DNA of 64,000 nt from an uncultured Dictyoglomota bacterium (GCA_964654465.1 CAZZIO010000022.1:1-64000), one strand, 5' to 3'; shown: positions 1 through 64,000, counted from the first letter of the stretch. Notes: a model not told the origin generated them from the sequence alone. Translations and numbers: made by a program.

Positions 1-81
1 GGGTGGGACTCGAACCCACATGGCCGCGAAGGCCTTACCGGTTTTCAAGACCGGCCCCTTAGCCAATTCGGACACCTCCCC
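1..81 (-). tRNA. tRNA-Ser (anticodon UGA), 3' end truncated by window edge
   Basis: Reverse complement GGGGAGGTGTCCGAATTGG...CCGGT-CTTGAAA-ACCGG, long variable arm, GTGGG-TTCGAGT-CCCAC T-arm. Confidence 0.95.
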
Positions 82-170
82 GATGTCCAAGAAAATTATA
101 CCATAAAAATTTTTAATTTTGTTTAAAATCTTGTGATATAATCTAAGAAAAAGGAAGGAAATTTTATAAA

Positions 171-731
171 ATGGATGTTAAAAAAGCAATTCAAGAAAGA
201 AGATCTTTAAGATCATTAGAACCTTTTGAAGTTACCGAAGAATTAATTTTAGATCTTGCTGAATCTGCATCCCTTGCACCTTCATGTTTTAATAATCAAC
301 CATGGAGATTTATATTTACATATGACAAAGAACTCTTAAAAGAACTATATACTGCTCTAACACCAAGAAATAATTGGGCTTTTGTATCATCATTAATAGT
401 AACTGTATTTACAAAATATGAATTAGATTGCCAAATAAAAGGGAGAGATTATGCTCTATTTGATACTGGAATAGCAGTAGGCTTTATGTTATTAAGGGCA
501 ACTGAGCTCGAAATGATAGCTCATCCAATAGCAGGTTATGATGAAGAAAAGGTTAAAAAGATTTTAAACATACCTGAGGATATGCAAGTAATAGCCCTTA
601 TTATATTTGGGAAAAAAGCTGAAAAGCTAAGTACTTTATTATCTGATGAACAAAAAGAAAGAGAATTAAAAAGACCAGAAAGGCTTCCTATAGAAAAATT
701 TGTATTTATAAATAAATATACAGAAAAATGA
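171..731 (+). CDS. Nitroreductase family protein
   Basis: RRS motif, APSCFNNQPWRF, D-T-G-I-A...L-R-A-T-E-L pattern. Confidence 0.9.
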   Translation: MDVKKAIQERRSLRSLEPFEVTEELILDLAESASLAPSCFNNQPWRFIFTYDKELLKELYTALTPRNNWAFVSSLIVTVFTKYELDCQIKGRDYALFDTGIAVGFMLLRATELEMIAHPIAGYDEEKVKKILNIPEDMQVIALIIFGKKAEKLSTLLSDEQKERELKRPERLPIEKFVFINKYTEK

Positions 732-1540
732 AAATATCGTGTTCTACAGCAGCTTTTATTGATCCATCCTCATCTACAGAACAAAAATTAAAAGATTCTA
801 TAGAAGCTATCAACAATATAGTTAAACATGGCTATGATGGTATAGAACTTTTTATACCAAATGTATTCTCTGATGAACAAAAAGAAATCCTATTCCAAGA
901 AGCTTCAAAAATAAAAGGAAAAATACTTACGATTCATGCCCCTAAAAATACTCTTCATCGACCCTTAAAAGAAATTTTTACTCCTTTAACTAAATTAATC
1001 AAAAAGGCATCAGATTTAGAGGTAAATTATATAGTTTTACATCCACCATTCCAAAAAAACTTCAAATCCTTAATAAGAACAATATTCTACATTTTGGACA
1101 ATATTTTACTTTTTGCTAAAAGAAACAATGTTACACTTACAATAGAAAATGTACCATACCTTTTAGATCCTCCAGAGTTTTTTAAAAACATTTGTGAAAA
1201 ATATAAGGATGGTTTTGGAATAACCATTGATATAGAATATCTTTATTCCACTCCCTATTCCTTAGACAAATACCCTAAAGACCTTCTCTACAAATATCTG
1301 AAGAATATTCATATAAGAGATTATGATGGAAAAAGTTTTGACGAAGAAGGAAATAGAAGATACCTAAAACTTGGTGAAGGCTTTATAAACTTCAAAGAAC
1401 TCTTCGAAAAACTTTTTGAGATAAACTATGACAGTATCCTAACAGTAGAGACTGTATTTAACGATAAGATAGAAGATCTAATCTATAGTAAAGAATTTAT
1501 AATTAAACATCTACCTCAGAAATCATTAGCTTCTGGATAA
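728..1540 (+). CDS. Sugar phosphate isomerase/epimerase (AP endonuclease 2-like TIM barrel)
   Basis: TIENV, IDIEY, HIRD, LGEGFINF, TVE metal motifs; ATGA-coupled to upstream gene. Confidence 0.8.
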   Translation: MKISCSTAAFIDPSSSTEQKLKDSIEAINNIVKHGYDGIELFIPNVFSDEQKEILFQEASKIKGKILTIHAPKNTLHRPLKEIFTPLTKLIKKASDLEVNYIVLHPPFQKNFKSLIRTIFYILDNILLFAKRNNVTLTIENVPYLLDPPEFFKNICEKYKDGFGITIDIEYLYSTPYSLDKYPKDLLYKYLKNIHIRDYDGKSFDEEGNRRYLKLGEGFINFKELFEKLFEINYDSILTVETVFNDKIEDLIYSKEFIIKHLPQKSLASG

Positions 1541-2586
1541 GAACCAAGTATTTTAAAATCTAAACATTCTTCCTTTATCTTATCCAATGCTCCCTTTACT
1601 TTATCATCTTCAACATGTCCCTGAAAATCAACAAAAAATCTATACTCAAAAGGTTTAGAAGGTACTGGTCTTGATTGAATTAAAGTCATATTTAATCCAA
1701 AATCATGAAGAGGCCGTAAAGCCCTATAAAGAGCTCCCGCTTGATGTTTCACTGAAAAAATTATGGAGGTTTTATCCTTACCTGTCGGTTTTGGAATATT
1801 TTTACCAAGCACTAAGAATCTCGTCTTATTATTCCATGCATCTTGTATATTTTCAGCCATTATATTTAAGCCAAAAATTTCAGCTGCAAAATTACTTGCT
1901 ATTGCTGCACTATTTTTTTCTTTTAACACTAACATGGCAGCATAACTAGTACTAGAAGTTGGTATTTCTTCTACATCAGGTAAATTTTGCCTCATCCATC
2001 TCCTACATTGGGCTAATGCTTGAGGATGAGAATAAACTCTTTTAATCTTTTTAATATCCTTCTCTGTGGATAATAAGGAATGTCTAATGTCCAAATATAC
2101 CTCACCTATTACCTTATTTGTAGTAATTGCTAAAAAATCCATAGTAACCCCTACTGTTCCTTCTAAAGAATTCTCAATAGGTACTACTCCAAAATCTGAT
2201 CCTTCCTCTAAAACCTTAAAAATATCTTCCACAGAAGGTAAAGGAACAAATCTAACTCCTTCCCCAAAAAATTTAACAGCAGCCTGATGTGTAAAACTTC
2301 CTTCAGGGCCAAGATAGACTACAGTTAAATCTTTTTCAAGACTCCTCAAATAACTCATTATACTTTTAAAAATTCCATAAACCGCCTCTGGAGGTAGAGG
2401 CCCCTCATTTTCCTTTATAAGTCTTTCCAATATTTCCTTTTCCCTTTTAGGGTCAAAAACAGGATAGTCTTTTTCTTTTTTCCAGTTTTTAATTTCTAAC
2501 ACTATCTTTGCTCTCTCATTTAAAAGATTCAAAATCTTTTTGTCAATCTCATCTATCAATCCCCTTAATTCATTTAATTTTTCCAT
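1516..2586 (-). CDS. pheA: Chorismate mutase/prephenate dehydratase (P-protein)
   Basis: AroQ N-terminus (LRGLIDEID...R), LGPEGSFT, PIENSLEG, SHPQALAQC, TRF, ACT domain, LGSYP. Confidence 0.95.
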   Translation of the reverse strand: MEKLNELRGLIDEIDKKILNLLNERAKIVLEIKNWKKEKDYPVFDPKREKEILERLIKENEGPLPPEAVYGIFKSIMSYLRSLEKDLTVVYLGPEGSFTHQAAVKFFGEGVRFVPLPSVEDIFKVLEEGSDFGVVPIENSLEGTVGVTMDFLAITTNKVIGEVYLDIRHSLLSTEKDIKKIKRVYSHPQALAQCRRWMRQNLPDVEEIPTSSTSYAAMLVLKEKNSAAIASNFAAEIFGLNIMAENIQDAWNNKTRFLVLGKNIPKPTGKDKTSIIFSVKHQAGALYRALRPLHDFGLNMTLIQSRPVPSKPFEYRFFVDFQGHVEDDKVKGALDKIKEECLDFKILGSYPEANDF

Positions 2587-2676
2587 AACTAACCTCTTTT
2601 AAATCTATAAATTTTTATAAATTCTATAAGATAAAATCTTATTAGGTCAATATCTATTGTAATCTTGAGAAAAGTT

Positions 2677-2717
2677 TTGATTAAAAATTTTTTAATGATA
2701 TAATAAAAACGTTAACG
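2677..2717 (+). promoter_or_regulatory. Sigma70-type promoter with adjacent LacI-like site
   Basis: TTGATT-16nt-TATAAT with extended TG, followed by TAAAAACGTTAACG. Confidence 0.5.
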
Positions 2718-2745
2718 TAATCTTTTTAAAAAGGGGTGATAAAGC

Positions 2746-3696
2746 ATTAAACCAGAAAAACAAAGAAAAAGAGGATTCTTCAAGGAATTTAACATTCTTA
2801 TTGCCCTTATTGTACTTTGTGTATTTATAACCATTCTCAACCCAAAATTTATAACTCCCTTTAACTTACAAGTAATAGCAAGACAAGTAGCAATATATGG
2901 TCTTTTAGCTATAGGTGAAACTCTTATTATTATTGGAGGAGGTATTGATCTTTCTGTAGGGTCTTTGGTAGCTTTAACTGGAGTTTTAGTAGCTCTTTTC
3001 ATGAAAAATGGAATTGATATGTACATTTCCATATTATTAGTTCTTCTATTTTCCTCTACAATAGGTTTATGGCATGGATTTTTTGTTACTAAGCTTAATG
3101 TACCACCTTTCATAATAACTCTGGGAACATTAACAGCTGCAAGAGGACTTGCTTCAGTAATAACAAAGGGTTGGCCTATAATAGGCCTTCCAGAAAAGTT
3201 CTTTTTTATAGGTCAAGGTGAAATTTTAGGAATACCCTTTCCATTAATAATTCTTATTTTTTTCACTCTTCTTTCCTTTTTCATCACTAAATATACTGTT
3301 CTCGGAAGAAATTTATATGCCATTGGCGGAAATATTGAAGCGGCAAGACTTTCTGGAATAGATGTGGATAAAATTAGAATATATACTTACATCTTTGGAT
3401 CCTTTCTTGCAGGAGTAACAGGAATAATAATTGCATCAAGACTAAGTCAGGGACAGGCAGGAGTAGGTGGAGGATATGAACTAAGTGCTATTGCTGCAGC
3501 TGTTATAGGTGGAACATCCTTATCAGGCGGTGAAGGTACTATTCTTGGTACGATTATAGGTGCCACCATAATGTCAGTTATTTACAATGGACTAATTCTA
3601 TTGGAGATATCTTCTTATTGGCATGATGTGGTAATGGGACTTGTCATTGTTACAGCAGTAACCTTAGATATCTGGAGGAAAAAGAAAAAGCCATAA
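2746..3696 (+). CDS. Sugar ABC transporter permease (RbsC/CUT2 family); probable non-canonical ATT start
   Basis: Frame open from ATT 2746 (in-frame TAA at 2740) behind SD AAGGGGTG; extension contains GGIDLSVGS, which the ORF-track call at 2965 cuts off; [24 protein letters not shown]. Confidence 0.88.
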   Translation: MKPEKQRKRGFFKEFNILIALIVLCVFITILNPKFITPFNLQVIARQVAIYGLLAIGETLIIIGGGIDLSVGSLVALTGVLVALFMKNGIDMYISILLVLLFSSTIGLWHGFFVTKLNVPPFIITLGTLTAARGLASVITKGWPIIGLPEKFFFIGQGEILGIPFPLIILIFFTLLSFFITKYTVLGRNLYAIGGNIEAARLSGIDVDKIRIYTYIFGSFLAGVTGIIIASRLSQGQAGVGGGYELSAIAAAVIGGTSLSGGEGTILGTIIGATIMSVIYNGLILLEISSYWHDVVMGLVIVTAVTLDIWRKKKKP

Positions 3697-3789
3697 GTTG
3701 GAAAGGAGGTGAAAATTTTTCTTAATTTGTTAATCTAAACAAAATTTCTGAACCTTAAATTAAAAAAATTAACAGGGGGGAATAAAAAA

Positions 3790-4806
3790 ATGCGTAAATT
3801 ACTTGTTATCTTATTGATTTTAGTATTTCCTTTCATATTCTCTACTGGATTTTCAAAAGATATACATGTAGCGGTTATAGGAAAATCTGTACATCCCTAT
3901 TGGGCAGAAGTAGAATTAGGGGTAAAGAAAGCTGCCCAAGATTTAGGAGTTAAAGCCACATTCTTTGTACCTCAAAAAGAAGATATTCCAGCACAGATTT
4001 CTCAAATGGAATCTTTCATTGCTATGGGAGTAAGTGGTATAGCTATAGCACCATCCGATCCTACAGCCATTGCCCCTACTATTGAAAAGGCTATGGCAAA
4101 AGGTATTCCAGTAATAACCTTAGATACTGATGCTCCTCAAAGCAAGAGACTAATATACATTGGAACTGATAACTACTCAGCTGGAAAAATTGCTGGTTTG
4201 GTAATGTCTGATCTTTTAGGAGTACGTGGCGGAAAAGTAGCAATAGGTACAGGATCACTTACTGCTATGAATTCCTTAGAAAGAATGAGAGGATTCATGG
4301 ATGGTATAGCTAATAACAAAAGAATTACAGTAGTTACAAAACCTGCACTCTGTGACTTTGAGGATACAGGAAGAGCAGTAACTCTTGCTGAACAAGCCTT
4401 ACTTACCTACCCAGATCTGAGAGGTTTCTTCGGGGTATATGCATTTAATGGGCCAGCTGCAGCAAAAGCTGTAAAATCAGCTGGAAAAGTAGGCCAAGTA
4501 ATCATAGTATGTTTTGATACCACAGCTGAGCATATGCAACTTATAAAAGAAGGAGTTATTGCTGCAACCGTAGGACAGAGACCATATATGATGGGTTATA
4601 AGAGTGTAGAGGTACTTACTAAGATGGCTCAAAAGGGTGTAGATGCAACCCTTAAAGAATTACCTGCTAATAGAATTATTGACACTGGAGTTGATGTGGT
4701 AGCAGGAGATAAATATGTAAAGAGCATAAAGAGCGTACAAGCTCTTACAGTAGAACAATATAGAAAGAAGCTCCAAGAGTTAGGAATTCCTGTACAAGGC
4801 TGGTAA
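3790..4806 (+). CDS. Sugar ABC transporter periplasmic binding protein (RbsB-like)
   Basis: Signal peptide, GIPVITLDTD, IGTDNYSAG, VGQRPYMMGY. Confidence 0.92.
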   Translation: MRKLLVILLILVFPFIFSTGFSKDIHVAVIGKSVHPYWAEVELGVKKAAQDLGVKATFFVPQKEDIPAQISQMESFIAMGVSGIAIAPSDPTAIAPTIEKAMAKGIPVITLDTDAPQSKRLIYIGTDNYSAGKIAGLVMSDLLGVRGGKVAIGTGSLTAMNSLERMRGFMDGIANNKRITVVTKPALCDFEDTGRAVTLAEQALLTYPDLRGFFGVYAFNGPAAAKAVKSAGKVGQVIIVCFDTTAEHMQLIKEGVIAATVGQRPYMMGYKSVEVLTKMAQKGVDATLKELPANRIIDTGVDVVAGDKYVKSIKSVQALTVEQYRKKLQELGIPVQGW

Positions 4807-4811
4807 ATTTA

Positions 4812-4847
4812 TTAAAGGAGAGGGGTTTTATTACCCCTCTCCTTTAA
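4812..4847 (+). terminator. 15-bp intercistronic hairpin (mRNA stabiliser or partial terminator)
   Basis: TTAAAGGAGAGGGGT-tttatt-ACCCCTCTCCTTTAA between SBP and ATPase genes; no long U tract. Confidence 0.7.
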
Positions 4848-4873
4848 AATAAAATGGAGGTGTAGATTATAAA

Positions 4874-6361
4874 ATGAACCAAGAGATATTGATAGAGATG
4901 AGAAATATATATAAAAGTTTTCCAGGAGTTCAAGCCCTGTCAGATGTCAACATAACAGTATATAAAGGAGAAATTTTAGCAATTGTAGGTGAAAATGGAG
5001 CAGGAAAGTCTACCCTAATGAAGATTCTTGCTGGTATATATCAAAAGGATAGTGGTAAAATAATATTTAAAGGTAAAGAAATTAATCCTCAAACACCTCA
5101 CGAAGCCCAAAGTCTTGGAATATCTATGATACATCAAGAATTTAATTTAGCACCCAATTTAGATATTGCAACCAACATCTTTTTGGGAAAAGAACCCAAA
5201 AAGGGGAAATTAATAAAAATTTTTGATTATAAAAAAGCATTCTATGAATCCCAAAAATTATTAGAAATAATAGGTTTAGATTTACCTTCTGATACATTAG
5301 TAAGGAATCTTACAGTTGCCCAACAACAAATTGTAGAAATCGCTAAAGCTCTTGCATCAAAATCAGAGATAATAATTATGGATGAACCTACATCAGCATT
5401 AGCAGGAAAAGAAGTAGAAAAACTATTTGAAATTGCAAGGAATCTTAAGAATCAAGGAGTTTCCATCATATTTATAACCCATCGTTTAGAAGAAGTCTTC
5501 CAAATTGCTGAAAGAATAATTGTTTTAAGAGATGGGAAAAAGGTAGGAGAATTGCCTGCAGACAAAGAAAGATATAATGAAGTTATAAGATTAATGGTAG
5601 GAAGAGACCTAAGAGTTATTCCAAAACCTGAAACTGAAAAAGGAGATATAGTATTAGAGGTAAAGAACCTTTCATCAAATAAAATCCACAATATATCTTT
5701 TTATTTAAAAAAGGGTGAAGTTTTAGGTATTGCTGGACTTGTAGGAGCAGGAAGAACAGAGATTGTCAGAGCAATTTTTGGAGCAGATCCAAAAACCAAA
5801 GGGGAGATATATTTAGAAGGTAAAAAAGTAGATATTAGGACTCCTAAAGATGCGGTAAAATTGGGTATAGGATTAGTGCCAGAGGATAGAAAGTTACAAG
5901 GACTTATTTTAAATATGGCTATATATGAGAATATATCTCTTGCTTCCTTACCCTTTTTATTCCCAAACTATATTATAAAGGCAGAAAAAGAATATAAATT
6001 AGCAAATCACTTTGTAGAAAAGTTAAAGATTAGAACCCCAAGTATTTTTCAAAAGGTATTAAATCTATCAGGAGGAAACCAACAAAAGGTTGTTTTATCA
6101 AAGTGGCTTGCCTTAAATCCTAAGGTCTTAATATTGGACGAACCAACAAGAGGTATAGATGTAGGAGCAAAAGCAGAAATACACTCTTTAATTGGTGAAT
6201 TAGCAAAACAAGGTATTGGAATTATACTTATTTCTTCAGAACTTCCAGAGATTTTAGCCTTATCTGACAGAGTATTGATAATCTCAAAGGGGAGAATAAC
6301 AGCAGAATTACCTAAGGAAAATATATCTCAAGAAACTATAATGCAATATGCAGTAATTTAA
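4874..6361 (+). CDS. Sugar ABC transporter ATP-binding protein (RbsA/MglA-type, tandem NBD)
   Basis: GENGAGKST, MDEPT, LSGGNQQK, LDEPTRGIDVGAK. Confidence 0.95.
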   Translation: MNQEILIEMRNIYKSFPGVQALSDVNITVYKGEILAIVGENGAGKSTLMKILAGIYQKDSGKIIFKGKEINPQTPHEAQSLGISMIHQEFNLAPNLDIATNIFLGKEPKKGKLIKIFDYKKAFYESQKLLEIIGLDLPSDTLVRNLTVAQQQIVEIAKALASKSEIIIMDEPTSALAGKEVEKLFEIARNLKNQGVSIIFITHRLEEVFQIAERIIVLRDGKKVGELPADKERYNEVIRLMVGRDLRVIPKPETEKGDIVLEVKNLSSNKIHNISFYLKKGEVLGIAGLVGAGRTEIVRAIFGADPKTKGEIYLEGKKVDIRTPKDAVKLGIGLVPEDRKLQGLILNMAIYENISLASLPFLFPNYIIKAEKEYKLANHFVEKLKIRTPSIFQKVLNLSGGNQQKVVLSKWLALNPKVLILDEPTRGIDVGAKAEIHSLIGELAKQGIGIILISSELPEILALSDRVLIISKGRITAELPKENISQETIMQYAVI

Positions 6362-6419
6362 CATCTCTAAAAAATAGGATAAAATAATTGCAAAATATAT
6401 ACTTAAAGGAGGAAATTGT

Positions 6420-7118
6420 ATGTCCTATATTGTATTAATAACAGGAGCGTCAAAAGGTTTAGGTTATTCGTTATCTGAGCTTTATCTTTCAAAGGGTGAT
6501 TATGTAATTGCTACCTATCGAAAGAATTTAGAAAACTTAGAGAAGATCAAAGATAACCCTAATCTCCTATTATACAAAATGGATGTAGCAGATGAAAATT
6601 CTGTAAAAGATGCTTTTGAATTTATAAAAGGCAAAGTTCCCCATATTGATATATTAATTAACAATGCAGCAGTCTATTTGGAAGACAAAACAAAAACAAT
6701 CGAAAATGTAGATATAGAAAAAGCCATACAAACACTGAATATAAATTCTATAGGCCCCTTAAGAGTATTAAAATACTTCTTCTCTTTAGTTGAAAGAGGG
6801 AACAAGAAATTAATAATTAATGTATCTTCTGAAGCGGGTAGCATATCAAATTGTTGGAGAGATAGAGAATATGCCTATTGTATGTCAAAATCAGCCTTAA
6901 ATATGCTTTCTGCTATATTACAAAATTATAGCAGAAACAAAGGTATAAAAGTGCTTGCAATTCATCCTGGATGGATGAGAACCGATATGGGTGGTCCTAA
7001 TGCTGATATTCCCCCAGAAGAAGCAGCAGAAGGAATTTATAATTTATCTATGAAAGAATGGGACATTAATGATAAAAACATCTATATGGATTATAATGGA
7101 AATCTTATGACGTGGTAG
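6420..7118 (+). CDS. Short-chain dehydrogenase/reductase (CsgA-like)
   Basis: TGASKGLG, NNAA, YCMSK, HPGWMRTDMGG. Confidence 0.9.
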   Translation: MSYIVLITGASKGLGYSLSELYLSKGDYVIATYRKNLENLEKIKDNPNLLLYKMDVADENSVKDAFEFIKGKVPHIDILINNAAVYLEDKTKTIENVDIEKAIQTLNINSIGPLRVLKYFFSLVERGNKKLIINVSSEAGSISNCWRDREYAYCMSKSALNMLSAILQNYSRNKGIKVLAIHPGWMRTDMGGPNADIPPEEAAEGIYNLSMKEWDINDKNIYMDYNGNLMTW

Positions 7119-7138
7119 ATTTATGAATTATACTTTGT

Positions 7139-7170
7139 GGGAGGGACTTAAATTAGTCCCTCCCTTTTTT
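7139..7170 (+). terminator. Intrinsic terminator
   Basis: GGGAGGGACT-taaatt-AGTCCCTCCC followed by T-run, between convergent genes. Confidence 0.85.
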
Positions 7171-7715
7171 TACAATATTTGAAATGTTTTTAAGCTATTT
7201 TCAAAAAGAGGCAAGTATTTATCAAAAGTATCCTTAAGAGCAGAGAAGGTAAAAACATAGAATTTATGATCTTTAATAAAGTAAACTTGCTTTTGTTTTA
7301 TAGCTATATCTCCTACCACCTTAATTAGATAAACTAATTCATATCCTTCAAATCCCGCCACATCCCTTTTACCCTCACTTTGGAATTCTATTTCCCCTAA
7401 TTCCTCTGAAACATAGCTTAATTCTTTTTTGATTGATGATATTAACTCATCGTTTATAACAGCTTCCTCATCTTCTGGAATATTTAGTATGTTAATATTA
7501 AAGTTAACTCTAAAACCCAAATCAGCAGGACCAACAAAAATAGCAGCCAAATTATAAGGAGCACCATCCTTAAATTCCCAATCTATAGGTGGAATTATTG
7601 AAAATCCATATTTTTCATTTATATACCTTTCTGTATCTGCTAAAATAAGATTGATGTTAATAGTAAGCAAAACTAAAGAGACTATTAAAAATCTAAAAAT
7701 TCTTTTATAAAACAT
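7170..7715 (-). CDS. Secreted PsbP/DcrB-like domain protein
   Basis: Signal peptide; YGFSIIPPIDW; C-terminal YVFTFSA...FDKYLPLFENSLKTF. Confidence 0.65.
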   Translation of the reverse strand: MFYKRIFRFLIVSLVLLTININLILADTERYINEKYGFSIIPPIDWEFKDGAPYNLAAIFVGPADLGFRVNFNINILNIPEDEEAVINDELISSIKKELSYVSEELGEIEFQSEGKRDVAGFEGYELVYLIKVVGDIAIKQKQVYFIKDHKFYVFTFSALKDTFDKYLPLFENSLKTFQIL

Positions 7716-7736
7716 TAGCTTAAATTCCCCCCATTT

Positions 7737-8804
7737 TTAAAAATTTACAATTTCCCAAAAAGCCTTCTTAGGATTGTGATTCTTATCAAAAAGAAGTGGA
7801 TAATCTTCTCTCCCTCTTACAGGCCAAAAGAAAAGCCATGTATAATCATCAGCGACTCCCCAAAAAGTAACTCCTGTAACTTTTCCTTTGTATTTTCTTA
7901 ATATTGCAAAAGCTTCTTTATAAAGTTGAGCTTGTCTTTCAAGTCTATCCTCAGGTGGAACTTTAAAGTTATTATTTTCATTTCTATCATAATAAATCGA
8001 TATATCGAATTCTGTAATCTGCACTTCTACACCAAGCTCTAAAAATCTCTTTATTGAATCTTCAAGCATCTTAGGAGTCGGCCAACTCAAAGTCCAATGT
8101 CCTTGAATACCAATACCATGAATTGGTACCCCTTTTTCTTTCAATCTTTTCACCAATTGATATGCTTTCTCTCTCTTTACCGGATCCTCCAAATTGTAAT
8201 CGTTATAGAACAACTTTGCATTCGGATCTACCTCATGTGCCCATATAAAAGCTTTTTCTATAACTTCTTCTCCACAAATATCGTACCATGGGGCTTTCCT
8301 TAAAAATTCATACGGATTATCTGATAATGCTTCATTTACCACATCCCAAGCATAAACCTTTCCCTTATAATGGCCTACTACTTCCCTTATATGTTCCTTT
8401 AATCTTTCTAATATTTCCTCTTTAGTACCTGTTCCTCCCTCTTTTCCAGCAAAAACCCATGGTGGAGTCTGATTGTGCCAAACCAAAGTATGTCCCCTTA
8501 CTTTCATACCATTTTTCATGGCAAATTCTACAATTTCATCAGCAGGATCAAAATTATAAACATAAGGTCTAGGATGAATAACTTCCCATTTCATCTGGTT
8601 TTCAGGAGTCAAACTGTTGAAATGCTTTTTAAGAAGTTCTTCATAATTATAAATATTTAAATTACTTACAGCAGCACCAATTAAAAAATAATCTTTATAA
8701 ACTTCCTTAAGCGATGGTATCTCCATAGCTTTCACCTCCCTTAAAGGGGTCATTATAGAAAGTACTAAAAGAAACAAAACAAAAATTTTTAAACTGAACC
8801 TCAT
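7737..8804 (-). CDS. xynA: Endo-1,4-beta-xylanase, GH10
   Basis: TPENQMKW, RGHTLVWHNQ, WDVVNE (acid/base), YNDYN, ITEFD (nucleophile), signal peptide. Confidence 0.95.
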   Translation of the reverse strand: MRFSLKIFVLFLLVLSIMTPLREVKAMEIPSLKEVYKDYFLIGAAVSNLNIYNYEELLKKHFNSLTPENQMKWEVIHPRPYVYNFDPADEIVEFAMKNGMKVRGHTLVWHNQTPPWVFAGKEGGTGTKEEILERLKEHIREVVGHYKGKVYAWDVVNEALSDNPYEFLRKAPWYDICGEEVIEKAFIWAHEVDPNAKLFYNDYNLEDPVKREKAYQLVKRLKEKGVPIHGIGIQGHWTLSWPTPKMLEDSIKRFLELGVEVQITEFDISIYYDRNENNNFKVPPEDRLERQAQLYKEAFAILRKYKGKVTGVTFWGVADDYTWLFFWPVRGREDYPLLFDKNHNPKKAFWEIVNF

Positions 8805-8809
8805 AAGAA

Positions 8810-10159
8810 TTAACCTCCTTTCTGTTTTTTCATTGAATTTTTTATATTTTCAAGCTTTAAATATAGATCTTTCAATTCTTTCTCAAAGAAGAATACCAAG
8901 AGAAAAAGCAAAATACCACATGGATACCAGAAAATAGAAGAAATTGATAAAGAAAAATCAAGTTTCGAAAATTTAATAAGATCTATAGCTCTTTCAGGAG
9001 GAACATTTATACTTACATTGGCTAAGACTCCTCCTATATATCTTCCAATTCCAGTACCTACCGAATCTGTCAGATTAAAAATGGAAAAAATTGAAGTTCT
9101 ATTTTCTGGTACATTAACATTCATAAGCATCATCTTTACATTAGGTCCTGTTAAAGAAGAAAAGAAACTTGCCAAGGTCCCCAAAAGGGCAAAATTCAAA
9201 AAAGCTTTTGAGGGTATATAAGCAAAGACAATATATGCAAGAGTTGCTCCAAGGATAGTACTTACACTACAAAATAAAGGAGTATACTTAGGTCTCTTTT
9301 TATAAAGAGCTCCACCTATAAAACCTCCCAAAAGAATTCCTAAAAGATTTCCTAAACCAAATAAGAAGTATATAAAGGTAGCCTGCCCCTGCGATAAATC
9401 TCTTTTTCCTACGAGGAAAGCTATAAGAAAATAAGGAATAGCTCCCCATGGTATAGTACCTGCTATACCCTGCAAAAAAAGAAGAAGATTGGTTTTTATT
9501 TTAACAAGATTTGCGTAGTCTCTAATATTTATCGTCCTTGGATAAACATAACCTGCCTTAATTAAATCTTCTATACCCTTTTCAGAATATCCTCTTTCTA
9601 CATTAGGAATGAAAAATAAATAAAGTAAAGCAAGAATCCAGTTTGGTACTGATACAACTATAAAAGGTAATCTGAAATTTCCTGTATATTCATATACAAG
9701 GCTTGAAAGAATTACCCCAATAAGAACTCCCAATGATAGCGAAGAAGCAACAATAGAGGTTGCTTTACCTCTTTCTTCCTCTTTATACAAATCGCTAACA
9801 ATAGAGAAAGCAAGTGGAAAAACCACACCTACACCTATACCCGTGAGAACTCTTAATATAAAAAATTGAGTCCAATTTTGGGCAAAAGCAGTTAAAAAAC
9901 ATGGTATTTCTCCTATGAGAATCCCAGTCACAAAAAGTATCTTTCTATTTATTTTGTCTCCAAAATATCCCCAAAAAAGTGATATGAAAGCTCCAAAAAT
10001 AGTAAAAACAAGACCTAATTCTCCAAGATGGTTAAAATTTACATTAAACTCTTTCATAATCTGATCCATAAAAGGAGACATCACCAACTGATCAGCATTT
10101 AGAAAAACCATCATTAAAACTATTAAGGATAAGGCAAATCCTCTAACCCCCTTTTTCAC
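8810..10159 (-). CDS. MFS transporter
   Basis: About 12 hydrophobic segments, motif A GYFGDKINRK, RVLTGIG. Confidence 0.9.
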   Translation of the reverse strand: MKKGVRGFALSLIVLMMVFLNADQLVMSPFMDQIMKEFNVNFNHLGELGLVFTIFGAFISLFWGYFGDKINRKILFVTGILIGEIPCFLTAFAQNWTQFFILRVLTGIGVGVVFPLAFSIVSDLYKEEERGKATSIVASSLSLGVLIGVILSSLVYEYTGNFRLPFIVVSVPNWILALLYLFFIPNVERGYSEKGIEDLIKAGYVYPRTINIRDYANLVKIKTNLLLFLQGIAGTIPWGAIPYFLIAFLVGKRDLSQGQATFIYFLFGLGNLLGILLGGFIGGALYKKRPKYTPLFCSVSTILGATLAYIVFAYIPSKAFLNFALLGTLASFFSSLTGPNVKMMLMNVNVPENRTSIFSIFNLTDSVGTGIGRYIGGVLANVSINVPPERAIDLIKFSKLDFSLSISSIFWYPCGILLFLLVFFFEKELKDLYLKLENIKNSMKKQKGG

Positions 10160-10175
10160 AATAAATTACCCCCTC

Positions 10176-10964
10176 TTATACTTTTTGATTAATTCTTAAA
10201 TCAACCACCATAAATGGAATAGCAATTCCATTATCATCAAACTTTTTCTTTATTCTAATACTTAATGAGTTTGCAGCGTTGAAATAATTATCTCTATCTA
10301 CCCAAAAATATATTGTATATGTAACACCAGAACTACCATATTCTTTAAATGCAACAATATTTGTTACAGAAGGATCTTTTACTACTAATGGTTCCTCCTC
10401 TAAGGCTTCTTTTATTAACCCAATAACTTTATTAAGATCCGAAGAATAATCAACAGTTACATCAAAATTTATTCTGCGATAAGGGCCTGGCCAATATTTA
10501 GTAACCATTCCAGACCATACTTTTCTATTAGGTATGTAAACCATCTTTCCATCAAAGGTTTTTAATCTGGTATGATTCATCTCCACAATATCTACCATTC
10601 CACTTATTCCATCAATTTCTACTGCCTCTCCTTCAAATACTTTTCTTGTAACTAGAACAAGTATTCCAGAAAGGAAATTAGTAAGAGGTTCTTGAAAGGC
10701 GAGTCCTAAAACAACACCTGATATACCAAGACCGGCAAGATACGGAGTTAAATTAATATTCCATATAGACAAAACAATTGCTAACCCAAAACCATATAAA
10801 AGGAAACCAATAATCATGGAAACTGTTTTAGGGGCCTTTATCTCTTTTCCTGTCCTTGAAACAGCCCTATATATGCCTTTCATGATAAATCTATGTCCAA
10901 AGAATGTTATAAATAATATTAATATGGAAAAGAAAACGTTTAAATATATGTTACCTAAATTCAT
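10176..10964 (-). CDS. mscS: Small-conductance mechanosensitive channel (MscS family)
   Basis: GLAFQEPLTNFLSG, DGKMVYIPN, FDDNGIAIPF. Confidence 0.88.
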   Translation of the reverse strand: MNLGNIYLNVFFSILILFITFFGHRFIMKGIYRAVSRTGKEIKAPKTVSMIIGFLLYGFGLAIVLSIWNINLTPYLAGLGISGVVLGLAFQEPLTNFLSGILVLVTRKVFEGEAVEIDGISGMVDIVEMNHTRLKTFDGKMVYIPNRKVWSGMVTKYWPGPYRRINFDVTVDYSSDLNKVIGLIKEALEEEPLVVKDPSVTNIVAFKEYGSSGVTYTIYFWVDRDNYFNAANSLSIRIKKKFDDNGIAIPFMVVDLRINQKV

Positions 10965-11070
10965 TTTCTATACTAACCTCCAGCTAAACGCAAAATCTTT
11001 AAATATTATATCATCAGAATAATTTTATCTCAATTAATGGAATTATGGAGTAAAAAATGAGTTTGATTAA

Positions 11071-11104
11071 AAAATAAAGAGGGGGAGGAAAAACTCCTCT
11101 CCCC
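11071..11104 (-). terminator. Probable intrinsic terminator after rubrerythrin
   Basis: Imperfect GGGG(G)AGG/CCTCTCCCC hairpin followed by U-rich tract on minus strand. Confidence 0.6.
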
Positions 11105-11113
11105 ATCATTTTT

Positions 11114-11626
11114 TTACACAGAAAACTCTTTATATGAGCTTTTAGGAGCCCCACAAACAGGACATTTCTCTGGTGGCTCACCTTCTACAGTATGTCCACA
11201 GACTGGGCATATATAAATTTTTTCTGCTGTATAATCTTCATTTTTCTCCACTAATTCCTTTGCCTTTTTATACATTTCAGCATGTATCTTTTCTGCTTCC
11301 CAAGCAAATCTGGTGCTTCTTTCTGCCCCTTTTTCGTTTTGGAACAAAGCTGTATTGTTATACACTGGGTACATTTCTTCTATTTCAAAAGTTTCCCCTT
11401 CTATACATTGCATAACATTTTCTGCCATCTGTCCACTTATAAGCCCAAGTTCTCTATAATGGTTTCTTGCATGGATATACTCTGCATAGGCTATTGCTTT
11501 AAAAAGATTTGCAAGCTTAACTAAACCCTTCTTCTCAGCCTCTTCAGCAAAAATCATATACTTCATATGAGCCATACTTTCTCCTGCAAAAGCCTCATGA
11601 AGAAATTTTTCGGTCATCTTTCTCAT
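11114..11626 (-). CDS. rbr: Rubrerythrin
   Basis: AFAGES, EYIHA, EKIH diiron motifs; C-terminal CPVCGH...CPVC. Confidence 0.95.
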   Translation of the reverse strand: MRKMTEKFLHEAFAGESMAHMKYMIFAEEAEKKGLVKLANLFKAIAYAEYIHARNHYRELGLISGQMAENVMQCIEGETFEIEEMYPVYNNTALFQNEKGAERSTRFAWEAEKIHAEMYKKAKELVEKNEDYTAEKIYICPVCGHTVEGEPPEKCPVCGAPKSSYKEFSV

Positions 11627-11701
11627 ATTTTTAACCCCCTTTATCTATTTCTTTATTTATAATTATAACAATTTTTTTCTAATTCTCAAAACTTACTTTA
11701 A

Positions 11702-12643
11702 CTATTTTTTTCTTATTCTGATCTCAAAAGCTCTTTTTGGATTTTCTATTAGAAACTCGTTTATTATCTCCTGAGAAATATTTCTCTTGATTAACTCAGG
11801 TATCAGTTTGTAAAAAATATCAGTATAACCTCTTATTTTTTGTCTTCCCCCATTCTTTTCTCCTACAGCATACCAACCTGCATCATGAGAGAGAAGTATC
11901 CTATCTTCAAATCCTTCTTTTATAACCCTTTCTATCAGCCTAACATGGTAATCAATAGGTCTTGCCCCAATTGAATCGTACTCAAGCCATATTCCTCTTT
12001 TTAATAACATTAAATGTACATCAAAATCCTCTATATTATCAGCATGTACTATTATAAGAGAAGAGAGATCTATACCCACTTTCTTAATAATATCTGTAAC
12101 TTCAATGGCACAAACAGCTTCTCCAGTATGACATGCTATAGTAAGTCCTGTTTCAAGATGTGTTATAGCAGTAGCTATTATAAGTTTTTTATCTAAATCG
12201 CTGAGAGGTCCAGGATTTACTGCAGTCTTAATAAATCCTGGTTTTATATCCGTATCTTCAATACCTTCTTTCCACTCTTTAATAAACATTTCTGCTATTT
12301 TTTCTGCAGTTTCCCCATAATATTTTTTTGGAACATGTTTTCCATTACCTGCCCCATAAAATCCCGTATTTGTAACAATATTTAAACCTGAAAGTTCAGA
12401 AAGAATTTTTAATGTTTTAACATCCCTTCCTACATATTTAGGGGTGCATTCAAAAAAAGTTTTAACACCCAAATTCTTTATTTCTAATAAATAAGGCAAC
12501 ATGGTATTGATAATATCGGACCTTATAGAATTTGTTATCTCTATCTGATCTTCTGCAGAAGAAAAATCTACAAGAAGGTGTTCATGTACTAAAGTGAGCC
12601 CTAAACTTTCCCCATCTATAGCACCCTTTACAGTCATAATCAT
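11702..12643 (-). CDS. Phosphotriesterase-related amidohydrolase/lactonase
   Basis: TLVHEH, GFIK, CHTG, HAD, LSHD metal ligands. Confidence 0.88.
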   Translation of the reverse strand: MIMTVKGAIDGESLGLTLVHEHLLVDFSSAEDQIEITNSIRSDIINTMLPYLLEIKNLGVKTFFECTPKYVGRDVKTLKILSELSGLNIVTNTGFYGAGNGKHVPKKYYGETAEKIAEMFIKEWKEGIEDTDIKPGFIKTAVNPGPLSDLDKKLIIATAITHLETGLTIACHTGEAVCAIEVTDIIKKVGIDLSSLIIVHADNIEDFDVHLMLLKRGIWLEYDSIGARPIDYHVRLIERVIKEGFEDRILLSHDAGWYAVGEKNGGRQKIRGYTDIFYKLIPELIKRNISQEIINEFLIENPKRAFEIRIRKK

Positions 12644-12743
12644 AAAAATTTACCTCCTTAAAAGATTTACTCCCTTAGTTTAGTATAACAGAAGATTAGT
12701 TTTAGATCTTTATTTAAAAATTTTAAAAAGATATAATTTAAAT

Positions 12744-13691
12744 ATGAGAAAGTTCATTAAGCCTAAAATAGTTTTAAGTTCATGTCTAAATTTAGAACCC
12801 GTAAGGTATAATGGAGAAATCATTAAAGATCCCTTTGTTATAAAACTTAGAGAATATTGTGAGATAATTTCTGTATGTCCTGAAGTATCCATTGGCCTCG
12901 GAGTTCCAAGAGACAAGATCATAGTTTATAAAGAAAAAGACAATTACGGTATTTATCAACCCAGCAAAGATTTAGATTTAACTCAAGATATGTTAAGTTT
13001 TACATATAATCTTTTATCAAATCTTCCACAAGTTGATGGCTTTTTATTAAAAAGTAAATCACCTTCTTGTGGAGTTTCCAATACACTTGTATATGCAGAT
13101 AAACATGGTAAGGAATTTTACTTCAAAGGGAAAGGAATATTTGCTCAAATAATATTAGAAAAATTACCAAATCTACCTATAGAAGATGAAGGAAGGTTAA
13201 GAAATAGAGAAATAAGAGAAAAATATTTGATAAGAATTTTTAGTCTATCTGAATTGAGAAATCTTGAAAATCAACTAAAAAATATATCCCAACTTATAGA
13301 TTTTCATCAAAGATATAAATATCTATTAATGGCCTTTTCACAAAAACATTCGAAAATTATGGGAAACTTAATAGGAAATTTTAATAAAGAAAAACCGTTG
13401 GAAGATATTAAAAAAACGTATTCTAATCTATTTAAAGAGGCCTTATCCTCAGCATTAAAGAGGGGAAATCAAGCCAATGTCTTACTCCATATTTTTGGAC
13501 ATTTTTCTAAAAAATTAAAAGAAGGAGAAAAATCTCATTTTCTCTCTTTAATTGAAAAATACAGAATGGGAAAGATAGAAATAAAGGTACTTCGTGAAAT
13601 AATCAAATCCTGGGCTTATAGATTTGACGATCAATATATTATGAATCAAACTTATTTAGAACCTTATCCTGAAGATCTTGAAGAATCTTAA
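12744..13691 (+). CDS. DUF523 (TudS 2-thiouracil desulfurase-like) + DUF1722 (YbgA-like) protein
   Basis: SSCL..EPVRYNG, CPEV..GLGVPR, KSPSCG, FHQRYKYLLMA, QTYLEPYP. Confidence 0.85.
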   Translation: MRKFIKPKIVLSSCLNLEPVRYNGEIIKDPFVIKLREYCEIISVCPEVSIGLGVPRDKIIVYKEKDNYGIYQPSKDLDLTQDMLSFTYNLLSNLPQVDGFLLKSKSPSCGVSNTLVYADKHGKEFYFKGKGIFAQIILEKLPNLPIEDEGRLRNREIREKYLIRIFSLSELRNLENQLKNISQLIDFHQRYKYLLMAFSQKHSKIMGNLIGNFNKEKPLEDIKKTYSNLFKEALSSALKRGNQANVLLHIFGHFSKKLKEGEKSHFLSLIEKYRMGKIEIKVLREIIKSWAYRFDDQYIMNQTYLEPYPEDLEES

Positions 13692-13714
13692 TAAATACTA
13701 AGGGGGACAGTCTT

Positions 13715-14734
13715 ATGAAAAATCAAGGTTGGCTTCTTAAAGAAATAAAAAGGTTAGAACTCATTGAAACACCTTATCCGTCAATAAAGGATGATGAAGT
13801 ATTATTAGAAGTAATCTATGCAGGAATTTGTGGATCTGATCTTCATGCCTACCTGGGAGAACATCCCTTTGTAAAACCAGGCATTGTTTTAGGCCACGAA
13901 TTTGTTGGAAAAGTAATTGATAAAGGAGAAAAAGTTAAAAATATGAATTTAGGAGATTATGTTGTAATTGAACCAAGTCTAACATGTGGGAATTGTTACA
14001 ATTGTGTTCATGGAAGATATAATATTTGTAAAAATTTGGATGTAATTGGATGTACAAAAACTAACGGTGGATTCCAAAGATACATATCAATTCCCTCTCA
14101 CAAGGTATATTCAATAAACGATATTCCTTTAAAAAGGGCTGTCTTAACAGAACCTTTAGCAGTAGCTGTTCATGGGGTTAGAAGATCGAGTTTCAAACCA
14201 GGAGATGAAGTATTAGTTATAGGTAGTGGTCCTATCGGTCTTCTTACTACCATATTTCTATATCTATCATTGCCTAAAAAGATAGTAGTTGTAGATCCTA
14301 TTGATAAAAGATTAAAACTTGTAAAAGATTTATGCCCCAACATTATACCTATAAAGCCAGATGAGTTAACAAATTCCCTCTTTACCCAAGAAGGCCCTGA
14401 CGTGACCTTTGAATGTGTAGGTATAGATCAAACAATAAATATGGCTATTGAAAATGCAAAAAAAGGAACAGATATAATCCTTATTGGTGTTCCTAAGGAG
14501 ATATCTTTAGCTAAGCTTATTTATATCCAAGACAGAGAACTAAACTTAAAAGGCTCTCTTATGTATACAAAAGACGATTACCTAATTGCTATAGATTTAC
14601 TAAGGAAAAATCAAGTAGATTACGAAAGATTAATCTCCCATATCTACCCATTTGAGGAGGTAAATAAAGCTTTTGAAGATATCATTAATGAGAAAGAAAA
14701 ATATCTAAAGGTAATAATTGAAATAGCAAAATAA
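13715..14734 (+). CDS. Zn-dependent alcohol/sugar-alcohol dehydrogenase (MDR family)
   Basis: GICGSD, GHE, CGNCYNC...C, GSGPIG. Confidence 0.9.
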   Translation: MKNQGWLLKEIKRLELIETPYPSIKDDEVLLEVIYAGICGSDLHAYLGEHPFVKPGIVLGHEFVGKVIDKGEKVKNMNLGDYVVIEPSLTCGNCYNCVHGRYNICKNLDVIGCTKTNGGFQRYISIPSHKVYSINDIPLKRAVLTEPLAVAVHGVRRSSFKPGDEVLVIGSGPIGLLTTIFLYLSLPKKIVVVDPIDKRLKLVKDLCPNIIPIKPDELTNSLFTQEGPDVTFECVGIDQTINMAIENAKKGTDIILIGVPKEISLAKLIYIQDRELNLKGSLMYTKDDYLIAIDLLRKNQVDYERLISHIYPFEEVNKAFEDIINEKEKYLKVIIEIAK

Positions 14735-14901
14735 AGTCAAAATTTTAAAAAAAAATTGTAAATAATTTACTCAAGCATTATTCTAATATTTCACACGTTT
14801 TTCTCTTGCATTTGTTACAAAAAATATGTAATTATTTACAAATTTTTTACTATTTGATATACTTTTTAAAGAAAGTTAAAACGAAGGGGGTACATAAATA
14901 T

Positions 14902-16323
14902 ATGAAAAAACTAAAACTCCTAAACACATTACTTCTATTTTTAATCTTTATAAGTCTAATTTCTGGCTGTACTAAAACAACTGATATTTACAATAATACA
15001 TTAACAGAAGATAATACCGTAATAATAACTAAAGAAAATATAAATAAGGCACCCAGTACATCTGGCATAAAGGGGGTTAATAATCCCCACATTTGGTTTG
15101 ATTCACAAGCATATTCCGCCCTTGATACCATAAAAAGCTATGGTTTTAATACAGTTAGAATTGTTTGGCAAACAAATGGATCAGCCTCAAGATTGAAACA
15201 GATAATTGATAGATGTAAAAGCTTAGGTCTTAAACCCATTCCTGAATTGCATGATGTTACAGGTAGTACATCTACTAGTGACTTAGATAGAATGGTATCT
15301 TGGTGGATAAATAATAAATCATATATCGCCAGTGATGTCTGGATAAATATTGCAAATGAGTGGGGACCAAGAAACAGTACTATTTGGAGAGATGCTTACA
15401 AAAACGCTGTAAGTAGAATGAGAAATGCTGGAATAAATAATGTATTAGTAATCGACTCGGGTGGATGGGGACAAGATGACCAAGATATTTTAAACTATGC
15501 CTTAGAGGTACTAAATTCTGATCCATTAAAGAATATTGTCTTTAGCATACACATGTATGGAGAATGGAATGATAATAGCAAAATTTATAATTTTTTGTCT
15601 ACTTGTAAGAACCGTGGTATTCCTATCATTGTAGGTGAATTTGGATATAACTACAATAACGGTAACAACAATCTTGGATGTAAAGTTGATGCTTTATACC
15701 TAATGCAAACCTGTAGAAATCTTGGAATAGGCTTTATTGCATGGTCATGGACAGGCAATAACAGTGAAAATGCATGGCTTGATATGACTTCCCCTTCAGA
15801 TTGGAAGACTCTAACTTATTGGGGCAAAATGGTAGTGTACGAAAAAGACCCAAATGCTGGAAATTCGTCAGTATTATATAATTTTGAAGGTAGTACTCAA
15901 AATTGGACAGGTACAAATGTAGTTGGAGGACCATGGTCCGTAAATGAATGGGCCTACAATGGAAGTTATTCTTTAAAAGCTGATGTAGACTTAGGTACAG
16001 GTAAGCAATTTTACCTTTGTATAATTTCAAATCATAATTTTTCTGGAAAATCAAAACTTAAAGCAGTAGTAAGACATGCAGCCTGGGGTGATCAAGGAAC
16101 AGGCATGCAAGCCAAATTATATATAAAGGTGGGAAGTAATTGGAAATGGTATGATGGAGGCACTGTTAATATTAGCTCAAATACATCAGGGACTGTATTA
16201 ACTTTAAATCTATCGGGAATTTCAGGACTAAATGACGTAAGAGAATTAGGAGTTCAATTTTTATCTGGCAGTGGATCATCAGGAAGATCTGCTATTTACC
16301 TTGATTATTTAACTATCGAGTAA
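14902..16323 (+). CDS. GH5 (subfamily 8-like) endo-beta-mannanase lipoprotein with C-terminal CBM (CBM59-like)
   Basis: SD GGGGG before ATG 14902; lipobox LISGC; GVNNPH, ELHDVTG, NIANEW, FSIHMY, VGEFG, AWSW; Trp-rich C-terminal beta domain. Confidence 0.85.
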   Translation: MKKLKLLNTLLLFLIFISLISGCTKTTDIYNNTLTEDNTVIITKENINKAPSTSGIKGVNNPHIWFDSQAYSALDTIKSYGFNTVRIVWQTNGSASRLKQIIDRCKSLGLKPIPELHDVTGSTSTSDLDRMVSWWINNKSYIASDVWINIANEWGPRNSTIWRDAYKNAVSRMRNAGINNVLVIDSGGWGQDDQDILNYALEVLNSDPLKNIVFSIHMYGEWNDNSKIYNFLSTCKNRGIPIIVGEFGYNYNNGNNNLGCKVDALYLMQTCRNLGIGFIAWSWTGNNSENAWLDMTSPSDWKTLTYWGKMVVYEKDPNAGNSSVLYNFEGSTQNWTGTNVVGGPWSVNEWAYNGSYSLKADVDLGTGKQFYLCIISNHNFSGKSKLKAVVRHAAWGDQGTGMQAKLYIKVGSNWKWYDGGTVNISSNTSGTVLTLNLSGISGLNDVRELGVQFLSGSGSSGRSAIYLDYLTIE

Positions 16324-16367
16324 AATAACTTCATTTTGTGGTATAATTACTAAAAATTGAAGATAGG

Positions 16368-16470
16368 GTTTCCAGGGGAGCTGAGGGGAAAAGCTCGGCT
16401 GAGAGGAGGTCTATAATCCCGACCTCGACCCTTAGAACCTGACCCGGGTAATACCGGCGGAGGGAGTGAA
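16368..16470 (+). ncRNA. TPP riboswitch aptamer
   Basis: GGGGAGC...GCTGAGAGG...GACCCTTAGAACCTGA-CCCGGGTAATACCGG-CGGAGGGA directly upstream of thi operon; extended -10 TGTGGTATAAT just upstream. Confidence 0.95.
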
Positions 16471-16482
16471 AATTATTGGAAT

Positions 16483-16525
16483 TTAAAGGACCGCTTGGTA
16501 ATATCCGGGCGGTCCTTTAAGTTTT
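16483..16525 (+). terminator. Riboswitch expression-platform terminator
   Basis: TTAAAGGACCGCTTGG-taatat-CCGGGCGGTCCTTTAA-GTTTT between aptamer and thiS SD. Confidence 0.85.
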
Positions 16526-16544
16526 ATATGGAGGTGAAATTTAT

Positions 16545-16733
16545 ATGTTAGTAAACGATATAGAAATAAAGTACAAGGGAAACATTAAAGGACTTCTTTT
16601 AAAACTTAAATACCCTTTAGAAAAAATAGCCGTTCTTGTTAACGGAGAAATTATTAAAAAAGAAGATTGGGAAAAATATTATCTTAAAGATGAAGATTAT
16701 GTGGAAATAGTATCCTTAGTAGGAGGGGGTTAA
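16545..16733 (+). CDS. thiS: Sulfur carrier protein ThiS
   Basis: 62 aa, AVLVNGEII, ends VGGG; first gene after TPP riboswitch. Confidence 0.95.
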   Translation: MLVNDIEIKYKGNIKGLLLKLKYPLEKIAVLVNGEIIKKEDWEKYYLKDEDYVEIVSLVGGG

Positions 16734-16740
16734 GAAGAAT

Positions 16741-17514
16741 ATGCAGTTTGAAATTGGTGGAAAAATAATAAACAATAGGTTATTTGTGGGAACTGGAAAA
16801 TTACCAGATTATAGCATTATCAAAAATATGTATGAAGAACTCAAAATAGAAGTATTTGTCGTAGCAGTGAGAAGAATAAATACAGATATAAATAAAGGCA
16901 ACTCTATATTAGATTTTATCCCAAGAGATGCTACCATCATGATAAATACCTCTGGGGCAAGAAATCATAAAGAAGCTGTAAAAATAGCTCTTATCGGTAG
17001 AGAAATTACAGGATCAAACTGGATTAAGATCGAAATCACAGGAGAAATGAAATATCTTCTGCCCGATAATGAAGAGACAATTAAAGCATCAGAAATTTTA
17101 GTAAAAGAAGGCTTCAAAGTATTTCCATATATATCACCTGATCTTATAATTGCCAAAAAACTTGAAGAAAAGGGAGTTTCAGCAGTAATGCCTTTAGGAT
17201 CTCCCATAGGTAGTAATAAGGGCATTGATTCAGAAATACTAATTAAAGCAATAATTAATGAAATTTCTATTCCTGTAATAATAGATGCAGGAATTGGTAA
17301 ACCTTCTCACGCCGCAAAAGCTATGGAGTTAGGAGCTGATGCTGTACTTATAAATACAGCCATAGCTACTTCAAAAGATCCCTTAAATATGGCAAGGGCT
17401 TTTAATTACGCTGTAAAAGCTGGAAGATTGGCATATGAAATAGGACTTCCAGAAGAAAAAGATTACGCAAGTGCAAGCTCTCCACTTTATGATCTCATTA
17501 AAAGTTTGGATTAA
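16741..17514 (+). CDS. thiG: Thiazole synthase
   Basis: RLFVGTGK, NTSGA, WIKIE, MPLGSPIGS, DAGIG. Confidence 0.97.
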   Translation: MQFEIGGKIINNRLFVGTGKLPDYSIIKNMYEELKIEVFVVAVRRINTDINKGNSILDFIPRDATIMINTSGARNHKEAVKIALIGREITGSNWIKIEITGEMKYLLPDNEETIKASEILVKEGFKVFPYISPDLIIAKKLEEKGVSAVMPLGSPIGSNKGIDSEILIKAIINEISIPVIIDAGIGKPSHAAKAMELGADAVLINTAIATSKDPLNMARAFNYAVKAGRLAYEIGLPEEKDYASASSPLYDLIKSLD

Positions 17515-17525
17515 TAGGTGAGCCA

Positions 17526-18632
17526 ATGTTAGAAAAAGTTCTAAATTGGGCTGATAATTTTTTAGAACAAATTAGAAAAGAAAAGAAAAAGTATGATATA
17601 AGGAAAATTTTAAAAAAGGAAGAAATAAACGAAGAAGAACTTTATATTCTACTATCTGATACAGACGACAATAATCTTGTACTTATGGCAGAAAAGTCAA
17701 AAAAACTTACAGAAAGATACTATGGAAAAGTTATCACTCTATTTACCCCTCTTTACCTTTCTAATTATTGTCTTTCATCATGTAAATATTGTGGTTTTTC
17801 TATAGAAAACAAAATAAAAAGAATAAAATTAAAAAAAGAAGAATTAATCGAAGAATATAAACACATAAAAAATTTTGGAATTGATAGTATTTTATTATTA
17901 ACAGGATGTGATAGAATCAATACACCTTTTGAATATATACTCTCTGCTGTAGAAGAAGCAAAAAATTACTTTTCTGAAATCATAATAGAGGTATATCCAA
18001 TGGATGAAGAAGAATATAAAATCCTTGTTAATAGAGGTCTAACAGGAGTAACACAATATCAAGAGACATATAACTTAAAAATATATGAAGAATTACATCC
18101 TTATGGCCCTAAAAAAGATTTCTGGTACCGAATAAAAACTCAAGAAAGAGCAATAAAAGCAGGAGTTTTTGAAGTTACCTTAGGTATTCTACTTGGGCTA
18201 AATAATCCCATTGAAGATACATTCAAAATGCTACTTCATGCTAAATATCTCATGCAAAAATATCCTAAGGCAGAAATAAATATCTCTTTTCCAAGATATC
18301 GCCCTGCTGGAACAAATTTTGTTCCCCAATATATTGTGAATTCAAAGACCCTATTACGTCTCATTTTTACCTCTCGAATTTATTTACCTCCAATCGGAAT
18401 CACCATTTCAACTCGTGAATCTCCAAAACTTAGAGATCTTATTATAGGTTATGGCGTTACAAAAATGTCGGCAGGTTCTAAAACATCCGTCGGTGGATAC
18501 GCAAAAGATAGAGAATCAGAAACACAATTTGAGGTAGAAGATAAAAGAAGCATAAAAGAAATAATTGAGATAATTAAAAGCAAAGGATATAGGCCAGAAT
18601 TTACAAATTGGATTAAAGGAGGCATAGCATGA
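17526..18632 (+). CDS. thiH: 2-iminoacetate synthase (radical SAM tyrosine lyase)
   Basis: FTPLYLSNYCLSSCKYCGF, YQETY, STRE, MSAGSKTSVGGY. Confidence 0.95.
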   Translation: MLEKVLNWADNFLEQIRKEKKKYDIRKILKKEEINEEELYILLSDTDDNNLVLMAEKSKKLTERYYGKVITLFTPLYLSNYCLSSCKYCGFSIENKIKRIKLKKEELIEEYKHIKNFGIDSILLLTGCDRINTPFEYILSAVEEAKNYFSEIIIEVYPMDEEEYKILVNRGLTGVTQYQETYNLKIYEELHPYGPKKDFWYRIKTQERAIKAGVFEVTLGILLGLNNPIEDTFKMLLHAKYLMQKYPKAEINISFPRYRPAGTNFVPQYIVNSKTLLRLIFTSRIYLPPIGITISTRESPKLRDLIIGYGVTKMSAGSKTSVGGYAKDRESETQFEVEDKRSIKEIIEIIKSKGYRPEFTNWIKGGIA

Positions 18633-19234
18633 ATGACTTTAGAGACATGCTTATAAATTATTTTACTCAAGAAGAATTAAATAAAATTCGTAAGACAAAA
18701 ATAGTAATAGCAGGTTGTGGGGGATTAGGCTCAAATGCTGCTATAACTCTCACAAGAACAGGTTTTGAAAATTTTATTCTCATAGATCATGATAAAGTAG
18801 AAACATCAAATTTAAATAGGCAAGCCTATTTCTACAATCAAATAGGTAAACCAAAAGTTATTGCTCTTAAAGAAAATATTCTTTCTATAAATTCTCATTG
18901 TAACATTATCACTTTTGAGGTGAAGATCACATCTGAGAATGTAATAGATCTATTATCTCAAGGAGACATCATTTTAGAAGCAGTAGACACTGCAGAAACA
19001 AAAGCCCTATTAATTAACACTGCTGTTAGTTTAGGTAAAAAGATCGTCTCAGCTATAGGAGTTTGTGGATTTGGTGACATTGAGAAAATAAAGATTAAAA
19101 AATTTAAAAACATAACCCTTATTGGAGATTTTCAAAGTGATAATAAAAACTTTCAACCTTATGCTCCTAAAGTAATTGCTATTTCAAGTATGCAATGTGA
19201 TGAAATTTTAAGGATGGTGCTATATGAAATCTAA
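18629..19234 (+). CDS. thiF: ThiS adenylyltransferase (short ThiF type)
   Basis: GCGGLGS, DHDKVETSNLNRQ, IGDF; thi operon context. Confidence 0.92.
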   Translation: MNDFRDMLINYFTQEELNKIRKTKIVIAGCGGLGSNAAITLTRTGFENFILIDHDKVETSNLNRQAYFYNQIGKPKVIALKENILSINSHCNIITFEVKITSENVIDLLSQGDIILEAVDTAETKALLINTAVSLGKKIVSAIGVCGFGDIEKIKIKKFKNITLIGDFQSDNKNFQPYAPKVIAISSMQCDEILRMVLYEI

Positions 19235-19892
19235 GAAATTAGATCTACTAAAGAATTACAATCTTTACTGCATTACAGCCGAAAATTTATCTTTAGGTAG
19301 AAACAATATAGAAGTAGTAAAAGAAATGCTATCTTCAGGTGTAAAAATCATACAATACAGAGAAAAGAAAAAAACATTAAAAGAAAAATATAAGGAAGCA
19401 TTAATTTTAAGAGAACTTACTCTACAATATAATGCCATTTTAATAGTTAATGATCATTTGGACCTTGCAAAAATTGTTGGGGCAGATGGGGTACATATTG
19501 GTCAAGACGATTATCCTATAGAAGTAGCAAGGGAATTATTAGGAGAAGAATTTATTATAGGAGTTACTACCCATAATAAAGAACAAGCCAAAAAAGCTGA
19601 AAAAGAGGGGGCTGATTATATTGGTCTTGGACCAATTTTTGAAAGTTTTACAAAAGAAAACCCCCATCCTCCAATTGGATTAGAGATTCTAAAATGGGCT
19701 ACCGCAAATATAAAAATTCCAGTAGTAGCGATAGGAGGTATTAAAGAAAACAATTTAAAACAAGTTTTTGAAAATGGAGGAAAATGTATAGCTATGGTAA
19801 GTGAGATTGTAGCTTCAGCTGATATTAAAGAAAAAATAAAAAATCTCATGAAGATAATGGAGGTTTACAAAAATGGAACAAACAATTCTTGA
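19224..19892 (+). CDS. thiE: Thiamine-phosphate synthase
   Basis: QYREK, VNDH, GVHIGQDD, AIGGI. Confidence 0.95.
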   Translation: MKSKKLDLLKNYNLYCITAENLSLGRNNIEVVKEMLSSGVKIIQYREKKKTLKEKYKEALILRELTLQYNAILIVNDHLDLAKIVGADGVHIGQDDYPIEVARELLGEEFIIGVTTHNKEQAKKAEKEGADYIGLGPIFESFTKENPHPPIGLEILKWATANIKIPVVAIGGIKENNLKQVFENGGKCIAMVSEIVASADIKEKIKNLMKIMEVYKNGTNNS

Positions 19893-21129
19893 AAAACTAA
19901 GAATAAATCAAGTCCCTCAAGAAATAGAAATAGCATATAAAAATGAAGAATTTCCATCTATAGAGGAGTTTATTAGAAAAACAAAAGAAGGGAAAATTGT
20001 AGTTCCAGCTAATAAAAAAAGAAAAAGAAATAAATATTATGCTATAGGAGATGGCTGTAGCATAAAAATAAACGCTAATATTGGGGTAACATCGGATTTT
20101 TCAAGTTTTGATCTGGAATTAAAGAAGGCTGAAATTTGTGAAAAATATAATGTGGAATCGGTAATGGATCTTTCTTGTGGCAAATATGCAAAATCCTTTA
20201 GAGAAAAATTAGTAAGAGAATTCAGTTTTTTGGTAGGGAGTGTACCAGTTTATGATATAGCAGTCCGTGCAAAGAATTTTATTAAAACAAAGCCAAAAGA
20301 TTTTCTTGAGGTTTTAGAAGAACATGCAGACTCAGGAGTAGATTTTGTAACTATACATGCAGGAATAAACTTAAGATTGGCAAAAGAATTAGAAAAATCA
20401 CAAAGAATTTTAAATATAGTATCCCGCGGAGGTTCTATGATATATAAATGGATGATAGAAAATCAATCTGAAAATCCTTACTATGAATACTTTGATGAAG
20501 TACTAAAGATACTAAAAAAATACGATGTAACCATAAGCATAGGTGACGCATTTAGGCCAGGATGTATTTTTGATTCAGGTAATAATTTACAGTTTGAGGA
20601 AATATTAGAAGTAAGTAAATTAGCCAAAATAGCCCATGATTATGGTGTACAAGTAATCATTGAGGGTCCTGGTCATATGAAAGCAGATGAAATACCCTAT
20701 ACCATAAAGACCATAAAAAAGATATGTCATGATTTTCCTTTGTATGTCCTTGGACCTCTAACCACTGATATTGCAGCAGGATATGATCACATATCAGGAA
20801 GCATGGGAGCATTAATTGCAGGTTTGAATGGAGCTGATTTTATATGTTATGTAACACCAGCAGAGCATCTAAGATTACCAAATATAGAAGACGTGAAAGA
20901 AGGAATCATCGCCTTTAAAATAGCAGCTCATAGTGTTAACTTGGTGAAAGGATTTAAAAAGAGTATAGAAAGGGATTATACTATGGCTTTAGCAAGAAAA
21001 AATTTAGATTGGGAAAAAATCATAAATACATCTATAGATCCTGATAAAGCAAAAGAATATAGAAAGGATTTATCAATAACCACATGTACTATGTGTGGTG
21101 ATCTTTGTGCAATCAAGAATAGCTCATAA
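19873..21129 (+). CDS. thiC: Phosphomethylpyrimidine synthase
   Basis: KINANIG, MDLS, IVSRGGS, EGPGH, GYDH, CYVTPAEHL, CTMCGDLC. Confidence 0.97.
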   Translation: MEQTILEKLRINQVPQEIEIAYKNEEFPSIEEFIRKTKEGKIVVPANKKRKRNKYYAIGDGCSIKINANIGVTSDFSSFDLELKKAEICEKYNVESVMDLSCGKYAKSFREKLVREFSFLVGSVPVYDIAVRAKNFIKTKPKDFLEVLEEHADSGVDFVTIHAGINLRLAKELEKSQRILNIVSRGGSMIYKWMIENQSENPYYEYFDEVLKILKKYDVTISIGDAFRPGCIFDSGNNLQFEEILEVSKLAKIAHDYGVQVIIEGPGHMKADEIPYTIKTIKKICHDFPLYVLGPLTTDIAAGYDHISGSMGALIAGLNGADFICYVTPAEHLRLPNIEDVKEGIIAFKIAAHSVNLVKGFKKSIERDYTMALARKNLDWEKIINTSIDPDKAKEYRKDLSITTCTMCGDLCAIKNSS

Positions 21130-21904
21130 AAAGAAGATTCTCATAATATCTGGGTATGATCCAACAGGTGGAGCAGGTATTTTATTGGATACAAAAACTA
21201 TTCATCTTCTTAATGGTTATGCTTTAGGAGTACCCACATGCCTTACTATTCAAGATACTCAAAGAGTATATAAAGTTTACGAAATAGATTCCAAATATTT
21301 TATAAAATCTCTCGAGTACTTAATAAATGATGTGAAAGAGATTGATGCAGTAAAAATAGGAGCTTTGTACTCAGAGAAAATTATTAATACTGTGATAGAT
21401 ATTATAATAAAATATAGATTAACTAATATTGTTCTTGATCCAATAATTAAACCAACAAAAGGTACCAAACTACTAAAGAAAAATAGTTTACAAAAATTAG
21501 TTCAACTAATGTCCTTATGTACTATAATAACCCCAAATATTCCCGAAGCAGAGGCACTTTTAAACATCAAGATAGAGACTTTAGAAGATATTAAAACAAC
21601 CATTTTCAATTTAAATAAACAATTTAATATAAAAAATATTGTATTGAAAGGCGGACATCTTCCCATAAATAACAAGGTATATGACATTCTTTATACAAAG
21701 GATAAATATATCTTTTACCCCAAAATTCTTAGACAAAACCTAAATGTACATGGTACAGGTTGTGTTTTCTCTTCAATCTTTGCTTATTATTTATCTAAAG
21801 AAAAAAATATAGAAGATGCCTTTTATAATACTGAATATACATTTGATAAGATCATAAACAATATAATACAAATAGGTCACGGACAAAAGGTATTTAATAT
21901 ATAG
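21107..21904 (+). CDS. thiD: Hydroxymethylpyrimidine/phosphomethylpyrimidine kinase
   Basis: GYDPTGGAGI, TPNIPEA, KGGH, HGTGC; start is GTG 21107 or 21095. Confidence 0.93.
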   Translation: MQSRIAHKKKILIISGYDPTGGAGILLDTKTIHLLNGYALGVPTCLTIQDTQRVYKVYEIDSKYFIKSLEYLINDVKEIDAVKIGALYSEKIINTVIDIIIKYRLTNIVLDPIIKPTKGTKLLKKNSLQKLVQLMSLCTIITPNIPEAEALLNIKIETLEDIKTTIFNLNKQFNIKNIVLKGGHLPINNKVYDILYTKDKYIFYPKILRQNLNVHGTGCVFSSIFAYYLSKEKNIEDAFYNTEYTFDKIINNIIQIGHGQKVFNI

Positions 21905-22203
21905 ATTTTACCACTCCATCCTTATTACTTCTTCTCTAATTCCTGAATCCTTTACCTCCATTAAAATAAAGTGAGGTTATCTTCATATAAATTGCATGAA
22001 ACGCAAGACCTTCCCGCACCTATTTCAGAAATTATATATATCATATGAAAAGGGAAGAAAATTACTGTATTCATATTCCTTATCGCTACTCTACCCAAGA
22101 ATATCCTAACCCCAAATTATATAAAATCAAGCTTTATCTCCAATAATAGCAAAATTAAAGGGAAAAACTATACTAAAACCTTACTTTCCTAATTATTTAA
22201 CCC

Positions 22204-23595
22204 TTAAACTACCATAGCAAATTTTTCCACATTTCTTGGATTTAATAGTTTAATTTCATCTAAGACTTTTTGCAATAATACTTTTAATTCAATTTCTCCA
22301 ATTTTCTTTCTCATTTCATCAAAAATTAGGTCAATTCCGTCCTTAATGAATCCTACTATTTCTTCTTCTGAATATTTTTCCTTTTCTCTATTAAAATAAG
22401 CAAAGTTTGGTATATCCCCTTCAATTATATGGGAAAACATAAATCTGACATCCAAAAAAGAACTATCAATGTAGTTCCTATAAATTTTTATTAACTCATT
22501 ATCTAAATCTTTCTCTTTCATTTCTCTTAAAAACCTTCTCCAGAATATATAAAAGGAATGAATTAAATCTAACTTTTTATCTTCTGATATGTCAATTATA
22601 TGTTTATCTGTGATTAAGTCCACAATTATAGATTGCGTCTCTATTTTATCAAGTAAAGAATAATGAAATACTTGTTTTAAGGATCTCTCCCCATTAAAAA
22701 ATAATGAAACTATCAACTCATTAGAATTTAGTTTTCTATTAGCAGGAACATATATATTATCACCTTTCTCACCCAATAAAATGGAAAATTGTTCCAATTT
22801 TTTCCTGTCAGATGGCATCTTTATCTGCTTGTTTAAAACTTCAAAAGCCTCCCTAAAAAATACCTCTATCTTACTCTCAGGAAACTTCACAATATTTCTA
22901 TAAAAGTAATGCCAAGAAATCTTCTCTGAAGACGTTATATCTTCTACGATAAAAGCAAGCTCTTCTTGCATATCTGAAATAAAATCTTTAATAACCTTTC
23001 TAAGAGTCCTTTCATTTATCCCTATTTTGTTTCCTTCTTCTAAGAGATATCTCCAACGTCTCCAAAAAGTATACAGAAGGAAGACCCTACTATCCTCTTC
23101 AGGATATATTAACTTTTTCTCTTTTATAAGCTTTTTAATTATCTCTAAGCTCCTATACTCTCCTAAGGGAGAATTCAAAAGCACCTCTCTAACATTTAAG
23201 ATACCATCAAAAGATGAAGCCACCACTTCTTCTTCTAAAGCTAAACCATCTACTCTTACTGGTAATAGCATAAAGTCGCCAAGATAATTTACTAAGTCTA
23301 TATAAACTGACACATTAATAAGCACTTCTAAAGGATCTAAATTTAAAAGCTTTTGGGAAATTTTTTCTTCAGGATGAAAAACAAAATCCCCCTTATCCCA
23401 TAATACAATACCTAACAAGGCATCATATCCTTCAATAAACCCTGATCTTACATCTACAATCTTTCCATTTTCTATAAAGATTTCTGCTTTTTTAATTCCA
23501 TTATCTATTTCCAATTTACCCGTTTTTTTCCCTATAGATATAGTCTGTAGAATCTCCCATAAAGGAATACTTTGTAAATTACCTTTAAGTCCCAC
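22204..23595 (-). CDS. DUF4388 (PatA-N) domain protein with duplicated wHTH-like module
   Basis: N-terminal LKGNL..IPLWEILQ...KKTGKL...W..G.F.F; paralog of 60390..61799. Confidence 0.75.
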   Translation of the reverse strand: MGLKGNLQSIPLWEILQTISIGKKTGKLEIDNGIKKAEIFIENGKIVDVRSGFIEGYDALLGIVLWDKGDFVFHPEEKISQKLLNLDPLEVLINVSVYIDLVNYLGDFMLLPVRVDGLALEEEVVASSFDGILNVREVLLNSPLGEYRSLEIIKKLIKEKKLIYPEEDSRVFLLYTFWRRWRYLLEEGNKIGINERTLRKVIKDFISDMQEELAFIVEDITSSEKISWHYFYRNIVKFPESKIEVFFREAFEVLNKQIKMPSDRKKLEQFSILLGEKGDNIYVPANRKLNSNELIVSLFFNGERSLKQVFHYSLLDKIETQSIIVDLITDKHIIDISEDKKLDLIHSFYIFWRRFLREMKEKDLDNELIKIYRNYIDSSFLDVRFMFSHIIEGDIPNFAYFNREKEKYSEEEIVGFIKDGIDLIFDEMRKKIGEIELKVLLQKVLDEIKLLNPRNVEKFAMVV

Positions 23596-23662
23596 AAATT
23601 TTCCCTCCTTCTAAAATTTTCTTTCTCCCTCTACCCCCCTCCCAGAGATTTTTATAACATTC

Positions 23663-24649
23663 TTATCTTATTATTCCCATTTTTTTCTTTCTATATTGAT
23701 CAAATATAATAGCAGCAATTATAATTGCACCAATAGCTGATGGTTGCCAATAGGCTGGAAAACCTAAAAGTACCATTCCAGTTCTCAAAACTTGCATTAT
23801 TGCTGCACCAATAATTACTCCTAAAACAGTACCCTCACCTCCAGTAAGAGAAGCTCCTCCTATAACAGCTGCAGCAATAACATCTAACTCATAACCACTA
23901 GCTGCAGTAGGTGCTGCCACACCTAACCTTGCAGTCATTAATATTCCACCAATTGCCGTTAGAATTCCACATAGAGTATAAACGAGTATTTTCACTCTTC
24001 CTGTATTAATACCAGAAAGCCTTGCTGCTTGCTCATTTCCACCCACTGCATAGATTCTGTATCCCCATGAGGTCCTATTAAGAAAAATTGAGGTTATTAT
24101 ACCTAAAATTATCATAAAAACAACAGGAAGAGGAATACCAACACCTAAAAAGGGTATATCATACTGACCTAAAATATTAAAACTCCTTGGTAAATCTCTA
24201 ACAGGCCATCCTCCAGTAATCCCATAACAGAATCCCCTTGCTATATTCATGGTACCCAGGGTTGCTATAAATGGAGGCAAATTTGTTTTACTTATAAGGA
24301 GACCATTAATAAAACCAATAAATGCTCCTATCAATATACCTCCTATAATCGATAGAAATACACCAAAATTAGCCTTTAGCATCATTGCAGTTATTAAACC
24401 AGACATAGCCATAACCGATCCAACCGATAAATCGATACCACCAGTTATAATAACCATTAAAATTCCAAAACCACTTATCGCAATCCATGAAAAGGCACGC
24501 AATATATTAAAAATATTTGTTGAAGTTAAGAAGGTTTCAGTAGTTAAACTTAAAAAAAGACATAAAACAAAAAGAATGATTAATATGCCAATCTCTTGCA
24601 TTCTTATCGTTTTTAATATCCCTCTTTTATCTTTAGAGGCTTCCTTCAT
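23663..24649 (-). CDS. Sugar ABC transporter permease (RbsC/CUT2 family)
   Basis: [41 protein letters not shown]. Confidence 0.93.
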
Positions 24650-24676
24650 TGTAATACCTCCCTCCGATATAGAAAA

Positions 24677-26179
24677 TTAGTAACTACCAGATGCATAAGC
24701 CATTATTTTTTCCTGTGTTGCTTCACTTCTTGGTAGCTCTGCTACAATCTTTCCCTCACTCATAACAAGAATTCTATCACTCATAGCAAGAATCTCTGGA
24801 ATCTCTGAAGATATCATAATAATTCCTATTCCAGTTTTAGCAAGCTGACTCATTATTGCGTGAATTTCAGCTTTTGCACCTACATCTATACCCCTTGTTG
24901 GTTCATCTAATATCAATACCTTAGGATTTGATGCGAGCCATTTTGCAAGAACAACTTTTTGTTGATTTCCACCTGACAGATATAAAACTTTTTCAAAAAT
25001 ACTTGGAGTTTTAATATTCAATCTCTTTACGAAATTTTCTGCTATCTCGGTAAGTTTATTCTTATCTATAAAACCCAAAAATTTCAAGATCTTCCTAATG
25101 ATTGTAACTCCAATATTTTCTCTTACAGACATCTTTAATATCAAACCTTGATTTTGTCTATCTTCTGGAACTAAGCCAATACCATGTTTTACTGCGTCTT
25201 CCGGTGATTGAATCTCAACTTTTTCTCCATTTAAGTATATTTCACCTGAAATCTTAGGATCTGCACCAAAAATTAATCTTACGAGTTCCGTTCTACCAGA
25301 ACCCACCAATCCTGCTATACCAAGAATTTCACCCTCATATAGAGTAAAACTTACATCCTTTATTATCTCACTTTTTAAGTTCTTAACGTCAAGAAGAGGT
25401 TTACCTTTAGAAACCTCTTCCTTTTTAAACATATCTCCAAGGGGCCTGTTTACCATAAGATATATGACTTTATCAAAAGTAGCCTCATCCCTACTCATTA
25501 ATCCAACCATTTTTCCATCTCTGAGGATTGTTATTCTATCTGCTATTTTAAATATTTCTTCTAGCCTATGAGAGATAAATATAATAGCAATACCGTGCTC
25601 TTTCAGCTGTCTAATAATTTCAAATAGTTTTTCAACTTCCTCAGGACCTAAAGCAGAGGTTGGTTCGTCCATAATGATTATCTTTGCATCAAGAGATAGA
25701 GCCTTAGCTATTTCTACCATTTGTCTTTGAGCCACCGAAAGATTTTTTACCAATTCCTTAGGATCAATATTAGCTCCTACTCTATCAAGAATCTCTTTTG
25801 CTCTCTTTTCCATTTCCTTCTTATCTACAAAACCTAATTTCCCTAATATTCCTTTTCTTTTAATTTCTCTTCCCAAAAAGATATTCTGAGCTACAGTTTG
25901 ATTCGGGGTGACATTTAATTCCTGATATATAGTACTGATACCCAAAAGTTGAGCATGATATGGATCCTGAATTTCTACCCTTTTTCCATCTACATAAATC
26001 CTTCCTGCATCCTTTCTATAAGCACCACTAAGGATTTTCATTAATGTAGATTTTCCGGCACCATTTTCCCCAACAAGAGCCATAACCTCACCACTATAAG
26101 CCTCAAAATCTACCCTATCTAATGCTTGAACTCCTGGAAATGTTTTAGATATTCCTTCCATTCTAAGTATTGGTTCCAA
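24677..26179 (-). CDS. Sugar ABC transporter ATP-binding protein (tandem NBD)
   Basis: GENGAGKST, LSGGNQQK, DEPTRGIDVGAK; TTG start after GAGGAGGTG. Confidence 0.95.
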   Translation of the reverse strand: MEPILRMEGISKTFPGVQALDRVDFEAYSGEVMALVGENGAGKSTLMKILSGAYRKDAGRIYVDGKRVEIQDPYHAQLLGISTIYQELNVTPNQTVAQNIFLGREIKRKGILGKLGFVDKKEMEKRAKEILDRVGANIDPKELVKNLSVAQRQMVEIAKALSLDAKIIIMDEPTSALGPEEVEKLFEIIRQLKEHGIAIIFISHRLEEIFKIADRITILRDGKMVGLMSRDEATFDKVIYLMVNRPLGDMFKKEEVSKGKPLLDVKNLKSEIIKDVSFTLYEGEILGIAGLVGSGRTELVRLIFGADPKISGEIYLNGEKVEIQSPEDAVKHGIGLVPEDRQNQGLILKMSVRENIGVTIIRKILKFLGFIDKNKLTEIAENFVKRLNIKTPSIFEKVLYLSGGNQQKVVLAKWLASNPKVLILDEPTRGIDVGAKAEIHAIMSQLAKTGIGIIMISSEIPEILAMSDRILVMSEGKIVAELPRSEATQEKIMAYASGSY

Positions 26180-26205
26180 ATTTTGTCACCTCCTCTAAAC
26201 CAATA

Positions 26206-26234
26206 GGGGGTACAAAGAATATCTTTGTACCCCC
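26206..26234 (-). terminator. 13-bp intercistronic hairpin after SBP gene
   Basis: GGGGGTACAAAGA-3nt-TCTTTGTACCCCC. Confidence 0.7.
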
Positions 26235-26270
26235 ACTCTTTATTAATCTAAAAAACTAACTCACTTTTTA

Positions 26271-27266
26271 TTAAAATGCAGGTGGAAGTGGAGTTTTGAA
26301 ATCTTTCAATAGCCATGCTCTTATCATCGCATCTACATTCTTTTTAGTAACAATATCAAAACCAGTATCTATCCATTCAGGGAATTTTTCGTTATTTACA
26401 ACTTTTCTATAAAGGATATCTATAGCATCATAACCCCATCCCCAATATTTTTGACCAACAAGACCTACAAGATATCCCTCTTTCAAAAGTTGTAACTCTA
26501 CTGGTAATGTGTCAAAAGCAACAGTAAATACTTTCTTTGCCTTTGCAGCTTTTTCCCAAAGTGGCATAGATCCTCTCTCTGCAAAGAGAGGCCAAAGTCC
26601 TACAAAGAACCATCCCTTTAACTTAGGATATTTCTGCATAGTCTCTTCTACTACTTGAACTCCCCTATTAATGTCATCATAACATGCTACAGTAGTTACT
26701 ATCTTAATCTTAGGATATTTCTTTATTTCATCTCTAAATCCTCTCATTCTCTCTTCCAAATTAAGAGCACCAGGTACTCCAGTAAGCATCGCCACATCCC
26801 CACTTGTTCCCATAGCTTTAACTAATAATTTTGCTGCCCATTTTCCACCCTCATAATTGTTTACACCAAGGTAAGTAAATCTCTTACTCTCTGGCGAATC
26901 AGCATCAAAGGTCATAACAGGTATACCTGCTTCTACCGCTTTATTAATGACATCTATTAATGCTGTGGGATCATTACAAGAAATAGCTATTCCATCCACT
27001 TTCCTTGCTACAACATCTTCCACTACTCTTGCTTGTTCTGTAGCATCAGATGCTACAGAAGCCACATAAAGAATTTCTACCTTATATGGCCCCTTCTTTG
27101 AAAGTTCCTCTGCTCTCTTGAAAGCACCATCTCTTCCAAGTTCAAAAACCGGATTGTTTAATGCCTTTGGAATCCATGCAAAAACAAGTTTTTTAGGAGT
27201 TTGAGCCGTTGTAGCCATTAAAAGAAATACAAAAACAATAAACACAATCATCAACAACCTCTTCAT
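26271..27266 (-). CDS. Sugar ABC transporter periplasmic binding protein
   Basis: SD GGGGGTG then ATG 27266; signal peptide; [27 protein letters not shown]. Confidence 0.92.
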
Positions 27267-27313
27267 ATAAAGCACCCCCTATTAATAATATTTTGTGAAC
27301 AAAATTTACAAAA

Positions 27314-27327
27314 GGAAAACGTTTACC
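27314..27327. promoter_or_regulatory. LacI/CcpA-type operator candidate
   Basis: Near-palindrome GGAAAACGTTTACC in the leader of the sugar ABC operon. Confidence 0.65.
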
Positions 27328-27459
27328 CTACATTAGATTCTTATCTACCCTCTTATATCCTCTCTCATCCCCTTCCCATATAATTATTTTCAGAAAACAT
27401 TATAACATCAGTCTAATAATTTTTCAATTTTAAATTAAAAATCGATATAGTAAAGAATA

Positions 27460-27583
27460 GGCAATTTGATAAGACTTCATTTTGGTACTTCATTTTATAA
27501 ACATCATGCGTTAACTTTTCCTGTTATACCTTTAGTAGATTTATTAAGAACTACAGTTTTTAAAATATACTCTCTTTTTCCAT
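27460..27583 (-). pseudogene. Possible eroded 5' fragment of an OppD/F-type ABC ATPase
   Basis: Strong SD GGGGAGG + ATG; across frameshifts reads MEKE/YILKTV.LNK..KGITGKVNA/DV....YQNEVLS. Confidence 0.4.
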
Positions 27584-27687
27584 AAAAGAATTTACCTCCC
27601 CTACCATTAGGGATAATTCAACTAATGTTTTGTGTCATTTATATCCTTTTTATGCTATATTTATTAAAAAAATCGTGAGGTGATAAT

Positions 27688-29868
27688 ATGCCTATAATAT
27701 ACGATGAGAATAACAAAATCTTTCATCTAATTTCTGGAAATTCCAGTTATATAATGAAAAATTTTAAGAACAAATATTTAGTCCACTTATATTGGGGAAA
27801 AAAATTAAATCATTCAGACTTTTCTGAAGCTTTTATAACTTCTCCCTTTGGAGCAAATCCTGATCCTAATGATAAAACTTACACTTTAGATAGAATGCTA
27901 TTAGAATATCCAGCCTATGGAAATTCAGATTTTAGACATCCTGCATATCAAATAGAACAAGAAGATGGATCAAGAATTACAAACCTTATATTTAAAGATT
28001 ACAAGATTTATAAAGGAAAACCAAAGCTCCAAGGACTACCAGCAACTTATGTGGAAGACGAAAATGAAGCAGAAACCCTTGAAATAGAGCTCATAGATGA
28101 TCTTATTAATCTAAGAGTTATTCTCCTATATACAGCATTTAGAGACTACAATGTTATTACAAGAAGTGCTAAGTTTATAAATGATGGGAATCAAAAATTA
28201 AAAATATTAAGAGCTTTAAGTACTTGTGTAGATTTTGATCACTGTAAGTTTGACCTTTTACATCTTTGGGGATCATGGGCAAGAGAAAGATATATAGAAA
28301 GAACTCCTTTAATGCAGGGTATAAAGACCATTGAAAGTTCACGAGGAGAAAGCTCTCACCAACATAATCCATTTATTGCTCTACTTTCTAAAGACGCAGA
28401 TGAAAAACACGGAGACGTATATGGCTTTAGTCTAGTATATAGTGGAAACTTTTCAGCTAATATAGAAGTAGATCAATTTAATACTACAAGAGTAACCATG
28501 GGGATAAATCCATTTGAATTTACTTGGATATTAAAAAAAGGAGAGACCTTTCAAACACCAGAAGTAGTAATGGTCTATTCTTCTGAAGGTTTGGGAGAAA
28601 TGTCAAGAACCTATCATAGGCTATATCGTAAAAGACTTTGTAGAGGTGAATATAGAGACAAAAGAAGACCTATTCTTGTGAATACATGGGAAGCAGTTTA
28701 TTTCAATATTAATGAAGATAAACTCTTAGCTCTTGCTCAAAAGGCAAAAGAGTTAGGAATAGAACTTTTTGTCTTAGATGATGGATGGTTTGGCAAAAGG
28801 GATGATGACACTAGCTCTCTTGGGGATTGGTATGTGGATAGAAGAAAATTACCAAACGGGCTTGATGGTCTTAGTAAAAAATTAAATGAAATGGGGTTAA
28901 AATTTGGACTATGGTTTGAACCAGAAATGGTTTCACCAAACAGTGAGCTTTATAAAAAACATCCTGATTGGTGCATACAAGTCCAAGGAAGGACATTATC
29001 TCAATGTAGAAATCAGTATGTTCTCGACATAACACGAGAAGAAGTAAGAAAGGAAATTCTTAAAATGATGAAGGAAATTATAAGAAACACCCCTATTGAA
29101 TATATAAAATGGGATATGAATAGACCTCTAACAGAAGTAGGCTCTCTTGCCCTTCCTCCAGAAAAACAAAAAGAAGTATTTCATAGATATGTTTTAGCAT
29201 TATACGAAATGATGGAAGAGTTAACAGCAGAATTTCCACATATTCTTTTTGAAGGTTGTTCAGGTGGAGGAGGAAGATTTGATCCTGGAATCCTATATTA
29301 TATGCCTCAAATATGGACTAGTGATAATACTGATGCTATAGAAAGATTAAAGATTCAGTGGGGAACAAGTATTGTGTATCCTGCATCCACTATGGGTGCC
29401 CACGTGTCTGCGGTACCTAATCACCAAGTTGGGAGAATTACACCTCTTAAGACAAGAGGATATGTAGCAATGTCAGGTGTTTTTGGATATGAAATGGACC
29501 TTACTAAATTAACAAAGGAAGAGGAAGAAATAATAAAAGATCAAATAGAATTCTATAAAAAGATATGGCATATAGTTTTTGAAGGAGATCTATATAGATT
29601 AATAAGCCCATTCGAAGAAAATGCTGCGTCTTGGATGTTTGTTACTCCGGATAAAAAAGAGGCCTTTGTAATATATGTAAATATCTTAGCTTTTCCTAAT
29701 CCACCCTTTTTAAAGCTCAAATTGGACGGACTTGATCCTAACAAAATATATAAAATAGAGGGAACCAATAGAGAATTTTATGGTGATGAATTAATGAATA
29801 TAGGAATTAATATACCCCCAATGAAAGATTTTGAATCTTTTGCATTCATACTAAAATCAAAAGAATAA
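27688..29868 (+). CDS. Alpha-galactosidase, GH36
   Basis: SSHQHNPF, NTWEA, LDDGWF, GLWFEPEM, KWDMN, CSGGGGRFD, WTSDNTD. Confidence 0.96.
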   Translation: MPIIYDENNKIFHLISGNSSYIMKNFKNKYLVHLYWGKKLNHSDFSEAFITSPFGANPDPNDKTYTLDRMLLEYPAYGNSDFRHPAYQIEQEDGSRITNLIFKDYKIYKGKPKLQGLPATYVEDENEAETLEIELIDDLINLRVILLYTAFRDYNVITRSAKFINDGNQKLKILRALSTCVDFDHCKFDLLHLWGSWARERYIERTPLMQGIKTIESSRGESSHQHNPFIALLSKDADEKHGDVYGFSLVYSGNFSANIEVDQFNTTRVTMGINPFEFTWILKKGETFQTPEVVMVYSSEGLGEMSRTYHRLYRKRLCRGEYRDKRRPILVNTWEAVYFNINEDKLLALAQKAKELGIELFVLDDGWFGKRDDDTSSLGDWYVDRRKLPNGLDGLSKKLNEMGLKFGLWFEPEMVSPNSELYKKHPDWCIQVQGRTLSQCRNQYVLDITREEVRKEILKMMKEIIRNTPIEYIKWDMNRPLTEVGSLALPPEKQKEVFHRYVLALYEMMEELTAEFPHILFEGCSGGGGRFDPGILYYMPQIWTSDNTDAIERLKIQWGTSIVYPASTMGAHVSAVPNHQVGRITPLKTRGYVAMSGVFGYEMDLTKLTKEEEEIIKDQIEFYKKIWHIVFEGDLYRLISPFEENAASWMFVTPDKKEAFVIYVNILAFPNPPFLKLKLDGLDPNKIYKIEGTNREFYGDELMNIGINIPPMKDFESFAFILKSKE

Positions 29869-29885
29869 AGGAGGATAAACCTAAT

Positions 29886-30086
29886 ATGAAAGTAATATTT
29901 AGAAGAGAAAATGAAATAAAAGAAATAAAAGGAAATTACAAAGTAAATGAAATACTTAAAATTTTAAATATAAATCCAGAAACCGTCATTGTAGTAAAGG
30001 GAGATGAAATTGTTACACCTGACAAATTAATAAAAGATGATGAAGAAATAGAAATCATACCCGTTATATCTGGAGGAAGTATATAA
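29886..30086 (+). CDS. ttuB: Ubiquitin-like sulfur carrier (TtuB/MoaD/ThiS family) with Ser-Ile extension after GG
   Basis: 66 aa beta-grasp pattern, ends IEIIPVISGG-SI; TAATG-coupled to TtuA homolog. Confidence 0.85.
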   Translation: MKVIFRRENEIKEIKGNYKVNEILKILNINPETVIVVKGDEIVTPDKLIKDDEEIEIIPVISGGSI

Positions 30087-31030
30087 TGAAATGCATAAAA
30101 TGCAAAAATGAAGCAAACATATACATAAGGCGCCATAATAGTGCCTTCTGTAAAGATCATTTTATTGAATATGTATTTCATCAAACAGAAAAGGCAATAA
30201 AGCAATATAAAATGTTTACCCAAGAGGAAAAAATTTTAGTTGCCGTCTCAGGAGGAAAGGATAGTTTAGCTTTATGGGATATTCTTATATCCTTAGGATA
30301 TAAAGCAGATGGCATGTATATAGATCTTGGTATCGGCGAATATTCTGAAAAATCTAAAGAAAAGGTTAAAAAATACGCCAATACCAAAGATCAAAAATTA
30401 CATATAATTTCTCTAAAAGAGATTTATGGGATCGGAATTGAAGAAATAGCCAAAAGAAATAAAAAAGTCCCCTGCTCTACTTGTGGAGTAATTAAAAGAT
30501 ATATAATGAATTTAACTGCAAGAGAATTAGGTTATAGTGTAATAACCACTGGCCATAATTTAGATGATGAGGCTGCTACACTTCTTGGTAATATCCTACA
30601 CTGGCAAATAGATTATTTAGAGGTCCAAGAACCTATTCATAAAGAGGAGAAATATTTTGTAAGAAAAGTAAAACCTCTATACAGACTAACAGAAATGGAA
30701 ACATCTTCGTACTGCTTAATAAAAAAGATAGATTACATAATAGATGAATGCCCTATGTCTTATGATGCAAGATCTCTTATGTTTAAAGAAGTCCTTAATA
30801 TATTAGAAAACAAATCTCCTGGGACAAAAGAACATTTTTATTATGGATTTTTAGAAAAGGGTATTAAATATATCAAAAGCCAAGAAAAAAAATTAGAATT
30901 AAAAAATTGTCAAATCTGTGGAGAACCTACAACTAAGGATATATGTGTATTCTGTAAGCAAATGGAAAAAGCCCACCTAAATTCCTTAGATATAAAAAAT
31001 GCCATAAAAAGGATTAAATTACAACAATAG
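30086..31030 (+). CDS. ttuA: tRNA 2-thiolation enzyme TtuA (PP-loop, Ncs6/TtcA family)
   Basis: N-terminal CxxC..CxxH, SGGKDS, CSTC, GHNLDDE, ECP, C-terminal CxxC..CxxC. Confidence 0.9.
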   Translation: MKCIKCKNEANIYIRRHNSAFCKDHFIEYVFHQTEKAIKQYKMFTQEEKILVAVSGGKDSLALWDILISLGYKADGMYIDLGIGEYSEKSKEKVKKYANTKDQKLHIISLKEIYGIGIEEIAKRNKKVPCSTCGVIKRYIMNLTARELGYSVITTGHNLDDEAATLLGNILHWQIDYLEVQEPIHKEEKYFVRKVKPLYRLTEMETSSYCLIKKIDYIIDECPMSYDARSLMFKEVLNILENKSPGTKEHFYYGFLEKGIKYIKSQEKKLELKNCQICGEPTTKDICVFCKQMEKAHLNSLDIKNAIKRIKLQQ

Positions 31031-31433
31031 TTATTTCATTAAGTATACTATTATTCCTAATATAGCCTTTTATATCTAAGGATAAGTTATCCTTTAATTT
31101 AATAGCTAATATCAAATAAAAAATATCCTTCAACATATGATTAATATCATCCAGAGAGGGCTCTACCCCCTTCTCTGGATGGGAATGATAAACTCCTAAC
31201 ATTTTTAAGCCATTTTTCTCAATATCTCTAAATACATAAAGCTCATCTAAGGGATCTATTAAATAGCTATTATAAGGTGATAAAGAAGCATTCTTGACTT
31301 TATAAACCTTCTCAATGATAAATTTTTCCTCCTTTGTATTTCCCCCAAAAATACCACAAGCTTCTTTTGGATACTCATCAATAGCATGATTAATTACAAA
31401 CTTTAACTGATCTTTTTTTAAGATTATTCTCAT
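31014..31433 (-). CDS. JAB/MPN+ (Mov34, JAMM) metallopeptidase
   Basis: YPKEACG...YHSHP...PSLDD, a complete E/HxH/SxxD motif. Confidence 0.9.
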   Translation of the reverse strand: MRIILKKDQLKFVINHAIDEYPKEACGIFGGNTKEEKFIIEKVYKVKNASLSPYNSYLIDPLDELYVFRDIEKNGLKMLGVYHSHPEKGVEPSLDDINHMLKDIFYLILAIKLKDNLSLDIKGYIRNNSILNEITIVVI

Positions 31434-32420
31434 CTATTTACCCATTGCAGTCAAAACATTAGGACAATAAGGATCAGGCTTTCTCAAATCCCCATTAATT
31501 ATCCAAGATCTCGCATAACAGCCACCCCCACAAAAATCCAATATCTCACAATTGTAACAATAATTAGTTCTCTCCTTAAGTTCTTTATATAAAGGATTCT
31601 TTAATATATCATTGATTGCCTCTTTCAATGATTTTGTCCTAATTTCTGCTATAGGAATATCAATAACATCACAAATTAATATATCTCCTGTAGGTGCAAG
31701 ATCAATAAAATCAAAAGCATGACATTTATCCACATAAATATTTTGAGGAAGGTCTAAAAGTTTAAGAAAAGGGGCACACCAAATATTTATTTTATAGTTT
31801 TCTTCCATTGCTTTAACGGATAATTCCTTTATGCTCTCTAATATTCTTGAGGAATCAAGATAAATATGAGATTTCTTAGCCTCACCTGAAGGGATAACAG
31901 GAATAATACAGAGTTCCTTAGCAAGATTTTTCTTTGCAAAATCTACCATGTTAGGTAAATCTTTATAATTAAATGTGGAAACCGAAAAAATTATGGAATA
32001 AGGTATATCCAAATTGTTAAGTATTTCTAATTTTTTTAATAAAATATCAAAGGTTCCTTTTCCCCTCAATTTTTCATAAATTTCTTTATCACTTCCATCA
32101 ACAGACACATAAAGATAGACATCATTTTCTTTTATAAATTTCGCTTTTTCATAGTCTAAAAGAAGGAGATTTGTATTTATGGAGACATTTAAATCTAAGT
32201 TCTTAGCCTCAACAATGTAATCAAATAATTCGGGGATTAAGAGAGTCTCTCCTCCTGTAAAATCAATATGAGTAAAATTTAATTTTTTTGCTTCTCCTAT
32301 TAATTTTAATACTCTTTCTTTTGATATTTTTTTCTCCCAATTTCTAGCATGTACATAACAATGTGGACAATTCAAATTACATTTAATATCTAAAATCCAA
32401 ATTATTTCAGTAAAGAAGAT
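31434..32420 (-). CDS. Radical SAM protein with SPASM domain; probable non-canonical ATC start
   Basis: CNLNCPHC motif (first Cys upstream of ORF-track start 32375), FTGGE, SVDG, SPASM C...G..L.C...CYNC....CGGGC...DPYC; SD AGGGAGG 5 nt before ATC. Confidence 0.88.
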   Translation of the reverse strand: MFFTEIIWILDIKCNLNCPHCYVHARNWEKKISKERVLKLIGEAKKLNFTHIDFTGGETLLIPELFDYIVEAKNLDLNVSINTNLLLLDYEKAKFIKENDVYLYVSVDGSDKEIYEKLRGKGTFDILLKKLEILNNLDIPYSIIFSVSTFNYKDLPNMVDFAKKNLAKELCIIPVIPSGEAKKSHIYLDSSRILESIKELSVKAMEENYKINIWCAPFLKLLDLPQNIYVDKCHAFDFIDLAPTGDILICDVIDIPIAEIRTKSLKEAINDILKNPLYKELKERTNYCYNCEILDFCGGGCYARSWIINGDLRKPDPYCPNVLTAMGK

Positions 32421-32601
32421 ATCAACCTCCCTTTTTAAGATTTAAATTATTTTATTTTTTGAGTATTTAAAGTTTACAATCTTAAAAAAAATTTGTCAAA
32501 AAATTGGAATCAATTTTTAAAAAATGAATTTTTAAAAGAACTATAAATCTCAGCTTAAATAAATATTAAGAAAACAATAATGTAACTAATACCATGACCA
32601 T

Positions 32602-32629
32602 TTGACATAGAAAATTAATTTGTGATAAT
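32602..32629 (+). promoter_or_regulatory. Sigma70-type promoter of amylase gene
   Basis: TTGACA-16nt-GATAAT with extended TG. Confidence 0.6.
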
Positions 32630-32740
32630 CTTTATCCCAAGAAGCGTAGGGTAGGTAAAAAGCCCGGGCGAGTGTAAACAATACGCTCTCCGGGCTTCTA
32701 AAATTTATCTTTATTAACACATGTTAATGAGGAGGAAAAC

Positions 32741-34228
32741 ATGAATAAAAAATTGAAATTTATTATAATCTTTTTATTTATTACCCTTTTATTTTTATTT
32801 TATGCCCATGGATATAATTTACCTTGGTACAAAAATGCAACTTTTTATGAGATTTTCGTTAGATCTTTTGCAGATAGTGATGGTGATAAAGTGGGAGATT
32901 TAAAAGGATTAACTAATAAATTAGATTATCTAAAAGAACTTAATATAGATGGCATATGGTTAATGCCCATATTTATGTCTGTAAGTTATCATGGATACGA
33001 TGTAACTGACTTTTATGACATTCATCCAGCATATGGAAATATGGAAGATTTTGAAGAATTAATTAAAGAAGCCCATAGAAAAAAGATAAAAATAATTCTT
33101 GATTTAGTTGTAAATCACACCTCATCCCGACATCCTTGGTTCATAAGTGCATCAAACTCTTATACTTCCCTATACAGAGATTATTATATTTGGAACAATA
33201 CAAAACCAACTCAGAACTCCAATTTTTGGTATTATAAAAATACGGGTTATTACTATGCCTTCTTTTGGTCTGAAATGCCTGATCTAAACTTTGATAATAC
33301 AAAGGTTAGAGAAGAAATCAAAAAGATAGCTAAATATTGGCTCGAAAAAGGTGTAGATGGATTTAGACTTGACGCTGTAAAGCATATATATGATGACGAT
33401 AATAAAAACATATTATGGTGGAAAGAGTTTTATGATTATTTAAAAAAAATCAAACCAGATGTATATCTTGTGGGAGAAGTCTGGGACAACGAATATGTAA
33501 TAGCAGAATATTATAAGTCACTTCCTTCGCTTTTTAACTTTCCCCTTTCAGACAAAATTATGAGTTCAGTAGCAAATCAAAGAGATTTAGGAATATGCGA
33601 TTTTTTAGATATGGAAAGAGAAATGTTTAAAGAAAATTATTCCGATTTTACTGATGCTACCTTCTTAAGAAATCATGATCAGGTTAGAGTAAGAACATCT
33701 TTTGGGGGGAGTATTGATAAAAGTCTACTTGCAGGTTCCATATACCTAACTCTTCCTGGAACTCCCTTTATATATTATGGTGAAGAAATAGGGATGGAAG
33801 GAGCAAAACCAGACGAATACATAAGAGAACCTTTTAAATGGACAGATCAAATGAATTCCAAAGAACAAACCTACTGGATAAAGCCTAAATATAATATTCC
33901 TAACAATGGCATATCCTATACTACAGAAAAAGAGGATAAGAATAGTATATTAAACCATTATAAACTACTCCTTAAACTAAGGAAAGAATATAAAGCTTTA
34001 TCCTTGGGAGAAATGAAAAAAATTAATCTAAATGATAAAAGTTTATTGGCATACCTAAGAGAAATAGATAATGAAGAAATATTAGTAATACATAATCTTA
34101 ATAGGGTAGAAAAGATGATAAGTCTAAACTTTACTTTTAAGAATATTCTCTATTCAAGAAACACTAACATAAAAGATAATAAAATAATATTAGGTCCCTT
34201 TAGCAGTATCATAATCGAAGTTCAATAA
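32741..34228 (+). CDS. Secreted alpha-amylase, GH13 (MPDLN/GH13_36-like)
   Basis: Signal peptide; YHGYDV, DLVVNH, MPDLN, GFRLDAVKH, GEVW, NHD, YYGEEIG. Confidence 0.93.
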   Translation: MNKKLKFIIIFLFITLLFLFYAHGYNLPWYKNATFYEIFVRSFADSDGDKVGDLKGLTNKLDYLKELNIDGIWLMPIFMSVSYHGYDVTDFYDIHPAYGNMEDFEELIKEAHRKKIKIILDLVVNHTSSRHPWFISASNSYTSLYRDYYIWNNTKPTQNSNFWYYKNTGYYYAFFWSEMPDLNFDNTKVREEIKKIAKYWLEKGVDGFRLDAVKHIYDDDNKNILWWKEFYDYLKKIKPDVYLVGEVWDNEYVIAEYYKSLPSLFNFPLSDKIMSSVANQRDLGICDFLDMEREMFKENYSDFTDATFLRNHDQVRVRTSFGGSIDKSLLAGSIYLTLPGTPFIYYGEEIGMEGAKPDEYIREPFKWTDQMNSKEQTYWIKPKYNIPNNGISYTTEKEDKNSILNHYKLLLKLRKEYKALSLGEMKKINLNDKSLLAYLREIDNEEILVIHNLNRVEKMISLNFTFKNILYSRNTNIKDNKIILGPFSSIIIEVQ

Positions 34229-35170
34229 TTTTTCCCAGATTTTACTATCTACCATATAACCTGCTTTTTCATAAGCAATTAAGGCAGCTCCTACCGCTGG
34301 AGGTATTCTAAGAGGTACAACCTTACTTTTTTCTGCGAACATTTTCATCTTGGAATGAATATACTCAGGAAGCCAACTTGCTCCCTTATATATACTTCCG
34401 GCTAAAACAACTGGTGTTTCATCTTCTAATAAATCTAATTTTTGCATCAAATTATAAGCAGAAATTACAGTTTCATCTACTATTTTCTCTACAATTCTCC
34501 TTGCCACTTTATCTCCCTTTCTCACACACTCAAAAAGTAAAGGAGCAAGTCCTAAAACCTTATGATATTCCTCAGAGTTATAATATAATCTTTTGGCAAG
34601 TTCATTATAGTCCTTTGCAGAAAAATACTTCAGTACTTCACTTTCAAGGAGGGTTTTCTCCCCTCTACCATCATAAGATCTAAAAGCGTAGAATAACATC
34701 TCTTGTACTACAGATGAAGCACCTCCCCAATCTCCAAAAACATAGCCTTCCCCAAAATATCTATATGATCTTCCATCCTTTGATCTTCCATATCCATTAT
34801 TGCCAGTACCCATTATTATGATTACACCCCAGAACTCCATATTCCCAGCCCTTAAAGCAATGGGGGCATCATTTTCAATAACTAAATCCTTAGCTATGTT
34901 TAAGGATCTTGCATCTTTCTCCAACATCTCAAAATCCTCTGGGAAATCTGCACCTGCAAGCCCAAAACATGCAAAATCAAATATAATATCCCCTATTTTT
35001 TCTTTAGCCTTATCTATAGCTAACATCCAATTTTTCTTTGCCCTTTCAATACCTATACCCTCATAATTTCCAGGGCCAGATCTACCAAAGCCTACAATTT
35101 CTCCTTTTTCATTTAAAATAATAGCCTCTGTTTTTGTACCTCCAGCATCTAAGCCAAGAAAGTATCTCAT
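34190..35170 (-). CDS. BadF/BadG/BcrA/BcrD-type sugar kinase (GlcNAc-kinase-like)
   Basis: GLDAGGTKT, GLAGAD, ENDA, MGTG, GDWGGA. Confidence 0.85.
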   Translation of the reverse strand: MRYFLGLDAGGTKTEAIILNEKGEIVGFGRSGPGNYEGIGIERAKKNWMLAIDKAKEKIGDIIFDFACFGLAGADFPEDFEMLEKDARSLNIAKDLVIENDAPIALRAGNMEFWGVIIIMGTGNNGYGRSKDGRSYRYFGEGYVFGDWGGASSVVQEMLFYAFRSYDGRGEKTLLESEVLKYFSAKDYNELAKRLYYNSEEYHKVLGLAPLLFECVRKGDKVARRIVEKIVDETVISAYNLMQKLDLLEDETPVVLAGSIYKGASWLPEYIHSKMKMFAEKSKVVPLRIPPAVGAALIAYEKAGYMVDSKIWEKLLNFDYDTAKGT

Positions 35171-35180
35171 ATATTACTCC

Positions 35181-36431
35181 TTAACTTAATTTTGGGAAAT
35201 ATTCTTTATTTTCCTCTATTAATCTATTAAGAACTTTTTCCGCAAGAGTAAATGAAGAGATTAATGGATGTTGTGCAAGAGCAAAAACAGCCTTTTTATA
35301 CGAACCTTCCATAGCAGACTCTATTGTCAATCTCTCATATACTTTTACAGCCTGTATGATTCCTTTTACTTCGAGAGGTAAATTACCTATAATATACCTT
35401 TGAAACATATCATGTTTTACGTAAACCGGTATCTCCACCACTGAATCATCCGGAAGATCTCTTATAGCCCCATTATTCATAACGTTTATTATCTGAAACC
35501 CATCTTTCATACCTAAAAGATGCATAATCAGATTAACAGCAGATATTGAATAATATGCTCCCCCTCTTTTGGAAAGTTCCACTGGTTTATTATCTACCTT
35601 AGGGTCACTATATATTTTTAATAACTCTTCTTCTACTTTCATCACTTCTTCTGCTCTTTTTGGTTTATGTTTTAACTCTTCAACTTTTTCCTCTCTAAAA
35701 AAGTAATATCTGAGATAATAATTGGGGAATAAACCTAAAATGTCTATAATTCTTTTTTCCTCTTCCGACAATTTTTCTTTTGCCTTATCTAATAAATATT
35801 GAGTTTTATCTTCTCCCTTTATAAATATTCTTCTTACAAAACTCAAATGATTAAGACCAAAATAGTCTAAAAAGACCTCTTCTAAGCTTACACCTGATAA
35901 ATCAGCAAAAAATTTTTGAAAATTTATAGGCACATTACATAAACCTATAGCCTTTACTTTAGTATATCTGAGAAGCATTTCTGTGATTATTCCGGAAGGA
36001 TTAGTAAAATTAATAAACCAAGCATTAGGAGCATATCTTTCTACCTTTTTTGCTATATCATAAACCACTGGTATAGTTCTAAGAGCATTTGCAAATCCGC
36101 CTGCCCCAGTAGTCTCTTGTCCTAAAAGATTAAATTCTAAAGGAATAGTTTCATCTAAGAGTCGCGATTTATTACCTCCAACCCTTATTTGATTTATTAT
36201 AAAATCAGCTCCCTCTAAATTTTCTTCCAAATTTGTACTTTTTAAAAATTCTATTTCAGCTCCAGCTTTTCTGGCCATCCTTAATAGAAAATCATATACA
36301 ATATTTAATCTTTCAGTATTAATATCAATAAGAACAATTTTTAAAGGATGAACCTCTTGCCAAATATTTAAAAACCCTTCAATTAATTCTGGAGCATATG
36401 TACTACCTCCACCAATAACTACTACTTTCAT
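35181..36431 (-). CDS. GH4 6-phospho-beta-glucosidase
   Basis: IGGGSTY, QIRVGG, GQETTGAGG, NFTNP, GLCNVP, GLNH, KRGGAYYS. Confidence 0.92.
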   Translation of the reverse strand: MKVVVIGGGSTYAPELIEGFLNIWQEVHPLKIVLIDINTERLNIVYDFLLRMARKAGAEIEFLKSTNLEENLEGADFIINQIRVGGNKSRLLDETIPLEFNLLGQETTGAGGFANALRTIPVVYDIAKKVERYAPNAWFINFTNPSGIITEMLLRYTKVKAIGLCNVPINFQKFFADLSGVSLEEVFLDYFGLNHLSFVRRIFIKGEDKTQYLLDKAKEKLSEEEKRIIDILGLFPNYYLRYYFFREEKVEELKHKPKRAEEVMKVEEELLKIYSDPKVDNKPVELSKRGGAYYSISAVNLIMHLLGMKDGFQIINVMNNGAIRDLPDDSVVEIPVYVKHDMFQRYIIGNLPLEVKGIIQAVKVYERLTIESAMEGSYKKAVFALAQHPLISSFTLAEKVLNRLIEENKEYFPKLS

Positions 36432-36521
36432 TTTGGAATACCTCCAAGAATTATTTTGTTTCTTCTAATTATAACATACTTTATGGTTTTGTAAACCATG
36501 TTTACTATTTTATTACATTCT

Positions 36522-37376
36522 TTACATAAATTTTTTTACTATTTTATCAAACATATCATTAGGATCTCTCTTCTTTTTATATAGAGGTTCGCCTTGTAAT
36601 TGAGGAATAACCTCTTCAAAGGTTGGTCTCTCTTTTTTATAAATAACTCCTATAGGTATCCTTTCACTCCATTCAAGAGATTTCTCAAAAGCCAAGTGTA
36701 TATCTGAAGGATCATAATCTGGACCAAGTTTATATACTCTTTCTTTATACCATTGAAAAGTATTTACCTTATTAAAAGTTACACATGGTTGAAGAATATC
36801 TAATAGAGCAAACCCATTGTGAAGTATAGCAAGTTTCATCATTTCTGTAAGATGATCTGGATCTCCAGAAAAGGACCTTGCTGCAAAAGATGCACCACTT
36901 GCAATAGCTAAGGATATGGGATTCAAGGACGGATAAGGTACCCCCAACGGCTGAACCTTAGTCTTCATTCCCATATCGCTTGTGGGTGATGCCTGACCTT
37001 TTGTTAGACCGTATATTTGGTTATTATGTACAAAAACTTTTATATTTAAATTTCTTCTCATATTATGAATCAAATGATTACCTCCTTCTCCATAGGTATT
37101 TCCATCTCCTGATTCACATATCACAAGAAGCTCTTTATTAGCTATCTTAGCTCCACAGGCTACTGGTATATCTCTTCCATGAAGTCCATTAAAGAGGTTG
37201 CATTTAAAATAGTGAGGCGCTTTTGCAGCTTGACCAATACCAGAAACCATTAGTAATCTATAAGGTGGAATCTCAAGTTCTGCCAATGCTCTTTTTATAC
37301 AATTCAAAATAGACCAGTTTCCACATCCTGGACACCATGCAGGTATTTGATTATTATCAAAGTCCTCTATTCTCAT
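36522..37376 (-). CDS. 2-oxoacid:ferredoxin oxidoreductase beta subunit
   Basis: WCPGCG, LHGR, GDG..GEG, NNQIYGLTKGQ, QPCVTFN. Confidence 0.93.
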   Translation of the reverse strand: MRIEDFDNNQIPAWCPGCGNWSILNCIKRALAELEIPPYRLLMVSGIGQAAKAPHYFKCNLFNGLHGRDIPVACGAKIANKELLVICESGDGNTYGEGGNHLIHNMRRNLNIKVFVHNNQIYGLTKGQASPTSDMGMKTKVQPLGVPYPSLNPISLAIASGASFAARSFSGDPDHLTEMMKLAILHNGFALLDILQPCVTFNKVNTFQWYKERVYKLGPDYDPSDIHLAFEKSLEWSERIPIGVIYKKERPTFEEVIPQLQGEPLYKKKRDPNDMFDKIVKKFM

Positions 37377-39046
37377 CCCATTATCTCCCTCACTCCCTCC
37401 ATAATTTCTTCTACAAAAAATGGCATACCATTATATTTAACAATACCTCTATCTACTTTTATGCATAATTCTTTTCTTATTAAAGCAGCTAATTGTCCTT
37501 CATAATTTCCTTCTATGGTATATAGTTTTTTATCTTTAAAATCATTAAGAATTTTTGTTGGTAAAGGGTAGACATCAGAAAAATGTAAATGTCCTATCTC
37601 ATATCCTTCCTTCAACAAATTAGAAATAGCTTCTCTTATTACCCCGTATGTTGATCCCCAACCGATAAAAACTACCTTGGACTTATCTACACCAAAATAA
37701 ACAGGTTCTTCCACATCTCTCATAATAGCTAATTTCTTTCTCAACCTCTTTTCTACCATCTTTTTTCTTATATTTAAATCTTCTGTAATATGTCCCTCTT
37801 CATCATGTTCATCACTATCAGTAATCACAAAACCCTCAAATTCTCCTGGGATAGCCAAAGGAGAAATTCCATCCTCAGTAATCTTATGCCTTAAATAGTT
37901 TTTATCTCCCAATATCCTATAATTCTTAATCCCAGGAACATGAAGACCATCTATAACAGCCTTAGAATCAATAAGATACTGATCAGTAAGAATAATAGAT
38001 GGCACCTGATATTTTTCAGCTATCTCAAAAGCCTTTATAGTTTTATAATAAGCATCCTTCTGATCTCTTGGTGCAGTGACATATTTGGGAAATTCTCCAT
38101 GACCCGCATGAATAACAAAATTAAGATCAGCTTGTTCTGTTCTTGTAGGAAGACCTGTAGCTGGTCCAGGACGTTGAGCTACATGAATAACCACAGGAGT
38201 TTCTGTCATACCAGCCAAGCTCAAGCCCTCCACCATTAAAGCAAATCCTCCTCCAGAGGTGGTTACCATAGATCTTGCTCCTGCAAAAAAACCTCCAACT
38301 GCCATATTTATTGCAGCGATTTCATCTTCAGCTTGTTCTACTACAATATCAAAATCAATTTCATGTTCTGCTAAAAAATTCATTACTGCAGTACCTGGAG
38401 TCATAGGATAAGAAGCAAGGAATTTACAACCTGCTACAATAGCACCAAATCCTACAGCCTCTCCTCCATTTATTATTAATCTTCCTTCTCTTTCTCTTTT
38501 TGGAAATTCTCCACATCTTCTATTTATATTCAATGCATAAATATATCCTGCCTCTAATGCTTTAATGTTCATATCTATGTATTCATCTTTAAAGGATTCA
38601 GAAATCACTTTTTTCATCTCTTCTAAGTCACCAGATACTAATCCCAAAAGAACCCCACAAATAACAGTATTTTCTACTAACTTCGTCTTAGCCACCTCTT
38701 GGGCAATTTTTCTAACTGGGACTTTATACATCCCATCAAAACTAAAATCTCCTTTTATATTTTCATCACAAATAATATGTCCACCTTTTTTAACATGTCC
38801 CTTATGAAGCTCAATAGTTTCACTATTTAAGGCAACAAGAATATCTATTTTCTCACTATCTATAGCATAAATAGGATTATCCGAAATTCTTATTAAGCTA
38901 TAATTATGGCCACCTCTTATGCGGGATTGATAACTTTCAATAGTAAAAATAAAATAGCCTATTCGGTAAAAAAATTTAGAAAGGATATTAGATATGGTTT
39001 GTATTCCTTGGCCAGCCTCTCCCCCTATTAATATTTTACAATCCAT
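37373..39046 (-). CDS. 2-oxoacid:ferredoxin oxidoreductase alpha (gamma-fused) subunit
   Basis: GGEAGQG, SRIRGGH, YPMTP, EDEIAA, TSGGG, QRPGPATGLPT. Confidence 0.93.
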   Translation of the reverse strand: MDCKILIGGEAGQGIQTISNILSKFFYRIGYFIFTIESYQSRIRGGHNYSLIRISDNPIYAIDSEKIDILVALNSETIELHKGHVKKGGHIICDENIKGDFSFDGMYKVPVRKIAQEVAKTKLVENTVICGVLLGLVSGDLEEMKKVISESFKDEYIDMNIKALEAGYIYALNINRRCGEFPKREREGRLIINGGEAVGFGAIVAGCKFLASYPMTPGTAVMNFLAEHEIDFDIVVEQAEDEIAAINMAVGGFFAGARSMVTTSGGGFALMVEGLSLAGMTETPVVIHVAQRPGPATGLPTRTEQADLNFVIHAGHGEFPKYVTAPRDQKDAYYKTIKAFEIAEKYQVPSIILTDQYLIDSKAVIDGLHVPGIKNYRILGDKNYLRHKITEDGISPLAIPGEFEGFVITDSDEHDEEGHITEDLNIRKKMVEKRLRKKLAIMRDVEEPVYFGVDKSKVVFIGWGSTYGVIREAISNLLKEGYEIGHLHFSDVYPLPTKILNDFKDKKLYTIEGNYEGQLAALIRKELCIKVDRGIVKYNGMPFFVEEIMEGVREIMG

Positions 39047-39085
39047 TTTTTCTCTACCCCTTTTTTGTAATTATTATAACTTATT

Positions 39086-40204
39086 TTAAACCTCTTTAAA
39101 ATACCCTAAAAACCCTAATATACCAGCTCCTATTAACAGACTATCTCTACCTAATTTTGATGAATAAAAGAAAATCTTACCCCTCAAATTATTAAATATA
39201 TGTTTTTCTACTTTTTCTTTTAAAATTTTTGTGATCATATCAAGAATATTTTGATTTATAAACATATTACCAGAAATACATACAGCTTCAGGAGCCAAAA
39301 GATGTATAGCATTTGCTAACGAAATCCCTAAATAATTAAAAGTTCTCTCCAGAATTTCATTTTCCCTTTTATACAAAAATTCCTTCAGAACGTTTTCAAA
39401 ATCGTTCTCATAACCAAAATCCTTAACTATTTTAGAAAGGGAGGCATAAATTTCCAAACAACCAGAATTACCACACCAACACTTCTCACCATTTTCTTTA
39501 ATAGTAGTATGACCAATTTCACCTTCGATACCCTGAAAACCTTCCAAGATCTCTCCTTTATAAAATATTCCAAGTCCAATACCTTTCTCTAATAATAGAT
39601 AAAAAAATGTATTATATCTACCAGCATCCCCATACCAATTTTCAGCTATTAATCCCACATTAGTATCCTTTTCTATATATATAGGTTTCTTATAATATTT
39701 TTCTAAAAATGATATAATCTCGAAATTTTCCCAATTTAAACTTACAGAAAGAATAACCTTTCCATTTTCCCTATCAATTATTCCTGGTACTGAGAGAAAA
39801 ATAGCAATTATTTTTTCACTGTATTTCCTATAAAGAGGATCTATAAGCTTTAATAAATCTTCTTTAGCATCTATCTTGTATGATATACTCTCCTCAATTT
39901 CTCCTTTTGCATTAAAAATAGCAGATCTTCCTTCCATACCACTAAGATCTACTGAAAGTACCTTCAAATCTGGATTAATAATTAACTTAGTAGGCCTTCT
40001 TCCTCTCTCTGTCTCCACTTTTCCTACTTCTATTATTATTTTCTTTTTAATAAGATCATCTACTATCTCTGAAATAGCAGTCTTTGTAAGATTAGATATT
40101 CGAGCAAGTTCAGCTCGTGATCTTGGTCCTGTTCTCATTAATATTTCAAGAATAAGATTTTTGTTATATGTTCCTATATATTCAGGAGTTCTCCCTTTCT
40201 TCAT
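39086..40204 (-). CDS. ROK family transcriptional regulator
   Basis: N-terminal wHTH (SRAELA..LT..., GRRP), GEIGH, CWCGNSGCLE. Confidence 0.9.
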   Translation of the reverse strand: MKKGRTPEYIGTYNKNLILEILMRTGPRSRAELARISNLTKTAISEIVDDLIKKKIIIEVGKVETERGRRPTKLIINPDLKVLSVDLSGMEGRSAIFNAKGEIEESISYKIDAKEDLLKLIDPLYRKYSEKIIAIFLSVPGIIDRENGKVILSVSLNWENFEIISFLEKYYKKPIYIEKDTNVGLIAENWYGDAGRYNTFFYLLLEKGIGLGIFYKGEILEGFQGIEGEIGHTTIKENGEKCWCGNSGCLEIYASLSKIVKDFGYENDFENVLKEFLYKRENEILERTFNYLGISLANAIHLLAPEAVCISGNMFINQNILDMITKILKEKVEKHIFNNLRGKIFFYSSKLGRDSLLIGAGILGFLGYFKEV

Positions 40205-40325
40205 ACTACTTCTCTCCTTTTTGTTAAACTTAATATTAAATTCATTAAAATTTTAACATAAAAAATTTTTTTTCCAATTGTGATATAATATCCTACTAAA
40301 AACCAAAAAGGTGGTGTCAATTAAA

Positions 40326-41156
40326 ATGAAAAAGATAGTTATTTTTATCATACTATCAATAATAACTCTTTTAAACAGCATTTATGGAATTCAAACCATA
40401 TCAGTATCCATTCCTCCCATAGGTAGCATCTTAAGATATATTGCAGGTGAAAAATGGAGGATAGAAGTACTTTTACCCCAAAATACAAATCCTCATCTTT
40501 TTGAGCCAACCCCAAACACCATGAAAGCCATAGAAAACTCTAAACTTATAATAATAAATGGGGGAGATGTAGATCTATGGGCAATGAAACTTATTAATAC
40601 TAAACAAAAAGATCTTCTCATAATAGCGGATAGGATTAAAAACAAAGACGATAACCCCCATTATTGGCTTGATCCTCTCATGGTAAAAGAGATAGCACAA
40701 GCCATTTACGAAAAATTAAGAAGCATTGATCCCCAAAATCAAGCTTATTATCAAAATAATTTAAAAATTGTGGAGAAGAATATCCAAGAAATTGATAATT
40801 ATATAAGGAGAAGTCTATCTCCCTATAAGAAAAGGGAGATCATAGCATATCATCCTTCTTGGTATTACTTTTATAAAAGATATGATATCAAAGTATTGAG
40901 CTATATAGAGGAAGGAGAGGGAAAAGAGCCATCCTTGAAGAAGATTCAAGAGATCATAAATATTATTAAAAAACATAAGATTAAATATATTGTAAAAGAA
41001 CCTTTTATTAATCCACCAGTGATAAGAACAATACAAAAAGAAACAGGAGTAAAAGTAGTAGACATGGATCCTATAGGTTTCAATAAAGATTATTTTTCCT
41101 TAATAAAAGAAAATACTAATATTTTGAGAAGTATATTTTATGAACAAAATCATTGA
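40326..41156 (+). CDS. znuA: Zn/Mn ABC transporter substrate-binding protein
   Basis: Signal peptide, NPHLFEP, NPHYWLDP, YHPSW; start ATG 40326 (alternative GTG 40311). Confidence 0.88.
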   Translation: MKKIVIFIILSIITLLNSIYGIQTISVSIPPIGSILRYIAGEKWRIEVLLPQNTNPHLFEPTPNTMKAIENSKLIIINGGDVDLWAMKLINTKQKDLLIIADRIKNKDDNPHYWLDPLMVKEIAQAIYEKLRSIDPQNQAYYQNNLKIVEKNIQEIDNYIRRSLSPYKKREIIAYHPSWYYFYKRYDIKVLSYIEEGEGKEPSLKKIQEIINIIKKHKIKYIVKEPFINPPVIRTIQKETGVKVVDMDPIGFNKDYFSLIKENTNILRSIFYEQNH

Positions 41157-41883
41157 AATAAAGAATCTAACTTTTTATTACAATAATGATAAGATATTAG
41201 ACAACATAAATTTAGAGGTAGATGAAGGAGAATTTTTGGGTATTATAGGCCCTAATGGGGCTGGAAAATCTACCCTTTTAAAACTAATAGTTGGCATATT
41301 AAAACCTCAACAGGGTAAAATAATTTTATTTGGAAAAGAAATAGATAATATCACTTATGAAAAAAAATTTGTTGGATATGTACCTCAAAAACCTGATATA
41401 GAAAAGTATCTACCATTAAAAGTAAAAGATATTGTTGCCTTTGGAAGAAGAATCGTTAGAGATTGGAAAGCACTTAACAAAGAAGACCATGAAATAATTA
41501 ATAAAATAATGGAAAAGTTAGAGATCAAAGAATATGCAGATAAAATATTTAGTGAACTTTCGGGTGGACAACAACAAAGAGTATTAATTGCAAGAGCCTT
41601 AGTTCAAAACCCCAAAATTCTCCTTTTAGATGAACCAACAGTAGGTGTGGATATAAAAACTCAATATAACTTTTATAGAATTCTTGAAGAGCTAAAAAAT
41701 CAAAAGATCTCTATTATTTTAGTAACCCACGATATCGGAGCTATCACTAATAAGGTGGATAAACTTGCATGTCTAAATAGAAAGTTGTATATTCATGGAT
41801 GCCCTGAAGAAATTAAAATACACGGGGCATTAAGAGAAATATATGGTGAAGAATTTATATATTTAACTCATAAGGAGGATTAA
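41140..41883 (+). CDS. znuC: Zn/Mn ABC transporter ATP-binding protein
   Basis: GPNGAGKST, GYVPQ, LSGGQQQR, LDEPT, THD. Confidence 0.9.
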   Translation: MNKIIEIKNLTFYYNNDKILDNINLEVDEGEFLGIIGPNGAGKSTLLKLIVGILKPQQGKIILFGKEIDNITYEKKFVGYVPQKPDIEKYLPLKVKDIVAFGRRIVRDWKALNKEDHEIINKIMEKLEIKEYADKIFSELSGGQQQRVLIARALVQNPKILLLDEPTVGVDIKTQYNFYRILEELKNQKISIILVTHDIGAITNKVDKLACLNRKLYIHGCPEEIKIHGALREIYGEEFIYLTHKED

Positions 41884-41885
41884 TT

Positions 41886-42680
41886 TTGGATATTTTTCAA
41901 TATTCTTTTATGCAAAAAAGTATTTTAGCTGGTATATTTATAAGTATAATTTCAAGTATTATAGGCATCTATATTCTCTTAAGAGGGATAACCTTCATGG
42001 GGGCAGGAATAAGTCATGCGGTATTTGGGGGGTTAGCTTTTGGTTATCTACTCAATATAAACATGACTTTAACATCTATAATATTTACTATAATAATATT
42101 ATTAAGTATGCCATATATAACTAAAAAATCAAAATTAAAAGCAGACGTACCAATAGGTATTTACTTTTCCTCCTCTATGGCTTTAGGAGCATTGCTTTTA
42201 AGTTTTCATAAAGGTTACACAACTAATCTTTTTAGTTTCCTTTTTGGAAGTATTCTCTCTATAGGAGACCAGGATCTTTTTCTAACAATTACATTTACAA
42301 TTTTTCTTTTGTTCTTTTCTTATAAAAATTATTGGAAGATTTTATTTATTATCTTCGATGAAGAATCTGCCAAAGCCTCTGGAATAAACACATCCCGTTT
42401 AGAAACCTATATATTAATCCTCACTGGTATAGCCATTGTACTTATAAGTAAACTTGTTGGCATCATCTTATCTTCAGCTTTAATTATTATTCCTGTAGCT
42501 ACTTTAATACCTTTTATAAAAGACATAAAAAAATTAGCAATCTATACCATATTATTTACCTTTTTAAATATCTTATTGGGATTAATAATTTCCTACCACT
42601 TTGATACACCTTCTGGCTCCACTATCGTTATGCTTGGAACTCTTGTTTTCTTTATCTCCCTATTTTTTTCAAAAAAATAA
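41886..42680 (+). CDS. znuB: Zn/Mn ABC transporter permease
   Basis: ISHAVFGG, FLFGSIL, FDEE.A...G, PSGSTIV. Confidence 0.9.
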   Translation: MDIFQYSFMQKSILAGIFISIISSIIGIYILLRGITFMGAGISHAVFGGLAFGYLLNINMTLTSIIFTIIILLSMPYITKKSKLKADVPIGIYFSSSMALGALLLSFHKGYTTNLFSFLFGSILSIGDQDLFLTITFTIFLLFFSYKNYWKILFIIFDEESAKASGINTSRLETYILILTGIAIVLISKLVGIILSSALIIIPVATLIPFIKDIKKLAIYTILFTFLNILLGLIISYHFDTPSGSTIVMLGTLVFFISLFFSKK

Positions 42681-42682
42681 AA

Positions 42683-43897
42683 TTACCTATAAGTTTCTTC
42701 TTCCGCCTTCTCAAATATTTTTTTAAGCAAAGTCTCTTCTATTACCTCTGCTGCAGCTCCTATAGGTCCTGTTAAACCACCTAATTTAGTAGTAATAATC
42801 TCTGGTATAGGAGGAAAGGCATGAAGATTTACTACTCTCTTTACAGGATCCAAAAGAAGCTCCTCTGCTTTGGAAAGTCCTCCAGCAATAATAACAATTT
42901 CAGGATTTAGTATATTTATAAGATTAGCAATACCTATGCCTAAATAAGTTCCAAGCTCTTCAAAAATATTAAGAACAAATCTATCTCCAGATTTCCCAGC
43001 CTCAATAATCTCATCTAAAATCTCATCTCTACTCTTATTTTCCAAATTCACCTTCGTATATGCATTCTTGCGAATACCTTCTAATATTTTTTCATAGAGC
43101 ACCTGCGTTGAAACATAACTCTCTAAACATCCATAACTTCCACATTTACATTTATTTCCATTTTTCTCTATAATTGTATGTCCAAACTCCCCAGCTCTAT
43201 CATCAGGTCCCCTATAAATTTTACCATCAAGCACTAAGCCTGCACTCACACCACTTCCTACCCTTACACATATGAGATTATCCTTACCAATACCAGCACC
43301 ATACCAAAGCTCTCCATAAGTGACAGCTTTTACTATATGTTCAATAAAAATAGGTACTCCCTCTATGTATTTAGAAAGATATTCCTTTATTTTTACATTT
43401 CTCCATCCAAGATTCGGCGAAAACAAACACACTCCTTCCTTTCTATTTATTGTACCAGGTACAGCTAACCCAACTCCAATAATATCCTCCTTATTTACTC
43501 CATCAATCAAAGAACGATATATATTAACTACTCCATTCAAAACCATATCTACATCATTGTTATATAAGACAATACTCTCTTTTCTCAAAACTCTCCCAGA
43601 AAGAGCCATTAATATGCCTGTAATCTTATCCTTCTCTATCTCTATTCCTATAGGATAATAACCTACCTCATTAAGAGTAAGTTCTATAGGACGCCTGCCA
43701 ACTTTTGTTACCTGGGCAGGACTTTCCTTTATTATCCCCACACTTATTAGATTTTCCACAATACTAGATACTGCAGAAGGACTTAATTTTGTAATCTTAG
43801 AAATGTCATAACGAGATATAGGCCCCATTCTTCTTATGGTATCAAGTACCAAAGATATATTAGCAATTCTCATACTTTTTATATTTACAGGTTTCAA
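42683..43897 (-). CDS. ROK family transcriptional regulator (XylR/NagC-like)
   Basis: wHTH (ISRYDIS..LS..., GRRP), GEFGH, CKCGSYGCLE. Confidence 0.92.
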   Translation of the reverse strand: MKPVNIKSMRIANISLVLDTIRRMGPISRYDISKITKLSPSAVSSIVENLISVGIIKESPAQVTKVGRRPIELTLNEVGYYPIGIEIEKDKITGILMALSGRVLRKESIVLYNNDVDMVLNGVVNIYRSLIDGVNKEDIIGVGLAVPGTINRKEGVCLFSPNLGWRNVKIKEYLSKYIEGVPIFIEHIVKAVTYGELWYGAGIGKDNLICVRVGSGVSAGLVLDGKIYRGPDDRAGEFGHTIIEKNGNKCKCGSYGCLESYVSTQVLYEKILEGIRKNAYTKVNLENKSRDEILDEIIEAGKSGDRFVLNIFEELGTYLGIGIANLINILNPEIVIIAGGLSKAEELLLDPVKRVVNLHAFPPIPEIITTKLGGLTGPIGAAAEVIEETLLKKIFEKAEEETYR

Positions 43898-44095
43898 CTT
43901 CTATTGACCTCCAATCAAAAATTTTTTTTACCATAAAAAATTATATTATTTTTTATAAATTAAAGTCAATAAAATAAATACAATTCAAGAATTATAAGAG
44001 GATAATAAAAGAATATCTTTTTACATCTGTATTATTTAACCTAAGCGTAAAAATTATCCATTGTGATAATATATAAGGAAGAAAGGAGGTAAAAA

Positions 44096-44956
44096 ATGGA
44101 AGAAAAGATTTTATTGAAACTTCAGAGAAACGAAATAACCGAACACAATATATATAAAATTCTTTCAAAAGGGTTAAAAGATAAAAAAAATAGGGAAATA
44201 CTTTTAAAAATTTCTCAAGATGAGTTTGCCCACTACAACGTACTAAGGAAAATAACCCAAAAAGATTTAAATCCTAATAAATTTAAGCTTTACTTGTATC
44301 TCTTTCTTACAAAGATTTTTGGTTTTACCTTTGTACTCAAACTTATGGAAAAAGGAGAGGATAAAGCAATAGAAAGCTATAGAAAAATTATTAATAAGTA
44401 TCCACAAATTAATGAAATCCTTGATGATGAAAAAGAACATGAACAGAAATTATTAAATACCTTAGATGAAGAGAGATTAAACTATATTGGATCAATGGTT
44501 CTTGGATTGTCAGATGCCTTAGTGGAACTTACAGGTACCTTAGCAGGTTTAACCTTTGCCTTCCAAAATACAAAGCTTATATCCATATCTGGATTAATAA
44601 CAGGAATCTCAGCTGCATTATCAATGGCAGGATCAGAGTATCTCTCTTCGAAAGCAGAATCTTCTGAAAGAAATCCTTTGAAATCTGCAATAACCACTGG
44701 AATAACATATATTATGACAGTTTTAATTCTAATCCTTCCCTACTTAATAACACAAAATTATATCCTTGCTTTAATTTTAACTCTTCTTTTTGCAGTCATT
44801 TTAGTTGTAATCTTCAATTTTTATATATCAGTTGCAAAGGACTATGAGTTTAATAAAAGATTTTTAGAAATGACAATTATTATCTTTTCTGTATCCTTTA
44901 TAAGTTTCTTAATAGGGGTTTTTGTCAAAAAGGTTTTAGGAATCAATATAGATTAA
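44096..44956 (+). CDS. Rubrerythrin-like/VIT1-CCC1 fusion iron transporter
   Basis: N-terminal DEFAH, DEKEH diiron motifs; LGLSDALVE, LSMAGSEYLS VIT1 motifs. Confidence 0.85.
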   Translation: MEEKILLKLQRNEITEHNIYKILSKGLKDKKNREILLKISQDEFAHYNVLRKITQKDLNPNKFKLYLYLFLTKIFGFTFVLKLMEKGEDKAIESYRKIINKYPQINEILDDEKEHEQKLLNTLDEERLNYIGSMVLGLSDALVELTGTLAGLTFAFQNTKLISISGLITGISAALSMAGSEYLSSKAESSERNPLKSAITTGITYIMTVLILILPYLITQNYILALILTLLFAVILVVIFNFYISVAKDYEFNKRFLEMTIIIFSVSFISFLIGVFVKKVLGINID

Positions 44957-44957
44957 G

Positions 44958-44982
44958 AAGGGGAAGCTATAAGCTTCCCCTT
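44958..44982. terminator. Hairpin between convergent genes
   Basis: AAGGGGAAGCT-ata-AGCTTCCCCTT. Confidence 0.75.
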
Positions 44983-46612
44983 AAGATAAAACCCCTACTT
45001 TTCTCCCACATCTATTTGCCACACAATATTTTTCCTTAAAATGGTTTATAAATTCATCCTTAAAATATCTAATTGCAGAAACCACAGGAAGATGTACCGA
45101 TTGTCCTAATGGACAGAAGGATGTATCCTTCATTACAAGACTAATATTTACCATTTCATCTATATCCTCTTTAGAACCCTCTAAATTAGCAAACCTATTT
45201 ATTATTTCTACCAATCTCTTAGTACCAACTCTACAAGGAGTACACCTACCACAAGATTCATGCTCAAAAAATCTTAAAATACTCTTCAACATATCTACAA
45301 TACATGCTGTTTCATTCATAACTAATATAGCCCCAGATCCAAGGACTGCTTTATATTCTTTTAAGTTTTCAAAATCCATCTTAACATCAAGCATTTCCTC
45401 TCCTAAAAAGGCACCAGCTGCTCCCCCTACTAATGCACACTTAAACTTTTTCCCATCCTTTATCCCGCCACCATATTGGAAAATTATCTCTCTCAAAGGA
45501 GTACCCATCTCTACTTCTATAAGGCCTGCATTTATCACATCTCCTAAAATGGTATAGACCTTAGTGCCTGGACATTTTTCTGTTCCAAATTGCCTAAACC
45601 ATTCAGCTCCATTTCTTACAATATCAGGAATATTAGCCAATGTTTCCACATTGTTCACTACAGTTGGCTTATTTCTCAATCCCTGAGAAACAGGATAAGG
45701 AGGCTTTATTCTTGGTACTCCTCTTTTACCCTCCAAAGATTCTATTAAAGCTGTTTCTTCTCCACAGATATAAGCACCTGCTCCCTTCCTCACCTCTATA
45801 TCAAAGGAAAAATTACTACCAAGAATATTATCTCCAAGAAGTCCATAATCTTTTGCTGTTTGGATAGCTTTCTGCATACGATCTATGGACAATTTATATT
45901 CCCCTCTAATATAAATATATCCCTTCTTAGCTCCTACCGCATAACCAGCAATAGTCATGGCTTCAACTATTCTATAAGGATCACCTTCTAAAATTAATCT
46001 ATCTTTGAAGGTTCCCGGCTCTCCTTCATCAGCATTACATATAACATATTTTTCATCTGCAGGAATTTTATAAGTAAATTCCCATTTCAAACCTGTGGGA
46101 AAACCTGCTCCTCCTCTACCTCTAAGTCCTGAATCTTTAACCACTTTTATTACATCTTCAGGTTTCATTTCAAAAATAGCCTTAGTTAGGCCATCAAATC
46201 CATCAGAAGCTATATATTCTTCTATACTCTCGGGATTTATCACTCCACTATTTTTAAGTACAATCCTTACTTGTCTCTTGGTTAACCCAACCTCTTCCTT
46301 TACTACTACTGATGGGGTAGTAATTTCTTCTATCATAAGTCTTTTTAAAGGTCTTCCTTTTACAAAATGTTCCTCTACCAATTCTGGAATATCTTCCGGT
46401 TTTACATTGCCATAATAAACTCCTTCAGGATAAACCACCATTACTACACCTTTCCCAATAATTCCAAGAGGACCTGTTTCAATTACTCCTACTTCCTTAT
46501 CAATACCCCTTTTTCTTAATTCATTTATCAAAGCTTCTTCTACAGCTTTTGCTCCTGCCAACAAAGTGTTTGCATCTATGGATATCAAAACATGACTTCT
46601 TACTATACTCAT
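44981..46612 (-). CDS. NuoF/HydB-like NAD(P)H-binding flavoprotein subunit
   Basis: SGLRGRGGAGFPTG, ADEGEPGTFKDR, GAGAYICGEETAL, ESCGRCTPCR..C. Confidence 0.9.
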   Translation of the reverse strand: MSIVRSHVLISIDANTLLAGAKAVEEALINELRKRGIDKEVGVIETGPLGIIGKGVVMVVYPEGVYYGNVKPEDIPELVEEHFVKGRPLKRLMIEEITTPSVVVKEEVGLTKRQVRIVLKNSGVINPESIEEYIASDGFDGLTKAIFEMKPEDVIKVVKDSGLRGRGGAGFPTGLKWEFTYKIPADEKYVICNADEGEPGTFKDRLILEGDPYRIVEAMTIAGYAVGAKKGYIYIRGEYKLSIDRMQKAIQTAKDYGLLGDNILGSNFSFDIEVRKGAGAYICGEETALIESLEGKRGVPRIKPPYPVSQGLRNKPTVVNNVETLANIPDIVRNGAEWFRQFGTEKCPGTKVYTILGDVINAGLIEVEMGTPLREIIFQYGGGIKDGKKFKCALVGGAAGAFLGEEMLDVKMDFENLKEYKAVLGSGAILVMNETACIVDMLKSILRFFEHESCGRCTPCRVGTKRLVEIINRFANLEGSKEDIDEMVNISLVMKDTSFCPLGQSVHLPVVSAIRYFKDEFINHFKEKYCVANRCGRKVGVLS

Positions 46613-47070
46613 AAATTCCCCCTCTTTTCCTCCAAGATTTTATCAATCTTCTCAAAGGTAAGATTTCCATAAACATCATCATTAATCATCATAGCAGGAG
46701 CTACCGCACATACCCCAAGACAGCTTGTAAGTTCCAAAGTAAAAAGTCTATCAGGAGTAGTTTCTCCAACCTTTATCTTCAATTTTCTTTCTAAATATTC
46801 TAAAAGGGACTCAGATCCAACTAAATGACATGGGGGTGAATCGCACAATCTTATCACATATCTTCCCCTTGGTTTTAAACTAAACATGGAGTAAAAAGAT
46901 GCCACACCTTCCACATAGCTCACAGGAAGATCTAAATATTCTGCACATAGTTTTATATCTTCTGGAGTTAAATAATTATAAGGGTTGCTATCTTGAAGGG
47001 CATGGAGAATCTCAATAATATAATCCGGATTTTTGGGAAAACTTTTAAGAATCTCCTCTTTTGTCTTCAT
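46609..47070 (-). CDS. NuoE/HydC-like [2Fe-2S] subunit
   Basis: ASFY, CDSPPC, CLGVC..AP. Confidence 0.9.
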   Translation of the reverse strand: MKTKEEILKSFPKNPDYIIEILHALQDSNPYNYLTPEDIKLCAEYLDLPVSYVEGVASFYSMFSLKPRGRYVIRLCDSPPCHLVGSESLLEYLERKLKIKVGETTPDRLFTLELTSCLGVCAVAPAMMINDDVYGNLTFEKIDKILEEKRGNL

Positions 47071-47133
47071 ATTTTACAACCCCCAAATTTTATGTTTCCT
47101 TTTAAATAGTGTAAAATATAACGATTTAATCTG

Positions 47134-49071
47134 TCAATAATTTTCCTCTATCATTTCCTCTTTTATAACCTCTATCATAATTTCGGCTATTTGAGGATCA
47201 AACTGTTTTCCCTTATTTTTCTCTATCTCTAAAATAGCCTCCTCAAAAGTCATCGCTCTTTTATAAGGTCTTTCACTGGTCATAGCATCAAAAGCATCAG
47301 ATGTTGCAATAATTCTCGACTCCAATGGAATTTCATATGAGGATAATCCATCAGGATATCCTAACCCATCCCACCTCTCATGATGATATCTAACAATTTC
47401 TGCTAAATCTCTAAATTCATCTACCTGTTTTAATATCTCCTCACTTTTAATAGGATGGATTTTTACAATTTCAAATTCCTCCTGCGTTAATCTTCCATTT
47501 TTATTTAAAATACTTTGAGGAATATAAATTTTACCTATATCATGTAATAATGATGCCCAATATATCTTCTTAATTCTTTCCGGAGATAAAGCAAGCTTTT
47601 CTGCAACCTTTACAGCATATTTAGCAACCCTTTCAGAATGCCCCTGAGTATACTTATCATAGTATTCAAGAGTCTTAATAAGAAGAGTTACCATTTTGCT
47701 TAAATAAACTTCTCTTTCCCTAATATGTACTCTTATACCATAAAATGCTGAAATAATATTTCCAAACTTTTCAAGTATTTCCACATCCTTTTCATCAAAG
47801 GAATATATACTTTCCTTTGGAATAACACAAGCCAAATAACCATATATTTTTTCTTGCCATTTAAGAGGGTATAAAAGCATCTCTTTCATATTTATATCCT
47901 TTAAAAAACTTGGCTCTCTTACTAATGTAATATTTTGTATATTCAAAATGTTATTACTTTCTTCTTTTGAAATTAATAATCCTTCCAAATTATTATCATA
48001 TCCATTCATGGCTAAAATCCTTAAAGAATCCATATGTCTATAAAAAAATACACCATAAGTATCTTTACCCAAGATTTTAACAATAATCTGTAATACTCTC
48101 TTCACAAAGTCATAATCCTTCAAATCTATGCTTGAAATATAAGATACATTTCTTATAAAGAATTCAAATTTGTCAATTTGTTCTCTGAGTTTATCATGAA
48201 CTCTTTTCAATTCTTTTGTAGCTTCTCTTACTCTAATAGAGAGAATTCTATTATACGAAAGAACAATGATTAATATGGAAAGTCCAATAATCACAATATA
48301 TAGAACAATTTTAGGAAGAATTGAAGGAACTTCTTCTTTAAATGAATATTTTTCTAATAATCTATCCATATCTTCTTGCGGTATTTTAGACAATCCCTCA
48401 TTAATAACAGATACAATATGGGCTTTATTTTTAAGAGAAGCCACATAAAGATAGTTTGTATATATTACAGGCCCTTTAAAAAATTCATAAATCAAATCAT
48501 ATTTGGTCAAATAATAGAAAGCAGGTGGATCATCCATGATAAATACTTTTATTTCATCCTTTTTAGCAGAAAGTATTATATCAGAATAATTACTATAAAA
48601 CTTAAAATTAACCTGCGGATTCTGTAAGAGAAAAATCTCTATTAAAGCATCGCCTCTTTTTGCCCCCACAATAAAGGGTGTAACATCCTTTGGATAATTT
48701 ATTTTTGGTATACTTTTATGATAATAAATACTTGATGTAACCTTAAAAATCGGTTTAGAAAAAATTAAATACTTTTCTCTTTCAGGCGTTTTAAATATGG
48801 TATCTATAGCATCAACTTTTCCTTCAAAAAGTATATTTTGGGCTTTACTCCATTCTTCTGGAATAAGCTCTATTTTTATTCCTGTCTTCTCACTCCATAT
48901 CTTCCAAAATTCTACTGATATTCCTACTAGATTTCCTTTCTCATCGATGTATGTAAAGGGAGGATAATCTTTATCTGTAATAATTTTTATAGAATTATTA
49001 GAAGATATAGGGGGTGCAATAAGACAAAATATTAATAATGTAAGAAGACATCTAAAAAATTTTAACTTCAT
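47134..49071 (-). CDS. Membrane HD-GYP phosphodiesterase with periplasmic amino-acid-binding (SBP family 3) and GAF-like domains
   Basis: DYPPF periplasmic domain, TM, YTQGHSERV, LLHDIGK, HHERWDG.GYPDGL, RPYK. Confidence 0.9.
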   Translation of the reverse strand: MKLKFFRCLLTLLIFCLIAPPISSNNSIKIITDKDYPPFTYIDEKGNLVGISVEFWKIWSEKTGIKIELIPEEWSKAQNILFEGKVDAIDTIFKTPEREKYLIFSKPIFKVTSSIYYHKSIPKINYPKDVTPFIVGAKRGDALIEIFLLQNPQVNFKFYSNYSDIILSAKKDEIKVFIMDDPPAFYYLTKYDLIYEFFKGPVIYTNYLYVASLKNKAHIVSVINEGLSKIPQEDMDRLLEKYSFKEEVPSILPKIVLYIVIIGLSILIIVLSYNRILSIRVREATKELKRVHDKLREQIDKFEFFIRNVSYISSIDLKDYDFVKRVLQIIVKILGKDTYGVFFYRHMDSLRILAMNGYDNNLEGLLISKEESNNILNIQNITLVREPSFLKDINMKEMLLYPLKWQEKIYGYLACVIPKESIYSFDEKDVEILEKFGNIISAFYGIRVHIREREVYLSKMVTLLIKTLEYYDKYTQGHSERVAKYAVKVAEKLALSPERIKKIYWASLLHDIGKIYIPQSILNKNGRLTQEEFEIVKIHPIKSEEILKQVDEFRDLAEIVRYHHERWDGLGYPDGLSSYEIPLESRIIATSDAFDAMTSERPYKRAMTFEEAILEIEKNKGKQFDPQIAEIMIEVIKEEMIEENY

Positions 49072-49120
49072 ATTAATCTTAATTTTATCATGTTTTATGC
49101 TATAATTTTACCATAAAAAT

Positions 49121-49801
49121 ATGAATTTACTGCTAATATCTATAGCTCCAGGAATTGCCATCTCTTGGTATGTGTATCATAAAGATAGATGGAATAAAGA
49201 ACCATCAAAAACTATAATTTATGCATTTATATTAGGAGCCCTCGTATCTTTTCCATCTGCATTTTTAGAAGTTGTTATAGATTTACTTAATTTATTTAAA
49301 CCACACAGAGATTTAGCCTCCCTTTTTATATATACATTTTTCGGAATTGCACTTATAGAAGAAGGAGCAAAGTACTACGTCATTTATAAATTTATCTATC
49401 CCAAAGAAGAATTTGATGAACCCTTTGATGGTATTGTTTATTCGGTAATGGTTGGTATGGGATTTGCCACAGTAGAAAACATATTCTACGTCCTACCGGA
49501 AGGATATGTGGTAGGTTTTACAAGAGCTTTTTTGGCTGTACCTGCCCATTTTGTTATGGCTCTTTTTATGGGATATGCATTTGGACTTGCAAAGTTTGGT
49601 GTTAAGCCTGAAAAACATCTAACACAAGCATTATTCTACCCAGTTTTTTGGCACGCACTTTACGACTTTTTAATTTTGACAAATATATGGTATCTTTCCA
49701 TCCTTATTCTACCAATTGTATATATAGTGGGAAGGTGGATATGGAAAAGAGGACAAAGGCTGATTATAAATGAAAAAGGGGAGGAAAGTAAATATGATTA
49801 A
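49121..49801 (+). CDS. PrsW family intramembrane metalloprotease
   Basis: IEEGAK, GFATVEN, PAH, HALYD. Confidence 0.9.
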   Translation: MNLLLISIAPGIAISWYVYHKDRWNKEPSKTIIYAFILGALVSFPSAFLEVVIDLLNLFKPHRDLASLFIYTFFGIALIEEGAKYYVIYKFIYPKEEFDEPFDGIVYSVMVGMGFATVENIFYVLPEGYVVGFTRAFLAVPAHFVMALFMGYAFGLAKFGVKPEKHLTQALFYPVFWHALYDFLILTNIWYLSILILPIVYIVGRWIWKRGQRLIINEKGEESKYD

Positions 49802-50510
49802 AGCAATACTCTTTGATCTTGATGGCACCTTACTATATAGTGATTTAGAATTATTTACCAAACATTATTTCTCTATGTTAAGAGAAGAATTTAAGAAAAT
49901 AGGAGATGCAGATTCTTTATTTAAAAGTTTAAATATAGCGGTAACGAAAATGATGCAAAATAGAGGACCTAAATCTAATAACGAGGTATTTTGGGAAGAA
50001 TTCGAAAAATTAGTAAGCATAGATAGAAATATTATGGAAGATTTCTTTTATAACTTTTATATTGAAAAATTTCCAAAATTAAAAGATACGGTAAAAGCCA
50101 GACCAAATCCATACGCAAAAGAAGTTATTGAGAAAGCATTTGATTTAGGTCTCAAAGTAGTAATAGCCACTAATGCAGTTTTTCCACTCATAGCCATAAG
50201 GGAGAGATTAAGATGGGCAGAAATAGATAATTTTAATTATGACTTGATAACCTCTATGGAAATTATGCATGCTTGCAAACCATTTCCTGAATACTATAAG
50301 GAAATCTTGGAAAAAATAGGAGAAAAGCCAGAAAAAACCATAATGGTTGGAAATGATTTACAAGAAGATCTTTCTGCCAGCTCCTTAGGTATTATTACTT
50401 TTCTAACCAAGGATGGACAAATATTAAACGGAGATAAACCAAAGTATACTCCTGACATTATAGGAAAAATGGAGGATCTTTTAGAGATTCTTCCTCTACT
50501 TTCTAAATAA
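49794..50510 (+). CDS. HAD-superfamily hydrolase
   Basis: FDLDGTL, ATN, CKP, VGND..ED; SD GGGGAGG before ATG 49794. Confidence 0.9.
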   Translation: MIKAILFDLDGTLLYSDLELFTKHYFSMLREEFKKIGDADSLFKSLNIAVTKMMQNRGPKSNNEVFWEEFEKLVSIDRNIMEDFFYNFYIEKFPKLKDTVKARPNPYAKEVIEKAFDLGLKVVIATNAVFPLIAIRERLRWAEIDNFNYDLITSMEIMHACKPFPEYYKEILEKIGEKPEKTIMVGNDLQEDLSASSLGIITFLTKDGQILNGDKPKYTPDIIGKMEDLLEILPLLSK

Positions 50511-50571
50511 GGCCTTTTGTTTTATAATATTTTTGTATTTGTTTTCTCACAAAATAAGGGAGGTGACAATT

Positions 50572-50778
50572 TTGTTAAGCAAGATATTAATCATTCTATT
50601 TGGTATTATCTGTATTGGATTAGGCCTATGGGGGCTCATAGTTTGGTGGTCCTATTTTCTGAAGGCTTTAATGGCTGGGGTACCAATATTTTTAATTTTC
50701 TTAGGAATAATTTTGCTTATCTTTGGATATACAGAATTAAAAACTATACTTTCGGAAAAAAGAGAGAAAAAAGAATAA
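50572..50778 (+). CDS. Small two-TM membrane protein
   Basis: SD GGGAGGTG before TTG 50572; two hydrophobic segments and charged tail; followed by terminator. Confidence 0.7.
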   Translation: MLSKILIILFGIICIGLGLWGLIVWWSYFLKALMAGVPIFLIFLGIILLIFGYTELKTILSEKREKKE

Positions 50779-50784
50779 TATATT

Positions 50785-50819
50785 AAAAAGAGGGGGACTT
50801 AATGCCCCCTCTTTTTTTT
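50785..50819. terminator. Bidirectional intrinsic terminator
   Basis: AAAAAGAGGGGG-acttaatg-CCCCCTCTTTTTTT. Confidence 0.85.
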
Positions 50820-50820
50820 A

Positions 50821-51744
50821 CTAATAACCAGCTTCTTTATCTACCACATTGATCATCCTTTCTACATTAGGATACTCTTTCAGATTCTTCAAAAAAATCT
50901 CCACTACCCTTTCATCATAATAAGGAGTCATTCCTGCAATATGCGGTGTTATAATTACATTCTCCATATCCCATAATGGGCTATCATTAGGTAAAGGTTC
51001 ATTATAAAATACATCAAGTAGTGCACATTGTATTTTATTTTCCTGTAAAGCCTTTATTAAAGCCTTTTCATCTACTGTTCTACCTCTTCCCACATTAACA
51101 AAAATAACATTATTTTTCATTTTATTAAATTCTTCTTCAGAAATAAAATTTTCTGTTTCCTTAGTAAGAGGCAGTACTATCACAATAATATCTGAATCGT
51201 TCAAAAGCTTATCTAAATCTTGAAAAGTCAATAACTCATCAGGTTGTATTTTTATATTCTCTTTTTTCTTTTTAAGCCCTATAACCCTTATATCAAAACA
51301 TTTAGCAATTCTTCCTATCTCTTGTCCTATATTACCGTAACCTATTATACCCATAGTTTTTCCAGTAAGTTCATCACACCACTCTATCTCATCTTTATTC
51401 CACCTTTTCTCTATTTTTCCTTTTATTGCCACATTTATCCTACGAGTCCATGAAAGAATTAAACCAAAAACATGTTCAGCAATAGATTTCGGATGAACTC
51501 CACTAGCAGAAGTCAAGATTACATCAGAGTTAATAATATCATCATAAAGCATATGATCCACACCCGCAGATGTTAATTGTATCCACTTTAAACTTTTAGC
51601 TTTCTTGAACTCTTCTTTGTTTAATCCCCAACCAAAAAATATATCCGCCTCTTCAATATTATCAGTTATTTCAACATTTTGACTAAGAGCTAAGATTTTA
51701 TTAATATACTCTTTTTTTAATGGATACCTAACATAAATTTTCAT
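50821..51744 (-). CDS. D-2-hydroxyacid dehydrogenase
   Basis: SAGVD, GYGNIG, LPLT.ET, NVGRG, LDVF..EPL, TPHIAG. Confidence 0.92.
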   Translation of the reverse strand: MKIYVRYPLKKEYINKILALSQNVEITDNIEEADIFFGWGLNKEEFKKAKSLKWIQLTSAGVDHMLYDDIINSDVILTSASGVHPKSIAEHVFGLILSWTRRINVAIKGKIEKRWNKDEIEWCDELTGKTMGIIGYGNIGQEIGRIAKCFDIRVIGLKKKKENIKIQPDELLTFQDLDKLLNDSDIIVIVLPLTKETENFISEEEFNKMKNNVIFVNVGRGRTVDEKALIKALQENKIQCALLDVFYNEPLPNDSPLWDMENVIITPHIAGMTPYYDERVVEIFLKNLKEYPNVERMINVVDKEAGY

Positions 51745-51794
51745 AGAAACCTCCTTTGAAAAAGAATATCATTTTATGATATAATCTTACCACT

Positions 51795-53192
51795 ATGGAC
51801 TTATACCTTTATAATACTTTAACAAAGAAAAAAGAAAAGTTTGAACCAATAAATCCACCCTATGTGGGAATGTATACTTGTGGCCCTACAGTTTATAACT
51901 ACGCCCACATAGGAAACTTAAGAACCTATATTTTTGAGGACATTTTAAAAAGAGTATTAATTTATAATGGATATATAGTTACTCATGTAATGAATATAAC
52001 TGATGTGGGACATCTTACTTCTGATGCTGATGAGGGAGAAGATAAGATTGAAAAGGAAGCAAAAAAGGAAAGAAGAAGTGCATGGGAAATTGCAGAGTTT
52101 TACACCGAGGCTTTCAAAAGAGATTTGAAAAAATTAAATATTTTGGAACCAACTATCTGGTGTAAGGCAACAGATCATATACCTGACTTTATAGAACTTA
52201 TAAAAATCCTTGAACAAAAAGGCTACACCTACAGGACATCTGATGGAATATATTTTGATACCTCAAAGGTGCCTGACTATGGTAAATTAGCAGGACAAGA
52301 TTTAGAAGAGCTTCTACCAGGAGCAAGGGTGGAATTTAACCCTGAAAAAAGAAATCCTACTGATTTTGCTCTATGGAAATTCTCTCCTAAGGATGTAAAA
52401 AGGCAGATGGAATGGGATTCTCCATGGGGAGTAGGTTTTCCTGGATGGCATATTGAATGCTCAGTTATGTCTACAAAATATTTAGGACAACCCTTTGATA
52501 TCCACTGTGGTGGTGTGGATCATATTCCTATTCATCATACAAATGAAATAGCCCAGTCTGAAGCTGCATATGAAAAGCCGATGGCTAAATATTGGTTGCA
52601 CGGAGAATTCCTCATTATGGGAGAAAAGAAAATGGCAAAATCCGAAGGAAATTTTCTTACATTATCAGATCTGGAAGAAAAGAGTTATCATTCATTAGCA
52701 TATAGATATTTTTGTCTTACCGCTCATTATAGAAGTCCATTAAGATTTACATGGTCAGCTATTGAAGGAGCACAAAGAGCTTTAAATAGACTTTATGAAA
52801 ATATGAAAAGATATCCCAAGATAGAAGCTGATTTTGATAAAGAGTATGAAGAAAGATTTCATCAAGCCATAAATGATGATTTAGATATGCCAAAAGCACT
52901 TGCCATTTTATGGGAACTTGTGAAAGATGATAAAATAGCACCCGAGGTTAAGAGAGCTACAATTATTCAATTTGATAAAGTATTCGGATTATCCTTAGAT
53001 AACCCTCCAGAAGTTAAAATTGAAGTACCTGAAGAAATTTGGCAACTTTTAGAAGAAAGAGAAAAAGCGAGAAAGGAAAAAAATTGGGAAAAAGCTGACA
53101 AAATTAGGGAAGAAATAAAACAAAGAGGCTATATAATAGAGGATACACCCCAAGGACCAAGAATCAAAAAAGCTACAATCCTTAATAAATAA
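51795..53192 (+). CDS. cysS: Cysteine--tRNA ligase
   Basis: CGPTVY, HIGN, DFALWK, GWHIEC, KMAKS (KMSKS variant). Confidence 0.97.
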
Positions 53193-53195
53193 TTT

Positions 53196-54614
53196 TTATT
53201 TCTTTTCTTTATCTTTATACATTCTTTCATCAGCAATCTTTATTAATTCATCTAAGGACTTGCTATCTTCAGGGTAAGAGGCTATACCAAAGCTAAACCC
53301 TAAACTAATGCCATCAATATTTGAAAATCTTTCTTTAAAATCACAAAGGGTTCTCTTCATTATTTTCTCTGCCATTTCTCTTGTTGTATTTATAAGAATA
53401 ATACAAAACTCATCTCCTCCAAACCTTATAATTACATCCCCAGATCTAAAATTCTTTTTAAAAAATTCTACTACTTCTTTTAGTATTTGATCCCCTACAT
53501 CATGACCAAATTTATCATTAACATCCTTAAAATTGTCTATATCAACAAAGACAAGAGAAAAATAAATATTTTTATTCACTAATTCTTTGAAAATAACATC
53601 TAAATATCTTCTGTTGTAGGTTTGAGTTAAAACATCCAAATAAGCTATCTCTTTCATAATATTTCTTTCTATTAATAACTTTTCTTCTCTTATCTTGATC
53701 TTATCTATCATATTTTTAAAAGCTCTCATAAAATCGCCAATTTCGTCTTTTCTATGAATATCAAAATCCACATCATAATTTCCTCTTTCTATTTCCCTTG
53801 CTATTAGTACTAACTTCTCAAAAGGTCTCATTATATAGGAAATTAGAAATTGGGAAATCAAAAGAGATGATATTAATATAAAAAGAGTAAATGATATAAG
53901 CATTATTAAAGATGATCTATATATTAAATATATAATCTTGCTCTCTTTTTCTATATGAACCAATATGTTTTCACTTAAAGGAATCTCAATATGATAGGAT
54001 GGATACTCATAATAATTTCTTAACTTTTCTTCTCTAACATCTCCTATATTTAAAATCGTTATTTTAGCATCTAAAAAATTCTCCCATTCTCTAATTATCT
54101 CTTCATCTATAGGTTTTGCAAACAACAAATAGGCATCATAAAAATATCTTTTATCATCGCTCATTACTGGACCTACAGCACATAGAAATACCTTTTCTCT
54201 ATAAGAATAGAAGAAAACTTCTACCTCTTTTATTTTCTCTTTTAGAAAATCTTTTGGGATATTACGGAATGAAGAAGTGATAATTTCTCCATCTTTTGTA
54301 AAAAGAATCACATCATATTTAAGGGTTTTCTTAACCCATGGATTAATATTTGCCTCTAAAAACTCCTTGTCTCTTCTCTTAACTCCTTTTTCTCCCAAAT
54401 CCATCCAATAAATATAATCTGATAGATTAACAATTAAAATACTCTTTTCTTTTTCCAATAATTTACTAAATAAGCTTTGAGTATTTCTAACTTCTTTGTT
54501 TATATTTTCTCTGAAAACGTTTTTTACAAGGAGTATACCCCCGAGAATAAAAACAAAGGAAATAAAAATATTAGTAATCACTAAAATCAAAGTTATTTTG
54601 GTTCTTAGACTTAT
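53196..54614 (-). CDS. Membrane diguanylate cyclase (periplasmic sensor-HAMP-GGDEF); probable non-canonical ATA start
   Basis: Two TMs, HAMP (RKDEIGDF..AF..M), D.LT..YNRR, DIDNFK.VND..GH..GD, RSGD I-site, GGDEF; SD AGGAGG precedes ATA-AGT-CTA-AGA (MSLRTKI); alternative TTG start 54590. Confidence 0.88.
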   Translation of the reverse strand: MSLRTKITLILVITNIFISFVFILGGILLVKNVFRENINKEVRNTQSLFSKLLEKEKSILIVNLSDYIYWMDLGEKGVKRRDKEFLEANINPWVKKTLKYDVILFTKDGEIITSSFRNIPKDFLKEKIKEVEVFFYSYREKVFLCAVGPVMSDDKRYFYDAYLLFAKPIDEEIIREWENFLDAKITILNIGDVREEKLRNYYEYPSYHIEIPLSENILVHIEKESKIIYLIYRSSLIMLISFTLFILISSLLISQFLISYIMRPFEKLVLIAREIERGNYDVDFDIHRKDEIGDFMRAFKNMIDKIKIREEKLLIERNIMKEIAYLDVLTQTYNRRYLDVIFKELVNKNIYFSLVFVDIDNFKDVNDKFGHDVGDQILKEVVEFFKKNFRSGDVIIRFGGDEFCIILINTTREMAEKIMKRTLCDFKERFSNIDGISLGFSFGIASYPEDSKSLDELIKIADERMYKDKEKK

Positions 54615-54681
54615 CTTTTCTTGACCTCCTTTTCCATATTGAATAGATTATATCATAAGTTTTTGCTAAAATATTCATGAA

Positions 54682-54770
54682 GGAGAGGTGGCCGAGTGGA
54701 CGAAGGCGCTCGCCTCGAAAGCGAGTAGGCTGACAAAGCCTCGTGGGTTCGAATCCCACCCTCTCCGCCA
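54682..54770 (+). tRNA. tRNA-Ser (anticodon CGA), encoded CCA
   Basis: GGAGAGG acceptor stem, CTCGC-CTCGAAA-GCGAG, long variable arm, GTGGG-TTCGAAT-CCCAC, ends GCCA. Confidence 0.97.
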
Positions 54771-54786
54771 TATTTTTTAATTACCA

Positions 54787-54824
54787 TTAAAACGATTGCC
54801 TAAATAGATCTCTTATTGTAAAAT
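54787..54824 (+). promoter_or_regulatory. xylA promoter with overlapping LacI-like site
   Basis: TTGCCT-17nt-TAAAAT with extended TG; TTAAAACGATTGCC overlaps -35. Confidence 0.55.
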
Positions 54825-54857
54825 ATTTTAAAAACTAATAATAAGGAGGTATAAATT

Positions 54858-55964
54858 ATGCCCTTTGTAGATCATCGTTCTCAAAAGATTAGGAGGAATA
54901 AAGAGGAACTTCTTAAACATCTTCAAACCTTCAAATTAGATCTTAAATTTTCAGTGGGTATCTGGTACTTCACTCCTGGAGGTGGCAGATTCCATGAACC
55001 TTACGTAGAACAAAAAAGTATTCCAGAAAGAATAGAAATGGCTGCTGAAATGGCTAAATATGGAGTGAAGGGAATAGAAGCTCACTATCCTGCAGAAGTC
55101 AATGAAGAGAATCTTCATCTTTATAAAAAACTCGAAAAAGAAGCTGGAATAAGACTTGTTGCTGTTCCTTTAAGCCTTTTTTACGATAAAATATTTGAAT
55201 TTGGCTCTCTTTCTAATCCTTATGAAAAATATCGTAAGGTAGCCTATGAAAGATTAGTAAACGGTTTAAAATTGGTAAAAGAAGCTAACGCAGATATTTG
55301 TATAATATGGCCTGGAATTGATGGATATACTTATTCTTATGGACACCTTTACTATCATATGTGGGATACCTTTGAAGAATTAGTAGCCCAAGCTATGGAC
55401 GAAGTACCAGGAGTACAAGTTGCTATTGAACCAAAACCTTATGAACCAGCACCAAACAATATATACAGAACTACTGCTGATGGAATATTAGCTGCGAGAG
55501 ATATAGAGTCAAGACTCAAAAACCCCGAAAATCTCAAACTAATAAATGAAGGACATGCATTAGTAGGCTTAAATCCAGAGGTGGGTCATGTCAGAATGGG
55601 ATTTGAGGATCTTCCTTATGCTTATGCCAGAGTTGCAAGAGAAGGTAGACTATTCCACACTCACTGGAACAGCCAACCTCTCGGAAACTATGACCAAGAC
55701 CTAAATGTGGGAGTAGTTGACTGGGATTCTACAGAAGCATTACTTTATACACTAAAGATGATAGGTTATCAAGGATATTTTGGAATTGATATAAATCCTG
55801 AAAGAATGTCTGTACAAAAAGCAATAGAAATCAATACAAAAGTCCTCAACATTATGAATGAGAGAATTGAAAGACTACCTCACGAAAGAATCATTGAGTG
55901 CTATTTTGATCCAGAAAATCACAGAGGAGAATTAGAGTTAATCTTAGCAGAAAACCACAAATAA
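54858..55964 (+). CDS. xylA: Xylose isomerase (short, class I-like)
   Basis: WPGIDG, IEPKPYEP, NPEVGH, HWN, DQD, GIDINP metal-binding motifs. Confidence 0.8.
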   Translation: MPFVDHRSQKIRRNKEELLKHLQTFKLDLKFSVGIWYFTPGGGRFHEPYVEQKSIPERIEMAAEMAKYGVKGIEAHYPAEVNEENLHLYKKLEKEAGIRLVAVPLSLFYDKIFEFGSLSNPYEKYRKVAYERLVNGLKLVKEANADICIIWPGIDGYTYSYGHLYYHMWDTFEELVAQAMDEVPGVQVAIEPKPYEPAPNNIYRTTADGILAARDIESRLKNPENLKLINEGHALVGLNPEVGHVRMGFEDLPYAYARVAREGRLFHTHWNSQPLGNYDQDLNVGVVDWDSTEALLYTLKMIGYQGYFGIDINPERMSVQKAIEINTKVLNIMNERIERLPHERIIECYFDPENHRGELELILAENHK

Positions 55965-55978
55965 GAAGATCTTCATTA

Positions 55979-56010
55979 AGAGGGGGAGAAATATATCTCC
56001 CTCTCTTTTT
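55979..56010 (+). terminator. Intrinsic terminator
   Basis: AGAGGGGGAGA-loop-TCTCCCTCTCT followed by T-run. Confidence 0.8.
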
Positions 56011-56106
56011 TAACCTTTTTTAACTTATGGTCAAAAAATTATAAAATAACTCATAATTTAAAATTTTTTGGTAAAAAAATCCTCATATCTCAGTTTTTTC
56101 CCCTTT

Positions 56107-56154
56107 GAACTATATATTGAGTTGTGATATAAATATAACCACAATATTTAGTGG
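56107..56154. promoter_or_regulatory. Tandem NrdR boxes
   Basis: gaaCTATATATTGagt (56107-56122) and ccaCAATATTTAGtgg (56139-56154), 32 bp apart, upstream of nrdR-nrdD-nrdG. Confidence 0.85.
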
Positions 56155-56164
56155 GGGTATAGAA

Positions 56165-56617
56165 ATGAGATGTCCATTTTGTAATTATGAAAATACTTCT
56201 GTTATTGATACCAGAGAAATAGAAGATCAAAGAGTAATAAGAAGAAGAAGAGTATGTCCAAGATGTAAGGGAAGATTCACCACCTACGAAAGAATAGAAG
56301 AAAAACCTATTATGGTAATCAAAAAAGATGGTAGAAGAGAACCTTTCGATAGAAATAAGCTTTTAGCAGGTTTACAAAGAGCAGTAGTTAAAAGAAATAT
56401 TGATAGCGAAAAATTAGAAGCTATTATTGATGAAATTATAGGGGATATAAAGAAACAAGGAGTAAGTGAAATTTCCTCAAAGGAAATAGGAAAAATGGTA
56501 TTAGAAAAATTAAAAGATTTAGATGCAGTTGCATATGTAAGATTTGCTTCTGTATATCAAGAGTTTAGTTCCTTAGAAGAATTTGCAAAACTTCTTTCTC
56601 AGATGAAAAAAGCATAA
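56165..56617 (+). CDS. nrdR: Transcriptional repressor NrdR
   Basis: MRCPFC..., RRRRVCPRC..RFTTYE, ATP cone, VAYVRFASVY; start ATG 56165 after GGGGG. Confidence 0.97.
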   Translation: MRCPFCNYENTSVIDTREIEDQRVIRRRRVCPRCKGRFTTYERIEEKPIMVIKKDGRREPFDRNKLLAGLQRAVVKRNIDSEKLEAIIDEIIGDIKKQGVSEISSKEIGKMVLEKLKDLDAVAYVRFASVYQEFSSLEEFAKLLSQMKKA

Positions 56618-56639
56618 ACTAAGCAAGGAGGTATGAAAA

Positions 56640-58523
56640 ATGATTAGTAATCTGAATGATCTTATAAAAGAATACTTAAACAGAGAAGACTGGAGAGTAA
56701 ACGAAAATTCAAATATGGGATATTCTCTCCAAGGCTTAAACTATTATCTTTATTCTTCTCTTATAGCAAGATATTGGTTAGAAGAAATCTATCCTCAAGA
56801 GATAGCAAGGGCTCATCAAAATGGAGATTTTCATATACATGACCTTGGATCTCTTTCAGTATATTGTGTGGGTTGGGATTTAGAAGATCTACTTTTAAAA
56901 GGATTTGGAGGGGTAGAAGGAAAAGTTGCCAGTAAACCAGCCAAACATTTCAGAACCGCTTTAGGACAAATTGTAAATTTCATGTTTACACTACAAGGTG
57001 AAGCAGCAGGAGCTATTGCCTTTTCAAATTTCGATACACTGCTGGCTCCATTTATAGCTTACGATAATCTTACTTATAAAGAAGTAAAACAAGCTATGCA
57101 AGAATTTGTTTTCAATCTTAATATTCCTACTCGAACGGGATTTCAAACTCCGTTTACTAATTTAAGTTTTGATTTAGTAGTACCAGATGATTTAAAAGAT
57201 AAAAAAGTAATAATAGGAGGAGAAAGAAAAGAAGCCACATATGGAGAATTTCAAAGAGAAATGGACCTTTTAAATGAAGCTTTTGCAGAAGTAATGATAG
57301 AGGGTGACGCAAATGGAAGAATCTTTACCTTCCCTATACCAACTTATAGCATAACAAAAGATTTTCCATGGGAAAAGTCAAACTTAACTAAAATTTGGGA
57401 AATGACAGCTAAATATGGTACTCCTTACTTCTCAAACTTTGTTAACTCAGAAATGGATCCTTCAGATGTAAGATCTATGTGCTGTAGATTAAGATTAGAC
57501 AATTCTCTGGTAAGACAAAGAGCTTTAAGTTTTTCTTTAAATGTAAATAATAAAAATGTGGATGAGTTGAAACATAGAGGCGGCGGATTATTTGGAGCAA
57601 ATCCTCTTACAGGAAGTATTGGTGTGGTAACAATAAATATGCCCAGACTTGGTTATTTATCTAAGAATGAAGAAGAATTTTTTGAAAGACTATATTATCT
57701 AATGGATCTTGCAAAAGAAAGCCTTGAAATAAAAAGGAATGTAATAGAAGATCTCACACATAAAAATTTATATCCTTATTCCAAATATTATCTTTCTGGA
57801 GTTTATGAGTTAACAGGACAATATTGGGGAAATCATTTTGCCACCATTGGACTTATAGGTATGCATGAGGCATGTGTAAATTTACTTGGAGAAGGTATAG
57901 ATACATCAGCTGGAAGGGAATTTGCCATAAAAGTTCTTAAATTTATGAGAGAGAAACTTTTAGAATATCAAAAAGAAACTAATAATCTTTACAACTTAGA
58001 AGCTACTCCTGGAGAAGGTACATCCTACAGATTAGCAAGAATAGATAAGTCAAAATATCCAGACATTTATACCTCGGGAGATAAAGAACCCTTCTATACC
58101 AATTCTACTCAACTTCCTGTTGATTATTCAGCAGATCCTTTTGAAGTGTTGGAACATCAAGATGAGCTCCAAAGTCTCTATACAGGTGGTACTGTATTGC
58201 ATATATTCTTAGGTGAAGCATTGGAAGATATAGAAATGGTAAAAGAGGCAGTAAAACTTATCACAAATAACTATAGATTGCCATATTTCACATTAACTCC
58301 CACCTTTAGCATATGTCCTGAACATGGTTATCTTAGAGGAAATTACGAAAAATGCCCTACTTGTGGAAAAGAAACAGAAATTTATTCAAGAGTAGTAGGA
58401 TATTACAGACCTGTTAAAAGTTGGAATAAAGGAAAACAAGAAGAGTTTAAATTAAGAAAAACCTTCACGTTGACATTAAAGGAGAGGAGAAAACATGAAA
58501 ATCTCAGGTTACCTGGGATTTAG
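56640..58523 (+). CDS. nrdD: Class III anaerobic ribonucleotide reductase, no ATP cone
   Basis: HIHDL, YC, QTPFTN, FTFPIPT, SMCCRL, EATPGE, zinc ribbon, YSRVVGY glycyl-radical site. Confidence 0.95.
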   Translation: MISNLNDLIKEYLNREDWRVNENSNMGYSLQGLNYYLYSSLIARYWLEEIYPQEIARAHQNGDFHIHDLGSLSVYCVGWDLEDLLLKGFGGVEGKVASKPAKHFRTALGQIVNFMFTLQGEAAGAIAFSNFDTLLAPFIAYDNLTYKEVKQAMQEFVFNLNIPTRTGFQTPFTNLSFDLVVPDDLKDKKVIIGGERKEATYGEFQREMDLLNEAFAEVMIEGDANGRIFTFPIPTYSITKDFPWEKSNLTKIWEMTAKYGTPYFSNFVNSEMDPSDVRSMCCRLRLDNSLVRQRALSFSLNVNNKNVDELKHRGGGLFGANPLTGSIGVVTINMPRLGYLSKNEEEFFERLYYLMDLAKESLEIKRNVIEDLTHKNLYPYSKYYLSGVYELTGQYWGNHFATIGLIGMHEACVNLLGEGIDTSAGREFAIKVLKFMREKLLEYQKETNNLYNLEATPGEGTSYRLARIDKSKYPDIYTSGDKEPFYTNSTQLPVDYSADPFEVLEHQDELQSLYTGGTVLHIFLGEALEDIEMVKEAVKLITNNYRLPYFTLTPTFSICPEHGYLRGNYEKCPTCGKETEIYSRVVGYYRPVKSWNKGKQEEFKLRKTFTLTLKERRKHENLRLPGI

Positions 58524-59178
58524 TCTCGTAGATTATCCTGGTAAACCAAGCTTTGTTATATTTACTCAGGGTTGTAACTTTCGTTGCCCCTTCTGTCACA
58601 ATCCTGAGCTTATATCTACAAGGAAAAAAGGTATTTATTCTGAAGATTTTATAATAGAGGAAATTGATAGGAGAAAAAAAATAATAAAGGGGATTGTAAT
58701 AACAGGAGGGGAGCCTACACTAAATGAGGATCTTCCCTCCTTTTTATTTAAATTAAAAAGAAAAAGATATTCCATAAAATTAGATACAAATGGATCAAAT
58801 CCTAAAATGCTTATAGAACTAATCAAAGGCAAATTAGTTGATTATGTGGCTATGGACTTTAAAACATCACCCTCAAAATATGCTATGGCAATAGGACTTT
58901 CAGAAGAATTAGTTCAAAAATATTTAAATAAGATAAAAGAATCTTTAAGAATATTAAAAGAAAGTAACATTAACTTCGAGATTAGAACCACTGTAGTACC
59001 AAACATTGTAGAAAAAGAAGATATTATAGAGATAAAAAATATTATTGAAGATGTGCCTTACTATTTACAAACCTTCAAACCTGAAAAAACTTTAGATCAT
59101 AATTACAGAAAACTATCTCCTTACTCCAAAGAATATTTAAAGGAGCTCAGTATATTGTCAAAAGGAAATTTAAGATAA
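58495..59178 (+). CDS. nrdG: Anaerobic RNR activating enzyme (radical SAM)
   Basis: SLVDYPG, GCNFRCPFCHN, TGGEP, DTNG. Confidence 0.93.
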   Translation: MKISGYLGFSLVDYPGKPSFVIFTQGCNFRCPFCHNPELISTRKKGIYSEDFIIEEIDRRKKIIKGIVITGGEPTLNEDLPSFLFKLKRKRYSIKLDTNGSNPKMLIELIKGKLVDYVAMDFKTSPSKYAMAIGLSEELVQKYLNKIKESLRILKESNINFEIRTTVVPNIVEKEDIIEIKNIIEDVPYYLQTFKPEKTLDHNYRKLSPYSKEYLKELSILSKGNLR

Positions 59179-60351
59179 ATTTTTTAATCTACTATTTTTA
59201 ATCTCTTTTAGAATTAAAAGCCCAAGAATAGAAGAAATTAATCCCTGCAAGAAATTAATCCTATATCCACCCAGATCAATAGTCATTCCAGAAGTAAAAT
59301 ATGCCAAAACCTGTGCCATAGAAATCATAAGAGTATTAACACCCACAAAACTTCCTGCTTTTCCCTTAGGTATATATTCAAGAACAAGACTATAAGGAAT
59401 AACCATTAAAGACCCTAAACTAATGCCATAAATTATAGATGCAATAAAAGCATGAAAAATCCTGTAGGTTTGAGAAAATATAAAACTGCTCAATCCAAAA
59501 AGAAATAAAGAAAAAACAGAAAGTTTTTCTTTAGAATACTTATCAGCAAGGAAACCAGATACAAACGTAGAAATGGCAGTTAAAATTCCAAAAATAGCAA
59601 GTACTACCATATAATCATTAATAGAAGCTGAAAGAGCATCTTGAAAGAATAAAAGAATAAATGAACTAACCGACGAAACACCATACCAAATTGAAAATTG
59701 AAGAAAAAATAATAAAAACCATAATCTTCCTTTAAAGAATTCTAAATCTAATTTTAGATTTTCTTTTTTACTATCACCTGGTTTTTCAGGTAAAAATAAT
59801 AGAAAAAATGCAGAAACTAACGTCCCATATTTAAGGAGTTTAAATACTAAATTAGATGCATGGGCAATTACCACGATGAATATATATAAACCTTGAAAAA
59901 ATTGAGATGTAAAATTTATTATACCTGTTGCACGAGCATATGTATCTTTAGCTATCAGATCAGGAATTAGAGCTTGATAAATGGAAAAACCAGAATAAAA
60001 AAACATAAAAGAGAAAGTTATATAAAGATACAAACTGGATATGTCTTTTACTTTTTCAAGGCCACAAACAGAAAAAAGAAATAAAATTAGAAAAAATATT
60101 ATTAAAATTTTTCTTCCTTTAAGAAAATTCCTAAGTTTATCTGATAAATATCCAATTAATGGGGGTACAACTATCCCTATAAAGCTTCCAAGAGAAAGCA
60201 AAATACCAATCTCTGTCTTTGATGAAACAAATTTATTTACAAAAAATACTAATGAAAAACTCCTAAAAGCTTGGAAAAAAGAAAAACTAATACCTCCCAA
60301 GCTAATAAGAGCAATAATCCTTATAAATAAACCTACATTTATTATTTTCAC
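59170..60351 (-). CDS. MFS transporter
   Basis: About 12 TMs, GYLSDK..GRK and GFLADKYSK motifs. Confidence 0.85.
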   Translation of the reverse strand: MKIINVGLFIRIIALISLGGISFSFFQAFRSFSLVFFVNKFVSSKTEIGILLSLGSFIGIVVPPLIGYLSDKLRNFLKGRKILIIFFLILFLFSVCGLEKVKDISSLYLYITFSFMFFYSGFSIYQALIPDLIAKDTYARATGIINFTSQFFQGLYIFIVVIAHASNLVFKLLKYGTLVSAFFLLFLPEKPGDSKKENLKLDLEFFKGRLWFLLFFLQFSIWYGVSSVSSFILLFFQDALSASINDYMVVLAIFGILTAISTFVSGFLADKYSKEKLSVFSLFLFGLSSFIFSQTYRIFHAFIASIIYGISLGSLMVIPYSLVLEYIPKGKAGSFVGVNTLMISMAQVLAYFTSGMTIDLGGYRINFLQGLISSILGLLILKEIKNSRLKNLS

Positions 60352-60389
60352 AATAATGTAATTTTACCATTTCTTGCTGTTAAAAAAAA

Positions 60390-61799
60390 TTATTTTATAT
60401 ATGTCTCATTTAATAAATTAGCAACAGCAAGTTTTACCTGTTGAGAAGAAAATCTCTCAACGTTCTTAAGCACGTTATTAATTACCTCCTCTATTTCTTC
60501 CCTAGAAAGTACTTTAATTGCAAAATCATACACTACCTTAAGAGCTTCTCTTAAAAACGCTCTTAATTCATCTTCTTGCGATTTGGCTACATTTTTATAA
60601 AAATAGGGGAAATTAGGCTTAGCTTCAAAAGTTAGATGAGAGAAAAGATGCTTTACATCTGAAAGACTTTCATATATGAACTTATCCCAATCTTTTTTAA
60701 ATTCCTCAGCCTTTCCCTTCTTTTCTAAATTTATAAGTATATCTTGCCAGAAATTAAAGAAATAATTCAAAAAATCAAGTTTTAAATTATCTCCTAAAGG
60801 TAGAACTAATTTTTTATCAATTACTGATTTTACAAGTTGTAATTTTCTTAGTTCACCAAAAGGTAAAATATCAAGCATTTCTCTTAAAACTCTCTTACCA
60901 TCAAAAGACCAAAGAACAATATTTTCTTCAATAATTTCACTATGTTTTATAGGTACATACACCTTCTCCATATAAGGTTCTAATTCTTGGCTAAGAAACA
61001 AGATTTTTCCCGTATCAATAACATTGTTAATCTCAAGCTTTCTATAACTTTCTATAAAATGGAAAACATCCTTTATTACTGAAAAAAATTCAGAATTTGG
61101 AATATCCCTAATTAAAGGAAATATATTAAACCATTCTACTTTTCTATCACGAGTTAGAATTTCAAAAGTAAGTTTATAGGCAGATGGCATTCTATTTAAT
61201 GTATCTGTCCATTTTTTACGAAAATCTCTTTCATTTTCCTTTTCAAGAGTATAAATAAAATATCTCCAGAAAGTATAAACCCAAAACAGATTTAAGTTTT
61301 CGTCTATTCTTAAAAGATTTCTATTTTTTCTAAGCTTTTCAATAATTCTTAAAGTCCTTGCTTCACCATAAGGAGAGTTCAAAATAATTTCCTTTGCAGG
61401 TCTAAGTCCATCAAATAACATTCCTACATACTTTTCTTCTTCATTGAGGTTAGTAATATTAATAAGTAGAAAGATAAGATCACCTAAATATTCAATAAGA
61501 TCAATATCCTTGGACACATCTACAAGTATATGGAGAGGATCTAAACTTAAGTTTGCTTTAGGAGCTTTTTCATCTTGAAAGAAAGTAAAATTTCCTTCTT
61601 TCCATAAAGCAAGTCCTAATATAGCATCATTATCTTCACAGTTATCTGCTTTAATATGCTTAATTCTACCTTCTTCAAAATAGACATCAGTCTTTTTAGT
61701 ACCATGCGTTAACTGTAGTCTTCCTGTTTTTCTACTAAAGGATAAAATCTCAAGAACTTCCCATAATGAAACGCTTTTCAAATCTCCATTTAAACTCAT
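60390..61799 (-). CDS. DUF4388 (PatA-N) domain protein with duplicated wHTH-like module
   Basis: LNGDL..VSLWEVLE...RKTGRL...WKEGNFTF; paralog of 22204..23595. Confidence 0.75.
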   Translation of the reverse strand: MSLNGDLKSVSLWEVLEILSFSRKTGRLQLTHGTKKTDVYFEEGRIKHIKADNCEDNDAILGLALWKEGNFTFFQDEKAPKANLSLDPLHILVDVSKDIDLIEYLGDLIFLLINITNLNEEEKYVGMLFDGLRPAKEIILNSPYGEARTLRIIEKLRKNRNLLRIDENLNLFWVYTFWRYFIYTLEKENERDFRKKWTDTLNRMPSAYKLTFEILTRDRKVEWFNIFPLIRDIPNSEFFSVIKDVFHFIESYRKLEINNVIDTGKILFLSQELEPYMEKVYVPIKHSEIIEENIVLWSFDGKRVLREMLDILPFGELRKLQLVKSVIDKKLVLPLGDNLKLDFLNYFFNFWQDILINLEKKGKAEEFKKDWDKFIYESLSDVKHLFSHLTFEAKPNFPYFYKNVAKSQEDELRAFLREALKVVYDFAIKVLSREEIEEVINNVLKNVERFSSQQVKLAVANLLNETYIK

Positions 61800-61828
61800 A
61801 TTCCTCTCCTCTTCCCTTATTTTTTTAA

Positions 61829-61855
61829 AGGGGAAAGCATTCTCAGCTTTCCCCT
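61829..61855 (-). terminator. Hairpin (terminator of CBM genes or 5' hairpin of DUF4388 mRNA)
   Basis: AGGGGAAAGC-7nt-GCTTTCCCCT, starting about 5 nt after a minus-strand TGTTATAAT. Confidence 0.6.
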
Positions 61856-61906
61856 ATATATTATAACATAGTTTTAAGATAAATTTAAAATTTCCCTTTT
61901 TATAAA

Positions 61907-62569
61907 TTATTTAATAACCTTTGCTACCAATTCGAATAATTTAGGAGTAATTCTAAAGGCACTCTTCCCTTCTACAATCACAAGGTCATCAATATAAAAA
62001 TCGAGAGAAGTATTTGATGGAGCCTCCACATATAAGCTAAGATCAAGAATAGAAACATTAGCAGGAATCTCATAAGTACCAGAAAGCTCTACCCATTTTC
62101 CATTAGGTACGTTATTTTCATGCTTTATCCAATCATATTGAGTGTTAGAATCGGTATCATATTTTCTCTGCATAGTAAGGCCTAAATACTGACTTGATCC
62201 AGATTTTTGCATTACCCATACAGATATGCTATAAACCTTACCTGGCTTTAATATATCCTTCAACTGAATCTGAGCGCCATGCCATCCTGCACTTCTTCCA
62301 GAGACATATAAACTATACTTACCTGTATGTGCCTCTTTATCGGTTACTAAGATCTTCACATTATCCCCTCTTGCTGTCCATCCTTCTTCTTTGGAACTTT
62401 CAAAAGTTGTGATAATTAAAGCGTTAGGAATATTTGGTACTGAAGCAACCTCTTTCTTAATCTCTTCTAAAATTTGATTTTGTTCTGTGTTAGACATAGG
62501 AGCCTTAGCACAGCCAGCAATAAAAAACAATACTATCAATAAAGAACAGATACTAAAGACCCTTTTCAT
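61907..62569 (-). CDS. Lipoprotein with a single CBM22/CBM4_9-like module, no catalytic domain
   Basis: Lipobox FIAGC; FE....GW..RG, GKYSLYVSGR..GWHGAQ, WVELSG.Y, LYVE, FYIDD. Confidence 0.85.
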   Translation of the reverse strand: MKRVFSICSLLIVLFFIAGCAKAPMSNTEQNQILEEIKKEVASVPNIPNALIITTFESSKEEGWTARGDNVKILVTDKEAHTGKYSLYVSGRSAGWHGAQIQLKDILKPGKVYSISVWVMQKSGSSQYLGLTMQRKYDTDSNTQYDWIKHENNVPNGKWVELSGTYEIPANVSILDLSLYVEAPSNTSLDFYIDDLVIVEGKSAFRITPKLFELVAKVIK

Positions 62570-62629
62570 ACTCGGTACCTCCCTTGTTTATAAATTTTTA
62601 GAAATGGTGGAAATTGTTTTTCCTCTCTC

Positions 62630-63451
62630 CTACTTTACCATTAAACCATCTATGTAATAGGACAAAGATTGATCTGGCGATTCAACATAAAGTAAAAGTT
62701 CTATTGCATCAGTAGGTACATTATAAGAACCTGAAAGCTCTACCCATGTCTCATTAGGTACATTCTTTTGCCAGACAATAGTATCATAGTTTGTACTTCC
62801 ATCATTATTCGTTCTTTGCATAGTCAAAGTTATTTTTTGCTCTGATCCAGAATTTTGATAAACCCATACCTTTATACTATAAGTATTACCAGGTTGCAAA
62901 TACTGTACTCCATCTTGAGAAAGTAAAGGTATTTGAGCTCCATGCCAATTACTGCTTCTACCAGATACGAATAAAGAATAATTTCCATATTTTGCCACAT
63001 CAGAATTTATATTTATAGATACCCCTGATCCCCTTGGTTGCCAAGATTGAATGGTTTCGTCCTCAAAACTTGTGCTAACAATTGGAACTTCAATTTGAAA
63101 CTCATTCGATATCCTATTACCCTTATCATTATAAGCTTTTATTCTATAAGAATATACACTATTACGGGAAACACTATCATCAATATAAGAGGTCGTGTTA
63201 GGTTCTAATTGCGCTATTGATTCATATTGACCACTACTTGTTTTTCTTTCTACTATAAACCCATCTTCATTATTAGAATTATCCTTCCATACAAGTTTAA
63301 CTCTTACCTCAGTTAATATGGGATCTACTAATTCAGCAATTAAATTAGAAGGTGCTTCAGGTAGTCCCTCTAATGATGTCTTTGGAGTACAGCCCCCAAT
63401 TAGAATAAAGATACAGAATAATAAACAAAGGACCAATAACTTTTTAAACAT
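62630..63451 (-). CDS. Lipoprotein with fibronectin type III and CBM22/CBM4_9-like modules, no catalytic domain
   Basis: Lipobox LIGGC; FN3 (PEAPSNL, W.DNS.NE.GF.VER, YSYRIKAYN); CBM as in neighbour. Confidence 0.85.
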   Translation of the reverse strand: MFKKLLVLCLLFCIFILIGGCTPKTSLEGLPEAPSNLIAELVDPILTEVRVKLVWKDNSNNEDGFIVERKTSSGQYESIAQLEPNTTSYIDDSVSRNSVYSYRIKAYNDKGNRISNEFQIEVPIVSTSFEDETIQSWQPRGSGVSININSDVAKYGNYSLFVSGRSSNWHGAQIPLLSQDGVQYLQPGNTYSIKVWVYQNSGSEQKITLTMQRTNNDGSTNYDTIVWQKNVPNETWVELSGSYNVPTDAIELLLYVESPDQSLSYYIDGLMVK

Positions 63452-63485
63452 TACTTTGCACCTCCCCTTTATTTAAAAAAGTTTG

Positions 63486-63499
63486 TATAAACGTTTTAG
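63486..63499. promoter_or_regulatory. LacI-like operator candidate
   Basis: TATAAACGTTTTAG upstream of the CBM lipoprotein genes. Confidence 0.45.
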
Positions 63500-63507
63500 A
63501 AAAATAT

Positions 63508-63545
63508 AAAAAGGGGGAGAAGGGATATAATTCCCTTCTCCCTCA
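63508..63545 (-). terminator. Intrinsic terminator/hairpin after SBP gene
   Basis: GGGAGAAGGGA-6nt-TCCCTTCTCCC with U-run on minus strand. Confidence 0.8.
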
Positions 63546-63550
63546 AAATT

Positions 63551-64000
63551 CTATTGTTTAAAGAAAAATTGTTCTGGGAATGAGTTAAGTTCAGATCTAT
63601 AAGGATCATCCCATAGTATTCCAGATGGGACATTTCTTAAATTGTTCTTTACTATTACAAGCTGAGGCAATCCTCCCACTGTTCCAATAATCCAAATATT
63701 CTTTCTATGTAAAGCTATGATTTGCTTTATTATTGTATCTCTCTTTCTTGCATCCACAGTTCTATTAAATTCATCCCATAGATCATATATTTTTCTAATA
63801 TCTCCAGAAGGTTCTTCTCCTTCTTGTCCTTTAGTCCAATACCATCTGGCATAAAGAGGTGCCCAAGGACCATCTGTCCATGTTCCAAGTAATCTTCCTG
63901 CATTTATAGCCACATTACTCATACGATCCATAACCCAAACACCAATTTCTATATCACCTGAATTACAATTTGTGGTATATAAACTTCTATCAACCTGTTT
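63551..64000 (-). CDS. ABC solute-binding protein, family 5 (Opp-type, probably oligosaccharide); 5' truncated by window
   Basis: Frame open to window end (KQVDRSLY...); C-terminus WIIGTVG..P..IVKNNLRNVP...PEQFFFK. Confidence 0.8.
   Translation of the reverse strand, partial: KQVDRSLYTTNCNSGDIEIGVWVMDRMSNVAINAGRLLGTWTDGPWAPLYARWYWTKGQEGEEPSGDIRKIYDLWDEFNRTVDARKRDTIIKQIIALHRKNIWIIGTVGGLPQLVIVKNNLRNVPSGILWDDPYRSELNSFPEQFFFKQ

What the first reader, a model, noticed from the sequence alone, without database searches (positions are those of the whole stretch)
29886..32420. Capped ubiquitin-like sulfur carrier + TtuA converging on a JAB protease + SPASM radical SAM operon
Seen: the TtuB-like protein ends GG-SI, so its di-Gly is blocked, whereas ThiS in this window ends in a free GG. 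It is coupled to ttuA. On the opposite strand, overlapping ttuA by 17 bp, is an intact JAB/MPN+ peptidase (E, HxH, SxxD) directly abutting (TAG-ATG) a radical SAM-SPASM gene. Known: JAMM proteases trim or deconjugate prokaryotic Ubl carriers, and TtuA/TtuB make the thermostabilising s2T54 in tRNA. Inference: the JAB enzyme licenses tRNA thiolation by uncapping TtuB. The rSAM-SPASM enzyme, which has no recognised role in that pathway, may be a new component (modifying the carrier, tRNA or a peptide), or may form with JAB a maturase-peptidase pair for an unseen RiPP. No precursor peptide or RRE was found, and the only E1-like gene in the window is thiF.
Basis: partly seen in the sequence, partly recalled or inferred. 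Interest (0 to 1): 0.8.

Follow-up and report, generated by a model that had tools for sequence, protein, structure and literature searches.

The report
Capped TtuB, its JAB trimmer, unrelated rSAM
A heat-loving Dictyoglomus bacterium makes its tRNA-thiolation sulfur carrier with one or two extra residues after the reactive Gly-Gly end and keeps a JAB metalloprotease next door that most likely removes them, a known kind of arrangement, while the neighbouring radical SAM gene looks like an unrelated passenger of unknown function.

Summary
All four genes are present with the stated features: ttuB ends GG-SI, ttuA and the JAB gene overlap by 17 bp at their 3' ends, the rSAM stop abuts the JAB start (TAG-ATG), the JAB motif is intact, and the rSAM carries a SPASM domain.

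The JAB-uncaps-TtuB idea is supported, but it is not a new kind of system.
- In the family Dictyoglomaceae, all 4 genomes of the window's genus that hold the locus have a capped TtuB (SI, ST, R, R) and a JAB.
- The 5 sister-genus genomes have ttuA and no Prok-JAB. Four of their TtuBs end in a free GG and one ORF is truncated.
- This genome has one JAB, one capped ThiS-family protein and one E1 (ThiF).
- A predicted complex places the TtuB tail in the JAB active site (score 0.78, best control 0.01). A like complex is already solved.
- Precedents are QbsD/QbsE, CxnF/CxnE and the Thermus JAMM that acts on TtuB conjugates.

The rSAM reading is not supported.
- Its orthologues sit at unrelated loci in the sister genus.
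- Among 80 related loci, mostly from thermophilic archaea, TtuA lies nearby in 2 and JAB in 1.
- No neighbour is conserved and no NCBIfam cut-off is reached.
- Heme, tungsten-enzyme and sulfatase roles are excluded for this organism.

Side notes: the rSAM has a conserved ATC/ATA start codon, and another bacterial family has a TtuB-RadC(JAB) fusion upstream of ttuA.

The parts
29886..30086 (+). ttuB: ThiS/TtuB-type ubiquitin-like sulfur carrier, 66 aa, ending ...SGG-SI (a two-residue cap after the Gly-Gly)
   Evidence: ORF. ThiS 35.7 bits; best solved match is T. thermophilus TtuB, 4.5e-11; residues 8-64 align to the chain's very end ...ISGG, leaving S65 and I66 beyond it.
30086..31030 (+). ttuA: PP-loop, [4Fe-4S]-type tRNA 2-thiolase. 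Its start overlaps the ttuB stop (TAATG). The ttuB Gly-Gly codons GGAGGA lie 9 nt upstream of the ttuA ATG in the window (6-7 nt in two relatives) and read as its Shine-Dalgarno sequence.
   Evidence: 1.1e-84 to T. thermophilus TtuA (5gha/5ztb), 3.2e-79 to PH0300. TtuA equivalog 303 bits, below its 450 cut-off, against NcsA 131.8; junction sequence.
31014..31433 (-). JAB/MPN+ (JAMM) zinc metallopeptidase, 139 aa, convergent with ttuA (17-bp overlap). It is the second gene of the rSAM-JAB transcription unit and has no Shine-Dalgarno sequence of its own (TAG-ATG).
   Evidence: Prok-JAB 9.5e-16; desampylase model 70.1 bits, below its 130 cut-off. E24, H83, H85, S93, D96 invariant; the only Prok-JAB in the genome; 2kks 9.3e-17, PfJAMM1 7.7e-4.
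31434..32420 (-). Radical SAM-SPASM gene, 328 aa if started at ATC 32420. It belongs to an orphan family found mainly in thermophilic archaea. Co-transcribed with JAB only in this genus.
   Evidence: model pLDDT 89.3; nearest folds are SkfB, SuiB, CteB, anSME and PqqE.
32418..32431 (-). Shine-Dalgarno GGGAGG (32431-32426), 5 nt spacer, then the non-canonical start codon ATC (32420-32418) of the rSAM gene
   Evidence: The same GGAGGT(T)GAT-AT[C/A] arrangement occurs in 6 of 6 orthologues. In G001 and G003 an in-frame TGA lies 5 codons upstream.
32471..32499 (-). Sigma-70-like promoter TTGACA-17-TAAACT for the rSAM-JAB unit
   Evidence: 10 of 12 matches. TTGACA and a TAAAAT/TAAACT box are also seen upstream in G001, G002 and G003. 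This is a consensus match only.
18629..19234 (+). thiF, the only E1-like adenylyltransferase in the genome and the inferred activator of TtuB as well as ThiS
   Evidence: the only PF00899 match over cut-off. NF006395 ThiF 239.4 bits against a 159 cut-off. The role towards TtuB is inferred.
16545..16733 (+). thiS with a free C-terminal ...VGGG, the uncapped comparison carrier
   Evidence: TIGR01683 57.7 bits against a 37.45 cut-off.

Best explanation
The locus holds two functionally separate units that are adjacent in the genus Dictyoglomus.

Unit 1 is ttuB-ttuA, translationally coupled, plus the convergent JAB gene.
- TtuB is made as a pro-form, GG-SI here and GG-ST or GG-R in sister species. 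In this form it cannot be adenylated or thiocarboxylated.
- The JAB/MPN+ zinc peptidase binds the TtuB beta-grasp, threads the C-terminal tail into its E...HxH...SxxD site and cuts after Gly64.
- The exposed Gly-Gly is adenylated by the genome's only E1 (ThiF) and converted to a thiocarboxylate.
- TtuA then uses it to make 2-thiouridine in tRNA (s2T54-type).
- The same JAB probably also removes TtuB from lysine conjugates, as the Thermus JAMM does.

Unit 2 is the rSAM-SPASM gene. It belongs to an orphan family that stands alone in the genome and is mostly archaeal and thermophilic. It has no conserved link to TtuA, TtuB or JAB. In Dictyoglomus the JAB gene merely sits behind it in one transcript. 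My guess for its role is a radical modification of a protein or peptide substrate encoded elsewhere.

Shown: the gene content, motifs, phyletic pattern and lack of conserved linkage.
Inferred: the cleavage, the E1 assignment, the tRNA position and the rSAM substrate class.
For: 1. Cap and JAB co-occur.
- The synteny aGal-ttuB-ttuA-JAB(-)-rSAM(-)-amylase is seen whole in G001 and G003 and, from ttuA onward, on G002's contig.
- TtuB ends GGSI (G000), GGST (G002), GGR (G001, G003). The cap varies in sequence and length, as expected for a discarded extension.
- Prok-JAB is found in 4 of 11 family genomes, and these are exactly the four with the locus. It is found in 0 of 5 sister-genus g3 genomes, each about 99% complete.
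- All 5 g3 genomes have ttuA. In 4 the adjacent TtuB ends ...AVSGG; the fifth ORF is truncated.

2. This genome has 1 Prok-JAB, 2 ThiS-family proteins (only TtuB is capped) and 1 E1.

3. TtuB aligns to the end of solved T. thermophilus TtuB (...ISGG), so S65 and I66 are extra. TtuA matches Thermus TtuA at 1.1e-84, with the CSxCG...K and ECP positions aligned.

4. Complex prediction for JAB plus TtuB:
- Score 0.78, best of 3 controls 0.01. That mark was reached by 58 of 80 solved complexes and 2 of 110 mismatched pairs; these counts hold only roughly here, because my own alignments were used.
- The three runs agree in at least 88% of contacts, and the partner pLDDT is at least 88.
- TtuB residues 58-66 touch JAB 24, 26, 83-86 and 93-96.
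- A like complex (PfJAMM1-SAMP2, 5lda) is solved, so this pass shows likeness and may come from memory.

5. Precedents, read as passages:
- QbsD is proposed to remove CF from QbsE, and CxnF a decapeptide from CxnE (PMC5925218).
- Deleting the Thermus JAMM gives aberrant TtuB conjugates and about 50% less thiouridine (PMC3980101).
- DR0402 cleaves a MoaD-MoaE fusion to expose a C-terminal Gly (PMC8832034).

6. An independent fusion: in G181 and G301, two genera of another family, the ORF upstream of ttuA is TtuB(...SGG)-UPF0758_N-RadC-type JAB.

7. The rSAM is independent of this unit.
- Orthologues in G006 and G008 (56-57% identity) sit beside galK or G6PDH/DUF89-like genes, without JAB or TtuA.
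- In 80 related loci, TtuA is nearby in 2, JAB in 1 and TtuB in 0.
- The commonest neighbour in 67 loci is a generic ABC ATPase, in 16; all others occur in 8 or fewer.
- No rSAM and no JAB lies within 4 kb of ttuA in 40 loci outside the genus.
Against: - No cleavage has been observed; everything about catalysis is inferred.
- The cap/JAB pattern inside the family amounts to one evolutionary contrast (genus g1 against g3), not many independent events.
- Outside the family, 6 of the 20 TtuBs found next to ttuA are extended after GG, yet none has a JAB within 4 kb. A capped TtuB therefore does not need an adjacent JAB.
- All 5 of 5 extended-TtuB genomes tested have a Prok-JAB over cut-off somewhere, against 2 of the 5 free-GG genomes I tested (5 of 10 available). 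However, three of the JABs inspected (G259 and G034 in the capped set, G242 in the free-GG set) sit beside CysM-type genes, so this is a weak test.
- A one-residue cap (Arg) could be removed by any carboxypeptidase.
- The JAB gene is co-transcribed with the rSAM gene, not with ttuBA. I explain this linkage only as a historical accident.
- ThiF here is the short 201-aa thiamine type. Its activity on TtuB is assumed.
- The TtuA equivalog model is not reached (303 bits against 450).
Confidence: 0.6

Rival explanations
1. The JAB is mainly an isopeptidase that removes TtuB from lysines of TtuA, ThiF and other proteins, regulating thiolation as in Thermus. Cap removal is incidental or done by another peptidase.
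For: Deleting the Thermus JAMM alters TtuB conjugates of TtuA and TtuC and halves thiouridine (PMC3980101 passages). The lysine just after the CSxCG motif, the Thermus conjugation site K137, aligns with a Lys in this TtuA. HvJAMM1 and PfJAMM1 cleave both isopeptide and linear bonds (PMC8832034 passages). A complex model cannot tell the two activities apart.
Against: Conjugation itself needs a free Gly-Gly, so something must remove the cap first, and the genome has only one JAB. The sister genus has ttuA, and in 4 of 5 genomes an intact free-GG ttuB, but no JAB, so a deconjugase is not a general need of the pathway in this family. What tracks the JAB is the cap.
Confidence: 0.2
2. The rSAM-SPASM enzyme and the JAB are a functional pair. 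Either they are a RiPP maturase plus leader peptidase, or the rSAM modifies TtuB, TtuA or tRNA as a new step of the pathway.
For: The two genes abut (TAG-ATG) behind one promoter, and the pair is kept in 4 of 4 genomes of the genus that hold the locus. The nearest folds are peptide-modifying SPASM enzymes: SkfB, SuiB, CteB and anSME.
Against: Orthologues in G006 and G008 lack the JAB, and the JAB is absent from that genus. JAB lies within 8 kb in 1 of 80 related loci, and there is no conserved neighbour in 67 loci. Only about 13 residues precede CX3CX2C, which leaves no room for an N-terminal RRE. The upstream ORFs of 20 aa or more are 23-44 aa, overlap the promoter or hairpin, and none looks like a precursor. 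The JAB's tail-binding surface is predicted to fit TtuB.
Confidence: 0.07
3. The cap is an inert by-product of the ttuB/ttuA overlap, where the GGAGGA Gly-Gly codons serve as the ttuA Shine-Dalgarno sequence. TtuB is not processed, TtuA takes sulfur directly from sulfide, and the JAB has an unrelated substrate.
For: The Gly-Gly codons GGAGGA sit 6-9 nt before the ttuA ATG in three genomes of the genus, so the extra codons could simply provide spacing. 15 of 35 ttuA loci outside the family show no adjacent ttuB at all, although some are cut by contig ends. Direct use of sulfide by [4Fe-4S] TtuA in vitro is recalled from the literature and was not checked here.
Against: ttuB is conserved at 71-72% identity within the genus with an intact SGG, which argues that it is used. 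The sister genus gets the same coupling with a free GG and a 4-nt gap. The only JAB in the genome lies against ttuA.
Confidence: 0.1

Closest known systems
Thermus thermophilus TtuA/TtuB/TtuC with its JAMM isopeptidase (Shigi 2012, as summarised in the PMC3980101 review, passages read)
   Same: The same TtuA (1.1e-84) and TtuB (4.5e-11) families. A JAMM/MPN+ enzyme is tied to TtuB. An E1 is shared with thiamine synthesis.
   Different: The solved Thermus TtuB chain ends at ...ISGG, and its JAMM is described as a deconjugase. Here TtuB carries 1-2 extra residues, the JAB gene lies convergent to ttuA, and the E1 is a short 201-aa ThiF.
QbsD/QbsE (thioquinolobactin) and CxnF/CxnE (chuangxinmycin): JAMM peptidases that trim capped sulfur-carrier proteins (PMC5925218, passages)
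   Same: A ThiS/MoaD-type carrier made with residues after Gly-Gly (CF, or a decapeptide). A clustered JAMM enzyme is proposed to expose the GG for adenylation.
   Different: Those carriers serve secondary-metabolite sulfur insertion, whereas this one sits with a tRNA thiolase. The cap sequences are unrelated. According to the passage read, the cleavage is described there as proposed.
HvJAMM1, PfJAMM1-SAMP2 (PDB 5lda) and DR0402 with the MoaD-MoaE fusion (PMC8832034, passages)
   Same: A stand-alone MPN+ domain of about 130-140 aa with the same motif. It cleaves after the Ubl Gly-Gly in linear fusions. Sequence matches to 5lda exist for both the JAB (7.7e-4) and TtuB/SAMP2 (1e-6).
   Different: Low identity. 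The desampylase NCBIfam model is not reached (70.1 bits against 130). The substrate here has a 2-residue tail, not a protein fusion.
SPASM radical SAM enzymes: anSME, PqqE, SkfB, SuiB, CteB, and the NirJ2/AhbD models
   Same: A CX3CX2C core plus a 7-Cys SPASM domain. Fold TM-scores are 0.67-0.78. Best NCBIfam hits are NirJ2 at 110 bits and AhbD at 101 bits.
   Different: Every score is far below its cut-off of 350-650 bits. There is no N-terminal RRE and no neighbouring substrate gene. The genome lacks ALAD. No AOR N-domain was found in the 11 family genomes, and no sulfatase in the 5 of the window's genus. The known substrates of these relatives are therefore absent.

Membership tests
TtuA (tRNA 5-methyluridine-54 2-sulfurtransferase, TtcA group II) | PP-loop SGGKDS ATP-pyrophosphatase core | tested here: met
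   VAVSGGKDS is aligned to Thermus TtuA. PF01171 scores 48.6 bits against a 27 cut-off.
TtuA (tRNA 5-methyluridine-54 2-sulfurtransferase, TtcA group II) | N- and C-terminal Zn-finger CxxC pairs, and the three cluster cysteines (CxxC plus C) | tested here: met
   TtuA_LIM_N 38 bits. CSTCG and DECP align with CSACG and EECP of 5gha, and CQICG...CVFC aligns at the C-terminus. The assignment of these Cys as cluster ligands is recalled, not computed.
TtuA (tRNA 5-methyluridine-54 2-sulfurtransferase, TtcA group II) | Curated equivalog score (NF049949, cut-off 450) | tested here: not met
   303 bits. It is still far above NcsA (131.8) and TtcA (79.3). I therefore file it as TtuA-like; the target position is not proven.
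TtuA (tRNA 5-methyluridine-54 2-sulfurtransferase, TtcA group II) | Forms s2T54 in tRNA | not testable with these tools
   Needs tRNA mass spectrometry.
TtuB / ThiS-MoaD sulfur carrier | Beta-grasp ThiS-family domain | tested here: met
   PF02597 35.7 bits against a 22.5 cut-off. Best solved match is T. thermophilus TtuB.
TtuB / ThiS-MoaD sulfur carrier | Free C-terminal Gly-Gly | tested here: not met
   It ends GG-SI, and its relatives in the genus end GG-ST or GG-R. It is a pro-form that needs trimming.
JAMM/MPN+ metallopeptidase | Motif E-x(n)-H-S/T-H-x7-S-x2-D | tested here: met
   E24 and H83-S-H85-PEKGVEP-S93-LD-D96. These residues are invariant in 40 homologues.
JAMM/MPN+ metallopeptidase | Pfam Prok-JAB gathering score | tested here: met
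   58.1 bits against 25.
JAMM/MPN+ metallopeptidase | Cleaves after the Ubl Gly-Gly | not testable with these tools
   There is only a predicted complex with the tail in the active site.
Desampylase (NF041370, HvJAMM1 type) | Curated equivalog score of 130 | tested here: not met
   70.1 bits.
Radical SAM-SPASM superfamily | CX3CX2C cluster motif | tested here: met
   C14, C18 and C21 are invariant. In this genome the motif is complete only if translation starts at ATC 32420.
Radical SAM-SPASM superfamily | Seven-Cys SPASM domain | tested here: met
   C233, C250, C288, C291, C297, C301 and C319 are invariant. Pfam SPASM alone is below cut-off (17.4 against 21.5). The fold matches anSME, PqqE and SuiB.
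NirJ/NirJ2/AhbC/AhbD (heme and heme d1 rSAM) | Curated scores of 500-650, and a tetrapyrrole pathway in the genome | tested here: not met
   110, 101, 91 and 88 bits. No ALAD was found in the 99.97%-complete genome.
PqqE / MftC / anSME / tungsten-oxidoreductase rSAM maturase | Curated scores, and presence of the substrate gene | tested here: not met
   PqqE 68.8 against 381; MftC 88.8 against 265; anSME 72.2 against 349; W maturase 82.5 against 380. AOR N-domain found in 0 of 11 family genomes. Sulfatase found in 0 of 5 genomes of the window's genus, G000 included, and in 1 of 11 overall.

The most novel reading that the evidence does not exclude
The orphan rSAM-SPASM family has about 330 aa, no RRE and no conserved neighbours. 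It is spread through thermophilic Thermoproteota and a few thermophilic bacteria. It could be an undiscovered housekeeping modification enzyme of thermophiles. Its fixed pairing with the TtuB protease in Dictyoglomus, under a deliberately weak ATC/ATA start, could then reflect a real functional tie to the tRNA-thiolation machinery, for example a radical modification of TtuA, TtuB or tRNA.
Probability: 0.07. Interest if true: 0.65.

Novelty: new member of a known kind. Interest (0 to 1): 0.3.

Why it matters
A capped sulfur carrier with a JAMM trimmer is an established theme (QbsD/QbsE, CxnF/CxnE, MoaD-MoaE fusions, SAMPs). Its application to the tRNA-thiolation carrier TtuB in a bacterial thermophile is a tidy natural example. 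Inside one bacterial family, the cap and the protease appear and disappear together. This gives a simple in vitro system, three small proteins from a thermophile, to ask whether proteolytic licensing gates s2T54 formation.

The practical gains are corrections:
- The rSAM should not be annotated as part of this pathway.
- Its public gene models are often N-terminally truncated, because the true start is ATC or ATA.

The TtuB-RadC fusion seen elsewhere may interest people who work on the still unexplained RadC-type JAB domain.

Tried and rejected
- Tungsten-oxidoreductase maturase role for the rSAM: the AOR N-domain was found in 0 of 11 family genomes.
- Sulfatase maturase role: sulfatase was found in 0 of 5 genomes of the window's genus and in 1 of 11 overall, G008 at 25.6 bits.
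- Heme or heme d1 role: no ALAD in the own genome.
- Precursor-peptide hunt upstream of the rSAM: only 23-44 aa ORFs that overlap the promoter or hairpin.
- Rfam on 29500-33000 at E up to 1: 0 matches.
- Intrinsic-terminator scan of 29500-32800: 0 found.
- Neighbour clustering of 67 rSAM loci gave no partner. Pfam labels of the top clusters are ABC_tran, PK_C, DUF488, TauE, MFS and an SPL-like rSAM; the largest occurs in 16 of 67 loci and all others in 8 or fewer.
- ESM Atlas gave only generic rSAM/SPASM clusters.
- The word-based homologue search with the JAB found only 2 proteins. The HMMER scan found 3221 at E up to 1e-3 but only 1 at 1e-30, so the JAB is a fast-evolving member of a diffuse family.
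- Metagenome-wide JAB context could not be done. The tool found no stretch conserved enough in alignment A3, then none in the smaller A4. I then dropped it.
- Expression: no RNA holder was listed, and read laying was not used.
- Genome-level test of cap against JAB outside the family: judged weak, because the JABs inspected sit with CysM-type genes.
- Membrane-spanning-lipid synthase idea: the paper mentions Dictyoglomus only in a figure legend listing MSL synthases (PMC13159169). I did not compare those proteins with this one.
- Papers on a TtuB/ThiS-RadC fusion: the search 'RadC, MoaD, JAB domain' returned 0 papers. An earlier search was spoiled because 'ThiS' matched the word 'this'. The RadC passages of PMC3239186 list other RadC fusions and none with a Ubl. 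Its supplements were not seen and may list more.


Full report
**What is there**

The window is contig C22 of a 1.91-Mb, 99.97%-complete genome, with about 28-35% G+C in the window. Public names attached to the closest rSAM homologues place it in Dictyoglomus/Dictyoglomaceae.

Between an alpha-galactosidase-like gene and an amylase-like gene lie four genes:
- ttuB, 29886-30086 (+)
- ttuA, 30086-31030 (+)
- a JAB gene, 31014-31433 (-)
- a radical SAM-SPASM gene, 31434-32420 (-)

- TtuB ends ...ISGGSI.
- ttuA and the JAB gene overlap by 17 bp at their 3' ends.
- The rSAM stop TAG is followed at once by the JAB ATG.
- The JAB carries E24, H83-x-H85 and S93-x-x-D96. These residues are invariant across 40 homologues.
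- thiS in the same window ends in a free ...VGGG.
- thiF is the only E1-type gene in the window, and also in the whole genome.

**Identity of the thiolation genes**

TtuA matches solved T. thermophilus TtuA at 1.1e-84 and P. horikoshii PH0300 at 3.2e-79. The PP-loop, the CSxCG...K segment and the ECP cysteine are all aligned. It scores 303 bits on the NCBIfam TtuA equivalog, whose cut-off is 450, against 132 bits for NcsA. I call it TtuA-like; the tRNA position is not proven.

TtuB's best solved match is T. thermophilus TtuB. The alignment runs to the very end of that chain (...ISGG), which leaves Ser65 and Ile66 as extra residues.

**Does the JAB go with the cap?**

Inside the genus (g1) the arrangement aGal-ttuB-ttuA-JAB-rSAM-amylase is seen whole in G001 and G003. 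In G002 it is seen from ttuA onward, because that contig starts inside ttuA. The caps differ: SI (this genome), ST (G002) and R (G001, G003). Variable length and sequence is what a discarded extension should look like.

The Prok-JAB HMM finds a match in 4 of 11 family genomes, and these are exactly the four with the locus. The remaining seven split as follows (the protein query gave the same pattern).
- G004: same genus, 72% complete, no match.
- G005: genus g2, no match.
- All 5 genomes of sister genus g3, each about 99% complete: no match.

All 5 g3 genomes have ttuA. In 4 of them the adjacent TtuB ends ...AVSGG, and the fifth ORF is truncated. So cap and JAB appear together and are absent together. 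This is effectively one evolutionary contrast, not a statistic.

In this genome there is one JAB, and only one of the two ThiS-family proteins is capped.

**Predicted complex**

A predicted JAB-TtuB complex scored 0.78 against a best control of 0.01.
- The mark was reached by 58 of 80 solved complexes and 2 of 110 mismatched pairs. These counts hold only roughly here, because my own alignments were used.
- The runs agree in at least 88% of contacts, and the partner pLDDT is at least 88.
- TtuB residues 58-66 lie against JAB residues 24, 26, 83-86 and 93-96.

A like complex (PfJAMM1-SAMP2, 5lda) is solved, and both proteins have sequence matches to it. The pass therefore shows likeness; it does not show that this pair binds.

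**Wider survey**

TtuA was found in 44 of 301 genomes sampled. I fetched 40 ttuA loci outside the genus: 35 outside the family and 5 from g3.
- None has a JAB, and none has an rSAM, detectable with the window's proteins within 4 kb.
- Of the 35 outside the family, 20 have an adjacent TtuB. Ten end in GG, six are extended after GG and four end SRG, SKG or STG.
- The six extensions are 2, 2, 7, 21 and about 29 residues, plus one 261-residue RadC module.
- All 5 extended-TtuB genomes tested have a Prok-JAB over cut-off somewhere, against 2 of the 5 free-GG genomes I tested out of 10 available.
- The JABs I inspected there lie beside CysM-type genes, so this test is weak.

A more telling by-product concerns G181 and G301, two genera of another family. 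There the ORF upstream of ttuA is a single protein: TtuB (ending SGG), then UPF0758_N, then a RadC-type JAB domain. Its protein cluster has 3 members on 2 contigs. This is an independent physical link between TtuB and a JAB-fold domain.

**Precedent**

All papers below were read as passages.
- QbsD is proposed to trim CF from QbsE, and CxnF a decapeptide from CxnE (PMC5925218).
- A Thermus JAMM deletion gives aberrant TtuB conjugates and about 50% less thiouridine (PMC3980101).
- DR0402 cleaves a MoaD-MoaE fusion, and HvJAMM1 and PfJAMM1 cleave SAMP fusions (PMC8832034).

The proposed mechanism is therefore a new member of a known kind.

**The radical SAM gene**

It has the CX3CX2C motif and all seven SPASM cysteines. 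The model is confident (pLDDT 89.3), and its nearest folds are SkfB, SuiB, CteB, anSME and PqqE. No NCBIfam model comes near its cut-off: NirJ2 110 against 500, AhbD 101 against 500, MftC 89 against 265, PqqE 69 against 381.

True orthologues (56-89% identity) occur in 6 of 11 family genomes. In G006 and G008 they lie next to galT-galK or G6PDH/DUF89-like genes, with no JAB or ttuA nearby.

The family is much larger in thermophilic archaea: Thermofilaceae, Desulfurococcales, Bathyarchaeia, Brockarchaeota, Aigarchaeota and others. A few bacteria also have it (545 relatives confirmed, the best 80 kept).
- In those 80 loci, TtuA lies within 8 kb in 2, JAB in 1 and TtuB in 0.
- In the 67 best loci no neighbour is conserved. 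A generic ABC ATPase occurs in 16, and everything else in 8 or fewer.

Three candidate roles suggested by weak HMM hits can be excluded for this organism.
- Tetrapyrrole: no ALAD in the genome.
- Tungsten enzyme: no AOR N-domain in 11 family genomes.
- Sulfatase: none in the genus.

With only about 13 residues before the cluster motif there is no N-terminal RRE, and no credible precursor ORF lies upstream. Its substrate remains unknown. From the fold neighbours, my guess is a protein or peptide encoded elsewhere.

**Start codon**

No ATG, GTG or TTG precedes the first cluster cysteine. A GGGAGG Shine-Dalgarno sequence is followed after 5 nt by ATC (32420). The same arrangement with ATC or ATA is kept in all 6 orthologues, and in G001 and G003 an in-frame TGA lies five codons upstream.

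Some public models already start there: P0003 and P0005 begin MF(I)T at that position. Others are truncated to 305-315 aa and lose the first cysteine. The JAB gene, with no Shine-Dalgarno sequence of its own, probably depends on translation of this weakly initiated gene. That dependence is inference.

**Verdict**

The JAB-TtuB link is the best reading (about 0.6) and is ordinary in kind. The rSAM link is most likely an accident of gene order in one genus.

Noticed in passing
window 32418-32431 (-), with L021, L022, L023, L024 and L025 at the rSAM 5' ends: The rSAM gene has a conserved non-canonical start codon: ATC in G000 and G002, ATA in G001, G003, G006 and G008. It lies 4-5 nt after a GGAGG(T) Shine-Dalgarno sequence. 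No orthologue has changed it to ATG, although one base would do. Many public gene models are truncated and lose the first cluster cysteine.
   Followed up: partly
L152:3030-4004 (+) in G181, and L176 about 2427-1504 (-) in G301: Upstream of ttuA, a single ORF encodes TtuB (ThiS domain 4-63, ending SGG) fused to UPF0758_N and a RadC-type JAB domain. It is kept in two genera of one family. RadC-type JAB domains have been argued to act on nucleic acids (PMC3239186 passages), so a fusion to a ubiquitin-like carrier is unexpected.
   Followed up: partly
L133, L139, L134 and L153 (ttuB homologues next to ttuA in G210, G042, G171 and G212): TtuB-like proteins end ...VVSRG, ...VYSKG or ...VMSTG instead of Gly-Gly.
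   Followed up: no
window 30075-30088; L021 and L022 junctions: The Gly-Gly codons of ttuB (GGAGGA) lie 6-9 nt before the ttuA ATG and look like its Shine-Dalgarno sequence. The ttuB stop and the ttuA start overlap (TAATG). The cap codons may therefore also serve as spacing.
   Followed up: partly
window about 32650-32695, between the amylase start (32741) and the rSAM promoter: A G+C-rich hairpin (GCCCGG...CCGGGC) is followed by TTTTT on the minus strand, yet no minus-strand gene lies directly upstream of it. It falls in the 5' leader of the amylase gene, downstream of a strong plus-strand promoter match (32602-32629, 11 of 12). There is no Rfam match.
   Followed up: no
L161:4940-5122 (-) in G010: The ttuB ORF next to ttuA stops early (...NTSISPED) and lacks the C-terminal ...EVINAVSGG of its four sister genomes. 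This may be a frameshift or an assembly error.
   Followed up: no
window 16545-21904 (+): A complete thiS-thiG-thiH-thiF-thiE-thiC-thiD operon. ThiF is the short 201-aa type and the only E1-like enzyme in the genome. No third ThiS/MoaD-family protein scored over the Pfam cut-off.
   Followed up: partly
G000:C22:71621-72388 (-) and 86493-86918 (+), beyond the window; L137 and L136: Two more rSAM paralogues lie on the same contig, at 30% and 29% identity to this one. Separately, in G030 and G199 a radC gene lies 1-2 kb from ttuA with a PfkB-like kinase between them.
   Followed up: no
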